From: Patescibacteria group bacterium
GTDB taxonomy: Bacteria > Patescibacteriota > Patescibacteriia > UBA1558 > UBA10009
Reading direction: 5' to 3'
Length of the DNA stretch: 54,738 nucleotides
NCBI GenBank assembly: GCA_018817315.1
Contig: JAHITV010000004.1
Location: forward strand, 1 to 54,738
Numbering within the stretch: position 1 is the first letter of the stretch; every line of letters starts with the position of its first letter. The position numbers and the translations under genes were made by a program. The notes under the pieces were generated by a model. It was not told the origin of the DNA. It did not search any database and saw only the letters and a program-made list of their open reading frames with translations. Positions 1-54,738 of the stretch are shown here, in pieces.

Positions 1-140
1 ACAGGGCTATTTTGTTCGCTCTGTTGGCCCAGGTCTAACCAAAGAACAAGTCGAGAAATATATTGAGGAGCAATCCGAGGAAAGATAATTATTAGGTCAA
101 GCTCCGATGCTTGGCATCGGAGTACTCAAAGGCGCTTGAC
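1..140 (+). mobile_element. Right end of an IS200/IS605-family element (3' part of tnpA, subterminal hairpin, probable TGAC cleavage site)
   Basis: TnpA C-terminus at 2-88, CAAG at 98-101, hairpin CTCCGATGC-TTG-GCATCGGAG at 102-122, TTGAC at 136-140. A closely related hairpin precedes the tnpA start at the other window end. Confidence 0.85.
2..88 (+). CDS. tnpA: IS200/IS605 Y1 transposase TnpA, C-terminal fragment (truncated by window start)
   Basis: Manual translation QGYFVRSVGPGLTKEQVEKYIEEQSEER* matches the GYFV.SVG...YI..Q catalytic-Tyr helix of Y1 transposases. Confidence 0.9.
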   Translation, partial: QGYFVRSVGPGLTKEQVEKYIEEQSEER

Positions 141-295
141 TTTATTTTTATATTATATAATAAAGACATAGGATAGTAAATATGATGAATAGTTTACATT
201 ACATAGTGATTTTTTCTAGTATAATGGTGACATATGACACATTCACCTTTTGATAGTTATTGATTTTTTTTGGTTTTGGTATTAAAATTTAGAAT

Positions 296-1555
296 ATGCT
301 GGATATCAAATTCATTAGAGACAATAAAGATTTGGTGGTTAAGAATAACCGAAGCAGAGGTGTTAAAGTTGACATTGATAAGTTACTCAGGCTTGATGAA
401 AAAATGAAAAAAAATTTGCAGGAACTGGAAAGAAGAAGAGCTGAACATAATAAAAATTCCAAAATAAAAATAGACGATAAGCAGAAGAGATTGCAAATGA
501 GAAAATTTGTAGAAAGTATTAGACATTTAAAAGAAATAATTGTCAAACAAACAGCAGAAATTGACGAGATTTTATATCAAATACCGGGTTTAAATTCACC
601 AACTACGCCGATCGGTAAGTCAGAGGAAGATAATCAAATCGTTAAAACAGTGGGTCAACCAACTGAATTTAACTTTAAACCAAAGGACTACATGGAACTG
701 GCTGAATTGCATGATTTAATAGATACTAAGAGAGCAGCTAAAGTAAGTGGTTCTAGATTTGGTTTTTTAAAAAATCAAGCTGTAGAAATACAATTTGCTT
801 TAGTTAACTATACTTTGGACTTGCTTAAAAAAGAAGGCTTTATTCCCTTTATTACTCCAGCTTTGGTTAAAAAGGAAATAATGGAAAAAACTGGTTATGA
901 CACTTATACCAGAGGTCAGGATGCTTATTTTTTGGAAAAGGACAATCTCTATTTAGTGGGTACTGGCGAACATGCCTTAATTGCTTATCATGCAGATGAA
1001 ATATTAAGGAATAAAGATTTACCTTTAAGATATACTACCTATTCAAGTTGTTTTAGACGTGAGGCAGGCAGCTACGGTAAAGATACTAAAGGTATTTTAA
1101 GGGTACATCAATTTGATAAATTAGAAATGATCAGTTTGACCACACCAGATAAGTCCAAAGAAGAGTTTACTTTTCTTTTATCTCTTCAAGAGAAATTAGT
1201 TTTTGGTTTGGGTTTACCTTACCGTCTTTTAGAAGTGTGTACTGGAGATCTGCCTAAACCATCCTCTAAAGTTATTGATCTTGAATGTTGGCTTCCTTCA
1301 GAGAATAAATATCGCGAAACTCATTCAGTTTCTAATTGCACTGATTATCAGGCCAGGGATTTAAATATTAAATTTAAGAATCAAAAAAATAATAATGAGT
1401 ATGTCCATATTTTAAACGGAACTGCTTTTGCTATTGGTAGAATTTTGTTAGTGATTTTGGAAAATTACCAACAAGCAGATGGCAGTATTGATATTCCCAA
1501 AGTTTTAGTTGATTATATGCCAAGCAAGATAAAGAAGATATCAGTTAAAAAATAG
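296..1555 (+). CDS. serS: Serine--tRNA ligase
   Basis: MLDIKFIR start, coiled-coil arm, class II motifs FRREAGSYGKDTKGILRVHQFDK, SNCTDYQAR, LNGTAFAIGR. Confidence 0.98.
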   Translation: MLDIKFIRDNKDLVVKNNRSRGVKVDIDKLLRLDEKMKKNLQELERRRAEHNKNSKIKIDDKQKRLQMRKFVESIRHLKEIIVKQTAEIDEILYQIPGLNSPTTPIGKSEEDNQIVKTVGQPTEFNFKPKDYMELAELHDLIDTKRAAKVSGSRFGFLKNQAVEIQFALVNYTLDLLKKEGFIPFITPALVKKEIMEKTGYDTYTRGQDAYFLEKDNLYLVGTGEHALIAYHADEILRNKDLPLRYTTYSSCFRREAGSYGKDTKGILRVHQFDKLEMISLTTPDKSKEEFTFLLSLQEKLVFGLGLPYRLLEVCTGDLPKPSSKVIDLECWLPSENKYRETHSVSNCTDYQARDLNIKFKNQKNNNEYVHILNGTAFAIGRILLVILENYQQADGSIDIPKVLVDYMPSKIKKISVKK

Positions 1556-1566
1556 GAAAAAAGTCC

Positions 1567-1595
1567 TTGACTTTTTATTAAAATTGCGCTATAAT
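1567..1595 (+). promoter_or_regulatory. Sigma70-type promoter for the ORF at 1682
   Basis: TTGACT-17 bp-TATAAT. Confidence 0.75.
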
Positions 1596-1681
1596 AAGAT
1601 TGTAACTACACATTTTAAGTGTATTTTTCTTTTTAAATTTATATATAAACAAATTTAAAAAATAAAGATAAAAACAAAAAT

Positions 1682-2116
1682 ATGAAAAAAAGGCGCCAAA
1701 CTTGCCGGCGAAAAAAGCAAGGCAGTTTAAAAAATTTCTTATTTAAAAGTATAGATACGGAAAAGGTTTTGAATATAAGCACAATGATGCAGTTTAACTT
1801 AATAGCAGTGGGGTGTGTGATCGTATTTAATCTGCTTTTACTTCATCTAACAATGATGGGTAGCCCGGTCTATAAACAAGAACTTATAACTCCTACCGTT
1901 AAAAGTTTAAGTCAATCTACTATCGTAGAGGCAAGTGGTGAAATTTTGCAAAATACGACTCGGGCTTTTTCCCTGACTAATGGACCATTACTTAATACTT
2001 TTGAAGTTGTAGAATATTATGGTCAAGGCATTAATCATTATTTAACCTCAGCGATCAGCTCAACTCAGCGGTCATTAGATCTTTCGTTGTATACTTCTCT
2101 TGCTTCAACCTATTAA
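1682..2116 (+). CDS. Hypothetical protein with basic N-terminus and one predicted TM segment
   Basis: 144-aa ORF, hydrophobic stretch LIAVGCVIVFNLLLLHL, own promoter and terminator. Confidence 0.7.
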   Translation: MKKRRQTCRRKKQGSLKNFLFKSIDTEKVLNISTMMQFNLIAVGCVIVFNLLLLHLTMMGSPVYKQELITPTVKSLSQSTIVEASGEILQNTTRAFSLTNGPLLNTFEVVEYYGQGINHYLTSAISSTQRSLDLSLYTSLASTY

Positions 2117-2135
2117 TTATATAATTATAATAAAA

Positions 2136-2167
2136 CAAAAAGGCCCTAGTTTGTTAGGGTCTTTTTG
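2136..2167. terminator. Bidirectional intrinsic terminator
   Basis: CAAAAAGGCCCTA...TAGGGTCTTTTTG between convergent ORFs. Confidence 0.75.
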
Positions 2168-2184
2168 AATCTAAATAAAATTGT

Positions 2185-2319
2185 TTATACTTCTTCTTGT
2201 GTTTCTTCACTATTATCATCTTCAGCGGGCATATCAGTTGTAGGTGCATCGGTTGCAGGCATGTCAGTATCAGTTTCTTCTGTGTCTGTGCCTGGAGCGA
2301 AAGTATTATCATCTTGCAT
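2185..2319 (-). CDS. Small highly acidic protein (44 aa), below the ORF-track size cutoff
   Basis: MQDDNTFAPGTDTEETDTDMPATDAPTTDMPAEDDNSEETQEEV*. Upstream TTGACA-16-TATAAT on the minus strand (2389-2416) and a downstream terminator. Confidence 0.7.
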   Translation of the reverse strand: MQDDNTFAPGTDTEETDTDMPATDAPTTDMPAEDDNSEETQEEV

Positions 2320-2441
2320 GTGTAGAACTTTCTTATGACTCTTTATTAAAATAATGAGCCATTATTTATTAATTAATAAGTTTTTTATATTATAATTGAT
2401 TGTCAACAATTGTCAACCCCAATAATCAACCTTATAAAAAG

Positions 2442-4163
2442 TTATTCTGCTACCTTAAACACTTCCTCCACAGTGGTAATACCATCTTTGGCTTTTAAGA
2501 GACCATCTTGGACCATAGTTAACATGCCGTTTTCTACGGCAATATTTTGGATATCATATTCCGAAACCTTACCTGAAAGAATTAACTTTTCAATTTGAGA
2601 ATCCATGGTTAAAACTTCATAAATTCCTATTCGTCCTTTATAACCCAAGCCATGACATTCTTTACAACCTTGACCCCGGTAAAATTTTAGATTATGTAAA
2701 TCCTCTTTTTCTAAAGCAGCAGCTGTTTTAGGGGGGATGACAGAAAGAATATTTAATATCCTGGTCATTACATCATTATCAATTTTATCTTCCACCTTAC
2801 AATTATTACAGATTTTTCTAACTAGACGTTGACCAATCATGGCATTGAGAGCAGGTGAAAGCAGGAAGGGCTTTACTTCCATAGCTAAAAATCTAGGAAT
2901 AGCTCCAGCAGCGCTGTTGGTATGGATAGTGGAAATAACCAGATGTCCGGTTAAAGCGGCGTTGATAGCAACATTCGCAGTTTCCAGGTCGCGAATTTCA
3001 CCAACCATAATTATATCAGGATCTTGTCTTAAAACTGAACGTAGTCCCTTGGCAAAAGTATAATCTTTACTGAAATCAACCTGGCTTTGATTAATTCCTT
3101 CAAGCTTATATTCAATAGGATCCTCTAAAGTGATGATTTTAGTTTCTGCGTCATTGAGTTTGTTAAGAACAGCATAAAGAGTAGTGGTTTTACCTGAACC
3201 AGTAGGACCAGTAGTAACAATCATGCCGTTTGGTCTTTTGGTTTCGTGTAGCAGATCAACAAAGGCTTTCCCTCTAAGTCCTAAATCTTCAAATTTTAAA
3301 CCAACAGCAGAAGAACGTAGTAATCTCATAACTACACTTTCACCAAAAGAGGTGGGAATAGTGGAAACACGCACTTCAACATGGTCATTAGTTAAATGAA
3401 TAGTAAAACGACCATCCTGTGGTTTATTACTGATATTGATTTTTAAACCAGAGAGTAATTTGATTCTGGAGATTATTTTTACCCAGTTTCCATGTAGAAG
3501 TGAAGCTACAGTATGGAGTACGCCGTCAATACGAAAACGAACCTTAATATTTTTTTCTTCTGCTTCAATGTGTATATCAGAAGAATCAGTTTGTAAAGCA
3601 GAAGCTATGATCAAAGTCACTAATTCGGAAATATTGACTTCATTTACTTTTTTTTGCAACTGTTCAAAGGACTCTAATTCTTGTTGATATCTTTTTAGAG
3701 ATTCTTCAGTTATTTCAACTCCACTGGTGAATTTTTTTATTTTAGGAATCTTTTCATAAAGTTTATAGGCCAAATCAAAACTGGACTGAGAGATAAGATA
3801 AATCTCTACATTAGCATGGTAATTTTTAGCAATTTCTAAAGCTAAAGCTTTGAGTTGAGGATTTTGAGGATTAGTGGAGCCTAAACGGATTTCCTGGTTA
3901 GTGTAAAAAAAACAGATGGTATTTAAAGTTTCGGCCTGTTCTTGGGGTAAGATAGCTACGGCAATAGGTGAAACTGGAAAACCTTTTAGATTAATATAAG
4001 GAACCCCTAAATCATTAGCTTTGACTTCGGTTATTTTTTCAATATTGGTTAGATCCAGTTCCTTCATCTTGTTCTGTAATTCTTGTTTTGTTTCTTCCGG
4101 GGCAACTTTAGGGGCTCTGTTAGAAGAGGAGGGTGGAGAATTTACAAAATTAATTTTAGTCAT
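2442..4163 (-). CDS. Type IV pilus assembly / GspE-PulE family ATPase (PilB-like)
   Basis: SDIHIE, PQDGRF, Walker A GPTGSGKTT, LEDPIEY, LRQDPDIIMVGEIRD, TIHTN, Cys4 zinc motif. Confidence 0.95.
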   Translation of the reverse strand: MTKINFVNSPPSSSNRAPKVAPEETKQELQNKMKELDLTNIEKITEVKANDLGVPYINLKGFPVSPIAVAILPQEQAETLNTICFFYTNQEIRLGSTNPQNPQLKALALEIAKNYHANVEIYLISQSSFDLAYKLYEKIPKIKKFTSGVEITEESLKRYQQELESFEQLQKKVNEVNISELVTLIIASALQTDSSDIHIEAEEKNIKVRFRIDGVLHTVASLLHGNWVKIISRIKLLSGLKINISNKPQDGRFTIHLTNDHVEVRVSTIPTSFGESVVMRLLRSSAVGLKFEDLGLRGKAFVDLLHETKRPNGMIVTTGPTGSGKTTTLYAVLNKLNDAETKIITLEDPIEYKLEGINQSQVDFSKDYTFAKGLRSVLRQDPDIIMVGEIRDLETANVAINAALTGHLVISTIHTNSAAGAIPRFLAMEVKPFLLSPALNAMIGQRLVRKICNNCKVEDKIDNDVMTRILNILSVIPPKTAAALEKEDLHNLKFYRGQGCKECHGLGYKGRIGIYEVLTMDSQIEKLILSGKVSEYDIQNIAVENGMLTMVQDGLLKAKDGITTVEEVFKVAE

Positions 4164-4206
4164 AATTTATCTTATCATTTTAATTTTACTTTATTTTAAT
4201 TATTAG

Positions 4207-4240
4207 AACAACCCTGTACTGTTTATAGTACAGGGTTGTT
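4207..4240. terminator. 14-bp stem-loop, probable terminator
   Basis: AACAACCCTGTACT-gtttat-AGTACAGGGTTGTT. Confidence 0.65.
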
Positions 4241-4261
4241 ATTTATTTTCTAAAATACTAA

Positions 4262-5248
4262 TTAAGATTTCTTTTTAATTTTTTTGGGAATGGCCGCTAT
4301 CAATCTTACAAGTTTACTGTAAGATTTTTTACCGTCACTCAAGCGTAAAAATAACAATGTCCATGAGCTAAACTGAAAGGTAGCAAGTCCTGAACCGGCT
4401 ATTATAGTAATAATAACAGAAATAAATAACGGTATAGTAATTATACTCCAGAAACTATTAGGATTTTGAAAAGCGCTGATTATACCTATGAAAAAGAAAG
4501 GTGAAAATAAAAGGAAAGCAATAATTAAAATAACTAAAGCAATAAGAGAATTGATTATCAAAAGAATCAGAGCCATCTCTAAACTAACTAACCAATTAGC
4601 GGTAAAGAGCCGCCAGCCGTTTTTAAAGGATTGCCACATCTTTTGGCCTCGTAAAATTACATAAGCACTGGCATATCTGGTGACAAAGGAAATAATAATA
4701 GTTAAAGGAATAAAAATTAAGAAAGTTAAAATTACTATTAAGACATTGAGTACATAATTGCCTTTAACAAATGTCACTAAAATTAAGGGGGTTAAAATTA
4801 AAGCTAGTACTCCGTAAATGATAACTTTGGCTATAATGTAAAGGCCCAAAATTGGTCCAAATTTTTTACTGCCAACACTTAACAAGGTACTGAAATTATC
4901 TCTTTTTTCTTGAGAGGCATTGGCACTGCCTTGGATTAAGCCCCCTACCGAGGAAATAATCAACCAGACTAGTAGAGCCAAGACTGCTAGTATTACTACA
5001 ATTAATAAGCCAAATAAAAAACCTTCTCCCAAAGAAATATCAAAGTTAAGCATGGAGCTGGATAATGCGGCTTTTAAATTACTAACTGTTTCTGGTTGAT
5101 TTTGGATTTTTTTAATCTGATTGGTAAGAATTTGATACTCACCACTATTGCCTAAAAAAGAAACAAAAAATCCCAAAGGCCATAAATAAAAGTACTTTTT
5201 GGTAATATACCAAGCTTTTTTTAAAATTTGACGATATAAACTAGTCAT
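4262..5248 (-). CDS. Multi-pass integral membrane protein of unknown function
   Basis: 328 aa, about 6 hydrophobic helices, motif SFKNGWRLFTANW. Confidence 0.8.
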   Translation of the reverse strand: MTSLYRQILKKAWYITKKYFYLWPLGFFVSFLGNSGEYQILTNQIKKIQNQPETVSNLKAALSSSMLNFDISLGEGFLFGLLIVVILAVLALLVWLIISSVGGLIQGSANASQEKRDNFSTLLSVGSKKFGPILGLYIIAKVIIYGVLALILTPLILVTFVKGNYVLNVLIVILTFLIFIPLTIIISFVTRYASAYVILRGQKMWQSFKNGWRLFTANWLVSLEMALILLIINSLIALVILIIAFLLFSPFFFIGIISAFQNPNSFWSIITIPLFISVIITIIAGSGLATFQFSSWTLLFLRLSDGKKSYSKLVRLIAAIPKKIKKKS

Positions 5249-5295
5249 GGGGGTACTAGTTAATAATTATGTTTTTATCAGATAATAAGATTATA

Positions 5296-7125
5296 CTAAT
5301 TTTTTGAATTTTTGAAAAGGGCTTCAAATTCTTCTCTCTCCAAAGTTTCCTTAACCAATAATTCATTAGTTATTTTTTCCAATAGACTCCGGTTTTTAGT
5401 TAAAAGATTTTTGGCTGTTTTCTTAGCACCATTAATCAGGTTACTGATTTCTTGATCAATGATTTCGGCAATTTTTTCACTGTAGTCACGTCTTTCATGA
5501 ATTTCTTTTCCTAAGAAAATTAATTCTTCCCGTTCACCAAAAGTTCTAGGTCCTAAAAGTTCACTCATACCATATTCAGTAACTAAGCGCCGAGCAAGTT
5601 TAGTGGCTTCTTTTAAATCATTAGAAGCACCAGTGGTTACTTCTTTAAAGATTTCTTTTTCAGTAACATGACCGGCTAAAAGTACTGCCAGCTCGTCTAA
5701 AAATTCACTGAGGCTTCTTAAGTGTTTATCTTCGCTAGGTAATTTCATGGTATAACCAGCAACCCTACCTCTGGAAATAATAGAAACTTTATGAACTGGA
5801 TCAGCGTGAGGTAAAAGATGAGCAACCAAAGCATGTCCAGCTTCGTGATAAGCAGTTATCTTTTTTTCTTTTTCTGATAAAACATGACTTTTTCTTTCAG
5901 GTCCTAACATCACTTTTTCAATACTTTCAATTAACTCAGCCATACTTATTTTTTTCTTGTCATTTTTAGCCGTTAGAATAGCTGCTTCATTAAGCAGATT
6001 AGCTAAATCTGCTCCGGCAAAACCAGGAGTTCTTTGAGCAATAGTTTTCAAGTTAGTATCAGTTTCTAAAGGTTTATTTTTAGCATGAACTTCTAAAATA
6101 GCTTTACGGTCTTTAATATCAGGCAGATCAATGATTACCTGGCGATCAAAACGACCAGGTCTAAGTAAAGCAGGATCTAAAACATCGGGTCGGTTGGTAG
6201 CGGCAATGACAATAACATTAGTATCAGTTTCAAAACCATCCATTTCAGTTAGAATCTGATTAAGCGTTTGTTCTCTTTCATCATGAGAACCTCCTAAACC
6301 TGCACCACGTTGACGTCCTACAGCATCAATTTCATCAATAAAAATAATGGCCGGTGCCGCCTTTTTAGCTTTATGAAAGAGATCACGAACCCGGGAAGCA
6401 CCAACTCCCACAAACATCTCTACAAATTCTGAACCAGAGATATGAAAAAAGGGTACCTTAGCTTCACCAGCTACTGCTCTGGCTAGCAGTGTTTTACCAG
6501 TACCTGGAGGGCCTAATAATAATGTTCCTTTGGGGATTTTGGCTCCTAAAGCTAGGTATTTTTGAGGATTTTTTAAAAAGTCCACAACTTCCACTAATTC
6601 TCCTTTAGCTTCTTCGGCGCCAGCCACATCTGCAAAAGTGGTTCTGTTTTTAGTATCCTGGTTAATCATTTTAGCACTTGATTGGCTAAAGGAAAGAGCG
6701 CGGTTGTTAGCACCCTGCACTTGCCGCATCATAAACCAGATAAAAGCGGCGATAAAAATGAAAGGAATTAAAAACGGTAAAATAGCTCCCAGCCAAAGTG
6801 AAGTGGAGGAATTTTGTTTAATTTCTATTTCTGCCTTTTCTAATTTTTCTGGAGATACGGCAAAATTATTCATTAAAGTACTTAGAGATTCGGTAGTTTC
6901 CTTATAGGTTATTTTTTCCTTGTCATCATTTAAGATGATTTTTATTTTTTCCTCACTAACTTCTATTTTTTTTACCTCTTCATTATTAATAAATTCAATC
7001 AGTTTATTAATACCTATAATCTCCGGCTTTTTATTGGTTGAAGAGTTGTACAAACTAAAAAGACTGGCGATAAAAATGAAAACCAGTAAAAAGATTAGAA
7101 AATTTTTAAAAAGTGAACTTCTCAT
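5296..7125 (-). CDS. ftsH: ATP-dependent zinc metalloprotease FtsH
   Basis: Two TM helices, [35 protein letters not shown]. Confidence 0.98.
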
Positions 7126-7161
7126 TATTATTGATAATTAAATTTAAAGAAAGTATTAATT

Positions 7162-7190
7162 ATTATAATATAATAAGCTTTCTCTGGCAA
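7162..7190 (-). promoter_or_regulatory. Sigma70-type promoter for ftsH
   Basis: Minus strand TTGCCA-17-TATAAT. Confidence 0.65.
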
Positions 7191-7239
7191 CAGAATTTTC
7201 TAACAAACAATTAATCCAGCTAAGAAGAATCTTATTATT

Positions 7240-8490
7240 TTATTTTTTAGTCTTATCCTCAACTTTATCTTTCTTTTCTTCTTTGACCTTATTTTTTTCA
7301 CCTTCTTTTTCAGAAGACTTAGTTTTTTCAGAGGTTTTTAAAGAAAGCCCTAAACGGTGGTTTTCTGGTTCAAGTGAAATTATCTTAAAATCATAAGTTT
7401 TTTCTTCAATTAAAACATCTTCAGGGTGATTGAGGTTTTTATCAGAAATTTCGGAAATATGGACTAAACCGTGAATATCTTTATCAAGTTCTATAAAAGC
7501 ACCGAAAGGATTAAATTTTAACACTTTGCCCTTAACTTTTTGCCCAATCTTGTATTTTTTGGAAACATCTCTCCATGGGTCTTTAATTAATTTTCTCATG
7601 GACAAAGAGATTTTTGAGTCTTCAATGGCAATAATCTCTGCTTTAATTTTATCGCCAACCTTAACAATTTGTTTAGGATTATCAATTCTTTGCCAGGCCA
7701 ATTCTGAAATATGGATTAAACCTTCTAATTTGTCTCCAAATTCCACAAAAGCACCAAAGTCAACAACGCCAGTAATTTTTCCCTCTATAACATCGCCAAC
7801 TTTATATTTCTGTAATATATGAATTTGCTTTTCTTCAACAGCGGCTTTTTCCGAAACAATTAGCTTTTCTTCATTCTCATTAACATCAATAATTTTGACT
7901 TTAAATTTTTGGTCAATGAATTTTTTTAAAGCAACTAATATTTTATTTTTATCACCACCTTCAACCCGGGGATAATGTTCAGTGGTTAACTGGGAAACAG
8001 GCAAGAATCCCATTACATTTCCTACCTTTATCATTAGTCCGCCTTTATTAGCATCAATAATACTGGCTTTGCATAATTCCTGATTTTTTAGTAAATTTTG
8101 CAGCTGATCCCAAGCTTTTTGATGGCCAGCGTATCTAAAAGAAAGCTCCATTTTGCCTTCTTCATTTTCTAATTCTAAAACAGTGGCAAAAACCTTATCT
8201 CCCACTTTTATTTTGGAATATTCTCCTGATTCATCCCATATTTCTTTGCCTCTAACTACGCCGCTGGTTAATCCTTCAATATCCAGATGAACTTCATTTT
8301 TGGAAACACTTAAAACTATTCCTTCTACTAATTCTCCAATTTTGGGGATTGGTTTTGCTAAACTTTGACTTAGCAAAACTTCCATAGGATGATTTTTGTC
8401 TTTTTTCTTGGTTTTGGCAAGATTTTTAGCTACTTGAGCTTTTTTATCGGTAGGTTTATCATTCACCGAGACTGAAATGTCAGTTTTCAT
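7240..8490 (-). CDS. rpsA: 30S ribosomal protein S1 (4 S1 domains)
   Basis: Repeated S1 motifs (DFGAFVEF..EGLIHISEL, PFGAFIEL..HGLVHISEI, GFLPVSQL). Confidence 0.93.
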   Translation of the reverse strand: MKTDISVSVNDKPTDKKAQVAKNLAKTKKKDKNHPMEVLLSQSLAKPIPKIGELVEGIVLSVSKNEVHLDIEGLTSGVVRGKEIWDESGEYSKIKVGDKVFATVLELENEEGKMELSFRYAGHQKAWDQLQNLLKNQELCKASIIDANKGGLMIKVGNVMGFLPVSQLTTEHYPRVEGGDKNKILVALKKFIDQKFKVKIIDVNENEEKLIVSEKAAVEEKQIHILQKYKVGDVIEGKITGVVDFGAFVEFGDKLEGLIHISELAWQRIDNPKQIVKVGDKIKAEIIAIEDSKISLSMRKLIKDPWRDVSKKYKIGQKVKGKVLKFNPFGAFIELDKDIHGLVHISEISDKNLNHPEDVLIEEKTYDFKIISLEPENHRLGLSLKTSEKTKSSEKEGEKNKVKEEKKDKVEDKTKK

Positions 8491-8623
8491 TTAATTAATA
8501 ATTAGTTTAACCCCTCTAAAGATTTAGAGAAGTCCCTTATTGACTCTGAATATTTTAGTATCTTTTGAGTTGATTAGGAATCAAAAAACTTTAAAATAAG
8601 GGAATAAATTATGAGTCTTGGCT

Positions 8624-8652
8624 ATTATAGCTGAAAACAGTTACTTTGGCAA
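8624..8652 (-). promoter_or_regulatory. Sigma70-type promoter for rpsA
   Basis: Minus strand TTGCCA-17-TATAAT, about 130 nt upstream of the start codon. Confidence 0.65.
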
Positions 8653-8689
8653 GGGTTTTTATGATATAGTATATGGGTAGAAAAAACTT

Positions 8690-9283
8690 ATGTTTAAAAA
8701 ATTTACTCCTAAAGTAGGTAAAATATCCTTTCAGAAAGTTGCTCAGAAATCAGGTATTAAAGGCCTTGCCAATAAACAGTTCAGAAAACAGGCAATGGAA
8801 GCTTTGCATAAAGCCGGTTATGGTAAAACAGATGCTCAAAGTATTGTTAGTGGCCATAAAAAAATGAGCGTAGGCGGTATGAAGGATGTTTTTCATGCCT
8901 TAAAAAAAGAAAAAGTTATAAAAAAGGATGCTTCAACTACAGTTTCTTCTTTTGTTAAAGCTGAAAAAGCTCGTCAAAGCAGGATTTATCATGCTAGGAC
9001 AGCTCTAAGATCACAGGAAATAGAAGCAGAAAAGGAAAAAGAACAGAAAACTACTTCCAAAGGAGAACAAACTCCAAAATCAGAACAGAACAACCGACCT
9101 CCTATTAGCTTTTCTTCTTTAGTATCTGTAAGTAATGCAAAAAGCTCAACTATTAATAATACTCAAGTTAAGTCAGGGTCTAAAGGCCAATCTTTATCTA
9201 CTAATTCAGTCAAACCCGGGCCAGATAAGAAAATCAAGGAATTATTGGAAGAGGCAGAAGAGCATGATTTACCAATTGATTAA
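8690..9283 (+). CDS. Hypothetical basic protein with low-complexity C-terminus
   Basis: 197-aa ORF, Lys-rich N-half, Ser/Gln-rich linker, acidic DLPID tail. Confidence 0.75.
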   Translation: MFKKFTPKVGKISFQKVAQKSGIKGLANKQFRKQAMEALHKAGYGKTDAQSIVSGHKKMSVGGMKDVFHALKKEKVIKKDASTTVSSFVKAEKARQSRIYHARTALRSQEIEAEKEKEQKTTSKGEQTPKSEQNNRPPISFSSLVSVSNAKSSTINNTQVKSGSKGQSLSTNSVKPGPDKKIKELLEEAEEHDLPID

Positions 9284-9360
9284 GCAGTAAAGTAATATTT
9301 ACAAATTTTGTTTTTAATGCTAAATTTAGGTTAGAAACCTTATTTTTTTTCGTTTAAATT

Positions 9361-9975
9361 ATGACTATTATTTATTATGGTTTAACCTGCTTTCGTTTCC
9401 AAAATAATGGTTTGTCTCTATTAATTGATCCTTTAGGTAGGGACAGCGGATTGAATCCACCAAGAATGCAAAATGATCTTGTTTTATTAAGCCGGGGTTC
9501 CAAAAACAAAGATTATTCTTCTAATACTTTTGCTATAACTTGTCCCGGTGAATATGAACTTAAGGGTTGTTTTGTTTATGGTATACCAGTAACCGAGACA
9601 GAAAAAGAAGATAAGCTGATGTTTTTAATAGAATTGGAAGGTATAAAAATTGCTTATCTTGGTTTATTAAAAAATCCTAAATTAACTGATACACAATTGG
9701 AAAAATTAGAAGGCGCAGATATTTTAATACTCCCTGTAGGCGGTGGAGATTCCTTAAACGAAAAACAGGCCGTAGAAACAGCCAATCAACTGGAACCAAG
9801 ACTTATTATTCCCATGTATTATCAGATACCAAAAATAAAATTAAAACTGGAACCTTTGGATAAATTTAAAAAAGAGATTGCTATTAAATCCGAGATAGTT
9901 GATAAATTAAAAATAACCAAGAGAGAATTACCCCAAGAGGAAACACGTCTGGTAATAATTAATCCTTTGTTATAA
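9361..9975 (+). CDS. MBL-fold (beta-lactamase-like) protein lacking the HxHxDH motif
   Basis: YYGLTCFR..LLIDP, PGEYELKG, DILILPVGGG, LEPRLIIPMYY. Confidence 0.85.
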   Translation: MTIIYYGLTCFRFQNNGLSLLIDPLGRDSGLNPPRMQNDLVLLSRGSKNKDYSSNTFAITCPGEYELKGCFVYGIPVTETEKEDKLMFLIELEGIKIAYLGLLKNPKLTDTQLEKLEGADILILPVGGGDSLNEKQAVETANQLEPRLIIPMYYQIPKIKLKLEPLDKFKKEIAIKSEIVDKLKITKRELPQEETRLVIINPLL

Positions 9976-9976
9976 T

Positions 9977-10726
9977 ATGGCTCAACCAACTCCTCGGCAG
10001 AAATTAACTATTGGTTTATATGTTGGCGTGTTGAGTATTATTGTATTAGTTATCTGGGGATTTTTTCTAAAGTATGAATTCAAAACAGCTGCCACGAAAA
10101 CAGCAGAGCTTGATAATACTTTTAGTGATATTGGTGAGAAGTTTGAAAGTTTTTTCTCTCAAGGCAAAGAGATAATTAATAATACCAAGAGTGAATTTCA
10201 AAGTTTAACCAGTCAGCAGTCGGGGGTTCCCCAGAATTTAGTAGAATCAGTTACAGAAAAAACTCAAGCAAAGTTAAGAGAAAAAAGAATAGTTGATTGG
10301 TTGGCTTTTAGCAATGATGAAATAGGTTTTAAATATCCTGCTGATTGGTTTATTGAGTCCACAGCAGAAAAAATAATAATCTCTAATCATGAAGATTCTA
10401 AGGAGCTAGAAGAAACTGGGGTGAAGTTTCAAACACAGTTTTATCCCAATCAAGATAATTATACCCCTAGTCAGTGGTGGGAAGTTTATGGGAAAGACAT
10501 TGATCCTGATAATAGTCTTCCAACTGTAACCATTGAGCTTGCTGGAAGAATAGCTTTAAAAAGAGTAATACCAGTTAATCCAAATGAGCCTTATTATTCT
10601 GAAATTATCCATCTTTCATTCAATCAGAAAATGATAGAAATAATAATTAGTTATGATATGCAAAACCAAGAATTAGTACAAATAGCAGAGGATTTTATCC
10701 AGACAATAGTTTTTATCACTAAATAA
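9977..10726 (+). CDS. Membrane-anchored protein with PsbP-like C-terminal domain
   Basis: N-terminal TM helix, GFKYPADW motif, C-terminal FIQTIVF. Confidence 0.7.
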
Positions 10727-10737
10727 ATAATAAAATA

Positions 10738-13329
10738 ATGAAGAAAAAGCTTCCTCAGAAAAAAACCAAAGGAACAATTAAGAAGTCAGTTAGGACCGAG
10801 AAAAAGCAGGTTGATAAGCAAAAAGATGATCAGGAGCAGAAAGAAACTTTTACTTTACCAGAGGTCAAAGAAACAGAGAATAATTTTGGTAAGGTTGTAG
10901 ATCAACCAATTGTTGAAGAAATGCAAACTTCTTATTTGGATTATGCGATGAGTGTAATTGTAGCTCGGGCTTTGCCAGATGTGCGTGATGGTCTGAAACC
11001 TGTTCACCGACGTATTTTGTATGCTATGTGGAACATTGGACTTAGAGCAGGAGCAAAATTCCGCAAATCTGCTACGGTAGTTGGTGAGGTTTTAGGTAAA
11101 TATCATCCTCATGGCGATGCAGCTGTTTATGATTCTTTAGTACGTTTGGCTCAAGATTTTGCCATGCGCTATCCCTTAATTAACGGACAGGGAAACTTTG
11201 GTTCCATGGACGGTGATGGTGCAGCTGCCATGCGTTACACTGAAGCTAAATTAACTTCTATTGCCGAAGAGCTGTTATTTGATTTAGAAAAAGGAACAGT
11301 TGATTTTATCCCTAATTATGACGGTTCGCAGCAAGAACCATTAGTTTTACCGGCTAAGCTGCCTAATTTACTTTTAAACGGCTCTATGGGCATTGCCGTG
11401 GGTATGGCCACTAATATTCCACCTCATAATTTAGGAGAATTGGTGGATGGTTTAATTTATTTTATTGATAATCCTAAAGCTGACACCGAAGATTTAATGG
11501 AATATATTAAGGGTCCTGATTTTCCTACTGGCGCTACCATTTATGATATCAACGAAATAAAAGCAGCTTATGCTACTGGCAGAGGTGCTATTGTAATGAA
11601 GGCTAAGGCCGAGATTGAAGAAAATAAGAATGGTATTTTCCAAATTATCATTACAGAAATTCCTTACCAAGTTAATAAGGCCTCGCTTTTAGAAAAAATC
11701 GCTGATTTGGTTAAAGCCAAAAAAATTGAGGGCATTAAGGATTTAAGAGACGAATCTAATAAAGAAGGGGTGAGAGTAGTTGTTGATTTAAAAAAGGACG
11801 CTTATCCTAAAAAGGTTTTAAATGCTCTTTATAAACACACTTCTTTGCAGGATACTTTCCATGTTAATATGCTGGCTTTAATAGATGGCCTTCAGCCAAA
11901 AGTCCTTACTTTAAGGAATATTTTAGAAGAATACCTTAAACATCGTAAAGAGGTTATTATTCGCAGGACTCAATATGATTTAACTAAAGCTAAAGACAGG
12001 GCTCATATTTTGGAAGGATTAGTTAAAGCCTTGGAAGATATTGATAAAATCATTCAGACTATTAAAAAGTCAAAGGATAAAGAGGCAGCAAAAATTAATT
12101 TAATCAAACGATTTAAATTCACCGAAAGACAGACAGTGGCAATTTTAGAGATGAAATTGCAGCAGCTGGCTAATTTAGAAAGATTAAAAGTAGAAGAAGA
12201 ATTAAAGGAGAAAAAGAAATTAATCAAAGAATTGTCAGAAATTCTGGCTAGTCCTAAAAAAGTTTTAAAGATTATTAAAGACGATTTAAGTCATTTAAAA
12301 GAAAAATATGGTGATGAACGTAAAACCAAAATCATTAAGTCAGTAGTAGGGCAGTTAACCGTAGAAGATTTAGTTCCTAACGAGGCAACTGTTGTTATGG
12401 TGACTAATGACGGTTATATAAAACGTTTACCTCCTGATACTTTTAAAGTTCAGAGCAGGGGCGGCAAAGGGATTATAGGCGTAACTACCAAGGAGGAGGA
12501 TATCGTTGAACATATGTTTACCACCAAGACTCATGTTGATTTAATGTTTTTCACTACTCGCGGCCGCTTGTTCCAATTAAAAGCGTATGAAATACCGCAA
12601 GCCACCAGAACAGCCAAAGGTCAGGCCATAGTTAATTTCTTGCAACTTGCTCCTGAAGAAGGGGTCACTTCGGTGCTTTCAGCTGAAAATTTTCCCTCTT
12701 TCCGTTATTTAGTCATGGTCACTAAACTTGGTTTGATTAAAAAAGTAGAAATAAATAAATTCCAAAATGTCAGACGTTCCGGATTAATTGCCATAAAACT
12801 TAAGGGTGATGATCAATTAAAATGGGTTAAGCCATCTAGTGGTGATGATCACATTATTTTGATCACTTCCGAAGGACAAGCCATAAGATTCAGGGAGAAA
12901 AATATTCGTTCTATGAGCAGAGGCGCTGCTGGCGTAAGAGGAATTAAATTCAAAAAGTCCAGTGATCAAGTAGTAGGCATGGGTATTTTAGATAATGGCA
13001 GAGCTGGCGCTGACGAACAATTATTAGTGGTAATGAGCAATGGTTTTGGTAAACGTACTTCCTTAAAAGAATATAAAGTTCAGGGTCGCGGCGGTACAGG
13101 TATTAAAACTGCTACTATTACCGCTAAAACAGGCAAGGTAGAAGCATCTTTTATTGTCAATACCAAACTGATTGATGAAGATTTAATTATTATTTCTGAT
13201 AAAGGTCAGGTAATCCGGTTGCCTTTAAAGTCTGTAAATGTGATTGGCCGGGCTACCCAAGGAGTAAGATTAATGAGATTTAAATCAGAAGGCGATAGAG
13301 TAGCCAGTGTAACTTGTCTAATAAATTAA
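10738..13329 (+). CDS. gyrA: DNA gyrase subunit A
   Basis: [29 protein letters not shown] (catalytic Tyr), GyrA-box QSRGGKG, C-terminal pinwheel repeats. Confidence 0.98.
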
Positions 13330-13340
13330 TTTAAGAATAT

Positions 13341-14312
13341 ATGATGACCATTAAGCAAATATATGATTTAGCCATTAATTTAGGCATTAAAAGCGATCTT
13401 AGGGGTCAAATAGTGGTTAAGAAAAAATTAGAGCGGGTAAAAAAAGCTTATAATGAATTAAGTAAGGCAAAAAAAGAAGAGTTTGATGAAGAGCGCTTAA
13501 CTAATCCCTTTTCAGATACCCGTTATTTTGGCGATCCCCAGAAAAAAATCAAAAGAATTTTAACTGGCATTGATATTGACGTAGCTGAAGTGTTGTTAGC
13601 CAAAGAACTTTCTGCAAAAAAAACCATTGATTTAATTATCTCCCATCATCCCCTGGGACCGGCTTTGGCCGGTCTCCATGAAGTAATGGATTTACAAGTG
13701 GAACTTTTAGCTAAATACGGCGTGCCAATTAATATTGCGGAAAGTTTAACTCATATACGGATGAGTGAAGTAGCCAGAGGAATTTCTCCTGTTAATCATA
13801 ATCGGGTGGTGGATACAGCAAAACTGTTAGGTTTTAATTTAATGTGTGTGCATACACCATCTGATAATTTGGTCGCTAATTTTTTAGATAAGTATTTACG
13901 TAAGTATGAAAAGGAAATTGAAACAGTAGAAGATTTGTTAAGACTATTAAAGAAAATTCCTGAATATCATCAAGCCATAAAACAGAAAGCCGGGCCTAGA
14001 TTATTTACTGGTAAAGAATCAGGCTATACCGGTAAAATTGCTATAACAGAAATTACCGGCGGTACAGAAGGTTCTAAAGATCTTTATCAACACATTGCGC
14101 AAGCTGGTATTGGCACAATCATTGGTATGCACATGAAGGAAGAGAATCGTGAAGAAGCGGAAAAAGCTCATCTTAACATTGTTATTGCCGGGCATATGTC
14201 TTCTGATTCTATTGGCATGAATCTTTTTCTGGATGAATTGGTTAAACGCGGCATTGAAATTATTCCTTGTTCAGGATTGATCAGGTATTCAAGAGTGAAA
14301 GGGAGAAAATAA
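13341..14312 (+). CDS. NIF3 (NGG1p-interacting factor 3)-family dinuclear metal protein
   Basis: GIDID, ISHHP, VHTPSDN, IAGHMSSDSIGMN. Confidence 0.85.
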   Translation: MMTIKQIYDLAINLGIKSDLRGQIVVKKKLERVKKAYNELSKAKKEEFDEERLTNPFSDTRYFGDPQKKIKRILTGIDIDVAEVLLAKELSAKKTIDLIISHHPLGPALAGLHEVMDLQVELLAKYGVPINIAESLTHIRMSEVARGISPVNHNRVVDTAKLLGFNLMCVHTPSDNLVANFLDKYLRKYEKEIETVEDLLRLLKKIPEYHQAIKQKAGPRLFTGKESGYTGKIAITEITGGTEGSKDLYQHIAQAGIGTIIGMHMKEENREEAEKAHLNIVIAGHMSSDSIGMNLFLDELVKRGIEIIPCSGLIRYSRVKGRK

Positions 14313-14327
14313 TTTATAATTATTTTG

Positions 14328-14357
14328 AAACTGACCAGTGAATCTGGTCAGTTTTTG
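14328..14357 (+). terminator. Intrinsic terminator
   Basis: AAACTGACCAG-tgaat-CTGGTCAGTTTTT. Confidence 0.8.
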
Positions 14358-14388
14358 ATTATAGCTGTCAATGAATTTGTCAGCTATC

Positions 14389-14417
14389 TTGAAAAAACCG
14401 TTTTAAAATGCTAATCT
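14389..14417 (+). promoter_or_regulatory. Extended -10 promoter for ruvB, probably leaderless
   Basis: TTGAAA-17-TAATCT with TG extension; ATG is 6 nt after the -10. Confidence 0.6.
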
Positions 14418-14423
14418 TGGCTT

Positions 14424-15446
14424 ATGTCTAAAGAACGAATTATTTCCAATAAAGAAAAAAGTGAAGATAAAGCTTTGGATTTAACTTTAAGGCCGGCAAT
14501 CCTTAATGATTTTGTGGGACAGCAAAAGATTAAGGAAAATATTAAGATTTTTATGACTGCTGCCAAACAACGAGGCGAAGCCATGGAACATGTTTTATTC
14601 CATGGTCCGCCGGGTTTAGGCAAAACTACTTTAGCTCATATTTTAGCTAAAGAGATAAGAGTTAATATTCGGGTTACTTCTGGTCCGGCCATAGAACGGG
14701 CCGGCGATTTAGCTGCTATTCTTACTAATTTGGAAGACGGCGACATTTTATTTATTGATGAGATTCATCGGCTTAACAGATTGATTGAGGAAGTTTTATA
14801 TCCAGCCATGGAAGATTATGCTTTGGATATTGTGATTGGTAAAGGTCCGGCAGCCAGAACATTGCGTTTAGATTTACCTAAATTTACTTTAGTGGGAGCA
14901 ACCACGCGTTATCATCTTTTGTCATCTCCTTTACGCGACAGATTTGGCAGTACTTTTCGGCTGGATTATTACAGTCAAGAAGATATTCAAAAAATCATTG
15001 ATCGTTCAGCCCGTATTCTATCCATAGATTTACAGGATGATTCTTCTAAAATGATTGCACAGCGGGCGCGTTTAACCCCTAGAATCGCTAATCGTCTTTT
15101 AAAAAGAGTCAGAGACTATGTTCAGGTTAAGGGCGACGGCATTCTTAATCCTCAAATAACCCAAAAAGCTTTGGAGCTTATGGAAGTGGATATTATGGGC
15201 TTGGATTCTCTGGACAGGAAAATTTTAAGTTCCATTATTGAGAAATTTAAAGGCGGGCCAGTGGGTTTAAATTCTATTGCTGCTTTAGTTCAGGAAGAGG
15301 AAGGAACAATTGAGGAAATTTATGAACCTTATTTGATTCAGTTGGGATTTTTGGCACGCACTCCTCGTGGTAGAGTAGTTACAGAAAATGCATATAAACA
15401 TTTGGGGTTGGAAGTGCCAGGTGAGTTGCAAAGTAAATTGATATAA
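14424..15446 (+). CDS. ruvB: Holliday junction branch migration helicase RuvB
   Basis: [37 protein letters not shown]. Confidence 0.98.
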
Positions 15447-15469
15447 TTTATAATATTAATTTAAAAGTT

Positions 15470-15820
15470 ATGACTGAAGAAAAAAATAACAAATTAATTG
15501 ATCCCACAAAAGCCCCGGGTCAATTAATAAAAATAGAATGTAAGAATTGTAGTTATATTGATTTACCAAAAAAATGGAATATCAGGACTGTTTTTGGGGT
15601 TATCTATTTATTAACAATACTGAATATTTTTAGCGTGATTGCTTATTTTGCATTTACTAATCCTTATATTTGTTCAAAATGTGGCGAGAGAGGAAAATTG
15701 GTTAAATTATTAAATAATGGCGACAAAAGAGAAATAGGTGGCTTATCAAAAAAACAGTTTATTATATTAAATTCCATTTTATTTATAATAGGCTTCATTT
15801 TATTAATTAATTATTATTAG
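15470..15820 (+). CDS. Small membrane protein with split zinc ribbon (CxxC-TM-CxxC, LITAF-like topology)
   Basis: CKNC, hydrophobic segment, CSKC, C-terminal TM helix. Confidence 0.7.
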   Translation: MTEEKNNKLIDPTKAPGQLIKIECKNCSYIDLPKKWNIRTVFGVIYLLTILNIFSVIAYFAFTNPYICSKCGERGKLVKLLNNGDKREIGGLSKKQFIILNSILFIIGFILLINYY

Positions 15821-15830
15821 CTTACATAGA

Positions 15831-15853
15831 AGCTGATAGCCTGGCTATCAGCT
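15831..15853. repeat. REP-like palindrome family A, copy 1
   Basis: AGCTGATAGC-ctg-GCTATCAGCT; near-identical copy at 21956-21980. Confidence 0.85.
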
Positions 15854-15866
15854 GCAGGAAAGAAAA

Positions 15867-16400
15867 ATGAAAAAACTATTACTTCACACCTGTTGCGGGC
15901 CGTGTGCTTTATATATTGTTCAGCAATTGCAAAAAAACTATCAAGTTGATTTGTTTTTTTATAATCCTAATATTTATCCAGAAAGCGAATATCAAAGACG
16001 TTTAAAAGAGGTTAGACAGTGGTCAGACAAAAATAATTTAGAATTAATTGAAGGTTCTTATAATCATCAAGAATGGTTAAAAAAAGTATTGAATTTAGAA
16101 AAAGAACCTGAAGGCGGATTAAGATGTTCAGTTTGTTTTAAACAACGTTTAAAAAATACAGCGCAGTTTGCCAAGTTAAACGGTTATGGAATTTTTGCTA
16201 CTACTTTAACTATCAGTCCTCATAAAAATGCCGAGCTGATTAATCAGCTGGGTAAATCAATTAGTGTTGAACATCAAATTGATTTTTACGAAGCAGACTG
16301 GAAAAAAGATGATGGTTTTAAACATTCATGTGAATTAGCAAAAGTAGAAGGATTTTATCGTCAAGATTACTGCGGTTGCGAGTTTAGTATAAGATTTTAA
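15867..16400 (+). CDS. queH: Epoxyqueuosine reductase QueH (DUF208)
   Basis: LLLHTCCGPC, FYNPNIYP, RCSVCF..RL, TTLTISPHK, YRQDYCGCEFS; adjacent to queA. Confidence 0.93.
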   Translation: MKKLLLHTCCGPCALYIVQQLQKNYQVDLFFYNPNIYPESEYQRRLKEVRQWSDKNNLELIEGSYNHQEWLKKVLNLEKEPEGGLRCSVCFKQRLKNTAQFAKLNGYGIFATTLTISPHKNAELINQLGKSISVEHQIDFYEADWKKDDGFKHSCELAKVEGFYRQDYCGCEFSIRF

Positions 16401-16413
16401 TATAGATGGTCAA

Positions 16414-16434
16414 CGGAGGGTTTAAAACCCTCCG
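16414..16434. repeat. REP-like palindrome with GGTTTnAAACC core
   Basis: CGGAGGGTTT-a-AAACCCTCCG between co-directional queH and queA; core shared with 39640-39680. Confidence 0.65.
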
Positions 16435-16453
16435 CTAGACGAGATTTAGAAAT

Positions 16454-17482
16454 ATGAGATTATCAGATTTTAATTACAATTTACCCAAAAATTTAATTGC
16501 TCAACATCCAATTTCACCGCGTGACCATTCGCGGCTTTTAGTTTTGAACAGAAAATCAAAGAAAATTGAGCACAAGCATTTTTATGACATTATCAGTTAT
16601 TTAAAAAAGGGCGATGTTTTGGTTTTGAACAACACCAAAGTTTTTCCAGCGCGTTTGATTGGTAAACGACAAAAAACAAAAGGAAAAGTGGAAGTTTTTC
16701 TGCTACGAAAAATCAGTCTAAATAGTTGGCAGGTTTTGATTGGTAACCGTAGAAAGAAAATCGGTCAAGTCATTGAGTTTGGTAAAGGATTATCTTGTAA
16801 AATTATAAAACAAATTGATCAATCTGTTTGGTTGGTAAAATTTAATCAGCAAGGTAAAAAATTAGAATTGATGATTAATGATCTAGGTTTTGTACCAACG
16901 CCGCCATACATTAAAGTTTTGAGTAAATCAGCTAAACTTAAAAAGGAATATCAAACGATTTTTGCTAAATATACTGGTTCAGTAGCAGCGCCTACAGCCG
17001 GTTTCCATTTCACTAAACAGTTAATCAATAAATTAAAGAAAAAAGGCGTTCAATTTGAATATATTACTTTACATGTTGGTTTTGGTACTTTTGAACCAGT
17101 CAAAGTTCAGGATATTACCAAACATCAAATGCATTCAGAGTTGGCAGTAATACACAAGAAAACCGCGGAAAACTTGAATCAGGCAAAAAAACAGGGTAGA
17201 AGGATTATTGCTGTGGGGACAACTTCTGTGCGGACGCTTGGGGCATTTGTTAAAAGAGGAAAATTAACAGGTGGAAAGAAATGGACTGATGTTTTTATTT
17301 ATCCGGGTTATAAATTCAAATTCGTTGATTGTCTGCTTACTAATTTTCATTTACCTAAGTCAACTTTATTGATGTTAATCACTGCTTTTGCTGGTAGAAA
17401 ATTAATTCTTAGAGCATATCAAACGGCAATCAAAAAGAAATATTGGTTTTACTCTTTTGGCGACGCCATGTTAATATTATAA
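16454..17482 (+). CDS. queA: S-adenosylmethionine:tRNA ribosyltransferase-isomerase
   Basis: LIAQHP..RDHSRLL, GSVAAPTAGFHF, TLHVGFGTF, AVGTTSVR, TNFHLPKSTL, FYSFGDAM. Confidence 0.97.
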   Translation: MRLSDFNYNLPKNLIAQHPISPRDHSRLLVLNRKSKKIEHKHFYDIISYLKKGDVLVLNNTKVFPARLIGKRQKTKGKVEVFLLRKISLNSWQVLIGNRRKKIGQVIEFGKGLSCKIIKQIDQSVWLVKFNQQGKKLELMINDLGFVPTPPYIKVLSKSAKLKKEYQTIFAKYTGSVAAPTAGFHFTKQLINKLKKKGVQFEYITLHVGFGTFEPVKVQDITKHQMHSELAVIHKKTAENLNQAKKQGRRIIAVGTTSVRTLGAFVKRGKLTGGKKWTDVFIYPGYKFKFVDCLLTNFHLPKSTLLMLITAFAGRKLILRAYQTAIKKKYWFYSFGDAMLIL

Positions 17483-17486
17483 ATAT

Positions 17487-17765
17487 ATGCCTTTAGAATC
17501 TATTATTTTGTTAGTTACAACAGTAATTTTTGTTATATATTTAATTAGTTTATTTAGAGTGATTTCAATAGAGCATAGAATTAAAAGGTTGCAGAGTGAA
17601 ATGAAAAAGAAAGTGAAAGAACAAAGCGGACAGGGAAGAGGAATTCCTTTAGGGATTGTTATAAAAAAACAAGATAAAATTAGCTATGATTATCAAGAAA
17701 AAATAGATGATTTATCACAGAAACGGAGATTTATTTTAGATAAATTACCTTTTATAAAAAGGTAA
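17487..17765 (+). CDS. Hypothetical small membrane-anchored protein
   Basis: 92 aa, N-terminal TM helix then coiled-coil-like region; 4 nt after the queA stop. Confidence 0.65.
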   Translation: MPLESIILLVTTVIFVIYLISLFRVISIEHRIKRLQSEMKKKVKEQSGQGRGIPLGIVIKKQDKISYDYQEKIDDLSQKRRFILDKLPFIKR

Positions 17766-17808
17766 AACAAAAAACCCCTTTGCTATGCTCAGGGTGTTTT
17801 TTGTTTTT
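17764..17808. terminator. Bidirectional terminator whose loop is a TGAGC..RAA repeat motif
   Basis: AAAACAAAAAAC-[ccctttgctatgctcagggt]-GTTTTTTGTTTT between convergent genes. Confidence 0.65.
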
Positions 17809-17927
17809 GTTTTTCGCCTCGAGTTTGACTCGATTGAGTAAAACTTGCTGACTTATAAGAGGATATTGATAATCCCTTTTTATTTTTTATAGTTTCAGCG
17901 TTTACTCTTTAATTTTAATAAAGAACA

Positions 17928-19694
17928 TCAGTACTGATTATGTATATCAACGTCAGTATAATAATATTTTAAAATATCATCATAAAGTGCGCCTTGATCA
18001 GCTCGGCGGTAAGCGTCTGTACAAGCCATGCCTACGCCATGACCGTATAAAGTTTCTCCTTGATCATAAGGTGTAGACACAGAGATCAACCAGGGTACGT
18101 CATTATACCAAACTTCCTTAAAACTTCTGGTGCGACCATCACTTCTGGAAAAGTAAGGAGTGATCGCCACTTTATTTTGATATTTGATAATTTGTCCTTC
18201 GGTATCATCAACTGCTTGGATATAATTGGTTAAACGTTCTTCAATGCCATAACCGCGATAAACTTGGTCAAATAAGGAATCAACATGAAAATGCTCATCA
18301 GCATGTTTGGTACTACCATCGGTCACTAAATTGAGTACGCCTTTATTGTAATGATAATAAGCGTAAGTTCTAATAGCTACGGCCATGGCTTTTAGATATT
18401 CTTGCGGAGATAAGTTAGAAACTTCCGCCACACCTTTAACATAATATTCCATGGGCAGTTCATTAATCACCCAGAGTTTGTCGATTTTTTCTGCATAGCG
18501 CAGCTCTAGTTTGTTTCTAAAACGGTTGTCATTAACAGTGGGATTCCAAGCCAGACGATTTTCATAATTTAAAATTTCAAAGACCACATTAGGATCATCA
18601 CTTTCTAAAATTAAATAATTTCTGCCCCGATCATCAATATCAGTACCCGCAACATAATAATGTTGATTAGTAAAATCATAAGTTAAGGTGACTTTTTTGC
18701 CGGCGGAAATTTCAGCAACTAAATTTCCATCACTACGTTTAACTTTAAATTTTCTGTTAGCAGTGATGATAACCGGTTCTGTAGTGGAATATAATCCCAC
18801 TCTAATCATTGGCCCTAAGTCGGTTGATTGAGTTTGCTTAATTGCCGGAAGAGTGTCGGCATCATCAGCTTGTAGCTTTGTTTCACTGTCAGCAATATTT
18901 AAGTTACGAATTTTTTGCCAATATTCATCATTAGCTTTTTGGAGATTTTCTTTTTGTTCAGCGGTAGGAATATGGAAATAGCTTTCATTAGAGATTTTTA
19001 CACCAGAAATTTTTGCAACAGTTTTAGCTTTTAGATCATTACTTACTTCAAAATTAATGGTGGTTTGACTATTATCTATCCAGGAAATGCGCCTGACTAC
19101 TAAAATAAAATTTTCCTCATAAACTCCAATTTTTTTAGGAGCTTTAATGGCAAAACGAAAAGTGCCGGTTTGTCCTGGTTTAATTTCTTTTTCCAATAAT
19201 CTGGCTGGTCTAAAAGCTGTTTCCCAAAAAGAATGTCTTAAATCACTGTGATGCATTAATGGTTCAGCTGTAGCAATAGCAGTGAAATTAAAAATGTCAC
19301 GTTGCCAAGTAACAGTGCCAGTATTTAAATATTTAAGTTGCACAGTCAAACTTTTACCCGGTTGTAGACGAATGGGCTGTCGGGGTTCAATAGAAATTAA
19401 TTTTGCCGTGTATTTTTCTTCTTGATTTACGGTTGCATAAGCTTTAGGGAAAATTTTTAACCAGATTTTTTCTATAAAAGAAAAAGGCTCATCTTTAAGA
19501 TAGCCATTTTCTAATATTTGAGTTGACTGATTTTGTTTTATTTTACCAGTAAATGTTTCTAGGGTTTTTGCTTCAAGCCGTTGAGTCTCTCTAAAAGATT
19601 GGTGAGCCATAGCCATTAATTTGGCTGAAGCTATAACTATAATGAAACAGACAATAATATACAAAAAAGTATGGGATAATTTTTGTTTTTTCAT
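17928..19694 (-). CDS. SpoIID/LytB-domain lytic transglycosylase with N-terminal anchor and NBR1-Ig-like domain
   Basis: YLNTGTVTW..IKPGQTGTFRF (Ig-like), VINELPMEYYVKGVAE, LKAMAVAIRTYA, DQVYRG, YGHGVGM, ILKYYY. Confidence 0.88.
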   Translation of the reverse strand: MKKQKLSHTFLYIIVCFIIVIASAKLMAMAHQSFRETQRLEAKTLETFTGKIKQNQSTQILENGYLKDEPFSFIEKIWLKIFPKAYATVNQEEKYTAKLISIEPRQPIRLQPGKSLTVQLKYLNTGTVTWQRDIFNFTAIATAEPLMHHSDLRHSFWETAFRPARLLEKEIKPGQTGTFRFAIKAPKKIGVYEENFILVVRRISWIDNSQTTINFEVSNDLKAKTVAKISGVKISNESYFHIPTAEQKENLQKANDEYWQKIRNLNIADSETKLQADDADTLPAIKQTQSTDLGPMIRVGLYSTTEPVIITANRKFKVKRSDGNLVAEISAGKKVTLTYDFTNQHYYVAGTDIDDRGRNYLILESDDPNVVFEILNYENRLAWNPTVNDNRFRNKLELRYAEKIDKLWVINELPMEYYVKGVAEVSNLSPQEYLKAMAVAIRTYAYYHYNKGVLNLVTDGSTKHADEHFHVDSLFDQVYRGYGIEERLTNYIQAVDDTEGQIIKYQNKVAITPYFSRSDGRTRSFKEVWYNDVPWLISVSTPYDQGETLYGHGVGMACTDAYRRADQGALYDDILKYYYTDVDIHNQY

Positions 19695-19768
19695 TTTTGT
19701 TTTTGTTTTTCAGCAAGTTCAAAATAAGTTTTTTTGATCTACACCGCGATTTTTTATTTTCTACTGTT

Positions 19769-19797
19769 AGTTTAGCATAAAAAAACGTTTTTGTCAA
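19769..19797 (-). promoter_or_regulatory. Sigma70-type promoter for the SpoIID/LytB gene
   Basis: Minus strand TTGACA-17-TAAACT with TG extension. Confidence 0.65.
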
Positions 19798-20865
19798 TCA
19801 CTTATTAAACAAAAAATATACTACATCACCGTCTTTCATTTCATAATCCTTACCTTCAGTTCTGATAAAGCCCTTTTCTTTGGCTTTGGCTTCACCGCCG
19901 TTATCAATTAGATTTTTCCAGTTAATAATTTCGGCTTTGATAAAACCCTTTTCAAAATCAGTATGAATTTTGCCGGCCGCTTGAGGCGCTTTTGTTCTTT
20001 GAATAATTGTCCAAGCATGAGTTTCTTTAGGACCAGCAGTAAAAAAGGAAATTAAATTTAGAAGTTTGTAGGATTCCACAATCAATTTGTCCAAACCAGT
20101 TTGTGCTATGCTTAGTTGTTTTAGATATTCTCGTTCTTCATTATCGTTTAGAGAAGCTAATTCCGCCTCTAATTTAGCGCAAACGGCGATTGAGGGTTGT
20201 TTAAAAAATTCTTTTTTATTTTTGGATTCATCTTCCGAAACATTATAAACATAAAGAATTGGTTTATAAGTCAGGAGGTTTAATTCTTTAACAAAATGTA
20301 AATCATCTTCATTAATTACTGCTTGATAGGCAAAATTTTCCTTGGCTAAAGTTTCTTTAATTTTTCTTAAAACGGCAATATTTACTAGAGGTTTTTTATC
20401 AGTTATCCCTTTGGTTTGTTTTTCCAAATTTTCTAAACGTTTACTGACTATTTCCAAATCAGCAAGAATTAATTCCAGGTTAATCGTCTTGATATCATCC
20501 TCGGGATCAATTTTGCTGGTGACATGGACAACGTTTTCGTCTTTAAAATCCCTGACCACTTCAACAATGGCGTCAACTTCGCGGATATGCGACAAAAATT
20601 TATTGCCCAAACCATCGCCTTGACTAGCGCCTTTGACTAAGCCGGCAATATCAACAAACTTAATGGTTGTTGGCACAACTTTAGTAGAATTATAAATCTT
20701 TGCCAGTTTTTCTAAACGTTCATCAGGAACAGCTACCATCCCGACATTGGGTTCAATAGTACAAAAAGGATAATTAGAAGCATCTACCTGTTTTTTGGTT
20801 AAGGCAGTAAAGAGTGTACTTTTACCAACATTAGGCAAACCGACTATACCAAGGGAAAACGACAT
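19798..20865 (-). CDS. ychF: Redox-regulated ATPase YchF
   Basis: GIVGLPNVGKST, NYPFCTIEPN, DIAGLVKGAS, AGKIHTDFEKGFI. Confidence 0.98.
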   Translation of the reverse strand: MSFSLGIVGLPNVGKSTLFTALTKKQVDASNYPFCTIEPNVGMVAVPDERLEKLAKIYNSTKVVPTTIKFVDIAGLVKGASQGDGLGNKFLSHIREVDAIVEVVRDFKDENVVHVTSKIDPEDDIKTINLELILADLEIVSKRLENLEKQTKGITDKKPLVNIAVLRKIKETLAKENFAYQAVINEDDLHFVKELNLLTYKPILYVYNVSEDESKNKKEFFKQPSIAVCAKLEAELASLNDNEEREYLKQLSIAQTGLDKLIVESYKLLNLISFFTAGPKETHAWTIIQRTKAPQAAGKIHTDFEKGFIKAEIINWKNLIDNGGEAKAKEKGFIRTEGKDYEMKDGDVVYFLFNK

Positions 20866-20912
20866 AATTTATATTTAATCTAATTAACAGATTTTAGCAT
20901 TTTTTTATTAGC

Positions 20913-20940
20913 TTGACAAAGTTAAGCTTCATTATATAGT
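20913..20940 (+). promoter_or_regulatory. Sigma70-type promoter
   Basis: TTGACA-16-TATAGT upstream of 20962. Confidence 0.6.
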
Positions 20941-20961
20941 TAAGATATAAGCTAATAATTT

Positions 20962-21219
20962 ATGCCAGAAGAATTAATAGGTAAAGTTACTCATTACTTT
21001 GATAAGATTGGGGTAGCGGTGATAAAAGTAGAAAAAGGCACGGTGGCAATTGGTGATAAGCTTCATTTTTTGCATGGCGAAAGAGATTTTCAGCAAACCG
21101 TGGATTCTTTGGAAGTTGAAAAAGAGTCGGTAGAAAAAATTAAGAAAGGTAAAGAAGGTGGAATGAAAGTTGATGAAGAGGTTAAAAAGGGCGACGAGAT
21201 TTATAAAGTTAGTGAGTAA
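20962..21219 (+). CDS. Small translation-elongation-factor-like beta-barrel protein (EF-Tu domain II / U32 C-terminal-like)
   Basis: IGKVTHYFDKIGVAVI..GDKL..FQQTVDSLE..GDEIYKV. Confidence 0.8.
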   Translation: MPEELIGKVTHYFDKIGVAVIKVEKGTVAIGDKLHFLHGERDFQQTVDSLEVEKESVEKIKKGKEGGMKVDEEVKKGDEIYKVSE

Positions 21220-21373
21220 GGTTGCTAAAATTTACCCAAACCCGTTAGTTTAGGACAGAAACCAATTTTTTAGTTTACAGTTTTTTAAGCTGATTTTTTT
21301 GTTGCTTTTTAAACTTGGACTGTTATAATACAGATTACTAAAATAACCTAATCATCTTATTAATCTATTTATT

Positions 21374-21946
21374 ATGATGAAAAAAGATTTTTTTTCTAAA
21401 ATCAAAAAAGATTTAGAGCTTTATCAAAAAGAACGCGGAGAAATTATTAATAAGTCGCGCTCAATTCTTCAGAATTCCAAAACAGCCATTTTTGCTTTGC
21501 ATCGTCAGGATATAAAACAGGCAACAAACAATCTAAAGCAGGCCGAAAAGTTACTGAAAGAATTAAACAAGACTTATAACAAAGGCAATCGTTTAAGATT
21601 TGAAGGCAGTTATAAAGCAGCTGTTGAAGAATATGTAGAAGCTAAGACTTTTAATCAGGTTCTTTTGGGCAAAGACCTTAATCAGTTAAACATTGAATCA
21701 ATTGGTCCAGAAGAATATATCAGCGGTTTGGCTGATTTAACTGGTGAATTAGTACGTCAAGCAGTTTTGCAAGCCACAGCCGGTAATTATAAAGTTCTGG
21801 GGAAATATAAACTTATCTGTGAGGAGATTACTGCCTTTTTATTAACTTTATATTTAAGCGGTCCTTGCCGACAGAAGTTTGATGAAGCTAAACGCAATCT
21901 TAAGCGTTTGGAGCAGATTATTTACGAAGTGAAATTAAGAGGATGA
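21374..21946 (+). CDS. Translin/TRAX (C3PO) family protein
   Basis: ERGEIINKSRSILQNSKTAIFALHR, VEEYVEA, EEYISGLADLTGELVRQAV; all-helical, 190 aa. Confidence 0.9.
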   Translation: MMKKDFFSKIKKDLELYQKERGEIINKSRSILQNSKTAIFALHRQDIKQATNNLKQAEKLLKELNKTYNKGNRLRFEGSYKAAVEEYVEAKTFNQVLLGKDLNQLNIESIGPEEYISGLADLTGELVRQAVLQATAGNYKVLGKYKLICEEITAFLLTLYLSGPCRQKFDEAKRNLKRLEQIIYEVKLRG

Positions 21947-21955
21947 ATTGACTTT

Positions 21956-21980
21956 CAGCTGATAGCCTAGCTATCAGCTG
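21956..21980. repeat. REP-like palindrome family A, copy 2
   Basis: CAGCTGATAGC-cta-GCTATCAGCTG. Confidence 0.85.
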
Positions 21981-21997
21981 CCAGTGTATGAGTATTT

Positions 21998-22132
21998 ATG
22001 AAAAAAAGAAGATTACCAAAATCAGTCAGGAAATATATTAGGAGTAATAAGGCGGAAATTCGCCGGACTTTTAGTAATGAAGAGGAAATTGAACAAAAAA
22101 TTGAGGAATTAATTTCAAAATTTATTAAATAA
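21998..22132 (+). CDS. Small basic hypothetical protein (44 aa), below the ORF-track size cutoff
   Basis: MKKRRLPKSVRKYIRSNKAEIRRTFSNEEEIEQKIEELISKFIK*; fills the gap between translin and the helicase. Confidence 0.7.
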   Translation: MKKRRLPKSVRKYIRSNKAEIRRTFSNEEEIEQKIEELISKFIK

Positions 22133-22156
22133 TCCAGGAAAATTTTTTAAGAAGAT

Positions 22157-24202
22157 ATGGCCAAAGTTTTTGTTTTAAAGCCGCAAGAAATTAAAAAAGA
22201 TTTGGAAGTTGATTATGCTAAAGAGTTAAATAAAGAACAGTATCAGGTCGCTACTACTGCCGAGGGGCCTTGTTTGGTTTTAGCCGGTGCCGGTAGCGGT
22301 AAGACCAGAACCATTGTTTTTCGGGTGGCATATTTAATAGAAAGAGGTGTAAGCCCAGAGAATATTTTATTGGTGACTTTCACTAATAAAGCTGCTAAAG
22401 AAATGCTTTCCAGGGTAGCTAAATTATTAGGCAAGCATCCTGAAAAATTATGGGGAGGCACTTTTCATCATATTGGCAACAGAATTTTAAGAAAATATGC
22501 TAAACTTTTAGGTTATCAGTCAAACTTTACTATTTTAGATGAAGAAGACAGTAAAGGTTTATTGAATATTTGTCTTCAAGAGATGAATATTGATGTTAAA
22601 CAACGCCGTTTTCCTTCAGCCGCTGTGTTAAAGGATTTAATCAGCTTTAGTAAAAATGCCAATCAAAAATTGATTGAAGTGTTGGAAATAAAGCATCCTC
22701 ATTGGCTTGAGCTTGAAGATAAGATCAGGGGAATTGCTCGTCTTTATGAAAGAAAGAAAAAGACCAACAACGCCATGGATTTTGATGACTTATTGGTTAA
22801 CTGGTTAAAATTATTAAAAGAAAATCCAACTGTCAAAGAGAGATTGGCAACTCAATTTCAATATATTTTAGTAGATGAATATCAGGACACTAATTATCTT
22901 CAGGCCAAAATCATCCGCGAACTTTCTTATATTCATCATAATGTTTTAGTGGTAGGCGATGATGCTCAAAGTATTTATTCTTTTCGGGCAGCTGATATTG
23001 ATAATATTTTAAATTTTCCCAAGACTTTTCCTCAAACCAGAATTTTTAAACTGGAAACCAATTATCGTTCTACTCCTCAAATTCTGAACGTTGCCAATGA
23101 AGTTATTAAGTATAATGTTAGACAATACCCTAAACTGCTGCAGCCGCAAGTTAATAGTTTTGTTAAACCTAATTTAGTCTCTTCAATTTCTCCTAGCCAG
23201 GAAGCAGAATTTGTTAGCCAGATGATTTTACAGCTTAGAGACGAAGGAGTTCCTTTAGATAAAATGGCAGTGCTTTTTCGGGCAACTTTTCATTCCCAGG
23301 AATTAGAGTTTGCCTTAACTCAAAAAGACATTCCTTATGAATACCGTGGCGGCTTAAGATTTTTTGAGCGGGCACACATTAAAGATGCCATTGCCTATTT
23401 AAGGGTTATTAATAACCCTAAAGATGAAGTAGCTTGGTTAAGAATTTTAAATCAGCAGCAAGGTATTGGCAATCAAACTGCTGTTCGAATTTTCCAACGT
23501 TTAAAAAATATTAATTGTATTGTTAAATGTTTTGACCAGGATTTTTCTGATATTTTAACCAGTAGATCAAAAGTCGGCTGGGACAGTTTAGTCAACATTT
23601 TTCTTAAAGATCTTAAAATTAGAACTTTAAAAGATTTAGCTGATTCTGCCGGTCTGATCAATGATTTAATAAAGTCAGATTACCAAAATTATCTGGAAGC
23701 AGTTTATTCTAACTGGCAGGAAAGATTGCAGGATTTAGAACAATTAGCCAGGTTTTCTGAAAGTTATAAGGATGTAAATTCATTTTTATCAGAAATTACT
23801 TTACAGGAAGTTTTTGCTGTAGAGCGAGCTAATCCTAATAATCAAGAAAAGGAAAGATTAGTGCTTTCCACTATTCATCAGGCCAAGGGTTTGGAATGGG
23901 AAGTGGTTTTTATTATTAACTTGGTTGATTCAGCTTTTCCTCATACTAAAGCTTTGGCAGAAGAAAACGGCTTAGAAGAGGAGCGCCGTTTGTTTTATGT
24001 AGCTATTACCAGAGCCAAAAAGCAGTTGTTTTTCAGTTATCCTTTAACTGACAGTTATGTCGGCAGATATTTAAATATTCCTTCTTCATTTTTACAGGAA
24101 ATTCCAGAGGAATTAATGGAAGAAGTAAAGCTGGTTGAAAATGGAATTAATGGTTTTAATCATTTAAATGACGGAGATATTCAATATTTACCGGAAGTTT
24201 AA
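22157..24202 (+). CDS. pcrA: UvrD/PcrA-family SF1 DNA helicase
   Basis: LAGAGSGKT, VTFTNKAA, GTFHH, VDEYQDTN, VGDDAQSIYSFR, NYRS, STIHQAKGLE, EERRLFYVAITRAK. May be a paralogue rather than the main PcrA. Confidence 0.9.
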   Translation: MAKVFVLKPQEIKKDLEVDYAKELNKEQYQVATTAEGPCLVLAGAGSGKTRTIVFRVAYLIERGVSPENILLVTFTNKAAKEMLSRVAKLLGKHPEKLWGGTFHHIGNRILRKYAKLLGYQSNFTILDEEDSKGLLNICLQEMNIDVKQRRFPSAAVLKDLISFSKNANQKLIEVLEIKHPHWLELEDKIRGIARLYERKKKTNNAMDFDDLLVNWLKLLKENPTVKERLATQFQYILVDEYQDTNYLQAKIIRELSYIHHNVLVVGDDAQSIYSFRAADIDNILNFPKTFPQTRIFKLETNYRSTPQILNVANEVIKYNVRQYPKLLQPQVNSFVKPNLVSSISPSQEAEFVSQMILQLRDEGVPLDKMAVLFRATFHSQELEFALTQKDIPYEYRGGLRFFERAHIKDAIAYLRVINNPKDEVAWLRILNQQQGIGNQTAVRIFQRLKNINCIVKCFDQDFSDILTSRSKVGWDSLVNIFLKDLKIRTLKDLADSAGLINDLIKSDYQNYLEAVYSNWQERLQDLEQLARFSESYKDVNSFLSEITLQEVFAVERANPNNQEKERLVLSTIHQAKGLEWEVVFIINLVDSAFPHTKALAEENGLEEERRLFYVAITRAKKQLFFSYPLTDSYVGRYLNIPSSFLQEIPEELMEEVKLVENGINGFNHLNDGDIQYLPEV

Positions 24203-24223
24203 ATAATTTAAAGAATAAAAATA

Positions 24224-24246
24224 CACCACCAAAATAATAGGTGGTG
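24224..24246. terminator. Stem-loop between convergent genes
   Basis: CACCACC-aaaataata-GGTGGTG with A/T-rich flanks. Confidence 0.55.
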
Positions 24247-24290
24247 CTTTGTAATAATTTTTGTGTGCCTTAAATATCAGCGGCGATCCG

Positions 24291-24689
24291 TCAAAATTCT
24301 TTTTTAACCAACTTTTGCATAGTTAATACACGACCTGCCAGGGTACCGCGTTCTGAAAGCCAGGCTTCAATTATTGTCGGATTCTTTCGGGCTAAGCGAA
24401 GATATCGTTTGACTGTGTTTTTGGAAAGACCATAAAGTCTTGCTGTTGCTCTGATGCCTCTGTTGTCCAATAAGCTTCGGTAAATGTCTTCAATGGTGTC
24501 CCAGTCAAAGCGGCTATCCCAGAAAGGAGTGCCTTTTAACTCACTGAAAGTTTTGTTGCAGGTTTTGCAGACAAGTAGGCGTACGTGTTTCTGTCCATAC
24601 TGGGCATACAAAGCAATGTTACCAGCATTAAGGCGGCTAAAATCCGGACAAGTAGGATTGAGGCAGGCAAAATTTTCAAATTCCGACAT
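24291..24689 (-). CDS. Stand-alone IS1 InsA-like zinc-ribbon + HTH protein (132 aa), no DDE domain
   Basis: CLNPTC..CKTCNKTFSELKGTPF..GIRATARLYGLSKNTVKRYL. Start moved to ATG 24689 because an SD (GAGGT) and a promoter at 24746-24773 lie inside the longer ORF call. Confidence 0.8.
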   Translation of the reverse strand: MSEFENFACLNPTCPDFSRLNAGNIALYAQYGQKHVRLLVCKTCNKTFSELKGTPFWDSRFDWDTIEDIYRSLLDNRGIRATARLYGLSKNTVKRYLRLARKNPTIIEAWLSERGTLAGRVLTMQKLVKKEF

Positions 24690-24745
24690 GGTAAACCTCA
24701 CGGTTAGGGTATTTTTGTTGAGTGTTTTTAAGGACAAGAAGTTGT

Positions 24746-24773
24746 ATTTTAGCAGATTATAAAAATTAGTCAA
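24746..24773 (-). promoter_or_regulatory. Promoter for the InsA-like gene
   Basis: Minus strand TTGACT-16-TAAAAT with TG extension. Confidence 0.6.
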
Positions 24774-24878
24774 CTCAGTTTTTCCTGTCAGTTTAGTCAA
24801 ATTAATAAATATGTATTTTTGTCATATTTTATGTTAAAATAGAAGAACTTATGTTTTTAGATTTACACTTTTTATATT

Positions 24879-25658
24879 ATGGAAGATAATAAATTGGTTT
24901 TGGATTTAGAGACAAAAAAAACTTTTGAAGAGGTAGGCGGGGATCATAATAAGGAGCAGTTAGGAGTTTCTTTGGTCGGGGTTTATTCTTATCAAAAAGA
25001 TCAGTTTAAATCTTTTCGCGAAGAGGAATTCAAAGAGTTGGGCGAGTGGCTAAAAAAAGCTTCTTTAATCATCGGCTTTAACAGTAAAAGTTTTGACTTT
25101 ACAGTTTTGCAGCCATATTTTAAATTTAAGTTAGCTAAACTTCCTCATCTGGATATTTTAGAGGAAATTTATCATGCTTTAGGCCATCGTTTAAAACTGG
25201 AAAGCGTGGTTCAATGCACTTTAGGTGAAGGCAAATCTGGTTCGGGTTTAGATGCTGTTTGGTATTATAAAAATAATGAATGGGAAAATTTGGAAAAATA
25301 TTGTTTAGATGATGTGAGGATTACTCGTGATTTATATGAATATGGCAAACAACACGGACATATTTGGTATGAAAAGATGGGTGATCGTGTTTCTATACCA
25401 GTACGTTGGGGTAATGGAACATCCATTAAAGATCAGGTATTAGATGCTTATAGAAACGGCGAACAGATTGAGATTGAATATTTAAAAGCAGGTTTTGAAG
25501 AGCGCAGTGTGAGAAAGATAGACATTAAAATTATTAAAAATAATCAGGTTCATGCTTTTTGCCATTTAAAGCAGACCAGCAGAATTTTTAACATTGATAA
25601 GATAATAACCGTTAAATCTTTGGGTAAGCAGGATAATTGGCAGTCAAAATTATTTTAA
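24879..25658 (+). CDS. RNase H-like (YprB/RNase_H_2, DEDD) exonuclease fused to a C-terminal WYL domain
   Basis: VLDLETK, IGFNSKSFDF, HLDIL, YCLDDV. C-terminal IEIEY..RKID..AFCHLKQTSRIFNIDKI matches the WYL pattern. Confidence 0.85.
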   Translation: MEDNKLVLDLETKKTFEEVGGDHNKEQLGVSLVGVYSYQKDQFKSFREEEFKELGEWLKKASLIIGFNSKSFDFTVLQPYFKFKLAKLPHLDILEEIYHALGHRLKLESVVQCTLGEGKSGSGLDAVWYYKNNEWENLEKYCLDDVRITRDLYEYGKQHGHIWYEKMGDRVSIPVRWGNGTSIKDQVLDAYRNGEQIEIEYLKAGFEERSVRKIDIKIIKNNQVHAFCHLKQTSRIFNIDKIITVKSLGKQDNWQSKLF

Positions 25659-25667
25659 TATTTTTTT

Positions 25668-26057
25668 ATGAAAGGCAAATTAGTCATTTTAATATTAATT
25701 TTTACGGTAATAATTGTTGGCGGCTGTGCCCCCTCTAATGATCAACAAAACAAGATAGATGTTTCCAAGTTGAATATGGATTTAGAAAGGCAGATTGCCT
25801 TGACTAAGGCGCAGATTTTATTTAATCAAGCCAAAGCAGATGATCTGGATATGTCACAGGGTCCTTGTCTTTCCAATGAGCTTTATGGTAATCCTGAATA
25901 TCCGGAAACAATGTGGGTTTTGGATATTGCCCATAATCCTCGCCAAGAAATTGATAATTTACCAGAAAATCAATGTAGTGCTTTTAGGGAAGGTAAAGCT
26001 AAACATTTTATTGAAATGGATACTGACGGAGAAATTATTAAAATTTATCAAGAATGA
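25668..26057 (+). CDS. Putative lipoprotein
   Basis: Signal peptide with lipobox IVGGC; motifs GPCLSN, WVLDIAHNPR, NQCSAF. Confidence 0.75.
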   Translation: MKGKLVILILIFTVIIVGGCAPSNDQQNKIDVSKLNMDLERQIALTKAQILFNQAKADDLDMSQGPCLSNELYGNPEYPETMWVLDIAHNPRQEIDNLPENQCSAFREGKAKHFIEMDTDGEIIKIYQE

Positions 26058-26365
26058 TTTTAATTTATACAGTTTGTAAAAATAAAACAGAAGCCAAAAA
26101 AATTGCCTTGATGCTTTTAAAATTAAAGTTGATTGCTTGTGCTAATTTTTGGCCGATTACCTCTGTTTATTCCTGGAAAAGTAAGATAGTTACTGGTAAA
26201 GAAATTGTTTTATTACTAAAAACCCGCAAGAATTATTATAAAAAAATAGAATCAGTTATAAAAAAAGTGCACAGTTATGAAGCGCCTTGTATCTTGAAGA
26301 TTGAGGTTGATAAAGCAGAAGGAGAATATTTACAATGGTTGTTCAAGGAAACAAAAATAATCTAA
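26054..26365 (+). CDS. cutA: Divalent-cation tolerance protein CutA
   Basis: EAKKIA..LIACAN..SVYSW, HSYEAPCI, YLQWL. Confidence 0.92.
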   Translation: MILIYTVCKNKTEAKKIALMLLKLKLIACANFWPITSVYSWKSKIVTGKEIVLLLKTRKNYYKKIESVIKKVHSYEAPCILKIEVDKAEGEYLQWLFKETKII

Positions 26366-26499
26366 AAACCTTTTGGTTCTACTATGTCATCCTGAGCGTA
26401 AGCAAAGGATCTGTTAACAAATGCTGTGTTTTACAGATTCTTCGTCGCTTTTGCTCCTCAGAATGACAATGAGAAGGTAATAGAACCAAAAGGTTTTTA
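26363..26499. repeat. 137-bp nested inverted-repeat element (MITE/REP-like) between convergent cutA and glyA
   Basis: Perfect 19-bp outer arms TAAAAACCTTTTGGTTCTA / TAGAACCAAAAGGTTTTTA; inner TGTCATCCTGAG..GGATCTGT..ACAGATTC..CTCAGAATGACA. Confidence 0.85.
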
Positions 26500-26506
26500 A
26501 TGTTGT

Positions 26507-27802
26507 CTAATTATATTCCAACTCTGGATATAGCGGATACTTTCCAGTCAGTTCTTTGACTGATTTTTTTATTTCCTGTTTAATTGTTTCACTTTCATGA
26601 TTTTTCAAAATTTTGGCAATCAGTTTTCCGATAATTTTCATTTCATCTTCTTTAAATCCTCGGGAAGTCAGAGCCGGTGTGCCTAATCTAATGCCAGAAG
26701 GATCATAAGGTTTTCTTTCATCAAAAGGAATAGTGTTTTTATTGGCGGTAATTCCGACTTCATTCAAAACAGTTTCCGCTTGTTTTCCGCCAATACCCAA
26801 GTTAGTCAATTTTACCAGCATCAAGTGATTATCAGTTCCGCCGGTAACCAATTCCAGCCCTTCATCAATTAAGTTTTGAGCCAGGGCTTTGGCGTTTTTT
26901 AAAATTTGTTCAGCATAGGTTTTAAATTCTGGTTTTAATGCTTCTTCCAAAGCCATAGCAATGGCGGCAGTGGTATGATTATGCGGTCCGCCTTGAAGAC
27001 CAGGGAAAACCGCTCGGTCAATCAAGGTAGGTAGGTTTTTTCTAGGATTTTCATTTTCAGAAAGAGGTTTTAAAGGATGGGATTCTTTACCGTTGCACAT
27101 AATCATAGCGCCTCTGGGTCCTCTTAAAGTTTTATGAGTCGTAGTAGTAATAATGTCAGCGTGTCCAACTGGCGAGGGAATGATTTTGGCGGCGATTAAG
27201 CCTGCTTCGTGAGCAATATCAGCAATAAAGTAAGCATCAACTGAATGGGCGATTTTTGCCAACAGGGGATAGTCATATAACCTTGGATAGGCGGTTGCTC
27301 CGCAAAAAATTACTTTGGGTCTGTGTTTTTTGGCTAAAGATTCAATTTGTTCATAATTCAACCAACCATCTTTTTTAGTGGTATATTGCACAGATTTATA
27401 ATAGCGCGCAGAAAAATTAACATTCCAGCCGTGAGTTAAATGTCCGCCGTAAAACAAATGCATGCCCATAATTGTTTCACCGGGATTGGCCACGGCAAAA
27501 ATCGCTGCTTGATTGGCTGGCGAACCAGAGTAGGGCTGGACATTAACATGATCAACGCTAAATAATTTTTTAGCTCTTTCTCTGGCTAAATTTTCAATTT
27601 CATCAATAAACTGATTACCGCCGTAATATCTTTGGCCAGGATAACCTTCGGAATATTTATTAGTACCAACACTACCCAAAGCATTAAGTACTGCTGGGGA
27701 AACAAAATTCTCCGAAGGGATCATTTCCAAAGTTTGACGTTGACGTTCTAGTTCTTTTTGTAAACTTTGGGCTAATTTTGGATCAGGGATGGATATTTGC
27801 AT
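26507..27802 (-). CDS. glyA: Serine hydroxymethyltransferase
   Basis: IPSENF, NKYSEGYPGQRYYGG, NVQPYSGS, TTTTHKTLRGPRG, FPGLQGGP, SGIRLGTP. Confidence 0.98.
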   Translation of the reverse strand: MQISIPDPKLAQSLQKELERQRQTLEMIPSENFVSPAVLNALGSVGTNKYSEGYPGQRYYGGNQFIDEIENLARERAKKLFSVDHVNVQPYSGSPANQAAIFAVANPGETIMGMHLFYGGHLTHGWNVNFSARYYKSVQYTTKKDGWLNYEQIESLAKKHRPKVIFCGATAYPRLYDYPLLAKIAHSVDAYFIADIAHEAGLIAAKIIPSPVGHADIITTTTHKTLRGPRGAMIMCNGKESHPLKPLSENENPRKNLPTLIDRAVFPGLQGGPHNHTTAAIAMALEEALKPEFKTYAEQILKNAKALAQNLIDEGLELVTGGTDNHLMLVKLTNLGIGGKQAETVLNEVGITANKNTIPFDERKPYDPSGIRLGTPALTSRGFKEDEMKIIGKLIAKILKNHESETIKQEIKKSVKELTGKYPLYPELEYN

Positions 27803-27811
27803 AAATTGTAA

Positions 27812-28669
27812 TTAATGTTTAATATCATCGACCATTATTTCGGCTGATTCTGATTCACCGCTTAGTTTTTTCAATAAACTGATTTTAATTTGTTGATTTT
27901 CTGTTTCATCAGCTTTGATTGGTGATATTTCCAATACTTGTCCTTTTTTCAAATTTTCCTTAGTGTTAAGAGTTTGTTTCATGAACCTAGCAGGTAATTC
28001 TTCATGAGTTAAAGCGATAATACGCAATCTTTTGCCTTTTAACAAAGCCATAGTTTCGGCACTGAACCAATTTTGGATGTTTGACATGTGTCTGACAAAA
28101 TTATTAAATCTTTGGTCTATATCATCATAACCTTCTGTACAAAATTCACTGATGGTTTGTCCATAAACTTCATTTACTATTTGGGTATGTGCAACTTCAG
28201 TTGGCAGTTTAGCAAAATCAGGGTCATCTTCTATATATCGCTGATGATGTTCAACCCATTCATCATGTGGAACATCTCTAAACTTTATTTGCCTCAAACT
28301 TTGCGTTTTAAAGATTTTTTCGGAATTAAGGATTGTTACCCCGTTTTCACGCAGATATTTTTCAATCAGGAAAATTGATGATTGCGCCCTGAAATTTGGA
28401 CTAGTAGTCAAGATTACAACTTCATTCTGTTTATCTATTCTTTGTTCTATTTGTTGAGCGGCTTCTAAGATTTCCTTGATACCTTCTTTGGTTAAATCCA
28501 AATGTTCAGCATTAAGTTTAAAATCAGGCGAATCAGGATTAAATTCAAAATCAGAGTTTGTTAGTTCTTTATAATCAGTCGAGCCGTGTCGGACAATATC
28601 AATAATCGGAGTTTTTAAGTTTGGTTCTGTTTCTCTGGTCTCGGTTTGGGTTGATTCTCTTTCTTTCAT
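27812..28669 (-). CDS. Histidine phosphatase superfamily protein
   Basis: IDIVRHGST (RHG), TSPNFRAQSS, ALTHEE. Confidence 0.75.
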   Translation of the reverse strand: MKERESTQTETRETEPNLKTPIIDIVRHGSTDYKELTNSDFEFNPDSPDFKLNAEHLDLTKEGIKEILEAAQQIEQRIDKQNEVVILTTSPNFRAQSSIFLIEKYLRENGVTILNSEKIFKTQSLRQIKFRDVPHDEWVEHHQRYIEDDPDFAKLPTEVAHTQIVNEVYGQTISEFCTEGYDDIDQRFNNFVRHMSNIQNWFSAETMALLKGKRLRIIALTHEELPARFMKQTLNTKENLKKGQVLEISPIKADETENQQIKISLLKKLSGESESAEIMVDDIKH

Positions 28670-28672
28670 AAA

Positions 28673-29722
28673 TTAGTTGAAAATTTTTGAAAATTTCTGT
28701 TTGCTTATTTTAAGATTTTTTTCCGTTAAAAGCAAGTTTTTCAATCCCCAATTAATGTAAGATTGTGGCAGTTTTTTTAAGGCTAAAAAATAAATATCAA
28801 CTAAAACATGGCTTAAGAAAGCAAAGTGCAGTGCTTTAAATAGATATTTTTTCTCAATAGTTGTAAGTTTTCTAATTTTGTTATAACTGTCGTAAATTAT
28901 TTTGGCTCTCTTTAAATTAAAGTTACCTTCTTTAGAGCAGTACCACATCATGGTGTTGGCTAGATCCAAAACTAATGGGCCGTTATAGGAGTTGTCAAAA
29001 TCAACAACACCAGTTAGTTTATTTTTCACAAAAAGAGTATTTTCGGGCTTTAAATCAATGTGCATAGCGCCTTTAGGTAAATTCCCAGGTAATTTATATT
29101 TTAAAAAGTTTTGTTCAATATAATTTAAAGCGGATTTTATGCTTGGAGTTTTTAATTTTTGGCTAACTTTTAAGATCAACTCCAGTTTATTTTTAGAAAT
29201 ATTGTAGAATTCCAGACGCTTGACTTTGGTTTGGAAATTTTCAGTTTGTAAATGCAGTTTAGCTAAGAAAATAGCTGTTTGACTTATCATTTTGTCGCTA
29301 AATTTGACTTTTTCTTCCCCTTTTAAATATGAGTATAACAAAACAGTTTGATTATTAAATTTGGTTAGATATTTACCATTAATGTTTTTTATTGGTTTAG
29401 CAGTTGGTAGATTTTTTAGATGGTTTAAAAGATCAATTTCATATTTAATCTTTGCCGGTGCATGGCGGATAATAATTTTAAAAGTATAGTTTCTTTTAGT
29501 GGTTTTAAGATGATAAACTTGATTAGCTAGGCCTTTTTTAAATTTTTTAAAAGACAATAAACTACCGACGTTATATTGTCTTAAAAAATTATTAAGCGTG
29601 GAATGGTTTACCCCGTTAGAAACAGAATGCCCCACGGCTTGCCGCGGGAATGAATGCTTATATTTTTTAGCGAACACGGGTTTTAATGCCCAGTGTGAGC
29701 TTTTAACGGGGTTTACTTTCAT
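28673..29722 (-). CDS. Homoserine kinase type II / APH-family phosphotransferase with an in-frame 35-aa N-terminal insertion
   Basis: GLANQVY, LAKLH, HIDLKPEN, GVVDFD, DLA. Confidence 0.85.
   Translation of the reverse strand: MKVNPVKSSHWALKPVFAKKYKHSFPRQAVGHSVSNGVNHSTLNNFLRQYNVGSLLSFKKFKKGLANQVYHLKTTKRNYTFKIIIRHAPAKIKYEIDLLNHLKNLPTAKPIKNINGKYLTKFNNQTVLLYSYLKGEEKVKFSDKMISQTAIFLAKLHLQTENFQTKVKRLEFYNISKNKLELILKVSQKLKTPSIKSALNYIEQNFLKYKLPGNLPKGAMHIDLKPENTLFVKNKLTGVVDFDNSYNGPLVLDLANTMMWYCSKEGNFNLKRAKIIYDSYNKIRKLTTIEKKYLFKALHFAFLSHVLVDIYFLALKKLPQSYINWGLKNLLLTEKNLKISKQKFSKIFN
29610..29712. mobile_element. 103-bp miniature inverted-repeat element inserted in-frame in the phosphotransferase gene
   Basis: Terminal IRs ACCCCGTTAGAA / TTTTAACGGGGT, TT on both flanks (105 bp = 35 codons), GC-rich internal hairpins. 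Confidence 0.8.
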
Positions 29723-30135
29723 GATTTTTGAATTTTCTCAATAACTGGTTTAATGTTTGGAGCACAATCTTCTGGTAATTCATCAAGCGGAAACCAGTTC
29801 CATTCACTAATTTCTGGTCCGGGTTTAATTTCACCAATCCGTTTGGCTAAGTAATGAACAGCAATCACAATTGAGTTATCATTTCTTTTTATTAATATCA
29901 CATCCAGTAGTTTTTCAATTTCAATGTCAATGCCCATTTCTTCTTTAACTTCACGTTTGGCGGTTTCTTCCAAATTGACATCAAAATCTTCTGCTTCTCC
30001 GCCACAAAACTGCCATTTAGGGTTAGGTCTTTTATCAGTGGTTTTGGCTTTGTTTAATAATGTGCAAAGCTTTCCGTTAATTTCTTCAATAATTACCGGA
30101 CCAGAAGCGATAATTGAATTTGGAGGCAGTTGCAT
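29719..30135 (-). CDS. NUDIX hydrolase
   Basis: Nudix box GGEAEDFDVNLEETAKREVKEEMG. Confidence 0.92.
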   Translation of the reverse strand: MQLPPNSIIASGPVIIEEINGKLCTLLNKAKTTDKRPNPKWQFCGGEAEDFDVNLEETAKREVKEEMGIDIEIEKLLDVILIKRNDNSIVIAVHYLAKRIGEIKPGPEISEWNWFPLDELPEDCAPNIKPVIEKIQKS

Positions 30136-30139
30136 ATAA

Positions 30140-30766
30140 TTAATTATTAAGTTTTGGTTTTTTAAGTTTACTTTTAGGTAATTTCTTATAAGTCATTTTC
30201 TTTAGATTTTTCCACCAGTCAGTTGGTTCAGTTTTTTCAATTTCTAAAAGTAGTTTTTTAGCAGATTCTGTTTCCAAAGCTTTTTTAACATTGTTAATCC
30301 AGCTTTGGGTTGATTTATAACCTTGAGATAAATGTTCTCTGGCAGTAATAGCATTTTCCAGCCAGTCTGCATCTTGAACAATTACCCCTTCCAAAGTTTT
30401 GCGGCCTTCTTTTTCTTTTAAGAGTGTTCGCCATTCCTTTTTTATCTTGTCTGGCAGATTTTTAGTTTGATCATAAAAAGCTTTTTCTTCAGCAGGATAA
30501 GTTTTTAAATATCTGGCTGAAACTTTATGATGATCACCAATGCGGATTTCACCCAAATCATGGATAAGAGCCATAACTGCGGCTTTATAAGGATCAGCAT
30601 TTTCTAGTTCAGCTAGAATATAAGCAATTAAAGCAGTTCTAACAGTATGATCAGCTAAACTTTCTGTTTCCAGAACTAAAGCCAGTTTAAAACCGGCTCG
30701 TTGCATTTTACCTAAGATGCCGAACTCATAAAATAAATTTACTAAATTTTTTGTTTGCTTTGCCAT
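30140..30766 (-). CDS. HD-domain phosphohydrolase (YfbR/HDDC2-like 5'-deoxynucleotidase)
   Basis: ESLADHT, ALIHDLGEIRIGD, QDADWLE. Confidence 0.88.
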   Translation of the reverse strand: MAKQTKNLVNLFYEFGILGKMQRAGFKLALVLETESLADHTVRTALIAYILAELENADPYKAAVMALIHDLGEIRIGDHHKVSARYLKTYPAEEKAFYDQTKNLPDKIKKEWRTLLKEKEGRKTLEGVIVQDADWLENAITAREHLSQGYKSTQSWINNVKKALETESAKKLLLEIEKTEPTDWWKNLKKMTYKKLPKSKLKKPKLNN

Positions 30767-30779
30767 AAAATTTTAGAGG

Positions 30780-32399
30780 TTAATGTAAATATTTTATCAT
30801 ATATGTCTCTTCCAGACAATAACCAAGTTTTTGGTAATAAGGCCTGACACCAATACCGGAAATGACAGCAATTTTTTTAAGCCCGTGTTTATAGGTTAAA
30901 TCTTCAGCGATTTTCATTAAACGTTTGCCAAAACCAGTGTGCTGAATGGCGTTGGTTAAATGAGGATTAATTCCTCGTTTACCGGAGAGAAGAGGAGATT
31001 TAACAGGAATTAACTGTCCGTAAGTATGCAGTTCTCTAACTAAAGAAGCATTTTTTAATTCAGGAATAAAATTATTTTGTTCATCATTTACTCTAAATCT
31101 AATAAAAGAATATAATTTATCTCTTTTAGGACTTTCATAACTGATAAAGTATTCCCAACCATCACTGGCACGGTACTTTTCAGTAAAGAGTTTAGCTTTT
31201 TTAAGATTAGTAATATCTTCTTTAGCTTCTCGGCAACGGATACATTTGCATTTCTTTTCTTGTTTTTGCATTTTTTCCTGTAACAACTGTCGTAAATTAG
31301 TAATTTTATTACCGGCGGCAATACTTTGTTTAGGAATATCTCTAATTAATCTGTTGATTCGGACGTAGTAAGGTACTGTTTGTTTTATTTTTAGCAAAAG
31401 ATTCAGTAATTGTTTTGGGGAATAAGGTTTATGTTTGCCGGATTTATACCAGCGATAAAGCGGCGCATACTTATTTACTACTGTGGGATAAATTTTTATC
31501 TGATCGGGCTGAAAATTTTTATCAGTAAAGATCTTTTTGAACATTTGCAAATCTTTAGCTGGAGTGGAGTTTGGTAAATTCGGCATTAAATGATAATCAA
31601 TCTTAAAACCAGCTCGTTTTAAAAGTTTAGTGGCTTGGATGGTTTGTTTTACTGTATGTCCTCGCTTAACAAAGGCCAAGATTTTATCATTTAAGTGTTG
31701 CACCCCAAATTGAACTCTGGTAATGCCTAATTCTCTAAACCATTTAATTTCCTGTTCATTAATCATATCTGGCCGTGTTTCAATGGTAACGCCGATAATG
31801 CGGTATTTGGTTTTTTCGTTTTGTTTAAAAGTTTGCTCTAAAGTTTTTACTGGTTTTGTTTTTTTATTAAAATTATTACAAGTGGCAAAACAGTTTTTAA
31901 TAAAAGTTTTTTGATATTTTTTAGTATAAGCATTAAAACAGCCGCCTAAAATTAATAATTCAATTTTGTCAACTTCATGACCATTAGCTTCTAAAGCTTT
32001 AATTCTCATTTTAACCTGTTTTACAGGATCAAATTTATTTAAGACGGCACGCATGGCAGCCGGTTCATTGGAAAGATAGCTTTTGGGCATTTTTGGTTCG
32101 GCAGGGCAATAAATACATTTTCCAGGACAAGGGTATGGTTTAGTTAAGACAGTTAAGGGTGTTACTCCTGATAAAGTTCTGGTACGACGTTTAGTTAAAA
32201 AGGCAAGCAACTTTTTGATTTTGTTTTTTTCTGATTTAGAAAGTTTGAGTTGACGATAGACCTTAATCAGGGTAGCATTGTTTAGAGGCGGAAGATTAAA
32301 TTCTCCAGAGAATCTTTTTTTAAGCACCAGAAAAGAACTGTAATCTTTGGGATTAGCTTTGATGATTTTAGAAATAATTATTTTATCAATATTTTTCAT
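30780..32399 (-). CDS. elp3: Elp3 radical-SAM/GNAT tRNA uridine(34) carboxymethyltransferase
   Basis: RTLSGVTP, PYPCPGKCIYCP, PKSY..EPAAMRA, IETRPD, KIYPT, RINRLIRDIP, CKCIRCRE, VRELHTYG, QHTGFG, VISGIGVRPYYQKLGY. Confidence 0.95.
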   Translation of the reverse strand: MKNIDKIIISKIIKANPKDYSSFLVLKKRFSGEFNLPPLNNATLIKVYRQLKLSKSEKNKIKKLLAFLTKRRTRTLSGVTPLTVLTKPYPCPGKCIYCPAEPKMPKSYLSNEPAAMRAVLNKFDPVKQVKMRIKALEANGHEVDKIELLILGGCFNAYTKKYQKTFIKNCFATCNNFNKKTKPVKTLEQTFKQNEKTKYRIIGVTIETRPDMINEQEIKWFRELGITRVQFGVQHLNDKILAFVKRGHTVKQTIQATKLLKRAGFKIDYHLMPNLPNSTPAKDLQMFKKIFTDKNFQPDQIKIYPTVVNKYAPLYRWYKSGKHKPYSPKQLLNLLLKIKQTVPYYVRINRLIRDIPKQSIAAGNKITNLRQLLQEKMQKQEKKCKCIRCREAKEDITNLKKAKLFTEKYRASDGWEYFISYESPKRDKLYSFIRFRVNDEQNNFIPELKNASLVRELHTYGQLIPVKSPLLSGKRGINPHLTNAIQHTGFGKRLMKIAEDLTYKHGLKKIAVISGIGVRPYYQKLGYCLEETYMIKYLH

Positions 32400-32410
32400 A
32401 AAATACCCTG

Positions 32411-33118
32411 ATGAAAAAAACAGAAAAGTTATTGCAAAAAATTAAAGATGATTACAATCAAATTGCTAGTCATTTCAGCCAGACTAGAGTTATGCCTTGG
32501 ACTGAATTTGGGCTGTTTAAAGAGTATATCAAGCCAGGGCAGAAAATTCTAGACCTGGGTTGTGGCAATGGCCGCTGGTATAAATTTTTAATAGACCAGC
32601 ATTTGCCTGTTGAATATTACGGCTTAGATAATAGTGAGCAGTTGATTAAAGTCGCCAAGGAAACTTATTCTAATGAGGCAGCTAGATTTATTTTGGGGGA
32701 ATTAACTAAACTCAATTTCCCTGAAAATAGTTTTGAGGTGGTGGTTTGTATCGCTACTTTACATCACTTGCCGTCACGGCAATTACGTCAGCAGGCCATA
32801 GCAGAAATATATCGGGTTTTAAAGCCAGGCGGATATTTTTTAATGACCAATTGGTATTTATGGAACACAGTCAACTTTAAAAATTATTTTAATTGTTTCT
32901 GGCAAAAAAGTTCCTTTAAAGATTTTTTTATTCCCTGGAAAGATCCTCAAGGCAATGTTTTAAGTCAGCGCTATTATTATGCTTTCACTAAGAGAAAGTT
33001 AGCCAAACTTTTACAGACTGCGAATTTTAAAGTTGAAAGGAATTTTTCTCAATCACGGCAAAAAAAATCAGGCAAAGCCAAGGGAGTTAATCTTGTTTCT
33101 ATTGCCAGAAAAGAATAG
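32411..33118 (+). CDS. Class I SAM methyltransferase, Trm9/ALKBH8-like (candidate cm5U34 O-methyltransferase)
   Basis: YNQIASHFSQTR..PW, LDLGCGNGR, IATLHHLPS..R, RVLKPGG, DFFIPWK, RYYYAF. Confidence 0.8.
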   Translation: MKKTEKLLQKIKDDYNQIASHFSQTRVMPWTEFGLFKEYIKPGQKILDLGCGNGRWYKFLIDQHLPVEYYGLDNSEQLIKVAKETYSNEAARFILGELTKLNFPENSFEVVVCIATLHHLPSRQLRQQAIAEIYRVLKPGGYFLMTNWYLWNTVNFKNYFNCFWQKSSFKDFFIPWKDPQGNVLSQRYYYAFTKRKLAKLLQTANFKVERNFSQSRQKKSGKAKGVNLVSIARKE

Positions 33119-33142
33119 ATTACGTCGTTCCCAGGTGAGGTG

Positions 33143-33171
33143 ATAAAAAAACGCTGATGCAATATCAGCGT
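33143..33171 (-). terminator. Terminator after membrane paralogue 1
   Basis: ACGCTGAT-gcaat-ATCAGCGT with an A-run on the plus strand (U-tract on minus). Confidence 0.75.
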
Positions 33172-33208
33172 AAAGATCAAGAATTCTTATAGTTCTCTTG
33201 ATCTTTGT

Positions 33209-33562
33209 TCAGCCTTTTTTTGGATAAATAAGAAGATAGAGAATAAAGAACAAGATGGCCAGAATAACTGAGACGATACAACTTCCCAAGAACCAGAAGA
33301 AATTTAGCCACCCTAGGTGTAGAAAATAAGTCCAGAAGATTCCCACTATAATCACGCAAAGCCAGGAGATTATCCCTGGTAGAATGGAATTTTCAAAAAA
33401 GATGATTATTAGAGCCAAGGGCCATAACCAAAGTAATCTTAAGTATAATTCCAGGCCGTCCTCCTTGAAAGGAGTGTCGGGTAAAAGGTAGATTATCAAG
33501 GTGATGATTTGACTCAAGACAAACCAAATAATAGCCGATACAACAACAATTTGGATAATCAT
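33209..33562 (-). CDS. Small multi-pass membrane protein, paralogue 1
   Basis: LLWLWPLAL and GIFWTYFLHL shared with neighbours. Confidence 0.75.
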   Translation of the reverse strand: MIIQIVVVSAIIWFVLSQIITLIIYLLPDTPFKEDGLELYLRLLWLWPLALIIIFFENSILPGIISWLCVIIVGIFWTYFLHLGWLNFFWFLGSCIVSVILAILFFILYLLIYPKKG

Positions 33563-33682
33563 ATTATTTTTTTACCTTTGGTAGTTTGTGAAGGGCGATT
33601 TAATTTTAATCTTGGTTGATTTTAGCTGGTTTGTCAAGACTCACGTCTTTTATAATCATAGCTCAAAAAGTTGATTTAAAAT

Positions 33683-33711
33683 AAAAAAGCGTTGGTGTTT
33701 GTTACCAACGC
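33683..33711 (-). terminator. 29-bp duplicated terminator, copy 1
   Basis: AAAAAAGCGTTGGTGTTTGTTACCAACGC, identical at 34241-34269. Confidence 0.85.
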
Positions 33712-33734
33712 TATTGTTATTACCTTACAGGAAA

Positions 33735-33773
33735 CCCCGTACGACCCTGAGTGAAACGAAGGGAAGTGCGGGG
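33735..33773. repeat. GC-rich hairpin carrying the CCCTGAG..GAAGGG motif
   Basis: CCCCGTAC-ga-CCCTGAGTGAAACGAAGGG-aa-GTGCGGGG. Confidence 0.7.
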
Positions 33774-33819
33774 AGGACGTCATTTTTGTTTGGTAGTTCC
33801 AGATTTTTGTTTAGATGTT

Positions 33820-34158
33820 TTATCTCTCTGGTAATGACATTAGGATAACATTTTCAAGAATCCATAATACTACGATACCTGCCGGAAAAAAAGGAAAAAA
33901 TATAGCAGGTAGTTGTAGCAGATAGGTCCAGAAAATTCCTGCTATTAAAACGATTATGATTCCGACGCGCACAGATCCATACTTTTTCATTCCCCGTGCA
34001 TCTTGAATGAAAGCATATAATCCTGCCGGCCATAATAATAGAAAGTTCCAAGGAAGCTGTAAACGCTTGCCGGGTACACGAAATGTTTGCCAGGCCAATG
34101 CACCTAATAGCAAATCAAGAACCAAATAAAAGATGACAGAAACAATTAGAATATTCAT
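33820..34158 (-). CDS. Small multi-pass membrane protein, paralogue 2
   Basis: FLLLWPAGL and GIFWTYLLQL; SD GAGG upstream. Confidence 0.75.
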   Translation of the reverse strand: MNILIVSVIFYLVLDLLLGALAWQTFRVPGKRLQLPWNFLLLWPAGLYAFIQDARGMKKYGSVRVGIIIVLIAGIFWTYLLQLPAIFFPFFPAGIVVLWILENVILMSLPER

Positions 34159-34240
34159 GATAACCTCTATCTGTTATATTTCTGGAAAGATCAGTTATTT
34201 TTTTTAAATTATCATTGTTGTCCAAATTTGTCAATTAATA

Positions 34241-34269
34241 AAAAAAGCGTTGGTGTTTGTTACCAACGC
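34241..34269 (-). terminator. 29-bp duplicated terminator, copy 2
   Basis: Identical to 33683-33711. Confidence 0.85.
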
Positions 34270-34312
34270 GTTAAGTCACCTATGCTCTTTGACTAACTTT
34301 TAATGGGCAGGT

Positions 34313-34723
34313 TTAGCTTTTTTTACACATAATAAATACGTAGATGATGATATCTATGAAGGCATCTACAATGGCGTATGGTATTACTCCTATTACATAG
34401 AAGAGGAACAACACAAAAACATTCGTTCCAGACTTCCATATAACAGTCATACAGATAATAAAAATCACTGCGCCTGCAATCCACGTTAAAAGTCCAATAA
34501 TAGGACATTCTCCGGTGTTGTTACGTCGTACAACACTATATAGATAAAATGGCCAATAAAACAGAGCTAAAGAGTGTTCTTTGATTTGTGATAGTAGTCT
34601 GGTGTGCTTAACATCAGATGTGCATGATCGGCGTTTTGTAATAATATACAAACGCGCAGTTACTTGGCTAAGAAGGAGATAAATAATAAAAAGCACCTTA
34701 ATAGCTATAATGGGATTTTCCAT
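34313..34723 (-). CDS. Small multi-pass membrane protein, paralogue 3 (more divergent)
   Basis: YLLLSQV (compare WFVLSQI in paralogue 1), ALFYWPFYL; SD GGAG upstream. Confidence 0.7.
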   Translation of the reverse strand: MENPIIAIKVLFIIYLLLSQVTARLYIITKRRSCTSDVKHTRLLSQIKEHSLALFYWPFYLYSVVRRNNTGECPIIGLLTWIAGAVIFIICMTVIWKSGTNVFVLFLFYVIGVIPYAIVDAFIDIIIYVFIMCKKS

Positions 34724-34890
34724 GGGATAATCTCCACTGGTTTTGTTAAAAAGGACGTTTAAGATAAGTTATTCTTAACATAACTACTAATTCTGTCAAT
34801 CCATTCGGTAACCTTGCTTTTTTGCAGAGATTAGTTAAAATTTAGATAGTTGAAAAAGCATTTAACATATTAATTAATCAATTAAAGTTT

Positions 34891-36051
34891 ATGTTTATGT
34901 TTAAAAAGAAAAAGTATTATCTGCTATTTTTTAGCATTTTATTAGTATTAATGTTACCTTTGGTTGTTTTTGCTGACTCAAACACCGGAGAAAACGTTTA
35001 TTTGCCTTCTACAGAAACTCATGAGGGAAATTATTATGCTGCTGGTTCAGCAGTGGAAATTGCCGGAACAGTCAACGGCGATGTTTTTGCGGCTGGCAGT
35101 TCTATTGTCATTTCCGGAACAGTCAACGGCGATGTTTTTGCGGCTGGTTCCAGTATAATTATTAACGGAGAAGTTGACGGTAATGTCAGGGTAGCTGGTT
35201 CTACTATTACTTTAAATGGAAAAGTAAGCCGTAATGTGATGGCTGCTGGCAGTAGTATAGTCATAAGTGAATCAGCAGAAGTTGCTAGACACGTTACTTT
35301 AGCCGGAGCAACAGTTGAAGTTAGGGGTAAAATTGGCGGTAATTTGGAAGCTAGTGCTGATATGGTTAATATAGATAATGAAGTGGGCGGTGATGCTTAT
35401 ATTAAAACCCAGGATGAAAAAATTAATTTGCGTTCTGCTGCTAAAATAAAAGGGGATTTGAATTATACTTCCCTTAAGCAGATAACCATAGAGGATGAAG
35501 CCAAAGTTGATGGTCAAGTGAACCATAAACCTTGGGAAGTAAAGAAAAAAGCTGCTGGTTTAATGGGACTATTTGGTTTGGGTTATATTATGATTAAACT
35601 CATCCAATTATTCGGTTTATTTATAGTGGCTTTGGTTATCATAAAATTATTACCCCGCCAAGTTGTAAAAGTTACTGATTTGATGATTAATAAACCTTGG
35701 CCTCAAATTGGCCGTGGTTTAGCCTGGTTCTTTTTGGCACCCATTATTTTATTTATAATAGCCATCACAGTTATTGGGGTTTATCTTGCCTTAATTGGCG
35801 GAGCATTATATTTGATAATGCTTTTTATTGCCAAAGTCTTTGCCGGCATTGCTTTAGGCTTAATCATCACAAAATTATTTAAATGGGATAAAGCTTCTTT
35901 ATTTCTTAGTATGATTATTGGTATTATAGTTCTGGTAGTTATAAAAAGCATTCCTTTATTAGGTTGGTTAATCGGTTTAGTGGCTATGTGGTGGGCTTTG
36001 GGAGCGATCCTTGCTTTGGTTAAAGAAAATTTAAAAGGTCAAAATAATTAA
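34891..36051 (+). CDS. Membrane protein with polymer-forming (bactofilin-like) beta-helix repeats
   Basis: Signal peptide, 17-aa repeats (I.GTVNGDVFAAGSS), C-terminal multi-TM domain with IPLLGWL. Confidence 0.85.
   Translation: MFMFKKKKYYLLFFSILLVLMLPLVVFADSNTGENVYLPSTETHEGNYYAAGSAVEIAGTVNGDVFAAGSSIVISGTVNGDVFAAGSSIIINGEVDGNVRVAGSTITLNGKVSRNVMAAGSSIVISESAEVARHVTLAGATVEVRGKIGGNLEASADMVNIDNEVGGDAYIKTQDEKINLRSAAKIKGDLNYTSLKQITIEDEAKVDGQVNHKPWEVKKKAAGLMGLFGLGYIMIKLIQLFGLFIVALVIIKLLPRQVVKVTDLMINKPWPQIGRGLAWFFLAPIILFIIAITVIGVYLALIGGALYLIMLFIAKVFAGIALGLIITKLFKWDKASLFLSMIIGIIVLVVIKSIPLLGWLIGLVAMWWALGAILALVKENLKGQNN
35063..35147 (+). repeat. Intragenic direct repeat, 34 bp identical, 51-bp period
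   Basis: CCGGAACAGTCAACGGCGATGTTTTTGCGGCTGG at 35063-35096 and 35114-35147. Confidence 0.9.
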
Positions 36052-36099
36052 TTATTAATAAAACGCCTATTATAAAATAGGTAAAAAAGGAGAAAGTTT

Positions 36100-37374
36100 A
36101 TGAAAAAATTTTTCATCTTTTTAGTCTTTGCTCTGGCTTTAGGTTTTCCGCTTATGGGTTTAACCGAAGAGGCAGTTACTAGTACTACTGACGCTAATAC
36201 TGAAGTAACAGCTGATGACATTGGTTTAAGTGAGACCCAACTTAATAATGCTGCCGAGGAAGCAACTGAAGCAGAATCTTTTACTGGTACTTTGGTGGAA
36301 ATCGGTAATACCACCGCAGAAAATACCACCATTATTATCAGAACCCAAGAAGAGGACGGCACTACCGAAGATCAGACAGTAGAAATTGAAAAGGATACAT
36401 CTGTCCAAAACGATTCTTACCAAGCTTCTGATTTAAGCGACTGGATAGCCGGTGATCAGGTTACTGTTTCAGCCACCGAATATACTAATAGCGGAGCAGT
36501 GGTAGCTAACAAGCTTAGAAATAGATCTATGAGTTGGAATCATAAAGGAAGAAATGGTTGGATTACCGCTATCAGATTGGAAGAAAATGAAATGGATGTT
36601 CAGTGGAATAATCAAACTTTTACTTTGGATACCAGTGAAGCCAGAATGGTAGCTGGTATAAAAAACCCAGCCAGTTTAGCTGATTTTGAAGTGGGAGATA
36701 GAATCAGATCTCGAGTAGTAGATGATGGCGATGGTAATCCCGCTACTTGGAAAGCAAAGATTATTGTAGTGTTGCGACGGGGAGGTGCTTTATTCATGAG
36801 AGTTACTCGTTGGGTAGTTCCTGCCAAAATCACTATGATCCCAGAGGATCTAACTTTGCCGGTTACTATTGAAGTTGAAGTTTTGCCTTCAAAATTTTAT
36901 GAAGAAGGAGATGTCAATAATCTAATTGGCGCACCAAGCACAAAATTAATGGTTGATATTACTGAAGAGACTAAATTAAGAAGAAGATTTTTAGGTAAAG
37001 CTTTATTAAAAGAATTCAGCGAAGGAGATAATGTAAGAATTATTGGCCGTCGTGATGAAAATACCGGTCATTTAGTGGCTAAATTCATTAAGAATAATTC
37101 CATTCAGAGACTGGGCGTAGCTCAACGTTTAGGCAAGGTTACTGCCATTGATACTGCTACCAGAGTTCTTAACACTGAATTATTAAAAACTCTTTTAGTT
37201 AACAAAGATGTTACGGTAAATGTTTTGGAGAAAGCCAAGATACTTAAAGGTGGTAATGAGGTTAACTTTGAAGAAATTAAAGTTAATGATGTTATTAGGG
37301 TTCGTGGTACTGCTAATAGAATACAAAGAAGCGTTGATGCTGATGTTCTTAATTTAGTAGGTCAAGCGTATTAA
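36100..37374 (+). CDS. Secreted protein with tandem OB-fold-like (DUF5666-like) domains
   Basis: Signal peptide, acidic linker, four repeats ending L.D..(V/A)GD.V.V.G; SD AGGAG. Confidence 0.7.
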   Translation: MKKFFIFLVFALALGFPLMGLTEEAVTSTTDANTEVTADDIGLSETQLNNAAEEATEAESFTGTLVEIGNTTAENTTIIIRTQEEDGTTEDQTVEIEKDTSVQNDSYQASDLSDWIAGDQVTVSATEYTNSGAVVANKLRNRSMSWNHKGRNGWITAIRLEENEMDVQWNNQTFTLDTSEARMVAGIKNPASLADFEVGDRIRSRVVDDGDGNPATWKAKIIVVLRRGGALFMRVTRWVVPAKITMIPEDLTLPVTIEVEVLPSKFYEEGDVNNLIGAPSTKLMVDITEETKLRRRFLGKALLKEFSEGDNVRIIGRRDENTGHLVAKFIKNNSIQRLGVAQRLGKVTAIDTATRVLNTELLKTLLVNKDVTVNVLEKAKILKGGNEVNFEEIKVNDVIRVRGTANRIQRSVDADVLNLVGQAY

Positions 37375-37403
37375 GTTAAAAGTTTTTTTGAGTTTTAAAC
37401 ATC

Positions 37404-37428
37404 CCCAGCCGAGTCTGACTCGGCTGGG
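37404..37428. repeat. REP-like palindrome family B, copy 1
   Basis: CCCAGCCGAGTC-t-GACTCGGCTGGG; related copy at 52255-52277. Confidence 0.8.
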
Positions 37429-37466
37429 TTGATTATTAAGGTAAAATTAGTTAAAATTTTAATATT

Positions 37467-38837
37467 ATGGATTTAGATAAGTCAATTTTTAAATCATATG
37501 ATATTCGGGGTGTTTATCCTAAGCAATTAAATGAAGGAATTACTAGATTAATTGCCCAAGCTTATCTTAAAATTTTATCCCAAAAGTTAAAGAAAAAAGT
37601 TAGTGATCTTTATCTTGCTATAGGCCAAGATATTAGAGAATCATCAAAATCCTTAAATCAGGCACTGATTGATACTTTTCTAGATTATGGGGTAAAAATT
37701 GATAATTTAGGTTTAATTTCTATCAATGATATTTATTTTGCCGTAGGATATTATGAGTATGATGGAGGGATAGTAACTACTGCTTCACACAATCCTCCCC
37801 AGTATGGCGGTTTTAAAATGGTAATGACTAATCAAGATATTCCTGACAGTATAGATTTTATTAGCGGAGAAAGTTTATATCAGCAGTTGAGCAATTTACC
37901 TTTAACAGTAGAAAAGCTTAAGGGCAGTATAAAAGATAAAGATATTTCTCAAGATCATTTACGTCATATTTTATCGTTTGCAGATATTAATAAGATTAAA
38001 CCTTTAAAAGTGGTGGTGGATACTGGCAATGGGATGATGGGTCTTTTAATTCCTCATTTATTTGAAAAATTACCTTGCCAGTTAATCCCTTTATTTTTAG
38101 AATTGGATAAAAATTTTCTTAATCGTTCACCTAATCCTCTGGTAGAGGGCGCAACCATAAAAGTCAGTCAAAAAGTTATTAAGGAAAAAGCAGACTTAGG
38201 CGTTATTTTTGATGTTGATGGTGACAGAATGTTTTTAATTGATGAGCAGGGCAATCTTGTTAAAGGAGATATGGTTTTACTTTTATTAGCTAAGTCAATG
38301 CTTAAAAAACAGCCGGGAAGCGGAATTGTTTATAATTTAATTTGCTCACATGCTGTCCCTGAACTGATTACCAAGTGGGGCGGCCAGCCAATCAGAAGTG
38401 AAGTTGGTTACCGTAATTTAGCTGATCACATGCGTAAGGAAGATGGTTTAATGAGCGGTGAAGTTTCAGCCCACTTTGCTTTTAAGGATAATTATTATGC
38501 TGATTCAGGTTTTATTGCTCTGGTTTTGGCTTTGGCAGCAATTTCTCAAGATGGTAGAAAACTTTCAGAAATCATTAAAGATTTCAGTTTATATTCCAGG
38601 GGTGATGAAATCAACATTGAAGTTGATGATATCCAAGCGGCTTTGGATAAAATCAGAACCAGTTTTTCCGCCAATATTAAAGATGAAATAGACGGCATCA
38701 CTGTTGAGTTTTCTGACTGGTGGTTTAATGTACGTCCTTCTAATACTGAACCATTATTAAGAATCACGGTTGAAGCAAAAAATCAAAAAGAATTACAAAA
38801 ACATCAACAAGAAATTTTAACCAGTTTAAATCATTAA
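37467..38837 (+). CDS. manB: Phosphomannomutase/phosphoglucomutase
   Basis: FKSYDIRG, TASHNP, FDVDGDR, GEVSAH, VRPSNTEPLLR. Confidence 0.93.
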   Translation: MDLDKSIFKSYDIRGVYPKQLNEGITRLIAQAYLKILSQKLKKKVSDLYLAIGQDIRESSKSLNQALIDTFLDYGVKIDNLGLISINDIYFAVGYYEYDGGIVTTASHNPPQYGGFKMVMTNQDIPDSIDFISGESLYQQLSNLPLTVEKLKGSIKDKDISQDHLRHILSFADINKIKPLKVVVDTGNGMMGLLIPHLFEKLPCQLIPLFLELDKNFLNRSPNPLVEGATIKVSQKVIKEKADLGVIFDVDGDRMFLIDEQGNLVKGDMVLLLLAKSMLKKQPGSGIVYNLICSHAVPELITKWGGQPIRSEVGYRNLADHMRKEDGLMSGEVSAHFAFKDNYYADSGFIALVLALAAISQDGRKLSEIIKDFSLYSRGDEINIEVDDIQAALDKIRTSFSANIKDEIDGITVEFSDWWFNVRPSNTEPLLRITVEAKNQKELQKHQQEILTSLNH

Positions 38838-38838
38838 A

Positions 38839-39642
38839 ATGATAGGAATTTTTGACTCCGGCTTTGGGGGATTGACAGTTTTTAAGGAAATTAAAAGAGC
38901 ATTGCCTCAATATAATTATATTTATCTGGGGGACAGTTTAAGAGCGCCTTATGGCGACAGAAGCCAAGAGGCGATTTTTAATTTTACTAAAGAAGCTGTA
39001 GATTATTTATTTAAGCAAGGATGTTTATTGGTCATTATTGCCTGTAATAGTGCTTCCAGTAAAGCCTTAAGAAAATTACAGCAGGAATATTTACCAGAGC
39101 ATTATCCTGATCGTCGTCTTTTGGGGGTGATTAGGCCAATAGTAGAAGAGGCAGTTAAAGTTTCTAAAAAAGGCAGGATCGGTGTTATTGGCACTAAAGC
39201 AACTGTTGAAGCAAAAGCTTATCTTAGGGAACTGGACCAGCAAAAAAAAGGTTTAGAAATTTTTCAGAATACCTGTCCATTGTTGGTGCCATTGGTTGAG
39301 GAAAATGTTTTGAATAAACCAGAAACCAGAATGATTATTAAAAAATATTTAAGGCCGCTTAAAGAAAAAAAGATTGATACTTTGATTTTGGGCTGTACTC
39401 ATTATCCTATATTAATGAAGGAGATTAGTCGGATTATAGGAAAGAGCGTTAAGGTTTTGGATGTAGCTAAAATTGTAGCAGAGAAGTTGGCTGATTACTT
39501 GAATCGTCATCCGGAAATTGAATCTTTATTAAAAAAGAATGGTCAAGTACAATATTTAACCACTGATAATGTGGAAAGGTTTGCAGAATTAGGCAGTAAG
39601 TTTTTAGGAGAGAAAATCGTAGCAGAGAAAATTGTATTATAA
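38839..39642 (+). CDS. murI: Glutamate racemase
   Basis: IGIFDSGFGGLTV, APYG, IACNSAS, LGCTHYP. Confidence 0.97.
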   Translation: MIGIFDSGFGGLTVFKEIKRALPQYNYIYLGDSLRAPYGDRSQEAIFNFTKEAVDYLFKQGCLLVIIACNSASSKALRKLQQEYLPEHYPDRRLLGVIRPIVEEAVKVSKKGRIGVIGTKATVEAKAYLRELDQQKKGLEIFQNTCPLLVPLVEENVLNKPETRMIIKKYLRPLKEKKIDTLILGCTHYPILMKEISRIIGKSVKVLDVAKIVAEKLADYLNRHPEIESLLKKNGQVQYLTTDNVERFAELGSKFLGEKIVAEKIVL

Positions 39643-39680
39643 AGGGTAGCCCACGGTTTTAAACCGTGGGCTACCCTTTA
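39640..39680. repeat. 41-bp palindrome (GTAG-headed REP-like) between convergent murI and trpS
   Basis: TAAAGGGTAGCCCACGGTTT-t-AAACCGTGGGCTACCCTTTA. Confidence 0.85.
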
Positions 39681-39681
39681 T

Positions 39682-40740
39682 TTATACTAAACCCATTCTT
39701 TTTTTAATTTCCAGAATATTTTTTCGGGCGATTTTTCGGGCACGTTTAGCTCCCTCGCTTAAAATTTCTTGAACTTTCTTTTTATCTTTGAGTAGTTTTA
39801 CTTTGTTTTCTTGAATTGGTTTTAAAAATGTTATTAATATTTTAATAACCTCTTTTTTTAAATTATAATAACTTATTTTTTGTCCGTTTTTATATTGATC
39901 AAGCATTGATTCAAAAATTTTAGCACCAGTTTTATTTTTGTTAATAAGTCCATCTAAAATATTAAATAGATTTTCTATACCAGATTTAGTTTCCATTAAA
40001 CCTAATTCATAACTTCCTGTTTTAGGGAAATTAATTTTATATCCGATATCCGCTTCTGGTCCAGAATCAGTTACGGCTCTCATAATCTTTTTTTCTATAA
40101 TCTCTGGTGAGTCGCTTAAAGCAATATAATGATTCGGTCCTAAAGATTTACTCATTTTTTTGGTTGGGTCAGCTAAGGACATTATTCTTGCACCATGACT
40201 GACAATCGGCTTAATCTCTTTGAGATATCTTCCGAATTTATGATTAAATTTTCTAGCAATCATATTAGTCAGCTCCAAATGTTGCAGTTGGTCTTCGCCA
40301 ACAGGCACAACATCAGTGTTATATAAAAGAATATCAGCGGCTTGCAAAACAGGATAATCAAAAAGTCCGGCATTGATATTTTTTTTGTTTTGTTGAGACT
40401 TATCTTTAAATTGAGTCATTCTTTGTAATTCACTGATAGGCGTTAAAGTATTCAATAACCAGCAAAGTTCAGTATGTTCTGGAACATGCGACTGAACAAA
40501 AAGAATAGAGTTTTTGGGAACAATACCAATAGCCAAAAGATCCATGGCTGTGTCAAGGATTTTTTCTTGGTAACTTTTGGCGTCATAATCAATAGTAATG
40601 GCATGTAAATCAACAATACAAAAAAAGCAGTTATATTGTTTCTGTTTCTGTAGGTCAACCCAGTTTTTTAAAGCGCCTAAATAGTTACCGATATGAATTT
40701 GGCCAGTAGGCTGGATACCAGAAAAAAGTGTTTTAGTCAT
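39682..40740 (-). CDS. trpS: Tryptophan--tRNA ligase
   Basis: SGIQPTGQIHIGNYLGA, YPVLQAADIL, VPVGEDQ, KMSKS. Confidence 0.97.
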   Translation of the reverse strand: MTKTLFSGIQPTGQIHIGNYLGALKNWVDLQKQKQYNCFFCIVDLHAITIDYDAKSYQEKILDTAMDLLAIGIVPKNSILFVQSHVPEHTELCWLLNTLTPISELQRMTQFKDKSQQNKKNINAGLFDYPVLQAADILLYNTDVVPVGEDQLQHLELTNMIARKFNHKFGRYLKEIKPIVSHGARIMSLADPTKKMSKSLGPNHYIALSDSPEIIEKKIMRAVTDSGPEADIGYKINFPKTGSYELGLMETKSGIENLFNILDGLINKNKTGAKIFESMLDQYKNGQKISYYNLKKEVIKILITFLKPIQENKVKLLKDKKKVQEILSEGAKRARKIARKNILEIKKRMGLV

Positions 40741-40767
40741 ATATTAATTTTAACATAAGATTTCTTA

Positions 40768-41670
40768 CTATCCAAAAATGACAATAATGACAGCCCCGCT
40801 TAACATCATTAAAATTCCCGGTAGTCGTTTAAGTAAATTTTTCTCTTTAAAGAGGAGACTGCCTAAAATAATGGGTATTAATAACCCTGTTCTTTTAATA
40901 GAGATAGTGTAATTAACCAAAATAGTGGAATAAGCATTCATTAATAACCAAGCGGCAAGACTGTTAATAAAACCAATAATCAAAAACCAGAGCCAGTTAT
41001 TTTTTAAACCTAGCCAGAGATTACTACTCAAATTTTTAGAGTTTCTGGAAAATTGATAAATGATTAGATAAAAAATTATAATTATTATATTAAGCCATAA
41101 TAAATAACCTAAAGAAGAAGAGCTTAAAGTACCTGCTTTATCCAAATTGCCCCAGATGCTGTATAAAAAAGCTACCAGAATCATTATCTGACTTCCTTTA
41201 CCCAAACGCCATTTAAGATTTTTTTCTTTTTGTTCTTGTGAACCCAACCAAAAAGTGCCAAAAATAATGACAACAATACCAATTAAAGCAAGATTAGAAG
41301 GAACTTGTTTAAAGAAAATAAACTCAACCGGAACTAAAAAGATAAAAGTAAAGGATAAAAAAGGCAAGGTTAAAGAAAAATCTTCAATAGTAATGGCTTT
41401 AAGATGAAGGTAAGTAGCCCCGCTGCCAATCAAAGCAGCAATAAATGCAATTATTAGAGTTTGCGGATTCAGGGTAAATTGTTTTTGGCTTACAGTGAGA
41501 ATGATAATAAAAAAAGTGGCGAAAATAAATTGACCAACCAGAACCGTTAGCAGAGCCAGTTTTTTATTTGTAGTTAAATGTTTTTTAAATAGTTCAATAA
41601 TACCAAAAAAACTGGCAGCAATTATTGCTGCGCCAAAACCGTAGAATAATAACTGGGGTAGATGATTCAT
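40768..41670 (-). CDS. EamA/DMT-family transporter
   Basis: About 10 TM helices in two halves; FFKQ../LFKEK motifs. Confidence 0.88.
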   Translation of the reverse strand: MNHLPQLLFYGFGAAIIAASFFGIIELFKKHLTTNKKLALLTVLVGQFIFATFFIIILTVSQKQFTLNPQTLIIAFIAALIGSGATYLHLKAITIEDFSLTLPFLSFTFIFLVPVEFIFFKQVPSNLALIGIVVIIFGTFWLGSQEQKEKNLKWRLGKGSQIMILVAFLYSIWGNLDKAGTLSSSSLGYLLWLNIIIIIFYLIIYQFSRNSKNLSSNLWLGLKNNWLWFLIIGFINSLAAWLLMNAYSTILVNYTISIKRTGLLIPIILGSLLFKEKNLLKRLPGILMMLSGAVIIVIFG

Positions 41671-41674
41671 TTAT

Positions 41675-43423
41675 TTAGACTTCAATGATTACCGGCAAAA
41701 CCATTGGTCTTCTTTCGGTACGTTGGAAAAGAAATTTGCCGATTTCATTGCGGATTTTATCCTTAAGATACATTTCATTGGCAGAAACTTTAGGATTGTA
41801 ATCTTTTAGCAAAGATTTAACTTTATTTCTGGTGTCCTCAACCAATTGTTTACTTTCTTTCATATAAATAAAGCCGCGGGAAATCAAATCAGGATTATGA
41901 ACAAGTTTGCCTGTGCGTCCGTCAACAGTAGCAATAACCACAATCATGCCGTCAGCTGCCATCATTTGGCGGTCTCTTAAAACAATATTAGAAACATCAC
42001 CCACGCCCAAACCGTCAATAAAAATATAGTCTGCCGGAACTTTCTTATCAGTTAACCTGCCGCCGCGTTTGGAAAATTCAACAATCTGGCCATTATCAGT
42101 CACAAAAGTTTTTAAAGGATTTATTCCAGCATCTTGAGCTATTTTAGCATGATGCCTTAAGAATGAGTGATTACCCTCAATAGGAATAAAGTATTCTGGC
42201 CTGATTAAATTAATCAACAGTTTAAGGTCTTCAGCTCTAGCGTGGCCGCCAGCATGAACATCCATCATTTGATAATGGATGACTTCGGCACCTTCCCGAT
42301 AAAGGGAGTCTTTTAAGCGCTGAACTGATCTTTCATTGCCTGGTACTACTGAAGAGGAAAAGACTATGGTGTCACCTGGTTCTACCTTTAAATTTTTATG
42401 TTCACGATTAGCAATGCGCATTAAAACTGCCCGGTCTTCTCCTTGAGCTCCAGTACAAAGAATAATTATCTTGTTTTTTGGGTAATTGCTAACATCATTA
42501 AGAGAGATAAGAGTACCTTTCTTGATTTTAAGATAACCTAAAGCTTGGGCAATTTCTACATTAGTTTTCATAGAATAACCTTCAATAATTACTTTTTTGC
42601 CCATTTTTTCTGCTGACCAAATTATTTGTTGGATTCTGCCTAATAATGAAGCAAAGGTGGCCATAATTACTCTACTGGAAGCGTTTCTAATAATATCATC
42701 AAGGTTATGTTGAATCTCCATTTCACTTAATTGATGTCCACTTTGTGAAGCGTTAGTAGAATCAGCCATTAAAGCTAAAACTTTTTTAGAGTTGAGTTGA
42801 GCAATTTTGGCGATTTCTGCGGGTGTATCCCCACCAGTTCTGTCTAAATTTATCTTAAAATCGCCGGTGTGAACAATAAAACCAAAAGGAGTTTCTATGA
42901 TTAAACCCATAGAAGTAGGAATATTATGATTAACTCCAAAAAAGCGAATTTTAAAAATTCCGGCTTTGATTTCATCATCAGTAGTAACAGACTGCAGATT
43001 AAGTTTGGTGCCGTTTTTAAAATCTTCCTGCCGTTTGGCAATAATTGCCAAAGTTAAATCAGAACTATAAATAGTGGGATTACCTAATTTAGGAATGAGG
43101 TGAGGGACAGCACCTATATGATCATAATGCCCGTGAGTAATAAAAACTCCGCGGATATTTTTTTCTTTGCCTTTAAGATATTCGGTATTGGGAATAATAT
43201 AATCAATACCAGGCATATCTTCTTCGGGAAATTGCAAACCCATATCAACTATAATAATATCATTTTCGTATTCCAAAACAGTCATATTACGGCCCACTTC
43301 TTCATTACCGCCTAAAATTATTATTTTAAGCTTGGAATCTTTAGTGGTTTTACTGGCATTATCCTTGGATAGATGCCGAGGAGTTTTATGGTATCGCGTT
43401 TTCTTTTTTATCTTTGTCATCAT
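41675..43423 (-). CDS. rnj: Ribonuclease J
   Basis: LGGNEEVGRNM, THGHYDHIG, HTGDFK, DSTN, TGAQGE, HAGGH, RRPMVLPVIIEV. Confidence 0.96.
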   Translation of the reverse strand: MMTKIKKKTRYHKTPRHLSKDNASKTTKDSKLKIIILGGNEEVGRNMTVLEYENDIIIVDMGLQFPEEDMPGIDYIIPNTEYLKGKEKNIRGVFITHGHYDHIGAVPHLIPKLGNPTIYSSDLTLAIIAKRQEDFKNGTKLNLQSVTTDDEIKAGIFKIRFFGVNHNIPTSMGLIIETPFGFIVHTGDFKINLDRTGGDTPAEIAKIAQLNSKKVLALMADSTNASQSGHQLSEMEIQHNLDDIIRNASSRVIMATFASLLGRIQQIIWSAEKMGKKVIIEGYSMKTNVEIAQALGYLKIKKGTLISLNDVSNYPKNKIIILCTGAQGEDRAVLMRIANREHKNLKVEPGDTIVFSSSVVPGNERSVQRLKDSLYREGAEVIHYQMMDVHAGGHARAEDLKLLINLIRPEYFIPIEGNHSFLRHHAKIAQDAGINPLKTFVTDNGQIVEFSKRGGRLTDKKVPADYIFIDGLGVGDVSNIVLRDRQMMAADGMIVVIATVDGRTGKLVHNPDLISRGFIYMKESKQLVEDTRNKVKSLLKDYNPKVSANEMYLKDKIRNEIGKFLFQRTERRPMVLPVIIEV

Positions 43424-43517
43424 AAGATTTTTATAATTTATGTGTGAATTAAAAGTTTAAAATTTTTAGCCTAAAAATTTGCCGAAGGGGAGAAACGTCC
43501 TGAACGGCGTTGAAGGA

Positions 43518-43602
43518 TGGTGCCGGAGGTGGGATTTGAACCCACAAACCTTGCGGCACACGGCCCTGAACCGTGCGTGTCTGCCAATTTCACCACTCCG
43601 GC
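43518..43602 (-). tRNA. tRNA-Leu(CAG)
   Basis: Reverse complement GCCGGAGTGGTGAAATTGGCAGACACGCACGGTTCAGGGCCGTGTGCCGCAAGGTTTGTGGGTTCAAATCCCACCTCCGGCACCA: long variable arm, CAG anticodon, encoded CCA. Confidence 0.96.
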
Positions 43603-43606
43603 CAAA

Positions 43607-45463
43607 TTATTTAAAATCAGAATCTGATTTTTTCCAGGAGAATTTGGATTTGGTTTTAATATACCAGTCGCAGATGCCGATAAAGCGGTCAGTGGGCTCA
43701 GTAATTTTGGTAAGATTTATACCTTTGATTTCTTTATCAATTGGATAAATATGGAGAGGATTATACAGGAAAATGGCTGGTACATATTCGGCGATAATAT
43801 TTTGAAAATCAATATATTTTTTATTTATTTCTTCAGAGTCGTCAATAATTCTCACTTCTTCTAAAATTTTATCCACATCACGATTAGCCCAAACAGCTAA
43901 ATTAGTGCCTGGACTTTCAGTTTGTGAAGAGTGCCAAAAAGGATAAGGATCAGATTTGATGATTTCTCCAAAAAGCAAGGCTTGGTAATTTCTAGGTTCA
44001 ATAATCTCTGGACGAATACGGTCTTTAGCCACTATTTCAATATTAGTGCTAACGCCTATAGCCTCCCAATTAGCTTTAATAACTTCTAAGGCTTTAACAT
44101 ATTCAATTTTATCCACTGTTTTTAAAGTAATTTCTAGAAGCTCCTTATTTTTTTGTCTAATCTTTCCATTATCTTCGGCATTTATTTTCCAGCCGGCTTG
44201 GTCAAGAAGTCCTTCGGCTGTGGCTGGTTCATAAGGATATTTTTTAATTTCTGAATGGTAACCGATAAAGCCGGGTAAAATTGGACCATCAATAATAGCT
44301 CCTTTCTGGTCCAAAGCTTCTTGCAAAATTTGCGGACGATTAATGGCATAAGCTAATGCTTGCCTGACTTTGGTTTCCTTTAAAGCCTCATTTTCTTTGG
44401 TGTTGAAAAAAACAGCGGTATATTGTGGTAGGGACAAAGAATAGAATTCTAGATTTTTATTTTTTTCTACCGTAGTCTGAAATTCTTTAGGCAGCAGACT
44501 TAAACCTTGAATATTTTTATTAGTCAAAGCAGTGGTGGCAGCATTATAATCTCCGTAAAATTTAAAGATCAATTCTTTTATATAAGGAGGATGATCATGA
44601 TAGTCTTCATTTCTCACCAGGGTGTAACTTCTGATATTGCCGCTTTTATCCTTGGTTAAGGAATGGAATTTAAAAGGTCCGGTGCCAATTGGCTTTTTAT
44701 TTAATTCAGCCAAGGTCGCATTACTGGCTTGAATATTTAACCACTTGTGCTGGGGCAAGATACCAAAGGTTAAACTGTTTAAGAAATTATTAACTGGCTC
44801 TCTTAAAAGGAAGCGTATAGTTTGCTCATCAACTTTTTCTACTTGGACATTACTCATAATGCTTTTTAACTGACTCGGCCATTCTGGATCCTGAATGCTG
44901 ACAACTGTAAAAATTACATCATCAACGGTAAAGGGTTTATTATCATGCCAGCGGATTCCCTCCTTGATTTTAAAGGTATAAACTTTTTTATCCGGGCTGA
45001 TTTGAAAGCTTTCAGCTAGATCTGGTTTAAGAACACCTTCACTATTAGTTTTTAAAAGACCATTAAAGATTAAACTGACCAGATTTCTATCCACATCATT
45101 ATAAGAGGCAAGAACAGGGTTAAGATATTGCGGTGCTCCTACTAACCCTTCTATATAACGGCCGCCAATGGCTGGTTGTAATGAAGAGTGAGCAAAGTAA
45201 AAATTGCTCCCCAGCGAAAATAGGCAGATTACTATAATGATTGTTGAAATTTTGATAGTTCGCTTTTCTTTTTTAGATAACAAGCGGGGCAAGACTTTTA
45301 ACTGGGCAAAACTGGGCAATGATTTTTTAGAGAGATTAAAAACCAGTCTCTGGTCCATTTTTTCAGAGGTGGTACGGTTAATACCCAGAAGGTTTTTAAC
45401 CGTTTTTGCTACCTTATTGGAAAAAGACGCCAAAAATTTTTGTAAACGAGTTACAAAATTCAC
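43607..45463 (-). CDS. Peptide ABC transporter substrate-binding protein (family 5), membrane anchored
   Basis: LIFNGL, PDLAES, WHD..FTVDDVIFT, PIGTGPF, VRQALAYAINR; GTG start. Confidence 0.9.
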   Translation of the reverse strand: MNFVTRLQKFLASFSNKVAKTVKNLLGINRTTSEKMDQRLVFNLSKKSLPSFAQLKVLPRLLSKKEKRTIKISTIIIVICLFSLGSNFYFAHSSLQPAIGGRYIEGLVGAPQYLNPVLASYNDVDRNLVSLIFNGLLKTNSEGVLKPDLAESFQISPDKKVYTFKIKEGIRWHDNKPFTVDDVIFTVVSIQDPEWPSQLKSIMSNVQVEKVDEQTIRFLLREPVNNFLNSLTFGILPQHKWLNIQASNATLAELNKKPIGTGPFKFHSLTKDKSGNIRSYTLVRNEDYHDHPPYIKELIFKFYGDYNAATTALTNKNIQGLSLLPKEFQTTVEKNKNLEFYSLSLPQYTAVFFNTKENEALKETKVRQALAYAINRPQILQEALDQKGAIIDGPILPGFIGYHSEIKKYPYEPATAEGLLDQAGWKINAEDNGKIRQKNKELLEITLKTVDKIEYVKALEVIKANWEAIGVSTNIEIVAKDRIRPEIIEPRNYQALLFGEIIKSDPYPFWHSSQTESPGTNLAVWANRDVDKILEEVRIIDDSEEINKKYIDFQNIIAEYVPAIFLYNPLHIYPIDKEIKGINLTKITEPTDRFIGICDWYIKTKSKFSWKKSDSDFK

Positions 45464-45470
45464 AAAATTA

Positions 45471-45692
45471 TTATTTAGCTAAAAAGACATTAATAATGGC
45501 TGCAGCTAGAAATATTACAGCTAAAATTATAGTAGAAATAAAAATAAATTTTTCTGCCCCGCGTTTAGTTCGATAAACTCCACCTTCACCGCCAAAAACT
45601 CCACCTAAACCTGCACCCCGGTTTTGCATTAAAATCACTATTACTAAGATAATAGCGGAAACTATTTGTATTATTTGAGCAATTTTTTGCAT
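45471..45692 (-). CDS. secG: Preprotein translocase subunit SecG
   Basis: ILMQNRGAGLGGVFGG..RGAEK with two TM helices. Confidence 0.93.
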   Translation of the reverse strand: MQKIAQIIQIVSAIILVIVILMQNRGAGLGGVFGGEGGVYRTKRGAEKFIFISTIILAVIFLAAAIINVFLAK

Positions 45693-45728
45693 GATTTACT
45701 TGATTTGTATTTTAGCAGGTTATTAAAG

Positions 45729-47471
45729 TTATGTCAATGATGATTTTAGAATTTTTGTTTTATGTTTGCCAATCAAGTCAATCAATTCGTTATTTTTAGC
45801 ATCTTTTATTTTAGTCAGTGATCCCAACTTTTTAATTAAAAGTTTTTTGGTTTTGGGTCCGATTCCTGGTATTTCATCTAATTGTGAGAGTTTTAAACTT
45901 TTTTGCTGTTTTATTCTGTGACCAGAAATGGCAAAACGGTGAGCTTCATCGCGCAGTCGTTGTAAAAGTTGTAAAACAGGTGAATTTAAGGGTAGCTGCA
46001 GTGGTTTTGAACCAGTTTTATAATATATTTCTTCTTGACGTTTAGCTAAGGAAATAATGGGTAGATCGTGGCATTGTTTGCAGGCGGCATTTAACTGACC
46101 TTGACCTCCGTCAATTAAAATCAAATCAGGCATTGGCCAGTTGTTATGAGTAAAACGTCTTTTAATAATTTCAGCGATCATAGCAGGGTCATTGGGTCCT
46201 GTAACTGTTTTAATAGTAAAGCGCCGGTACTCGTTTTTGGCTGGCTGTCCATTGATGAACACTACCATAGAGCCAGTTGCTAATTTTCCTTGAATATTAG
46301 AAATATCATAAGCTTCAATTCTGTGGGGTAATTTTTCCAGTTTGAGGAGTAGTTGAAGCTTTTTAAGATTTTCCCCGCCAGAGGCGGATCCGCTTAGAGC
46401 GGATTTACTGTCTTTTTGCCAGGAAGTTTGTTGCATTAGAAAAAATTGCTTGGCGTTTGTTTTGCCCATTTCCAATAATTTCTTTTTTTTACCCTTGCTA
46501 GGCACTAAAACTTTTTTAATTTTCTCAATTTCAAAATTCAGCTCAAATGGAAGTATCAACTTTTTAGGAAAATCATCAGTCTGGCTGTAGTATTGGTTGA
46601 TAAATTGTTCTAATAATTCTTTGTCAGAATAGAACTTAACATTTTTTAAAGTAAAATTTTGTTGGTTTAAAAGTTTTCCTTCTCGGATTTTAAACAAGTT
46701 TACAATAGCCAAATCATATTCAGCAGGTGATTTAAATAAGCTGATTAAATCTTGACTTTCCTTTTGGGTGAAAATTACTTTTTGATATTCACTGATTCTT
46801 TGGATGGACTCAATCTGGTCGCGGACAATGGAAGCTTTTTCGTACTGCTTTTTTCCACTTAAAACGCTCATTCTCTTTTTTAAATTTTTTAAGACTTGAG
46901 CATTTTGTCCGTTTAAAAAAGCTGTTACTTGTTTGAGGACATCTTGACTAGCGTTTTTGGTTTGGCTTGCTAAATTCCATTGGTCTTTTTGCAAACGATA
47001 TTTTTGCAGTTTTTTATCAAAGGAAAGTTGAGGAAAAATTTTCTTTAAGAGTCTGACAGTCCGCCTAACAGCTTGGGCAGAAGTATAAGGCCCAAGGTAT
47101 TTAGCTTTATCTTTAAATAGTTTTCTAACCGTACTTATTTTGGGCAAGTTATTTTCCAAATATAGTTTGATGTAAAGCCAGCTTTTATCATCTTTTAAAT
47201 CAATGTTATAAGGCGGCTGATGCTTTTTAATTAAGCTTGATTCTAAAAGTTGGGCTTCGGTTTCATTAGTTACTACAGTGTATTCAATTTTACTGATTTG
47301 GGAAACCATTAAACGTTTGGCAGGAGAAAGTTCGGCTTTGGCAGTAAAATAAGAACGTACCCGGTTTTTAAGGTTTTTAGCTTTGCCAATATATAAAATA
47401 TTTCCTTGGTTGTTTTTAAATTTATAAATACCGGCCAGAGTCGGCAATTTTTGTAACTGTTTTTTTAGCAT
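45729..47471 (-). CDS. uvrC: Excinuclease ABC subunit C
   Basis: GIY..YIGKAKNLKNRVRSYF, RIEAYDISN, DLILIDGGQGQL, RDEAHRFA, IPGIGPK. Confidence 0.97.
   Translation of the reverse strand: MLKKQLQKLPTLAGIYKFKNNQGNILYIGKAKNLKNRVRSYFTAKAELSPAKRLMVSQISKIEYTVVTNETEAQLLESSLIKKHQPPYNIDLKDDKSWLYIKLYLENNLPKISTVRKLFKDKAKYLGPYTSAQAVRRTVRLLKKIFPQLSFDKKLQKYRLQKDQWNLASQTKNASQDVLKQVTAFLNGQNAQVLKNLKKRMSVLSGKKQYEKASIVRDQIESIQRISEYQKVIFTQKESQDLISLFKSPAEYDLAIVNLFKIREGKLLNQQNFTLKNVKFYSDKELLEQFINQYYSQTDDFPKKLILPFELNFEIEKIKKVLVPSKGKKKKLLEMGKTNAKQFFLMQQTSWQKDSKSALSGSASGGENLKKLQLLLKLEKLPHRIEAYDISNIQGKLATGSMVVFINGQPAKNEYRRFTIKTVTGPNDPAMIAEIIKRRFTHNNWPMPDLILIDGGQGQLNAACKQCHDLPIISLAKRQEEIYYKTGSKPLQLPLNSPVLQLLQRLRDEAHRFAISGHRIKQQKSLKLSQLDEIPGIGPKTKKLLIKKLGSLTKIKDAKNNELIDLIGKHKTKILKSSLT
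46374..46403 (-). repeat. Two tandem 15-bp palindromic units inserted in-frame in uvrC
   Basis: Minus strand TCCGCTCTAAGCGGA + TCCGCCTCTGGCGGG encoding SALSG-SASGG; a GC island in an AT-rich gene. Confidence 0.8.
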
Positions 47472-47525
47472 AAAAAGATTTTAGATTAAAAGGATTGTTT
47501 TAAATATAGCAAAAATAGTTGATAG

Positions 47526-47554
47526 TTGACAAATTTTATAATATATGGTATCTT
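47526..47554 (+). promoter_or_regulatory. Sigma70-type promoter for 47649
   Basis: TTGACA-17-TATCTT with TG extension. Confidence 0.6.
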
Positions 47555-47648
47555 TTCCTATCAATTTCTTTGACAACTAAATATATATTCAATAGACCTT
47601 TTAGGTCATCAACAGTCCTTTTAGGACAAAAACTCATGGAGGATTATC

Positions 47649-49217
47649 ATGAGCCAACTTTTAGAACGTTGGAACGGAAAGGTGATTACGGTGGAGGAGA
47701 TTGTAGTGCATTATTCGCCAGATTTGGATGTTTTACTGGCAATAGCATTAATAATCTTGTTTGGTAAAAAGGTTTTTAGAGGATTTGATGGAAAACTGCC
47801 AAAGGTTACTTTTGTAGGAGCAGGTAATTCAGTTGAAGCAAAACCGAACGTCCTGGTTCTGGATACCGGCGGTGTGTTTGATCCGGAGAAATTACTTTTG
47901 GATCATCATGGAATATCCGGATCTGTCTGCACTCTTGATATCATTGCCAAGATGATTGGCATGGAGAATCATCCTAAGCTGCAATTGTTACTGAAAGTCA
48001 TTCGGGAACACGATCTAAGCGGGAAAGATGTTTATCCTGTCTCTGTGCAAGATCATGCTGTCAATGCCATTCTTTCTATTAAGACTGTAGTGGATGGCTT
48101 TTTCTCGCGAGGAGCTCGCCGAGGAGAACTGAATGGAGCAACTGATTCCCAGGATATGTTTTGGTTACTGGTTAGACTGATGATGGCTGTGATTAAAGCC
48201 GTTATGAATTTTGACCAGTTTAAGGCAGACGGAGAATGGCGAAAAGAGTTGGAAAGAACTTATGCTGTGTTTCTTTGGAAACGTCATATTGGCTCAATGA
48301 AAAATTTTCCAGCTACTTTACCATTTCTGCGAATTATTGAAGTCATGGATAAAGAGCTAAGAAGAAAGACTTCTGGTGATTTAACTTTAGCAGGAGAAAC
48401 ACGGGACAGTAAAATTTTCCGGCTTCTAACTGGTCAGGTGCCATTGTTTCAGCAAAATGGTCAATGGCAAGCCGAGGCAGCGTTATTCTCTGTTTGCGGC
48501 ATTGCCTTTGGGATGCAGTTTACTGGTCTGGATTTCAATCAACGTCTGAGTACTCTTGGTGAATGTCTTGCTCAACTGGATTCAATGGATTTTGATTGGA
48601 TTGAGGCTTGCAGTCATTTTGCTGATTTAAACAGTTCCCTGTTATTCGGTGTTGTTAACAACGGAAGAAGATTTTTAACCCGTGTAGCTGCTATTCGATC
48701 CAATTGCATATCAGCTAGTCGAGCAGTTCGGTACAGCAGTAATCAGCTGAATTTGAGAGCAGGGATTGTAGTATGCTTTAGGACTTATGGTCAGATTCAG
48801 ATCTCTGTCCTTAAGAACAAGCTGCTCCAAGAACTTCTTTACAAAATCGGTCTGACCCTCCGGATAGCTGAATGTATAGTTCAATTTCGTTCATATTCTT
48901 TGGCTGATATTAAGGATGTGGGAATGAACTGGTTGGTGCCGCAATGGTTTATTGCAGGTTACGAGGATTTCTTAACACAAGCATCATTAGTGTCCAATGG
49001 CACTTTAAAAAACCAAGATGCTCCACCAACCAAATTGACCATGGCTACAATTCTGATGCTTATTCAGAATGTGGCATTTTTTGGAGAAGTTCCAAGTCAC
49101 GGAGTCATCCAAGCGATTGTCAGGGATGGTCAAGAGCAAAATGGTTGGCCGGAAAGTTCTAAACATCCTCAAAGATTTTCTGACCTAAGAAAAAAACATG
49201 GAGGAGATAATAAATAA
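47649..49217 (+). CDS. MYG1/DHH-phosphoesterase-like protein (putative nuclease)
   Basis: IVVHYSPDLD, VLDTGGVFDP..LDHHG; SD GGAGGA; composition visibly more GC-rich than neighbours. Confidence 0.65.
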   Translation: MSQLLERWNGKVITVEEIVVHYSPDLDVLLAIALIILFGKKVFRGFDGKLPKVTFVGAGNSVEAKPNVLVLDTGGVFDPEKLLLDHHGISGSVCTLDIIAKMIGMENHPKLQLLLKVIREHDLSGKDVYPVSVQDHAVNAILSIKTVVDGFFSRGARRGELNGATDSQDMFWLLVRLMMAVIKAVMNFDQFKADGEWRKELERTYAVFLWKRHIGSMKNFPATLPFLRIIEVMDKELRRKTSGDLTLAGETRDSKIFRLLTGQVPLFQQNGQWQAEAALFSVCGIAFGMQFTGLDFNQRLSTLGECLAQLDSMDFDWIEACSHFADLNSSLLFGVVNNGRRFLTRVAAIRSNCISASRAVRYSSNQLNLRAGIVVCFRTYGQIQISVLKNKLLQELLYKIGLTLRIAECIVQFRSYSLADIKDVGMNWLVPQWFIAGYEDFLTQASLVSNGTLKNQDAPPTKLTMATILMLIQNVAFFGEVPSHGVIQAIVRDGQEQNGWPESSKHPQRFSDLRKKHGGDNK

Positions 49218-49268
49218 TCTCTTGGTCATTAAATCAACTGGCTTGACCAGCCATTTATCATAGATTTT

Positions 49269-49311
49269 GCCCCATTTCGCGAGACATCGCTTGAGATGGG
49301 GTTTTGTTTTT
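49269..49311 (+). terminator. Intrinsic terminator after 47649-49217
   Basis: GCCCCATTTC..GAGATGGGGT followed by TTTGTTTTT. Confidence 0.7.
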
Positions 49312-49321
49312 GTCCAAACGC

Positions 49322-49350
49322 TTGACTCTTGTAAGAAATCGCTGTATAAT
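49322..49350 (+). promoter_or_regulatory. Sigma70-type promoter for uvrA
   Basis: TTGACT-17-TATAAT. Confidence 0.8.
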
Positions 49351-49368
49351 AGCAGTCAGTTTTTAAAT

Positions 49369-52224
49369 ATGTTTTCTGATAAAATTACAATTCGCGGGGC
49401 TAAAGTTCATAATCTTAAAAATATTGATGTTGATATTCCGCGTGAAAAACTTACGGTCATTACTGGTATTTCAGGTTCTGGTAAGTCATCTCTGGCTTTT
49501 GACACTATTTATGCAGAAGGCCAGCGCCGTTATGTAGAATCATTGTCTGCTTATGCCAGACAATTTTTGGGTTTAATGGATAAACCTGATGTAGATCAGA
49601 TTGACGGGCTTTCCCCGGCTATTTCTATTGATCAACGTTCAACTTCGCATAATCCCCGTTCAACAGTAGGAACTATCACAGAGATTTATGATTATCTGCG
49701 GCTTTTATTTGCCCGTATTGGTCACCCGCATTGTCCTAATTGCGGTGAGGAAATTTCCAGTCAAACAGTTAATCAGATCGTAGAAAAGGTTTTAAAATTG
49801 CCAAAGGCAACTAAAATCATGTTGCTGGCTCCGGTAGTCAAAGATCAAAAAGGAGAACACCGGCATCTTATTAATGAAGTGGAAAAAGCAGGCTATGTCC
49901 GGATGAGAATTGACGGACAGATAGTTAGTATAGAAGAAGCCAGCGATTTAGTTTTAGATAAACAGAAAAAGCATAAAATAGAAGTGGTAGTTGATCGTTT
50001 AGAAGTCAATAAAGAAGACAAAAAAAGATTAACTGATTCTTTGGAAATAACATTGGATTTAGGTGATGGTTTAGTCATTATTCATTTACCAGAAGAAAAG
50101 GAAGATCTATTGTTTAGTGAATATTTTTCCTGTCCTAAATGTGATATTAATTTTCCTAAAATTGAACCGCGCAACTTTTCTTTTAACAGTCCTCATGGCG
50201 CTTGCTCTAAATGTACGGGTTTAGGAACAAAACTGGAAGTTGATTCGCAACTGGTTATGCCCAATAAAAATTTAACTTTGGCTCAAGGAGCTATTCGCCC
50301 TTGGTCCAGGACCGCTACTAACCAAACATGGTATTTTAGAATGCTGGAAAATGTGGCTAAAGCTCATAAATTTTCTGTTAATGTACCGGTTGGTAAATTA
50401 AGTAAAAAACAAGTGGAGATTGTTTTGTATGGTACTGGAGATAAACGTTATAACATGAATTATCAAAACGAACGTTTTTCCGGCGATTTTACTTCCACTT
50501 ATGAAGGCGTGATTCCTAATTTAGAAAGAAGATATCGGGAAACTGAATCTGATTATACCCGTTCAGAAATTGAACGATATATGAGGGTTTATCCTTGTCC
50601 CAAATGCGGAGGTAAAAGACTAAGACCAGAGGTTTTAGGGGTCACTGTAGGGGAGAGGAACATTCACGAGGTTTCCTCCATGACAGTAGAAGAAGCCATA
50701 AAGTTTTTTGCCCAATTAGGCAATAACAAACAATCAAAAATATTTAAGCTGTCTAGCAGAGAAGAAAAAATTGCTCATCAAATTTTAAAAGAGACTAAAG
50801 CTCGTTTGAATTTTTTAGAGAACGTGGGGCTTTCCTACTTAACTTTAGACAGGGCCGCCAGCACTTTATCCGGCGGCGAAGCGCAAAGAATCAGACTAGC
50901 TACGCAAATCGGCTCTTCTTTGGTGGGAGTAATTTATATTCTAGATGAACCTTCTATTGGTTTACATCAAAAAGACAATGATAAGTTAATCAGCACCCTA
51001 AAAGCTTTAAGAGATTTGGGTAATTCTGTGATAGTGGTGGAACATGATGAAAACACTATCCTGGCAGCTGATCATATTGTTGATATCGGGCCAGGTGCAG
51101 GAGAAGCCGGCGGAAAAATTATAGCTCATGGTGCTCCTAGCGAAATAGTTAAAAATAAGGATTCTTTAACCGGTCTTTATCTTTCAGGAAAATTAAAAAT
51201 TAATCCTCCTAAAAAATATCGGTCAGGCAACGGAAAACATTTAAAGATTGTGGCGGCTGAAGAATTTAATTTAAAAAAGATAGATGTTAATTTGCCTTTG
51301 GGTAAATTGGTTTGCATTACCGGCGTTTCGGGTTCTGGTAAGTCAACCTTAATGACAGAAATACTGGCCAAAGCTTTAAGTCAGTATTTTTATCGGACTA
51401 AAGATTTACCGGGCAAACACAAAGAAATTAAAGGCATGGAGCATTTAGATAAGGTTATTAATATTGATCAATCGCCTATTGGCAGAACACCTCGTTCCAA
51501 CCCCGCTACCTATACTGGCGTTTTCACTTACATTCGTGATTTATTTACGCAATTACCAGAATCAAAAATCAGGGGCTACAGAGCAGGGCGTTTTAGCTTT
51601 AATGTTAAAGGAGGCCGTTGTGAGGCTTGCCAGGGCGATGGCATGGTAAGAATTGAAATGAATTTTCTACCTGATGTTTATGTGGAATGTGAAGAATGTC
51701 ATGGTAAACGTTATAATCCTGCCACTTTGGAAGCCCATTATAAAGGAAAAAATATTGCTGATATTTTGGAAATGACAGTAGAAGAAGCCAGTAAATTTTT
51801 TACTAACATTCCCAATATTCATCAAAAATTAGAAACCTTAAAAGAAGTAGGTTTGGGCTATATTCATTTAGGTCAGTCAGCCACAACTTTATCTGGCGGA
51901 GAAGCGCAGCGGATTAAGCTGGCTACAGAATTATCCAGACGTTCTACCGGCAAAACTTTGTATATTTTAGATGAACCAACAACTGGTTTGCATTTTGACG
52001 ACATTAAACGTTTGTTGCAGGTTTTGAATAAATTAGTGGATAAAGGTAATACGGTGCTGATTATTGAACATCAGTTGGATGTGATTAAATCTGCTGACTG
52101 GATTATTGATCTTGGTCCTGAAGGCGGAGAAAAAGGCGGTTATATTGTGGCTGAAGGCACGCCTAAGGAAATAACTAAGATTAAAGCCAGCTACACCGGA
52201 CAATATTTAAAAAAAGTTGTTTAG
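49369..52224 (+). CDS. uvrA: Excinuclease ABC subunit A
   Basis: [23 protein letters not shown], two LSGGEAQRI, zinc fingers. Start moved to ATG 49369 (MFSDKI) because the longer call spans a terminator and promoter. Confidence 0.98.
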
Positions 52225-52254
52225 ATTTTTAAAGATACATAAAATAAACAAGTA

Positions 52255-52277
52255 GCAGCCAAGTCAGACTTGGCTGC
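52255..52277. repeat. REP-like palindrome family B, copy 2 (may also act as uvrA terminator)
   Basis: GCAGCCAAGTC-a-GACTTGGCTGC followed by GTTTTTT. Confidence 0.75.
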
Positions 52278-52338
52278 GTTTTTTACAGCAAAAATAACAA
52301 CTTTAGCCAATTACTAAGCTTTTTGTTAAAATAAGATT

Positions 52339-53256
52339 ATGGATAATTTAGCCAAAGCAGTTTTAGAAACAGTGGTTTATTTTGATATTTTTGATTTTCC
52401 CCTTACTGTTTTAGAGTTATTTAAATGGCTGAAAGTCAAAAATCAGCCAAAGAATTTTGAAGTATCCGAACTACAAAAAGTTTTACAACAATTAACAGCT
52501 AAAATTGAAACCAAAGACGGTTTTTATTTTTTAAAGGGCAGAGAAGAAATAATTTTAACCAGACTTTCCCGCTATAATATTAGTGAACAAAAATTCAAAA
52601 GAGCGCGTAAATATATTAAACTTTTAAGGTTTATTCCTTTTATTAAGGGCGTGATGATCTGCAACCGTTTAGGTTATAATAATGTCCACCAAGATAGCGA
52701 CATTGATTTGGCAGTAATTGTTAAAAAAAATCGTTTGTGGCTGGCTCGTTTTTTGTCCGTAGGTTTATTAAATATCCTAAAAGTCAGACCTAAACAGATT
52801 AAAAGAGCTTTGGCTATTGATCTGAATTTTTTTATCAGTGAAGAAAAACTAAACGTTGAATCATTAATCTTTGATGAGGATTTTGTTTTTCCTTATTGGC
52901 TCAGTCAGTTTATCGGAGTTTATAATCAGAAAACCTTTAATAATTTTGGGCAGGAAAATCAATGGCTAAGTAATTATTTGCCGAATTATCAATTATATAG
53001 TCTAAATAAAAGAAGGCAGGTAAAGAATAATTGGCTGGTTGCTTTAGTTAGGTTTAAACTTAAGTTGTTTTTTAACTGGGATTTTTGGGAGAAGTGGGCG
53101 CAAAAGTTTCAACAGAAAATTATGCCACCAGAACTTAAAGCAATGATCAATCAGGATAGCAGGGTGATAATCAATAAATACATCTTAAAATTTCATCAGA
53201 GCGATAATTGGAAAAAATTAAAAGTTGAATTAAATAAACGTTTTGCTTCTTTTTGA
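52339..53256 (+). CDS. Nucleotidyltransferase-like (Pol-beta fold) hypothetical protein
   Basis: YFDIFDFPLT, ICNRLGYNN..DSDIDL (DxD), LWLAR. Confidence 0.65.
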   Translation: MDNLAKAVLETVVYFDIFDFPLTVLELFKWLKVKNQPKNFEVSELQKVLQQLTAKIETKDGFYFLKGREEIILTRLSRYNISEQKFKRARKYIKLLRFIPFIKGVMICNRLGYNNVHQDSDIDLAVIVKKNRLWLARFLSVGLLNILKVRPKQIKRALAIDLNFFISEEKLNVESLIFDEDFVFPYWLSQFIGVYNQKTFNNFGQENQWLSNYLPNYQLYSLNKRRQVKNNWLVALVRFKLKLFFNWDFWEKWAQKFQQKIMPPELKAMINQDSRVIINKYILKFHQSDNWKKLKVELNKRFASF

Positions 53257-53260
53257 TTTT

Positions 53261-54556
53261 ATGAAAATACTGGATAAATTAATTTGTTATGGCCTTTATC
53301 TTTTTGTTTTTCTTTTGCCTTGGCAGACTCGTTGGATTTTTAAGGAAGCCAGTTTAAATAGTGTAGAATGGGAATATGGCCGCTTAAGTTTATATGGCAG
53401 TGAAATATTGTTAATTATTTTATTGATTTTAGCCGTAGTAAAATGGCTTCTTTATTATCAAAAGCTTAACCAGCAACAAAGAGCTAAAGAAATTAAAAGC
53501 GAATTTTCTGGCCTTAAGCTTTGGCTTATTTTATTGGCTTTATGGTCAGCTATAACTATTATCTGGTCTAAAGATTCTTTGTTGTCTTGGTATGGCTGGC
53601 TAAAATTAATGGAAGGTATTGCTTTGTTTTGGCTGATTAGTTCTAGGATTTTTTTAATAAATAAGAAAATTATAGGATTTTCTTTGATATTTTCTGCTGT
53701 TATTCAGTCATTAATCGGCATTGGACAATGGATATTGCAATATTCTTTGTCCAGTAAATGGCTGGGCATGTCTTATTTAAATCCAGCAGCATTGGGTATA
53801 AGCGTCATTGAAACTGCCAGCGGCCGGTTTTTAAGAGCTTATGGTTCTTTTCCTCATCCTAATATGTTGGCTGGGTTTTTAGTGATTAGTATCTTAATTG
53901 CCTTTATTTTAATTAATAGAGAAAAATCTTCTACAAAAACAAAATGGTTTTATTTTGCTTTGATAGTAATGTCTGGGGGTTTGTTTTTAACTTTTTCCAG
54001 AGCTGGTTGGCTGGCACTGTTTATTAGTTTAGCGGTTTACTTATTATTTTATTATTCTAAAAAAATAAACAGACAGAAATTAATCCAGCCAGCATTTTTA
54101 ATAATTCTTATCTTTATTTTTTTGTCTTTAGCTAACTTTGATTTAATTAAAAGCCGTCTACAAGGGCAGGAACGTTTAGAAGTTAGATCAAACATAGAAA
54201 GACTAAATTCTTATAAACAAGCACTGCCCATAATTAAAGAATATTGGTATAAAGGCGTTGGTTTAGGTCATTACACTTTAGCTTTACATCAAAAAAATCC
54301 TGTTTTAGAATCTTGGGATTATCAACCAGTACATGATGCTGCTTTATTAAGTTTGGCAGAACTGGGAATCATTGGTCTTTTGCTATTTATTTTAATAATA
54401 ATTTCTGCTTTTAGATACAGGAGTAAATATACAATATTACTTTTGGTAATTTTAATATTAGGTTGTTTTGATCATTATTTTAGAAGTTTTTATGTTGGCA
54501 TAATATTATGGTGGCTGATAATTAGCTTAAATTCAAAAGTTAGTGGTAATCTCTAG
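53261..54556 (+). CDS. O-antigen ligase / oligosaccharyltransferase-family membrane protein
   Basis: RAYGSFPHPNMLAG, TFSRAGW, GVGLG, PVHD..LAELGIIG, FDHY; ATG start at 53261. Confidence 0.9.
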   Translation: MKILDKLICYGLYLFVFLLPWQTRWIFKEASLNSVEWEYGRLSLYGSEILLIILLILAVVKWLLYYQKLNQQQRAKEIKSEFSGLKLWLILLALWSAITIIWSKDSLLSWYGWLKLMEGIALFWLISSRIFLINKKIIGFSLIFSAVIQSLIGIGQWILQYSLSSKWLGMSYLNPAALGISVIETASGRFLRAYGSFPHPNMLAGFLVISILIAFILINREKSSTKTKWFYFALIVMSGGLFLTFSRAGWLALFISLAVYLLFYYSKKINRQKLIQPAFLIILIFIFLSLANFDLIKSRLQGQERLEVRSNIERLNSYKQALPIIKEYWYKGVGLGHYTLALHQKNPVLESWDYQPVHDAALLSLAELGIIGLLLFILIIISAFRYRSKYTILLLVILILGCFDHYFRSFYVGIILWWLIISLNSKVSGNL

Positions 54557-54576
54557 AATTTTTTCTTTGAAAAGAT

Positions 54577-54605
54577 TGTCAAGTTTCGACAAGCTCAACT
54601 TGACA
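54577..54605. repeat. Hairpin with TTCGACAAGCTCA core, adjoining the IS left end
   Basis: TGTCAAGTT-tcgacaagctc-AACTTGACA. Confidence 0.7.
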
Positions 54606-54738
54606 CCGCGTCGCGGCAAGCCCCAATGCTTGGCATTGGGGAAGGATAGCGACCCGTAATCTTTCGCAAAAGCTCTCGTATGATATTATCTAGGCATGAC
54701 AGCCATTATTCACTCCAGCCATGCCAGATACGATCTCT
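54605..54738 (+). mobile_element. Left end of an IS200/IS605-family element
   Basis: TGAC at 54601-54604, CAAG at 54617-54620, hairpin CCCCAATGC-TTG-GCATTGGGG at 54621-54641, then the tnpA start. Confidence 0.85.
54696..54738 (+). CDS. tnpA: IS200/IS605 transposase TnpA, N-terminal fragment (truncated by window end)
   Basis: MTAIIHSSHARYDL.. fits the H..Y.L.YH start of Y1 transposases and follows the IS end hairpin. Confidence 0.75.
   Translation, partial: MTAIIHSSHARYDL

Follow-up and report, generated by a model that had tools for sequence, protein, structure and literature searches.

A divergent Elp3 and Trm9-like methyltransferase gene pair in Patescibacteria: a probable Trm112-free route to mcm5U34

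Modifications of the mcm5U type at the tRNA wobble uridine are regarded as belonging to eukaryotes and archaea. In eukaryotes they involve Elp3 and, downstream of it, either the methyltransferase Trm9 together with its activator Trm112 (S. cerevisiae and Y. lipolytica; structure 5cm2) or the methyltransferase domain of ALKBH8. The archaeal system uses a lone Elp3, without Elp1, 2 and 4-6, followed by Trm9: Haloferax volcanii Trm9-Trm112 (HVO_1032) makes mcm5U, its Trm9 needs Trm112 for solubility and in vivo activity, and in Sulfolobus solfataricus the gene for Trm9 is clustered with that for Elp3 (as described in sections of PMC6144793). The bacterial MnmE/MnmG (with MnmC) and MnmA system produces (c)mnm5(s2)U34, at the same tRNA position and with the same decoding role. 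The bacterial Elp3 that has been studied, that of Dehalococcoides mccartyi, is a stand-alone protein described as "a rare example of bacterial Elp3s" in passages of PMC6367351 that mention no methyltransferase partner for it.

The window analysed here, a 54,738-nucleotide stretch of DNA, comes from a tiny groundwater bacterium and carries an elp3 gene and a methyltransferase gene arranged head to head. Judged by sequence comparison, the pair is probably (we put the probability at about 0.75) a two-gene, Trm112-free route to mcm5U34, which MnmA would probably thiolate to mcm5s2U34. As a self-contained wobble-uridine modification module it would work as follows: Elp3, by radical SAM chemistry and with acetyl-CoA, would carboxymethylate U34 at C5 in some of the genome's 12 U34 tRNAs, giving cm5U34; the methyltransferase, a homologue of the Trm9/ALKBH8 catalytic subunit, would use SAM to methyl-esterify the cm5U34 carboxyl, giving mcm5U34, and would act without a Trm112 activator, unlike the eukaryotic and Haloferax Trm9; and MnmA would probably 2-thiolate tRNA-Lys(UUU), Glu(UUC) and Gln(UUG). 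Such a module would be a chimeric enzyme set, archaeal/eukaryotic and bacterial, that takes the place of MnmE/MnmG; it has MnmA in common with that system and differs in its predicted chemistry and in its unrelated enzymes.

Both genes are open reading frames that begin with ATG. The elp3 gene (30780..32399, minus strand) encodes a 539 aa radical-SAM plus GNAT protein, the predicted cm5U34 synthase, and the methyltransferase gene (32411..33118, plus strand) encodes a 235 aa Trm9-like class I SAM protein, the predicted cm5U34 carboxyl O-methyltransferase. The original prediction had placed the two starts 11 bp apart on opposite strands, and the open reading frame list and a re-reading of the unstranded spacer at 32400-32410, AAAATACCCTG, confirm this for the divergent start codons. 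The starts themselves are backed by relatives: the M1 column of the methyltransferase is invariant in 37 homologues, and the N-terminus of Elp3 aligns with those of 20 relatives, NCBIfam model TIGR01211 spanning its residues 9-538. Because the spacer is only 11 bp long, both promoters must sit within the coding region of the partner gene. A promoter scan gave 16 sites against 10.6 ± 3.6 in shuffled sequences, which is no excess, and one plus-strand site that it predicts inside elp3, at 32250-32278, is weak evidence for a promoter.

The minus-strand protein matches TIGR01211 (ELP3) with an E-value of 8.5e-163 and 542.6 bits (cut-off 350), and the alignment covers model positions 3-522 of 522, including the last position, which bears out the expectation that this Elp3 is complete. 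The Pfam Radical_SAM (61.1 versus 29.5 bits) and Radical_SAM_C models exceed their cut-offs, and the stand-alone Pfam GNAT models lie slightly below theirs (20.0 versus 23.6 and 17.7 versus 20.7). The radical-SAM cluster motif CPGKCIYC occupies residues 91-98 (32106..32129, minus strand), and its cysteines C91, C95 and C98 are invariant in 21 Elp3s of the phylum; equally invariant in 21 sequences is CKCIRC (C384/C386/C389; 31233..31250, minus strand), the three-Cys zinc site usual in Elp3 from bacteria and archaea and shared with the archaeal system. In the GNAT domain the acetyl-CoA-binding motif QHTGFG (30927..30944, minus strand), which we take to be GNAT motif A, has Q486, H487, G489 and G491 invariant in 21 sequences. 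The closest solved structures are all Elp3-family chains (E-values 6.9e-109 to 1.4e-90), among them chain 5l7j (1.4e-103), presumably the D. mccartyi Elp3. The matches begin at residue 54 for 6iaz and at residue 70 for 5l7j, so the protein described here has an N-terminal extension.

The family of the second protein is harder to read from whole-sequence comparison, which discriminates only weakly between Trm9 and generic methyltransferases. In Pfam it belongs only to generic families (Methyltransf_11 at 86.6 bits, and others), and no NCBIfam family exceeds its cut-off; the matches to DVU_1556, UbiE and BioC all fall far below theirs, the best UbiE model reaching 63.1 bits against a cut-off of 216 and TIGR01934 reaching 58.5 against 158.35, so that it is not placed in UbiE/MenG. 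A profile built from 37 family members and run against 177,635 PDB sequences gave the Trm9 chain 5cm2_Z as its top match (E-value 1.6e-25; aligned over the full chain, residues 3-193), with a margin of only 0.6 bits over PH0226 (93.0 versus 92.4 bits). When the single sequence was used, PH0226 came first and Trm9 second, the alignment to Y. lipolytica Trm9 (YlTrm9) covering residues 24-207 at low identity (55.8 bits). An AlphaFold2 model (pLDDT 93.6) has the Rossmann-type strand order, and all of its Foldseek matches are class I methyltransferases, with Trm9 ranked seventh behind 3sm3, METTL6 and others. Names given to homologues by JGI are likewise divided: TRM9 for two (P0009 and P0023), alkB family protein 8 for two (P0035 and P0086), and UbiE for at least nine. 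The best 120 and best 150 matches to the protein are all either unnamed or from Patescibacteria. A search for longer proteins that contain the methyltransferase domain found no ALKBH8, and the protein here is a stand-alone one, unlike ALKBH8 with its RRM and AlkB domains.

Two alternatives bear on these comparisons. One is that the enzyme is tied to Elp3 but does not carry out the Trm9 reaction, its methyl group going instead to a different atom of the Elp3 product, to some other nucleotide in the tRNAs that Elp3 modifies, or to the Elp3 protein; the failure of whole-sequence and fold searches to single out Trm9 fits this reading, as does the observation, in passages of PMC6144793, that tRNAs of a Haloferax trm9 mutant are without cm5U and that the order of the steps is not fully understood. 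We nevertheless judge it rather unlikely, since among the top PDB matches the Trm9 alignment is the only one that takes in both TR..PW at the N-terminus and PW and RYY at the C-terminus. The other alternative, a generic small-molecule or lipid methyltransferase of the UbiE/BioC kind that is a chance neighbour of elp3, draws on the exclusively generic Pfam matches and on the UbiE names, and is already strongly disfavoured by the shortfall against the UbiE cut-off, by the small size of the genomes (~1 Mb) and by the gene linkage described below.

Do the residues on which Trm9 depends occur in the protein encoded here? With the eukaryotic Trm9/ALKBH8 domain it has in common the class I SAM fold, the N-terminal Y..H..TR..PW helix, the HH that follows strand 4, the W that follows the PGG strand, and the PW and RYY(H/Y) elements. 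It had been proposed that four motifs go beyond a generic class I fold; all four are in the translation, as DDYNQIASHFSQTRVMPW, CIATLHHLPSRQLR, DFFIPW and QRYYYAF, and they coincide with residues essential in yeast Trm9. Alanine mutants of R29, D72, H116, W145, W168, R241, Y243 and N271 of the yeast enzyme abolish or cripple activity (sections of PMC4678810), and seven of these eight residues are identical in the protein described here when mapped through 5cm2_Z, as R26, D73, H119, W148, W176, R187 and Y189.

The SAM-binding motif I, LDLGCGNG (residues 47-54; 32549..32572, plus strand, as are all the codons below), has L47, D48, G52 and N53 invariant. D73 (32627-32629) is the equivalent of the SAM-binding Asp of Trm9, yeast D72, whose alanine mutant is among those just cited from PMC4678810, and it is invariant in the 37-sequence alignment and present in 42 of 43 sequences. 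R26 (32486..32488), found in 43/43 sequences, aligns with R5 of 5cm2_Z and so corresponds to YlTrm9 R40 and to yeast R29, which was proposed to position the cm5U carboxylate (PMC4678810, in part). The pair H118-H119 (32762..32767) corresponds to yeast H115-H116, and its second histidine, the equivalent of the one whose mutant H116A is inactive, occurs in 43/43 sequences, the first, whose counterpart H115A has a mild effect only, in 35/43 (effects as given in sections of PMC4678810). W148 (32852..32854; 43/43) and W176 of the IPW motif (32936..32938; W in 39/43, F in 4/43) match yeast W145 and W168, and the W145A and W168A enzymes are inactive (same sections of PMC4678810). In R187-Y188-Y189 (32969..32977), R187 (42 of 43 sequences) is yeast R241 and Y189 is Y243, and both R241A and Y243A are strongly impaired according to that source; position 189 is Y in 23/43 and F in 11/43. 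The eighth residue, N271, acts in uracil recognition, and its probable equivalent is N227 (33089..33091), conserved to 90% or more among the 37 aligned sequences; the match was made by the shared C-terminal motif N-x3-[IV]-A, the pair lying outside what HMMER aligned. At the position of yeast H24, which is dispensable, the family varies, and only 11/43 sequences have H. The family conserves the side chains with which Trm9 is proposed to bind the cm5U carboxylate and the uracil ring, and varies at positions that yeast can dispense with; both points argue against a reaction other than that of Trm9.

The association of the two genes was followed in 301 genomes from the phylum of the window's host, Patescibacteria as judged by the names of homologues. 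Elp3 is present in 121 of them, as compared with the rarity ascribed to the D. mccartyi protein. A search with the single protein (E<=1e-20) found the methyltransferase in 75 genomes, all 75 of which have Elp3, and in 0 of the 180 genomes that lack Elp3. Both genes lie on one contig in 70 of the 75, divergently in 68; the ends of the aligned matches, which are not start codons, are less than 300 bp apart in 58 genomes, and 66 pairs within 1.3 kb span 33 families and 56 genera. With the profile as query, a full-length methyltransferase (profile end at or beyond position 200 and E<=1e-28, a threshold picked after the list was seen) occurs in 96 genomes, 93 of which have Elp3, and divergent neighbours number 78 of these 93 (68 from the single query plus 10 more). 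Linkage to elp3 in relatives, as the original prediction anticipated, is thus found across the phylum; the arrangement is far more frequent than chance would give, even though the sampled genomes are related and the counts therefore overstate independence. No third gene is conserved across 30 pair loci. Conversely, 28 of the 121 Elp3 genomes have no full-length member of the methyltransferase family, and three others carry the methyltransferase but no Elp3 (G069, 98% complete; G216, 78%; G289, 76%).

These counts link the methyltransferase functionally to Elp3. Co-occurrence in 93 of 96 family genomes and divergent placement in 78, over at least 33 families, make a chance neighbour of the UbiE/BioC kind highly improbable. 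Linkage indicates a shared process rather than a chemistry, and in this respect it also fits a reaction other than that of Trm9. A fusion of this methyltransferase domain with a WecG/TagA glycosyltransferase, located away from Elp3, occurs in at least two of the sampled genomes and was also seen in two proteins from the database, so the family may also serve another use.

MnmG was found in 11 of the 301 genomes, none of which has Elp3, and in 0 of the 121 Elp3 genomes. Neither MnmG nor MnmE was found in the genome that contains the pair, as had been predicted; the MnmE-like matches in it were rejected as MnmE, being Der and IF-2. Such mutual exclusion (0/11 and 0/121) fits a role of Elp3 in U34 modification. 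It counts against the view that this Elp3 is not a tRNA enzyme but, for example, a protein acetyltransferase, the pair acting on some target other than tRNA; early annotation of Elp3 was as a histone acetyltransferase, a name that survives in PDB entries, and we consider the view very improbable. MnmA is present in the genome (412 bits against a cut-off of 237), and the Ncs6-type thiolase (TIGR00269) was not found there. The tRNAs Lys-UUU, Glu-UUC, Gln-UUG and Arg-UCU are among its 12 U34 tRNAs. The prediction of a minimal eukaryote/archaea-style wobble-U pathway is thus supported, with one amendment: the enzyme found for 2-thiolation is MnmA, a bacterial one, so the pathway is not purely of that style. 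The genome also has a tRNA-Ile(UAU) and is without TilS.

The preferred route to mcm5U34 would differ from the eukaryotic and archaeal Trm9-Trm112 systems in its bacterial host, in the head-to-head placement of the methyltransferase gene with elp3 that sets it apart from eukaryotic Trm9, and in the missing activator. The original prediction saw no Trm112-like gene in the window, and this holds for the whole genome (91.9% complete), in which Trm112p (PF03966) was not found, with a 40-position model that could miss a divergent Trm112. Nor was it found in 89 of the 96 genomes with the methyltransferase family; the other seven have a PF03966 match, above the cut-off in four, and always within long open reading frames. 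The YlTrm9 residues that contact Trm112, V59, F78, V102, A110, P112 and F116, correspond here to K45, E68, I94, N102, P104 and F108, respectively, so that three of the six hydrophobic contact positions are polar. With Trm112 not found, we class the protein only with the catalytic subunit of Trm9-Trm112, as its homologue, and do not count it as a Trm9-Trm112 holoenzyme.

If the route is as proposed, a very large bacterial radiation uses Elp3 rather than MnmE/MnmG, and does so in a minimal two-gene form without the Elongator scaffold or Trm112. It would provide a naturally Trm112-independent Trm9 for studies of structure and mechanism, a compact module that could be moved into other hosts to install mcm5U, and a new marker for split-codon-box decoding in the reduced translation systems of these symbionts.

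In three lineages only, the slot beside Elp3 is taken by a stand-alone asparagine-synthetase-like (AsnB-like) PP-loop protein of ~270 aa that consists of the synthetase domain alone. All five strong AsnB-like matches in the 301 genomes adjoin Elp3: the gene is divergent from it in G264, G235 and G133, which belong to one genus, and in G013, and in G185 it sits immediately upstream, in the same orientation. The closest named relatives of the protein are archaeal, and in the wider, mostly archaeal-looking family Elp3 was found in the flank of 0 of 80 metagenome loci. The asparagine synthetase domain adenylates a carboxylate and then amidates it, which is exactly the chemistry needed to convert cm5U to ncm5U. 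The enzyme for this conversion is described, in passages of PMC6144793 and PMC6367351, as unknown in any organism. We therefore raise, tentatively and as a somewhat doubtful extension, the idea of a Trm112-free two-gene wobble-U module whose second gene is interchangeable, being either Trm9-like (for mcm5U) or a putative AsnB-like cm5U to ncm5U amidase; the AsnB-like neighbour would render the long-open question of ncm5U formation directly testable. Within a single family (f57) the slot holds the methyltransferase in one genus (G066) and the AsnB-like gene in another.

The two genes of the pair are real and were recovered in full, as a complete Elp3 and a methyltransferase that start 11 bp apart on opposite strands: the Elp3 ORF occupies positions 30780-32399 on the reverse strand (539 aa) and the methyltransferase ORF positions 32411-33118 on the forward strand (235 aa), both begin with ATG, and the spacer between the two ATG codons is the 11 bases AAAATACCCTG. 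Relatives back both starts, as M1 is an invariant column in alignment A1 (37 members of the methyltransferase family) and the N-terminus of Elp3 aligns with those of 20 others, and every sequence motif named in the original prediction was found in the ORF translations. The Elp3 is complete and, judged from its sequence, looks catalytically intact: it matches NCBIfam TIGR01211 (ELP3) along the entire model with 542.6 bits (cut-off 350), its strong PDB relatives are all Elp3-family chains (E from 6.9e-109 down to ~1e-91 for eukaryotic Elongator subunit 3), and its radical-SAM motif CPGKCIYC, three-Cys motif CKCIRC and GNAT motif QHTGFG do not vary among 21 Elp3 sequences from the phylum. The window has a G+C content of 34% and is contig 35 in a 54-contig, 1.05-Mb genome that is 91.9% complete and that belongs to the Patescibacteria, judged by the names its homologues carry; the stretch was detected in three groundwater metagenome DNA runs (2 studies), one of which may be where the window came from, and no RNA run is on record. 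Promoter and terminator sites around the pair are no commoner than in shuffles, and prediction of an Elp3-methyltransferase complex returned 'no answer' (scores 0.00/0.00 against a mark of 0.32), which is evidence neither for nor against binding.

Downstream of elp3 and on the same strand lie genes for an HD-domain (YfbR-like) protein, a NUDIX hydrolase and an APH-family kinase (28673-30766, reverse strand). The gaps or overlaps along the run from elp3 through these three genes, in that order, are 13, 4 and -4 bp, and the run may be a single operon. Downstream of the methyltransferase are three small hydrophobic ORFs, all on the reverse strand (33209-33562, 33820-34158 and 34313-34723; 117, 112 and 136 aa), the first two of which probably encode paralogous small membrane proteins because the motif GIFWTY(F/L)L is common to both.

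Is the methyltransferase closer to Trm9 than to generic class I methyltransferases, as had been proposed? Its Pfam matches are to generic class I families only (Methyltransf_11, _25, _31 and others), and its scores with NCBIfam models all stay below the cut-offs (for the best of the UbiE models, 63 bits where 216 are required). A single-sequence search of the PDB placed the uncharacterised PH0226 first, covering methyltransferase residues 15-145 only, and 5cm2 chain Z (Yarrowia lipolytica Trm9 from the Trm9-Trm112 complex) second, over residues 24-207. When a profile built from A1 was run against 177,635 PDB sequences, Trm9 came to the top (E 1.6e-25, 93.0 bits, chain residues 3-193), but its lead is tiny, since PH0226 follows with 92.4 bits for the Rossmann core alone. 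AlphaFold2 models the protein with high confidence (pLDDT 93.6), and in a Foldseek comparison with the PDB Trm9 has the highest target-normalised TM-score among the matches listed (0.81) but ranks only seventh in a field of class I methyltransferases with near-equal scores, from which a subfamily cannot be assigned by fold. (PDB 6f5z, found in the same search, is the Haloferax Hvo_0019-Trm112 complex and not Haloferax Trm9.) The C-terminal 96 residues, searched alone as the part that would bind the substrate, gave one uninformative, chance-level PDB match (E 1.1). Thus, given the near-equal Foldseek scores and the small PDB margin, fold and whole-sequence comparisons are compatible with Trm9 without proving it.

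Names in the databases are mixed. A word-based protein search gave 664 matches, the best 120 of which are all from Patescibacteria or without a name; among these best 120, automatic annotation gives TRM9 twice, ALKBH8 twice and UbiE at least nine times, so that a Trm9 or ALKBH8 label for a few homologues is already part of prior knowledge. ALKBH8 is not among the nine longer proteins found to carry this methyltransferase domain. An exhaustive representative search gave 1,999 clusters at E<=1e-30 (the best 150 without names), and the nearest ESM Atlas clusters come from Patescibacteria phyla, several archaeal phyla, Chloroflexota and Nucleocytoviricota and bear generic methyltransferase names only, a taxon spread that we regard as a lead. 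A scan of genome contigs with the single protein found two real relatives (loci L006 and L007); its other three matches are generic methyltransferases, 25-26% identical, and were not counted.

The individual residues can be compared with mutants of yeast Trm9. In the sections of Letoquart et al. 2015 (PMC4678810) used here, alanine substitution of R29, D72, H116, W145, W168, R241, Y243 or N271 gives zymocin resistance, with activity abolished or strongly reduced, H115A has a mild effect, and H24A, K31A, R122A, E148A, Q149A and D270A behave as wild type. Residues were mapped by HMMER alignment to 5cm2_Z (Yarrowia numbering is the chain index plus 35, checked at H126/H127), and seven of the eight essential positions are kept in the methyltransferase, as R26, D73, H119, W148, W176, R187 and Y189. 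The eighth, N271, falls in a stretch outside the HMMER alignment; its equivalent is probably N227, since both proteins end in an N-x3-[IV]-A pattern. Across 43 members of the family drawn from the genome sample, R26 (yeast R29), H119 (H116) and W148 (W145) are present in 43/43, D73 (D72) and R187 (R241) in 42/43, and W176 (W168) in 39/43, with F in four; the last essential position aligned, Y189 (Y243), is Y in 23/43 and F in 11/43. H118, the equivalent of the mildly affected H115, is kept in 35/43, and H21, the equivalent of the dispensable H24, in 11/43. As read from these aligned sequences, the conservation mirrors the yeast mutant data. Y15 and H21 keep the same spacing to R26 as yeast Y18 and H24 do to R29. 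A Trm9-like domain is also found fused at the C-terminus to a WecG/TagA-family glycosyltransferase, in L167:700-2175 (reverse strand, genome G199), in L168:472-1998 (reverse strand, genome G127) and in database proteins P0121 and P0122; it keeps the catalytic residues with F in place of W176, and the genes lie away from elp3.

The methyltransferase is tied to elp3 throughout the phylum. Among 301 sampled genomes, Elp3 (TIGR01211, E<=1e-30) is present in 121 (118 over the cut-off), and a single-protein query (E<=1e-20) finds the methyltransferase in 75, all of which have Elp3; the 180 genomes that lack Elp3 gave no match. Both genes are on one contig in 70 of the 75, are divergent in 68 and have match ends less than 300 bp apart in 58; the 66 pairs within 1.3 kb are spread over 33 families and 56 genera. 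The single-protein query left 46 Elp3 genomes unmatched; for 40 of them 2.5 kb upstream of elp3 could be retrieved, and a profile search of these loci found a divergent family member in ten. When a full-length member is defined as a match that reaches profile position >=200 at E<=1e-28 (a threshold chosen after the list was seen), 96/301 genomes have the methyltransferase and 93 of these have Elp3, the exceptions being G069 (98% complete), G216 (78%) and G289 (76%). Of the 93 genomes that carry both genes, 78 have them as a divergent pair (68 found with the single protein, 10 with the profile), which upholds the predicted linkage; these figures are counts and not statistics because related genomes are not independent. 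At 30 pair loci a search for another gene kept alongside the two, for instance a small stand-in for Trm112, found none; only Elp3, the methyltransferase and their shadow ORFs recur. No full-length member was found in 28 Elp3 genomes, particularly those of family f28, where Elp3 is present in 14/14 sampled genomes and the full-length Trm9-like gene in 0/14. Genes for a nucleoside diphosphate kinase and a uracil-DNA glycosylase family protein flank elp3 in f28 (8 to 11 clustered loci; L056, L057, L064, L075, L076, L080 and others), and a DeoC-type aldolase gene adjoins it in family f22; all three were rejected as alternative Elp3 partners because they are housekeeping genes.

The predicted lack of mnmE and mnmG is borne out by searches of the whole genome, in which MnmG was not found and the weak matches to the MnmE model are the GTPases Der and IF-2. 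MnmG is present in 11/301 genomes and never together with Elp3. Neither protein was found in 169/301, and an xm5U34 pathway of any known kind may therefore be missing from many Patescibacteria. The original prediction had also seen no Trm112-like gene in the window, and the Trm112 domain (PF03966) was not found anywhere in this genome. It occurs in 19/301 genomes, always within ORFs of 201-758 aa and never as a small stand-alone gene. Of the 96 genomes with the methyltransferase, only 7 have a match. The domain matches, which may be fusions with methyltransferases, are concentrated in families f27 (5/6 genomes: G016, G044, G093, G115 and G156) and f28 (5/14). According to a published passage, Trm112 shields six hydrophobic residues of Yarrowia Trm9, V59, F78, V102, A110, P112 and F116; by pairwise alignment these correspond to K45, E68, I94, N102, P104 and F108 in the methyltransferase, where half of these positions are thus polar, in keeping with a protein that would be soluble by itself.

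The data show the gene content, the conserved residues and the linkage, and we infer the chemistry as follows: Elp3 would carboxymethylate U34, and the methyltransferase would then methyl-esterify the carboxyl group. By analogy with the proposal for Trm9 (PMC4678810, in the part consulted), R26 and H119 would position the carboxyl, W148 would stack on the base and N227 would read the uracil. MnmA, which is present in the genome (412 bits, cut-off 237), would thiolate position 2 of the Lys, Glu and Gln tRNAs; the Ncs6-type model TIGR00269 has no match there. ARAGORN finds 47 tRNA genes, 12 of them with U34, including Lys-UUU, Glu-UUC, Gln-UUG and Arg-UCU. The comparative evidence supports the original interpretation as a whole, and we put the probability that the pair makes mcm5U at roughly three in four. 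Counting against this reading, or limiting it, are the tiny margin over generic methyltransferases, the mixed automatic names, the 28 Elp3 genomes that lack the family, the three genomes with the methyltransferase but not Elp3, and the glycosyltransferase fusions that lie away from elp3. Trm9-Trm112 is known from eukaryotes and Haloferax and an Elp3-Trm9 gene cluster from Sulfolobus (PMC6144793, in the part consulted), and lone Elp3 has been noted, in the text available, from archaea and 'some bacterial clades'. In the literature searched we found no description of the frequency of Elp3 in Patescibacteria, of its head-to-head pairing with a Trm9-like gene or of the lack of Trm112, and no report of this pathway for Patescibacteria, Candidate Phyla Radiation, Parcubacteria, Saccharibacteria or Microgenomates; in the texts consulted on Trm9 and Dehalococcoides, the genus is mentioned only in reference lists.

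Other tRNA genes of this genome include a tRNA-Ile(UAU) (contig C25:13281-13356) and only two CAU tRNAs, and the TilS model (TIGR02432) has no match in the whole genome, so decoding of AUA probably falls to a tRNA with U34, and the modification of that tRNA would then be important. The Arg tRNAs are GCG, CCG, UCG, UCU and CCU, with no ACG. This pattern seems more archaeal than bacterial. Directly upstream of tRNA-Ile(GAU) and tRNA-Val(GAC) is a 94-nt tRNA-like gene (contig C51:67324-67417) for which ARAGORN gives a four-base anticodon (ggca) and calls no identity.

Among 30 retrieved elp3 loci without an adjoining methyltransferase, five have as neighbour, in the slot that the Trm9-like gene takes in other genomes, a gene for an asparagine-synthetase-like (AsnB-like) protein of ~270 aa: L044:382-1203 (forward strand, G264), L042:1109-1930 (reverse, G235), L043:500-940 (forward, G133), L041:1016-1867 (reverse, G013) and L070:1684-2484 (forward, G185). 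It is a stand-alone protein whose matches are to the synthetase part of asparagine synthetase B alone (Pfam Asn_synthase 1.2e-29 and DUF7411; PDB 1ct9 residues 208-452), with an invariant PP-loop SGGxDS, and it reaches the cut-off of no NCBIfam model. The wider family (286 proteins at E<=1e-5) has named members from Bathyarchaeota and Thaumarchaeota; Elp3 is in the flanks of 0/80 metagenome loci, and the neighbours of the archaeal-type genes (adenylosuccinate lyase in 29/63, PTPS, aminoacyl-tRNA synthetase, RtcB and deacetylase) were discarded as functional clues, none being informative. Asparagine-synthetase domains adenylate a carboxylate and then amidate it. This is the chemistry needed to convert cm5U to ncm5U, a step described as unknown in the parts of PMC6144793 and PMC6367351 consulted, which makes the AsnB-like protein a candidate for that amidating enzyme, a lead with modest support. 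No report linking ncm5U to an asparagine synthetase or amidotransferase was found in the literature searched (part by titles). The five genes are the only strong AsnB-like matches among the 301 genomes, and 5/5 adjoin elp3, four divergently and that of G185 directly upstream on the same strand; G264, G235 and G133 belong to one genus, and G133 has an additional Trm9-like gene on another contig.
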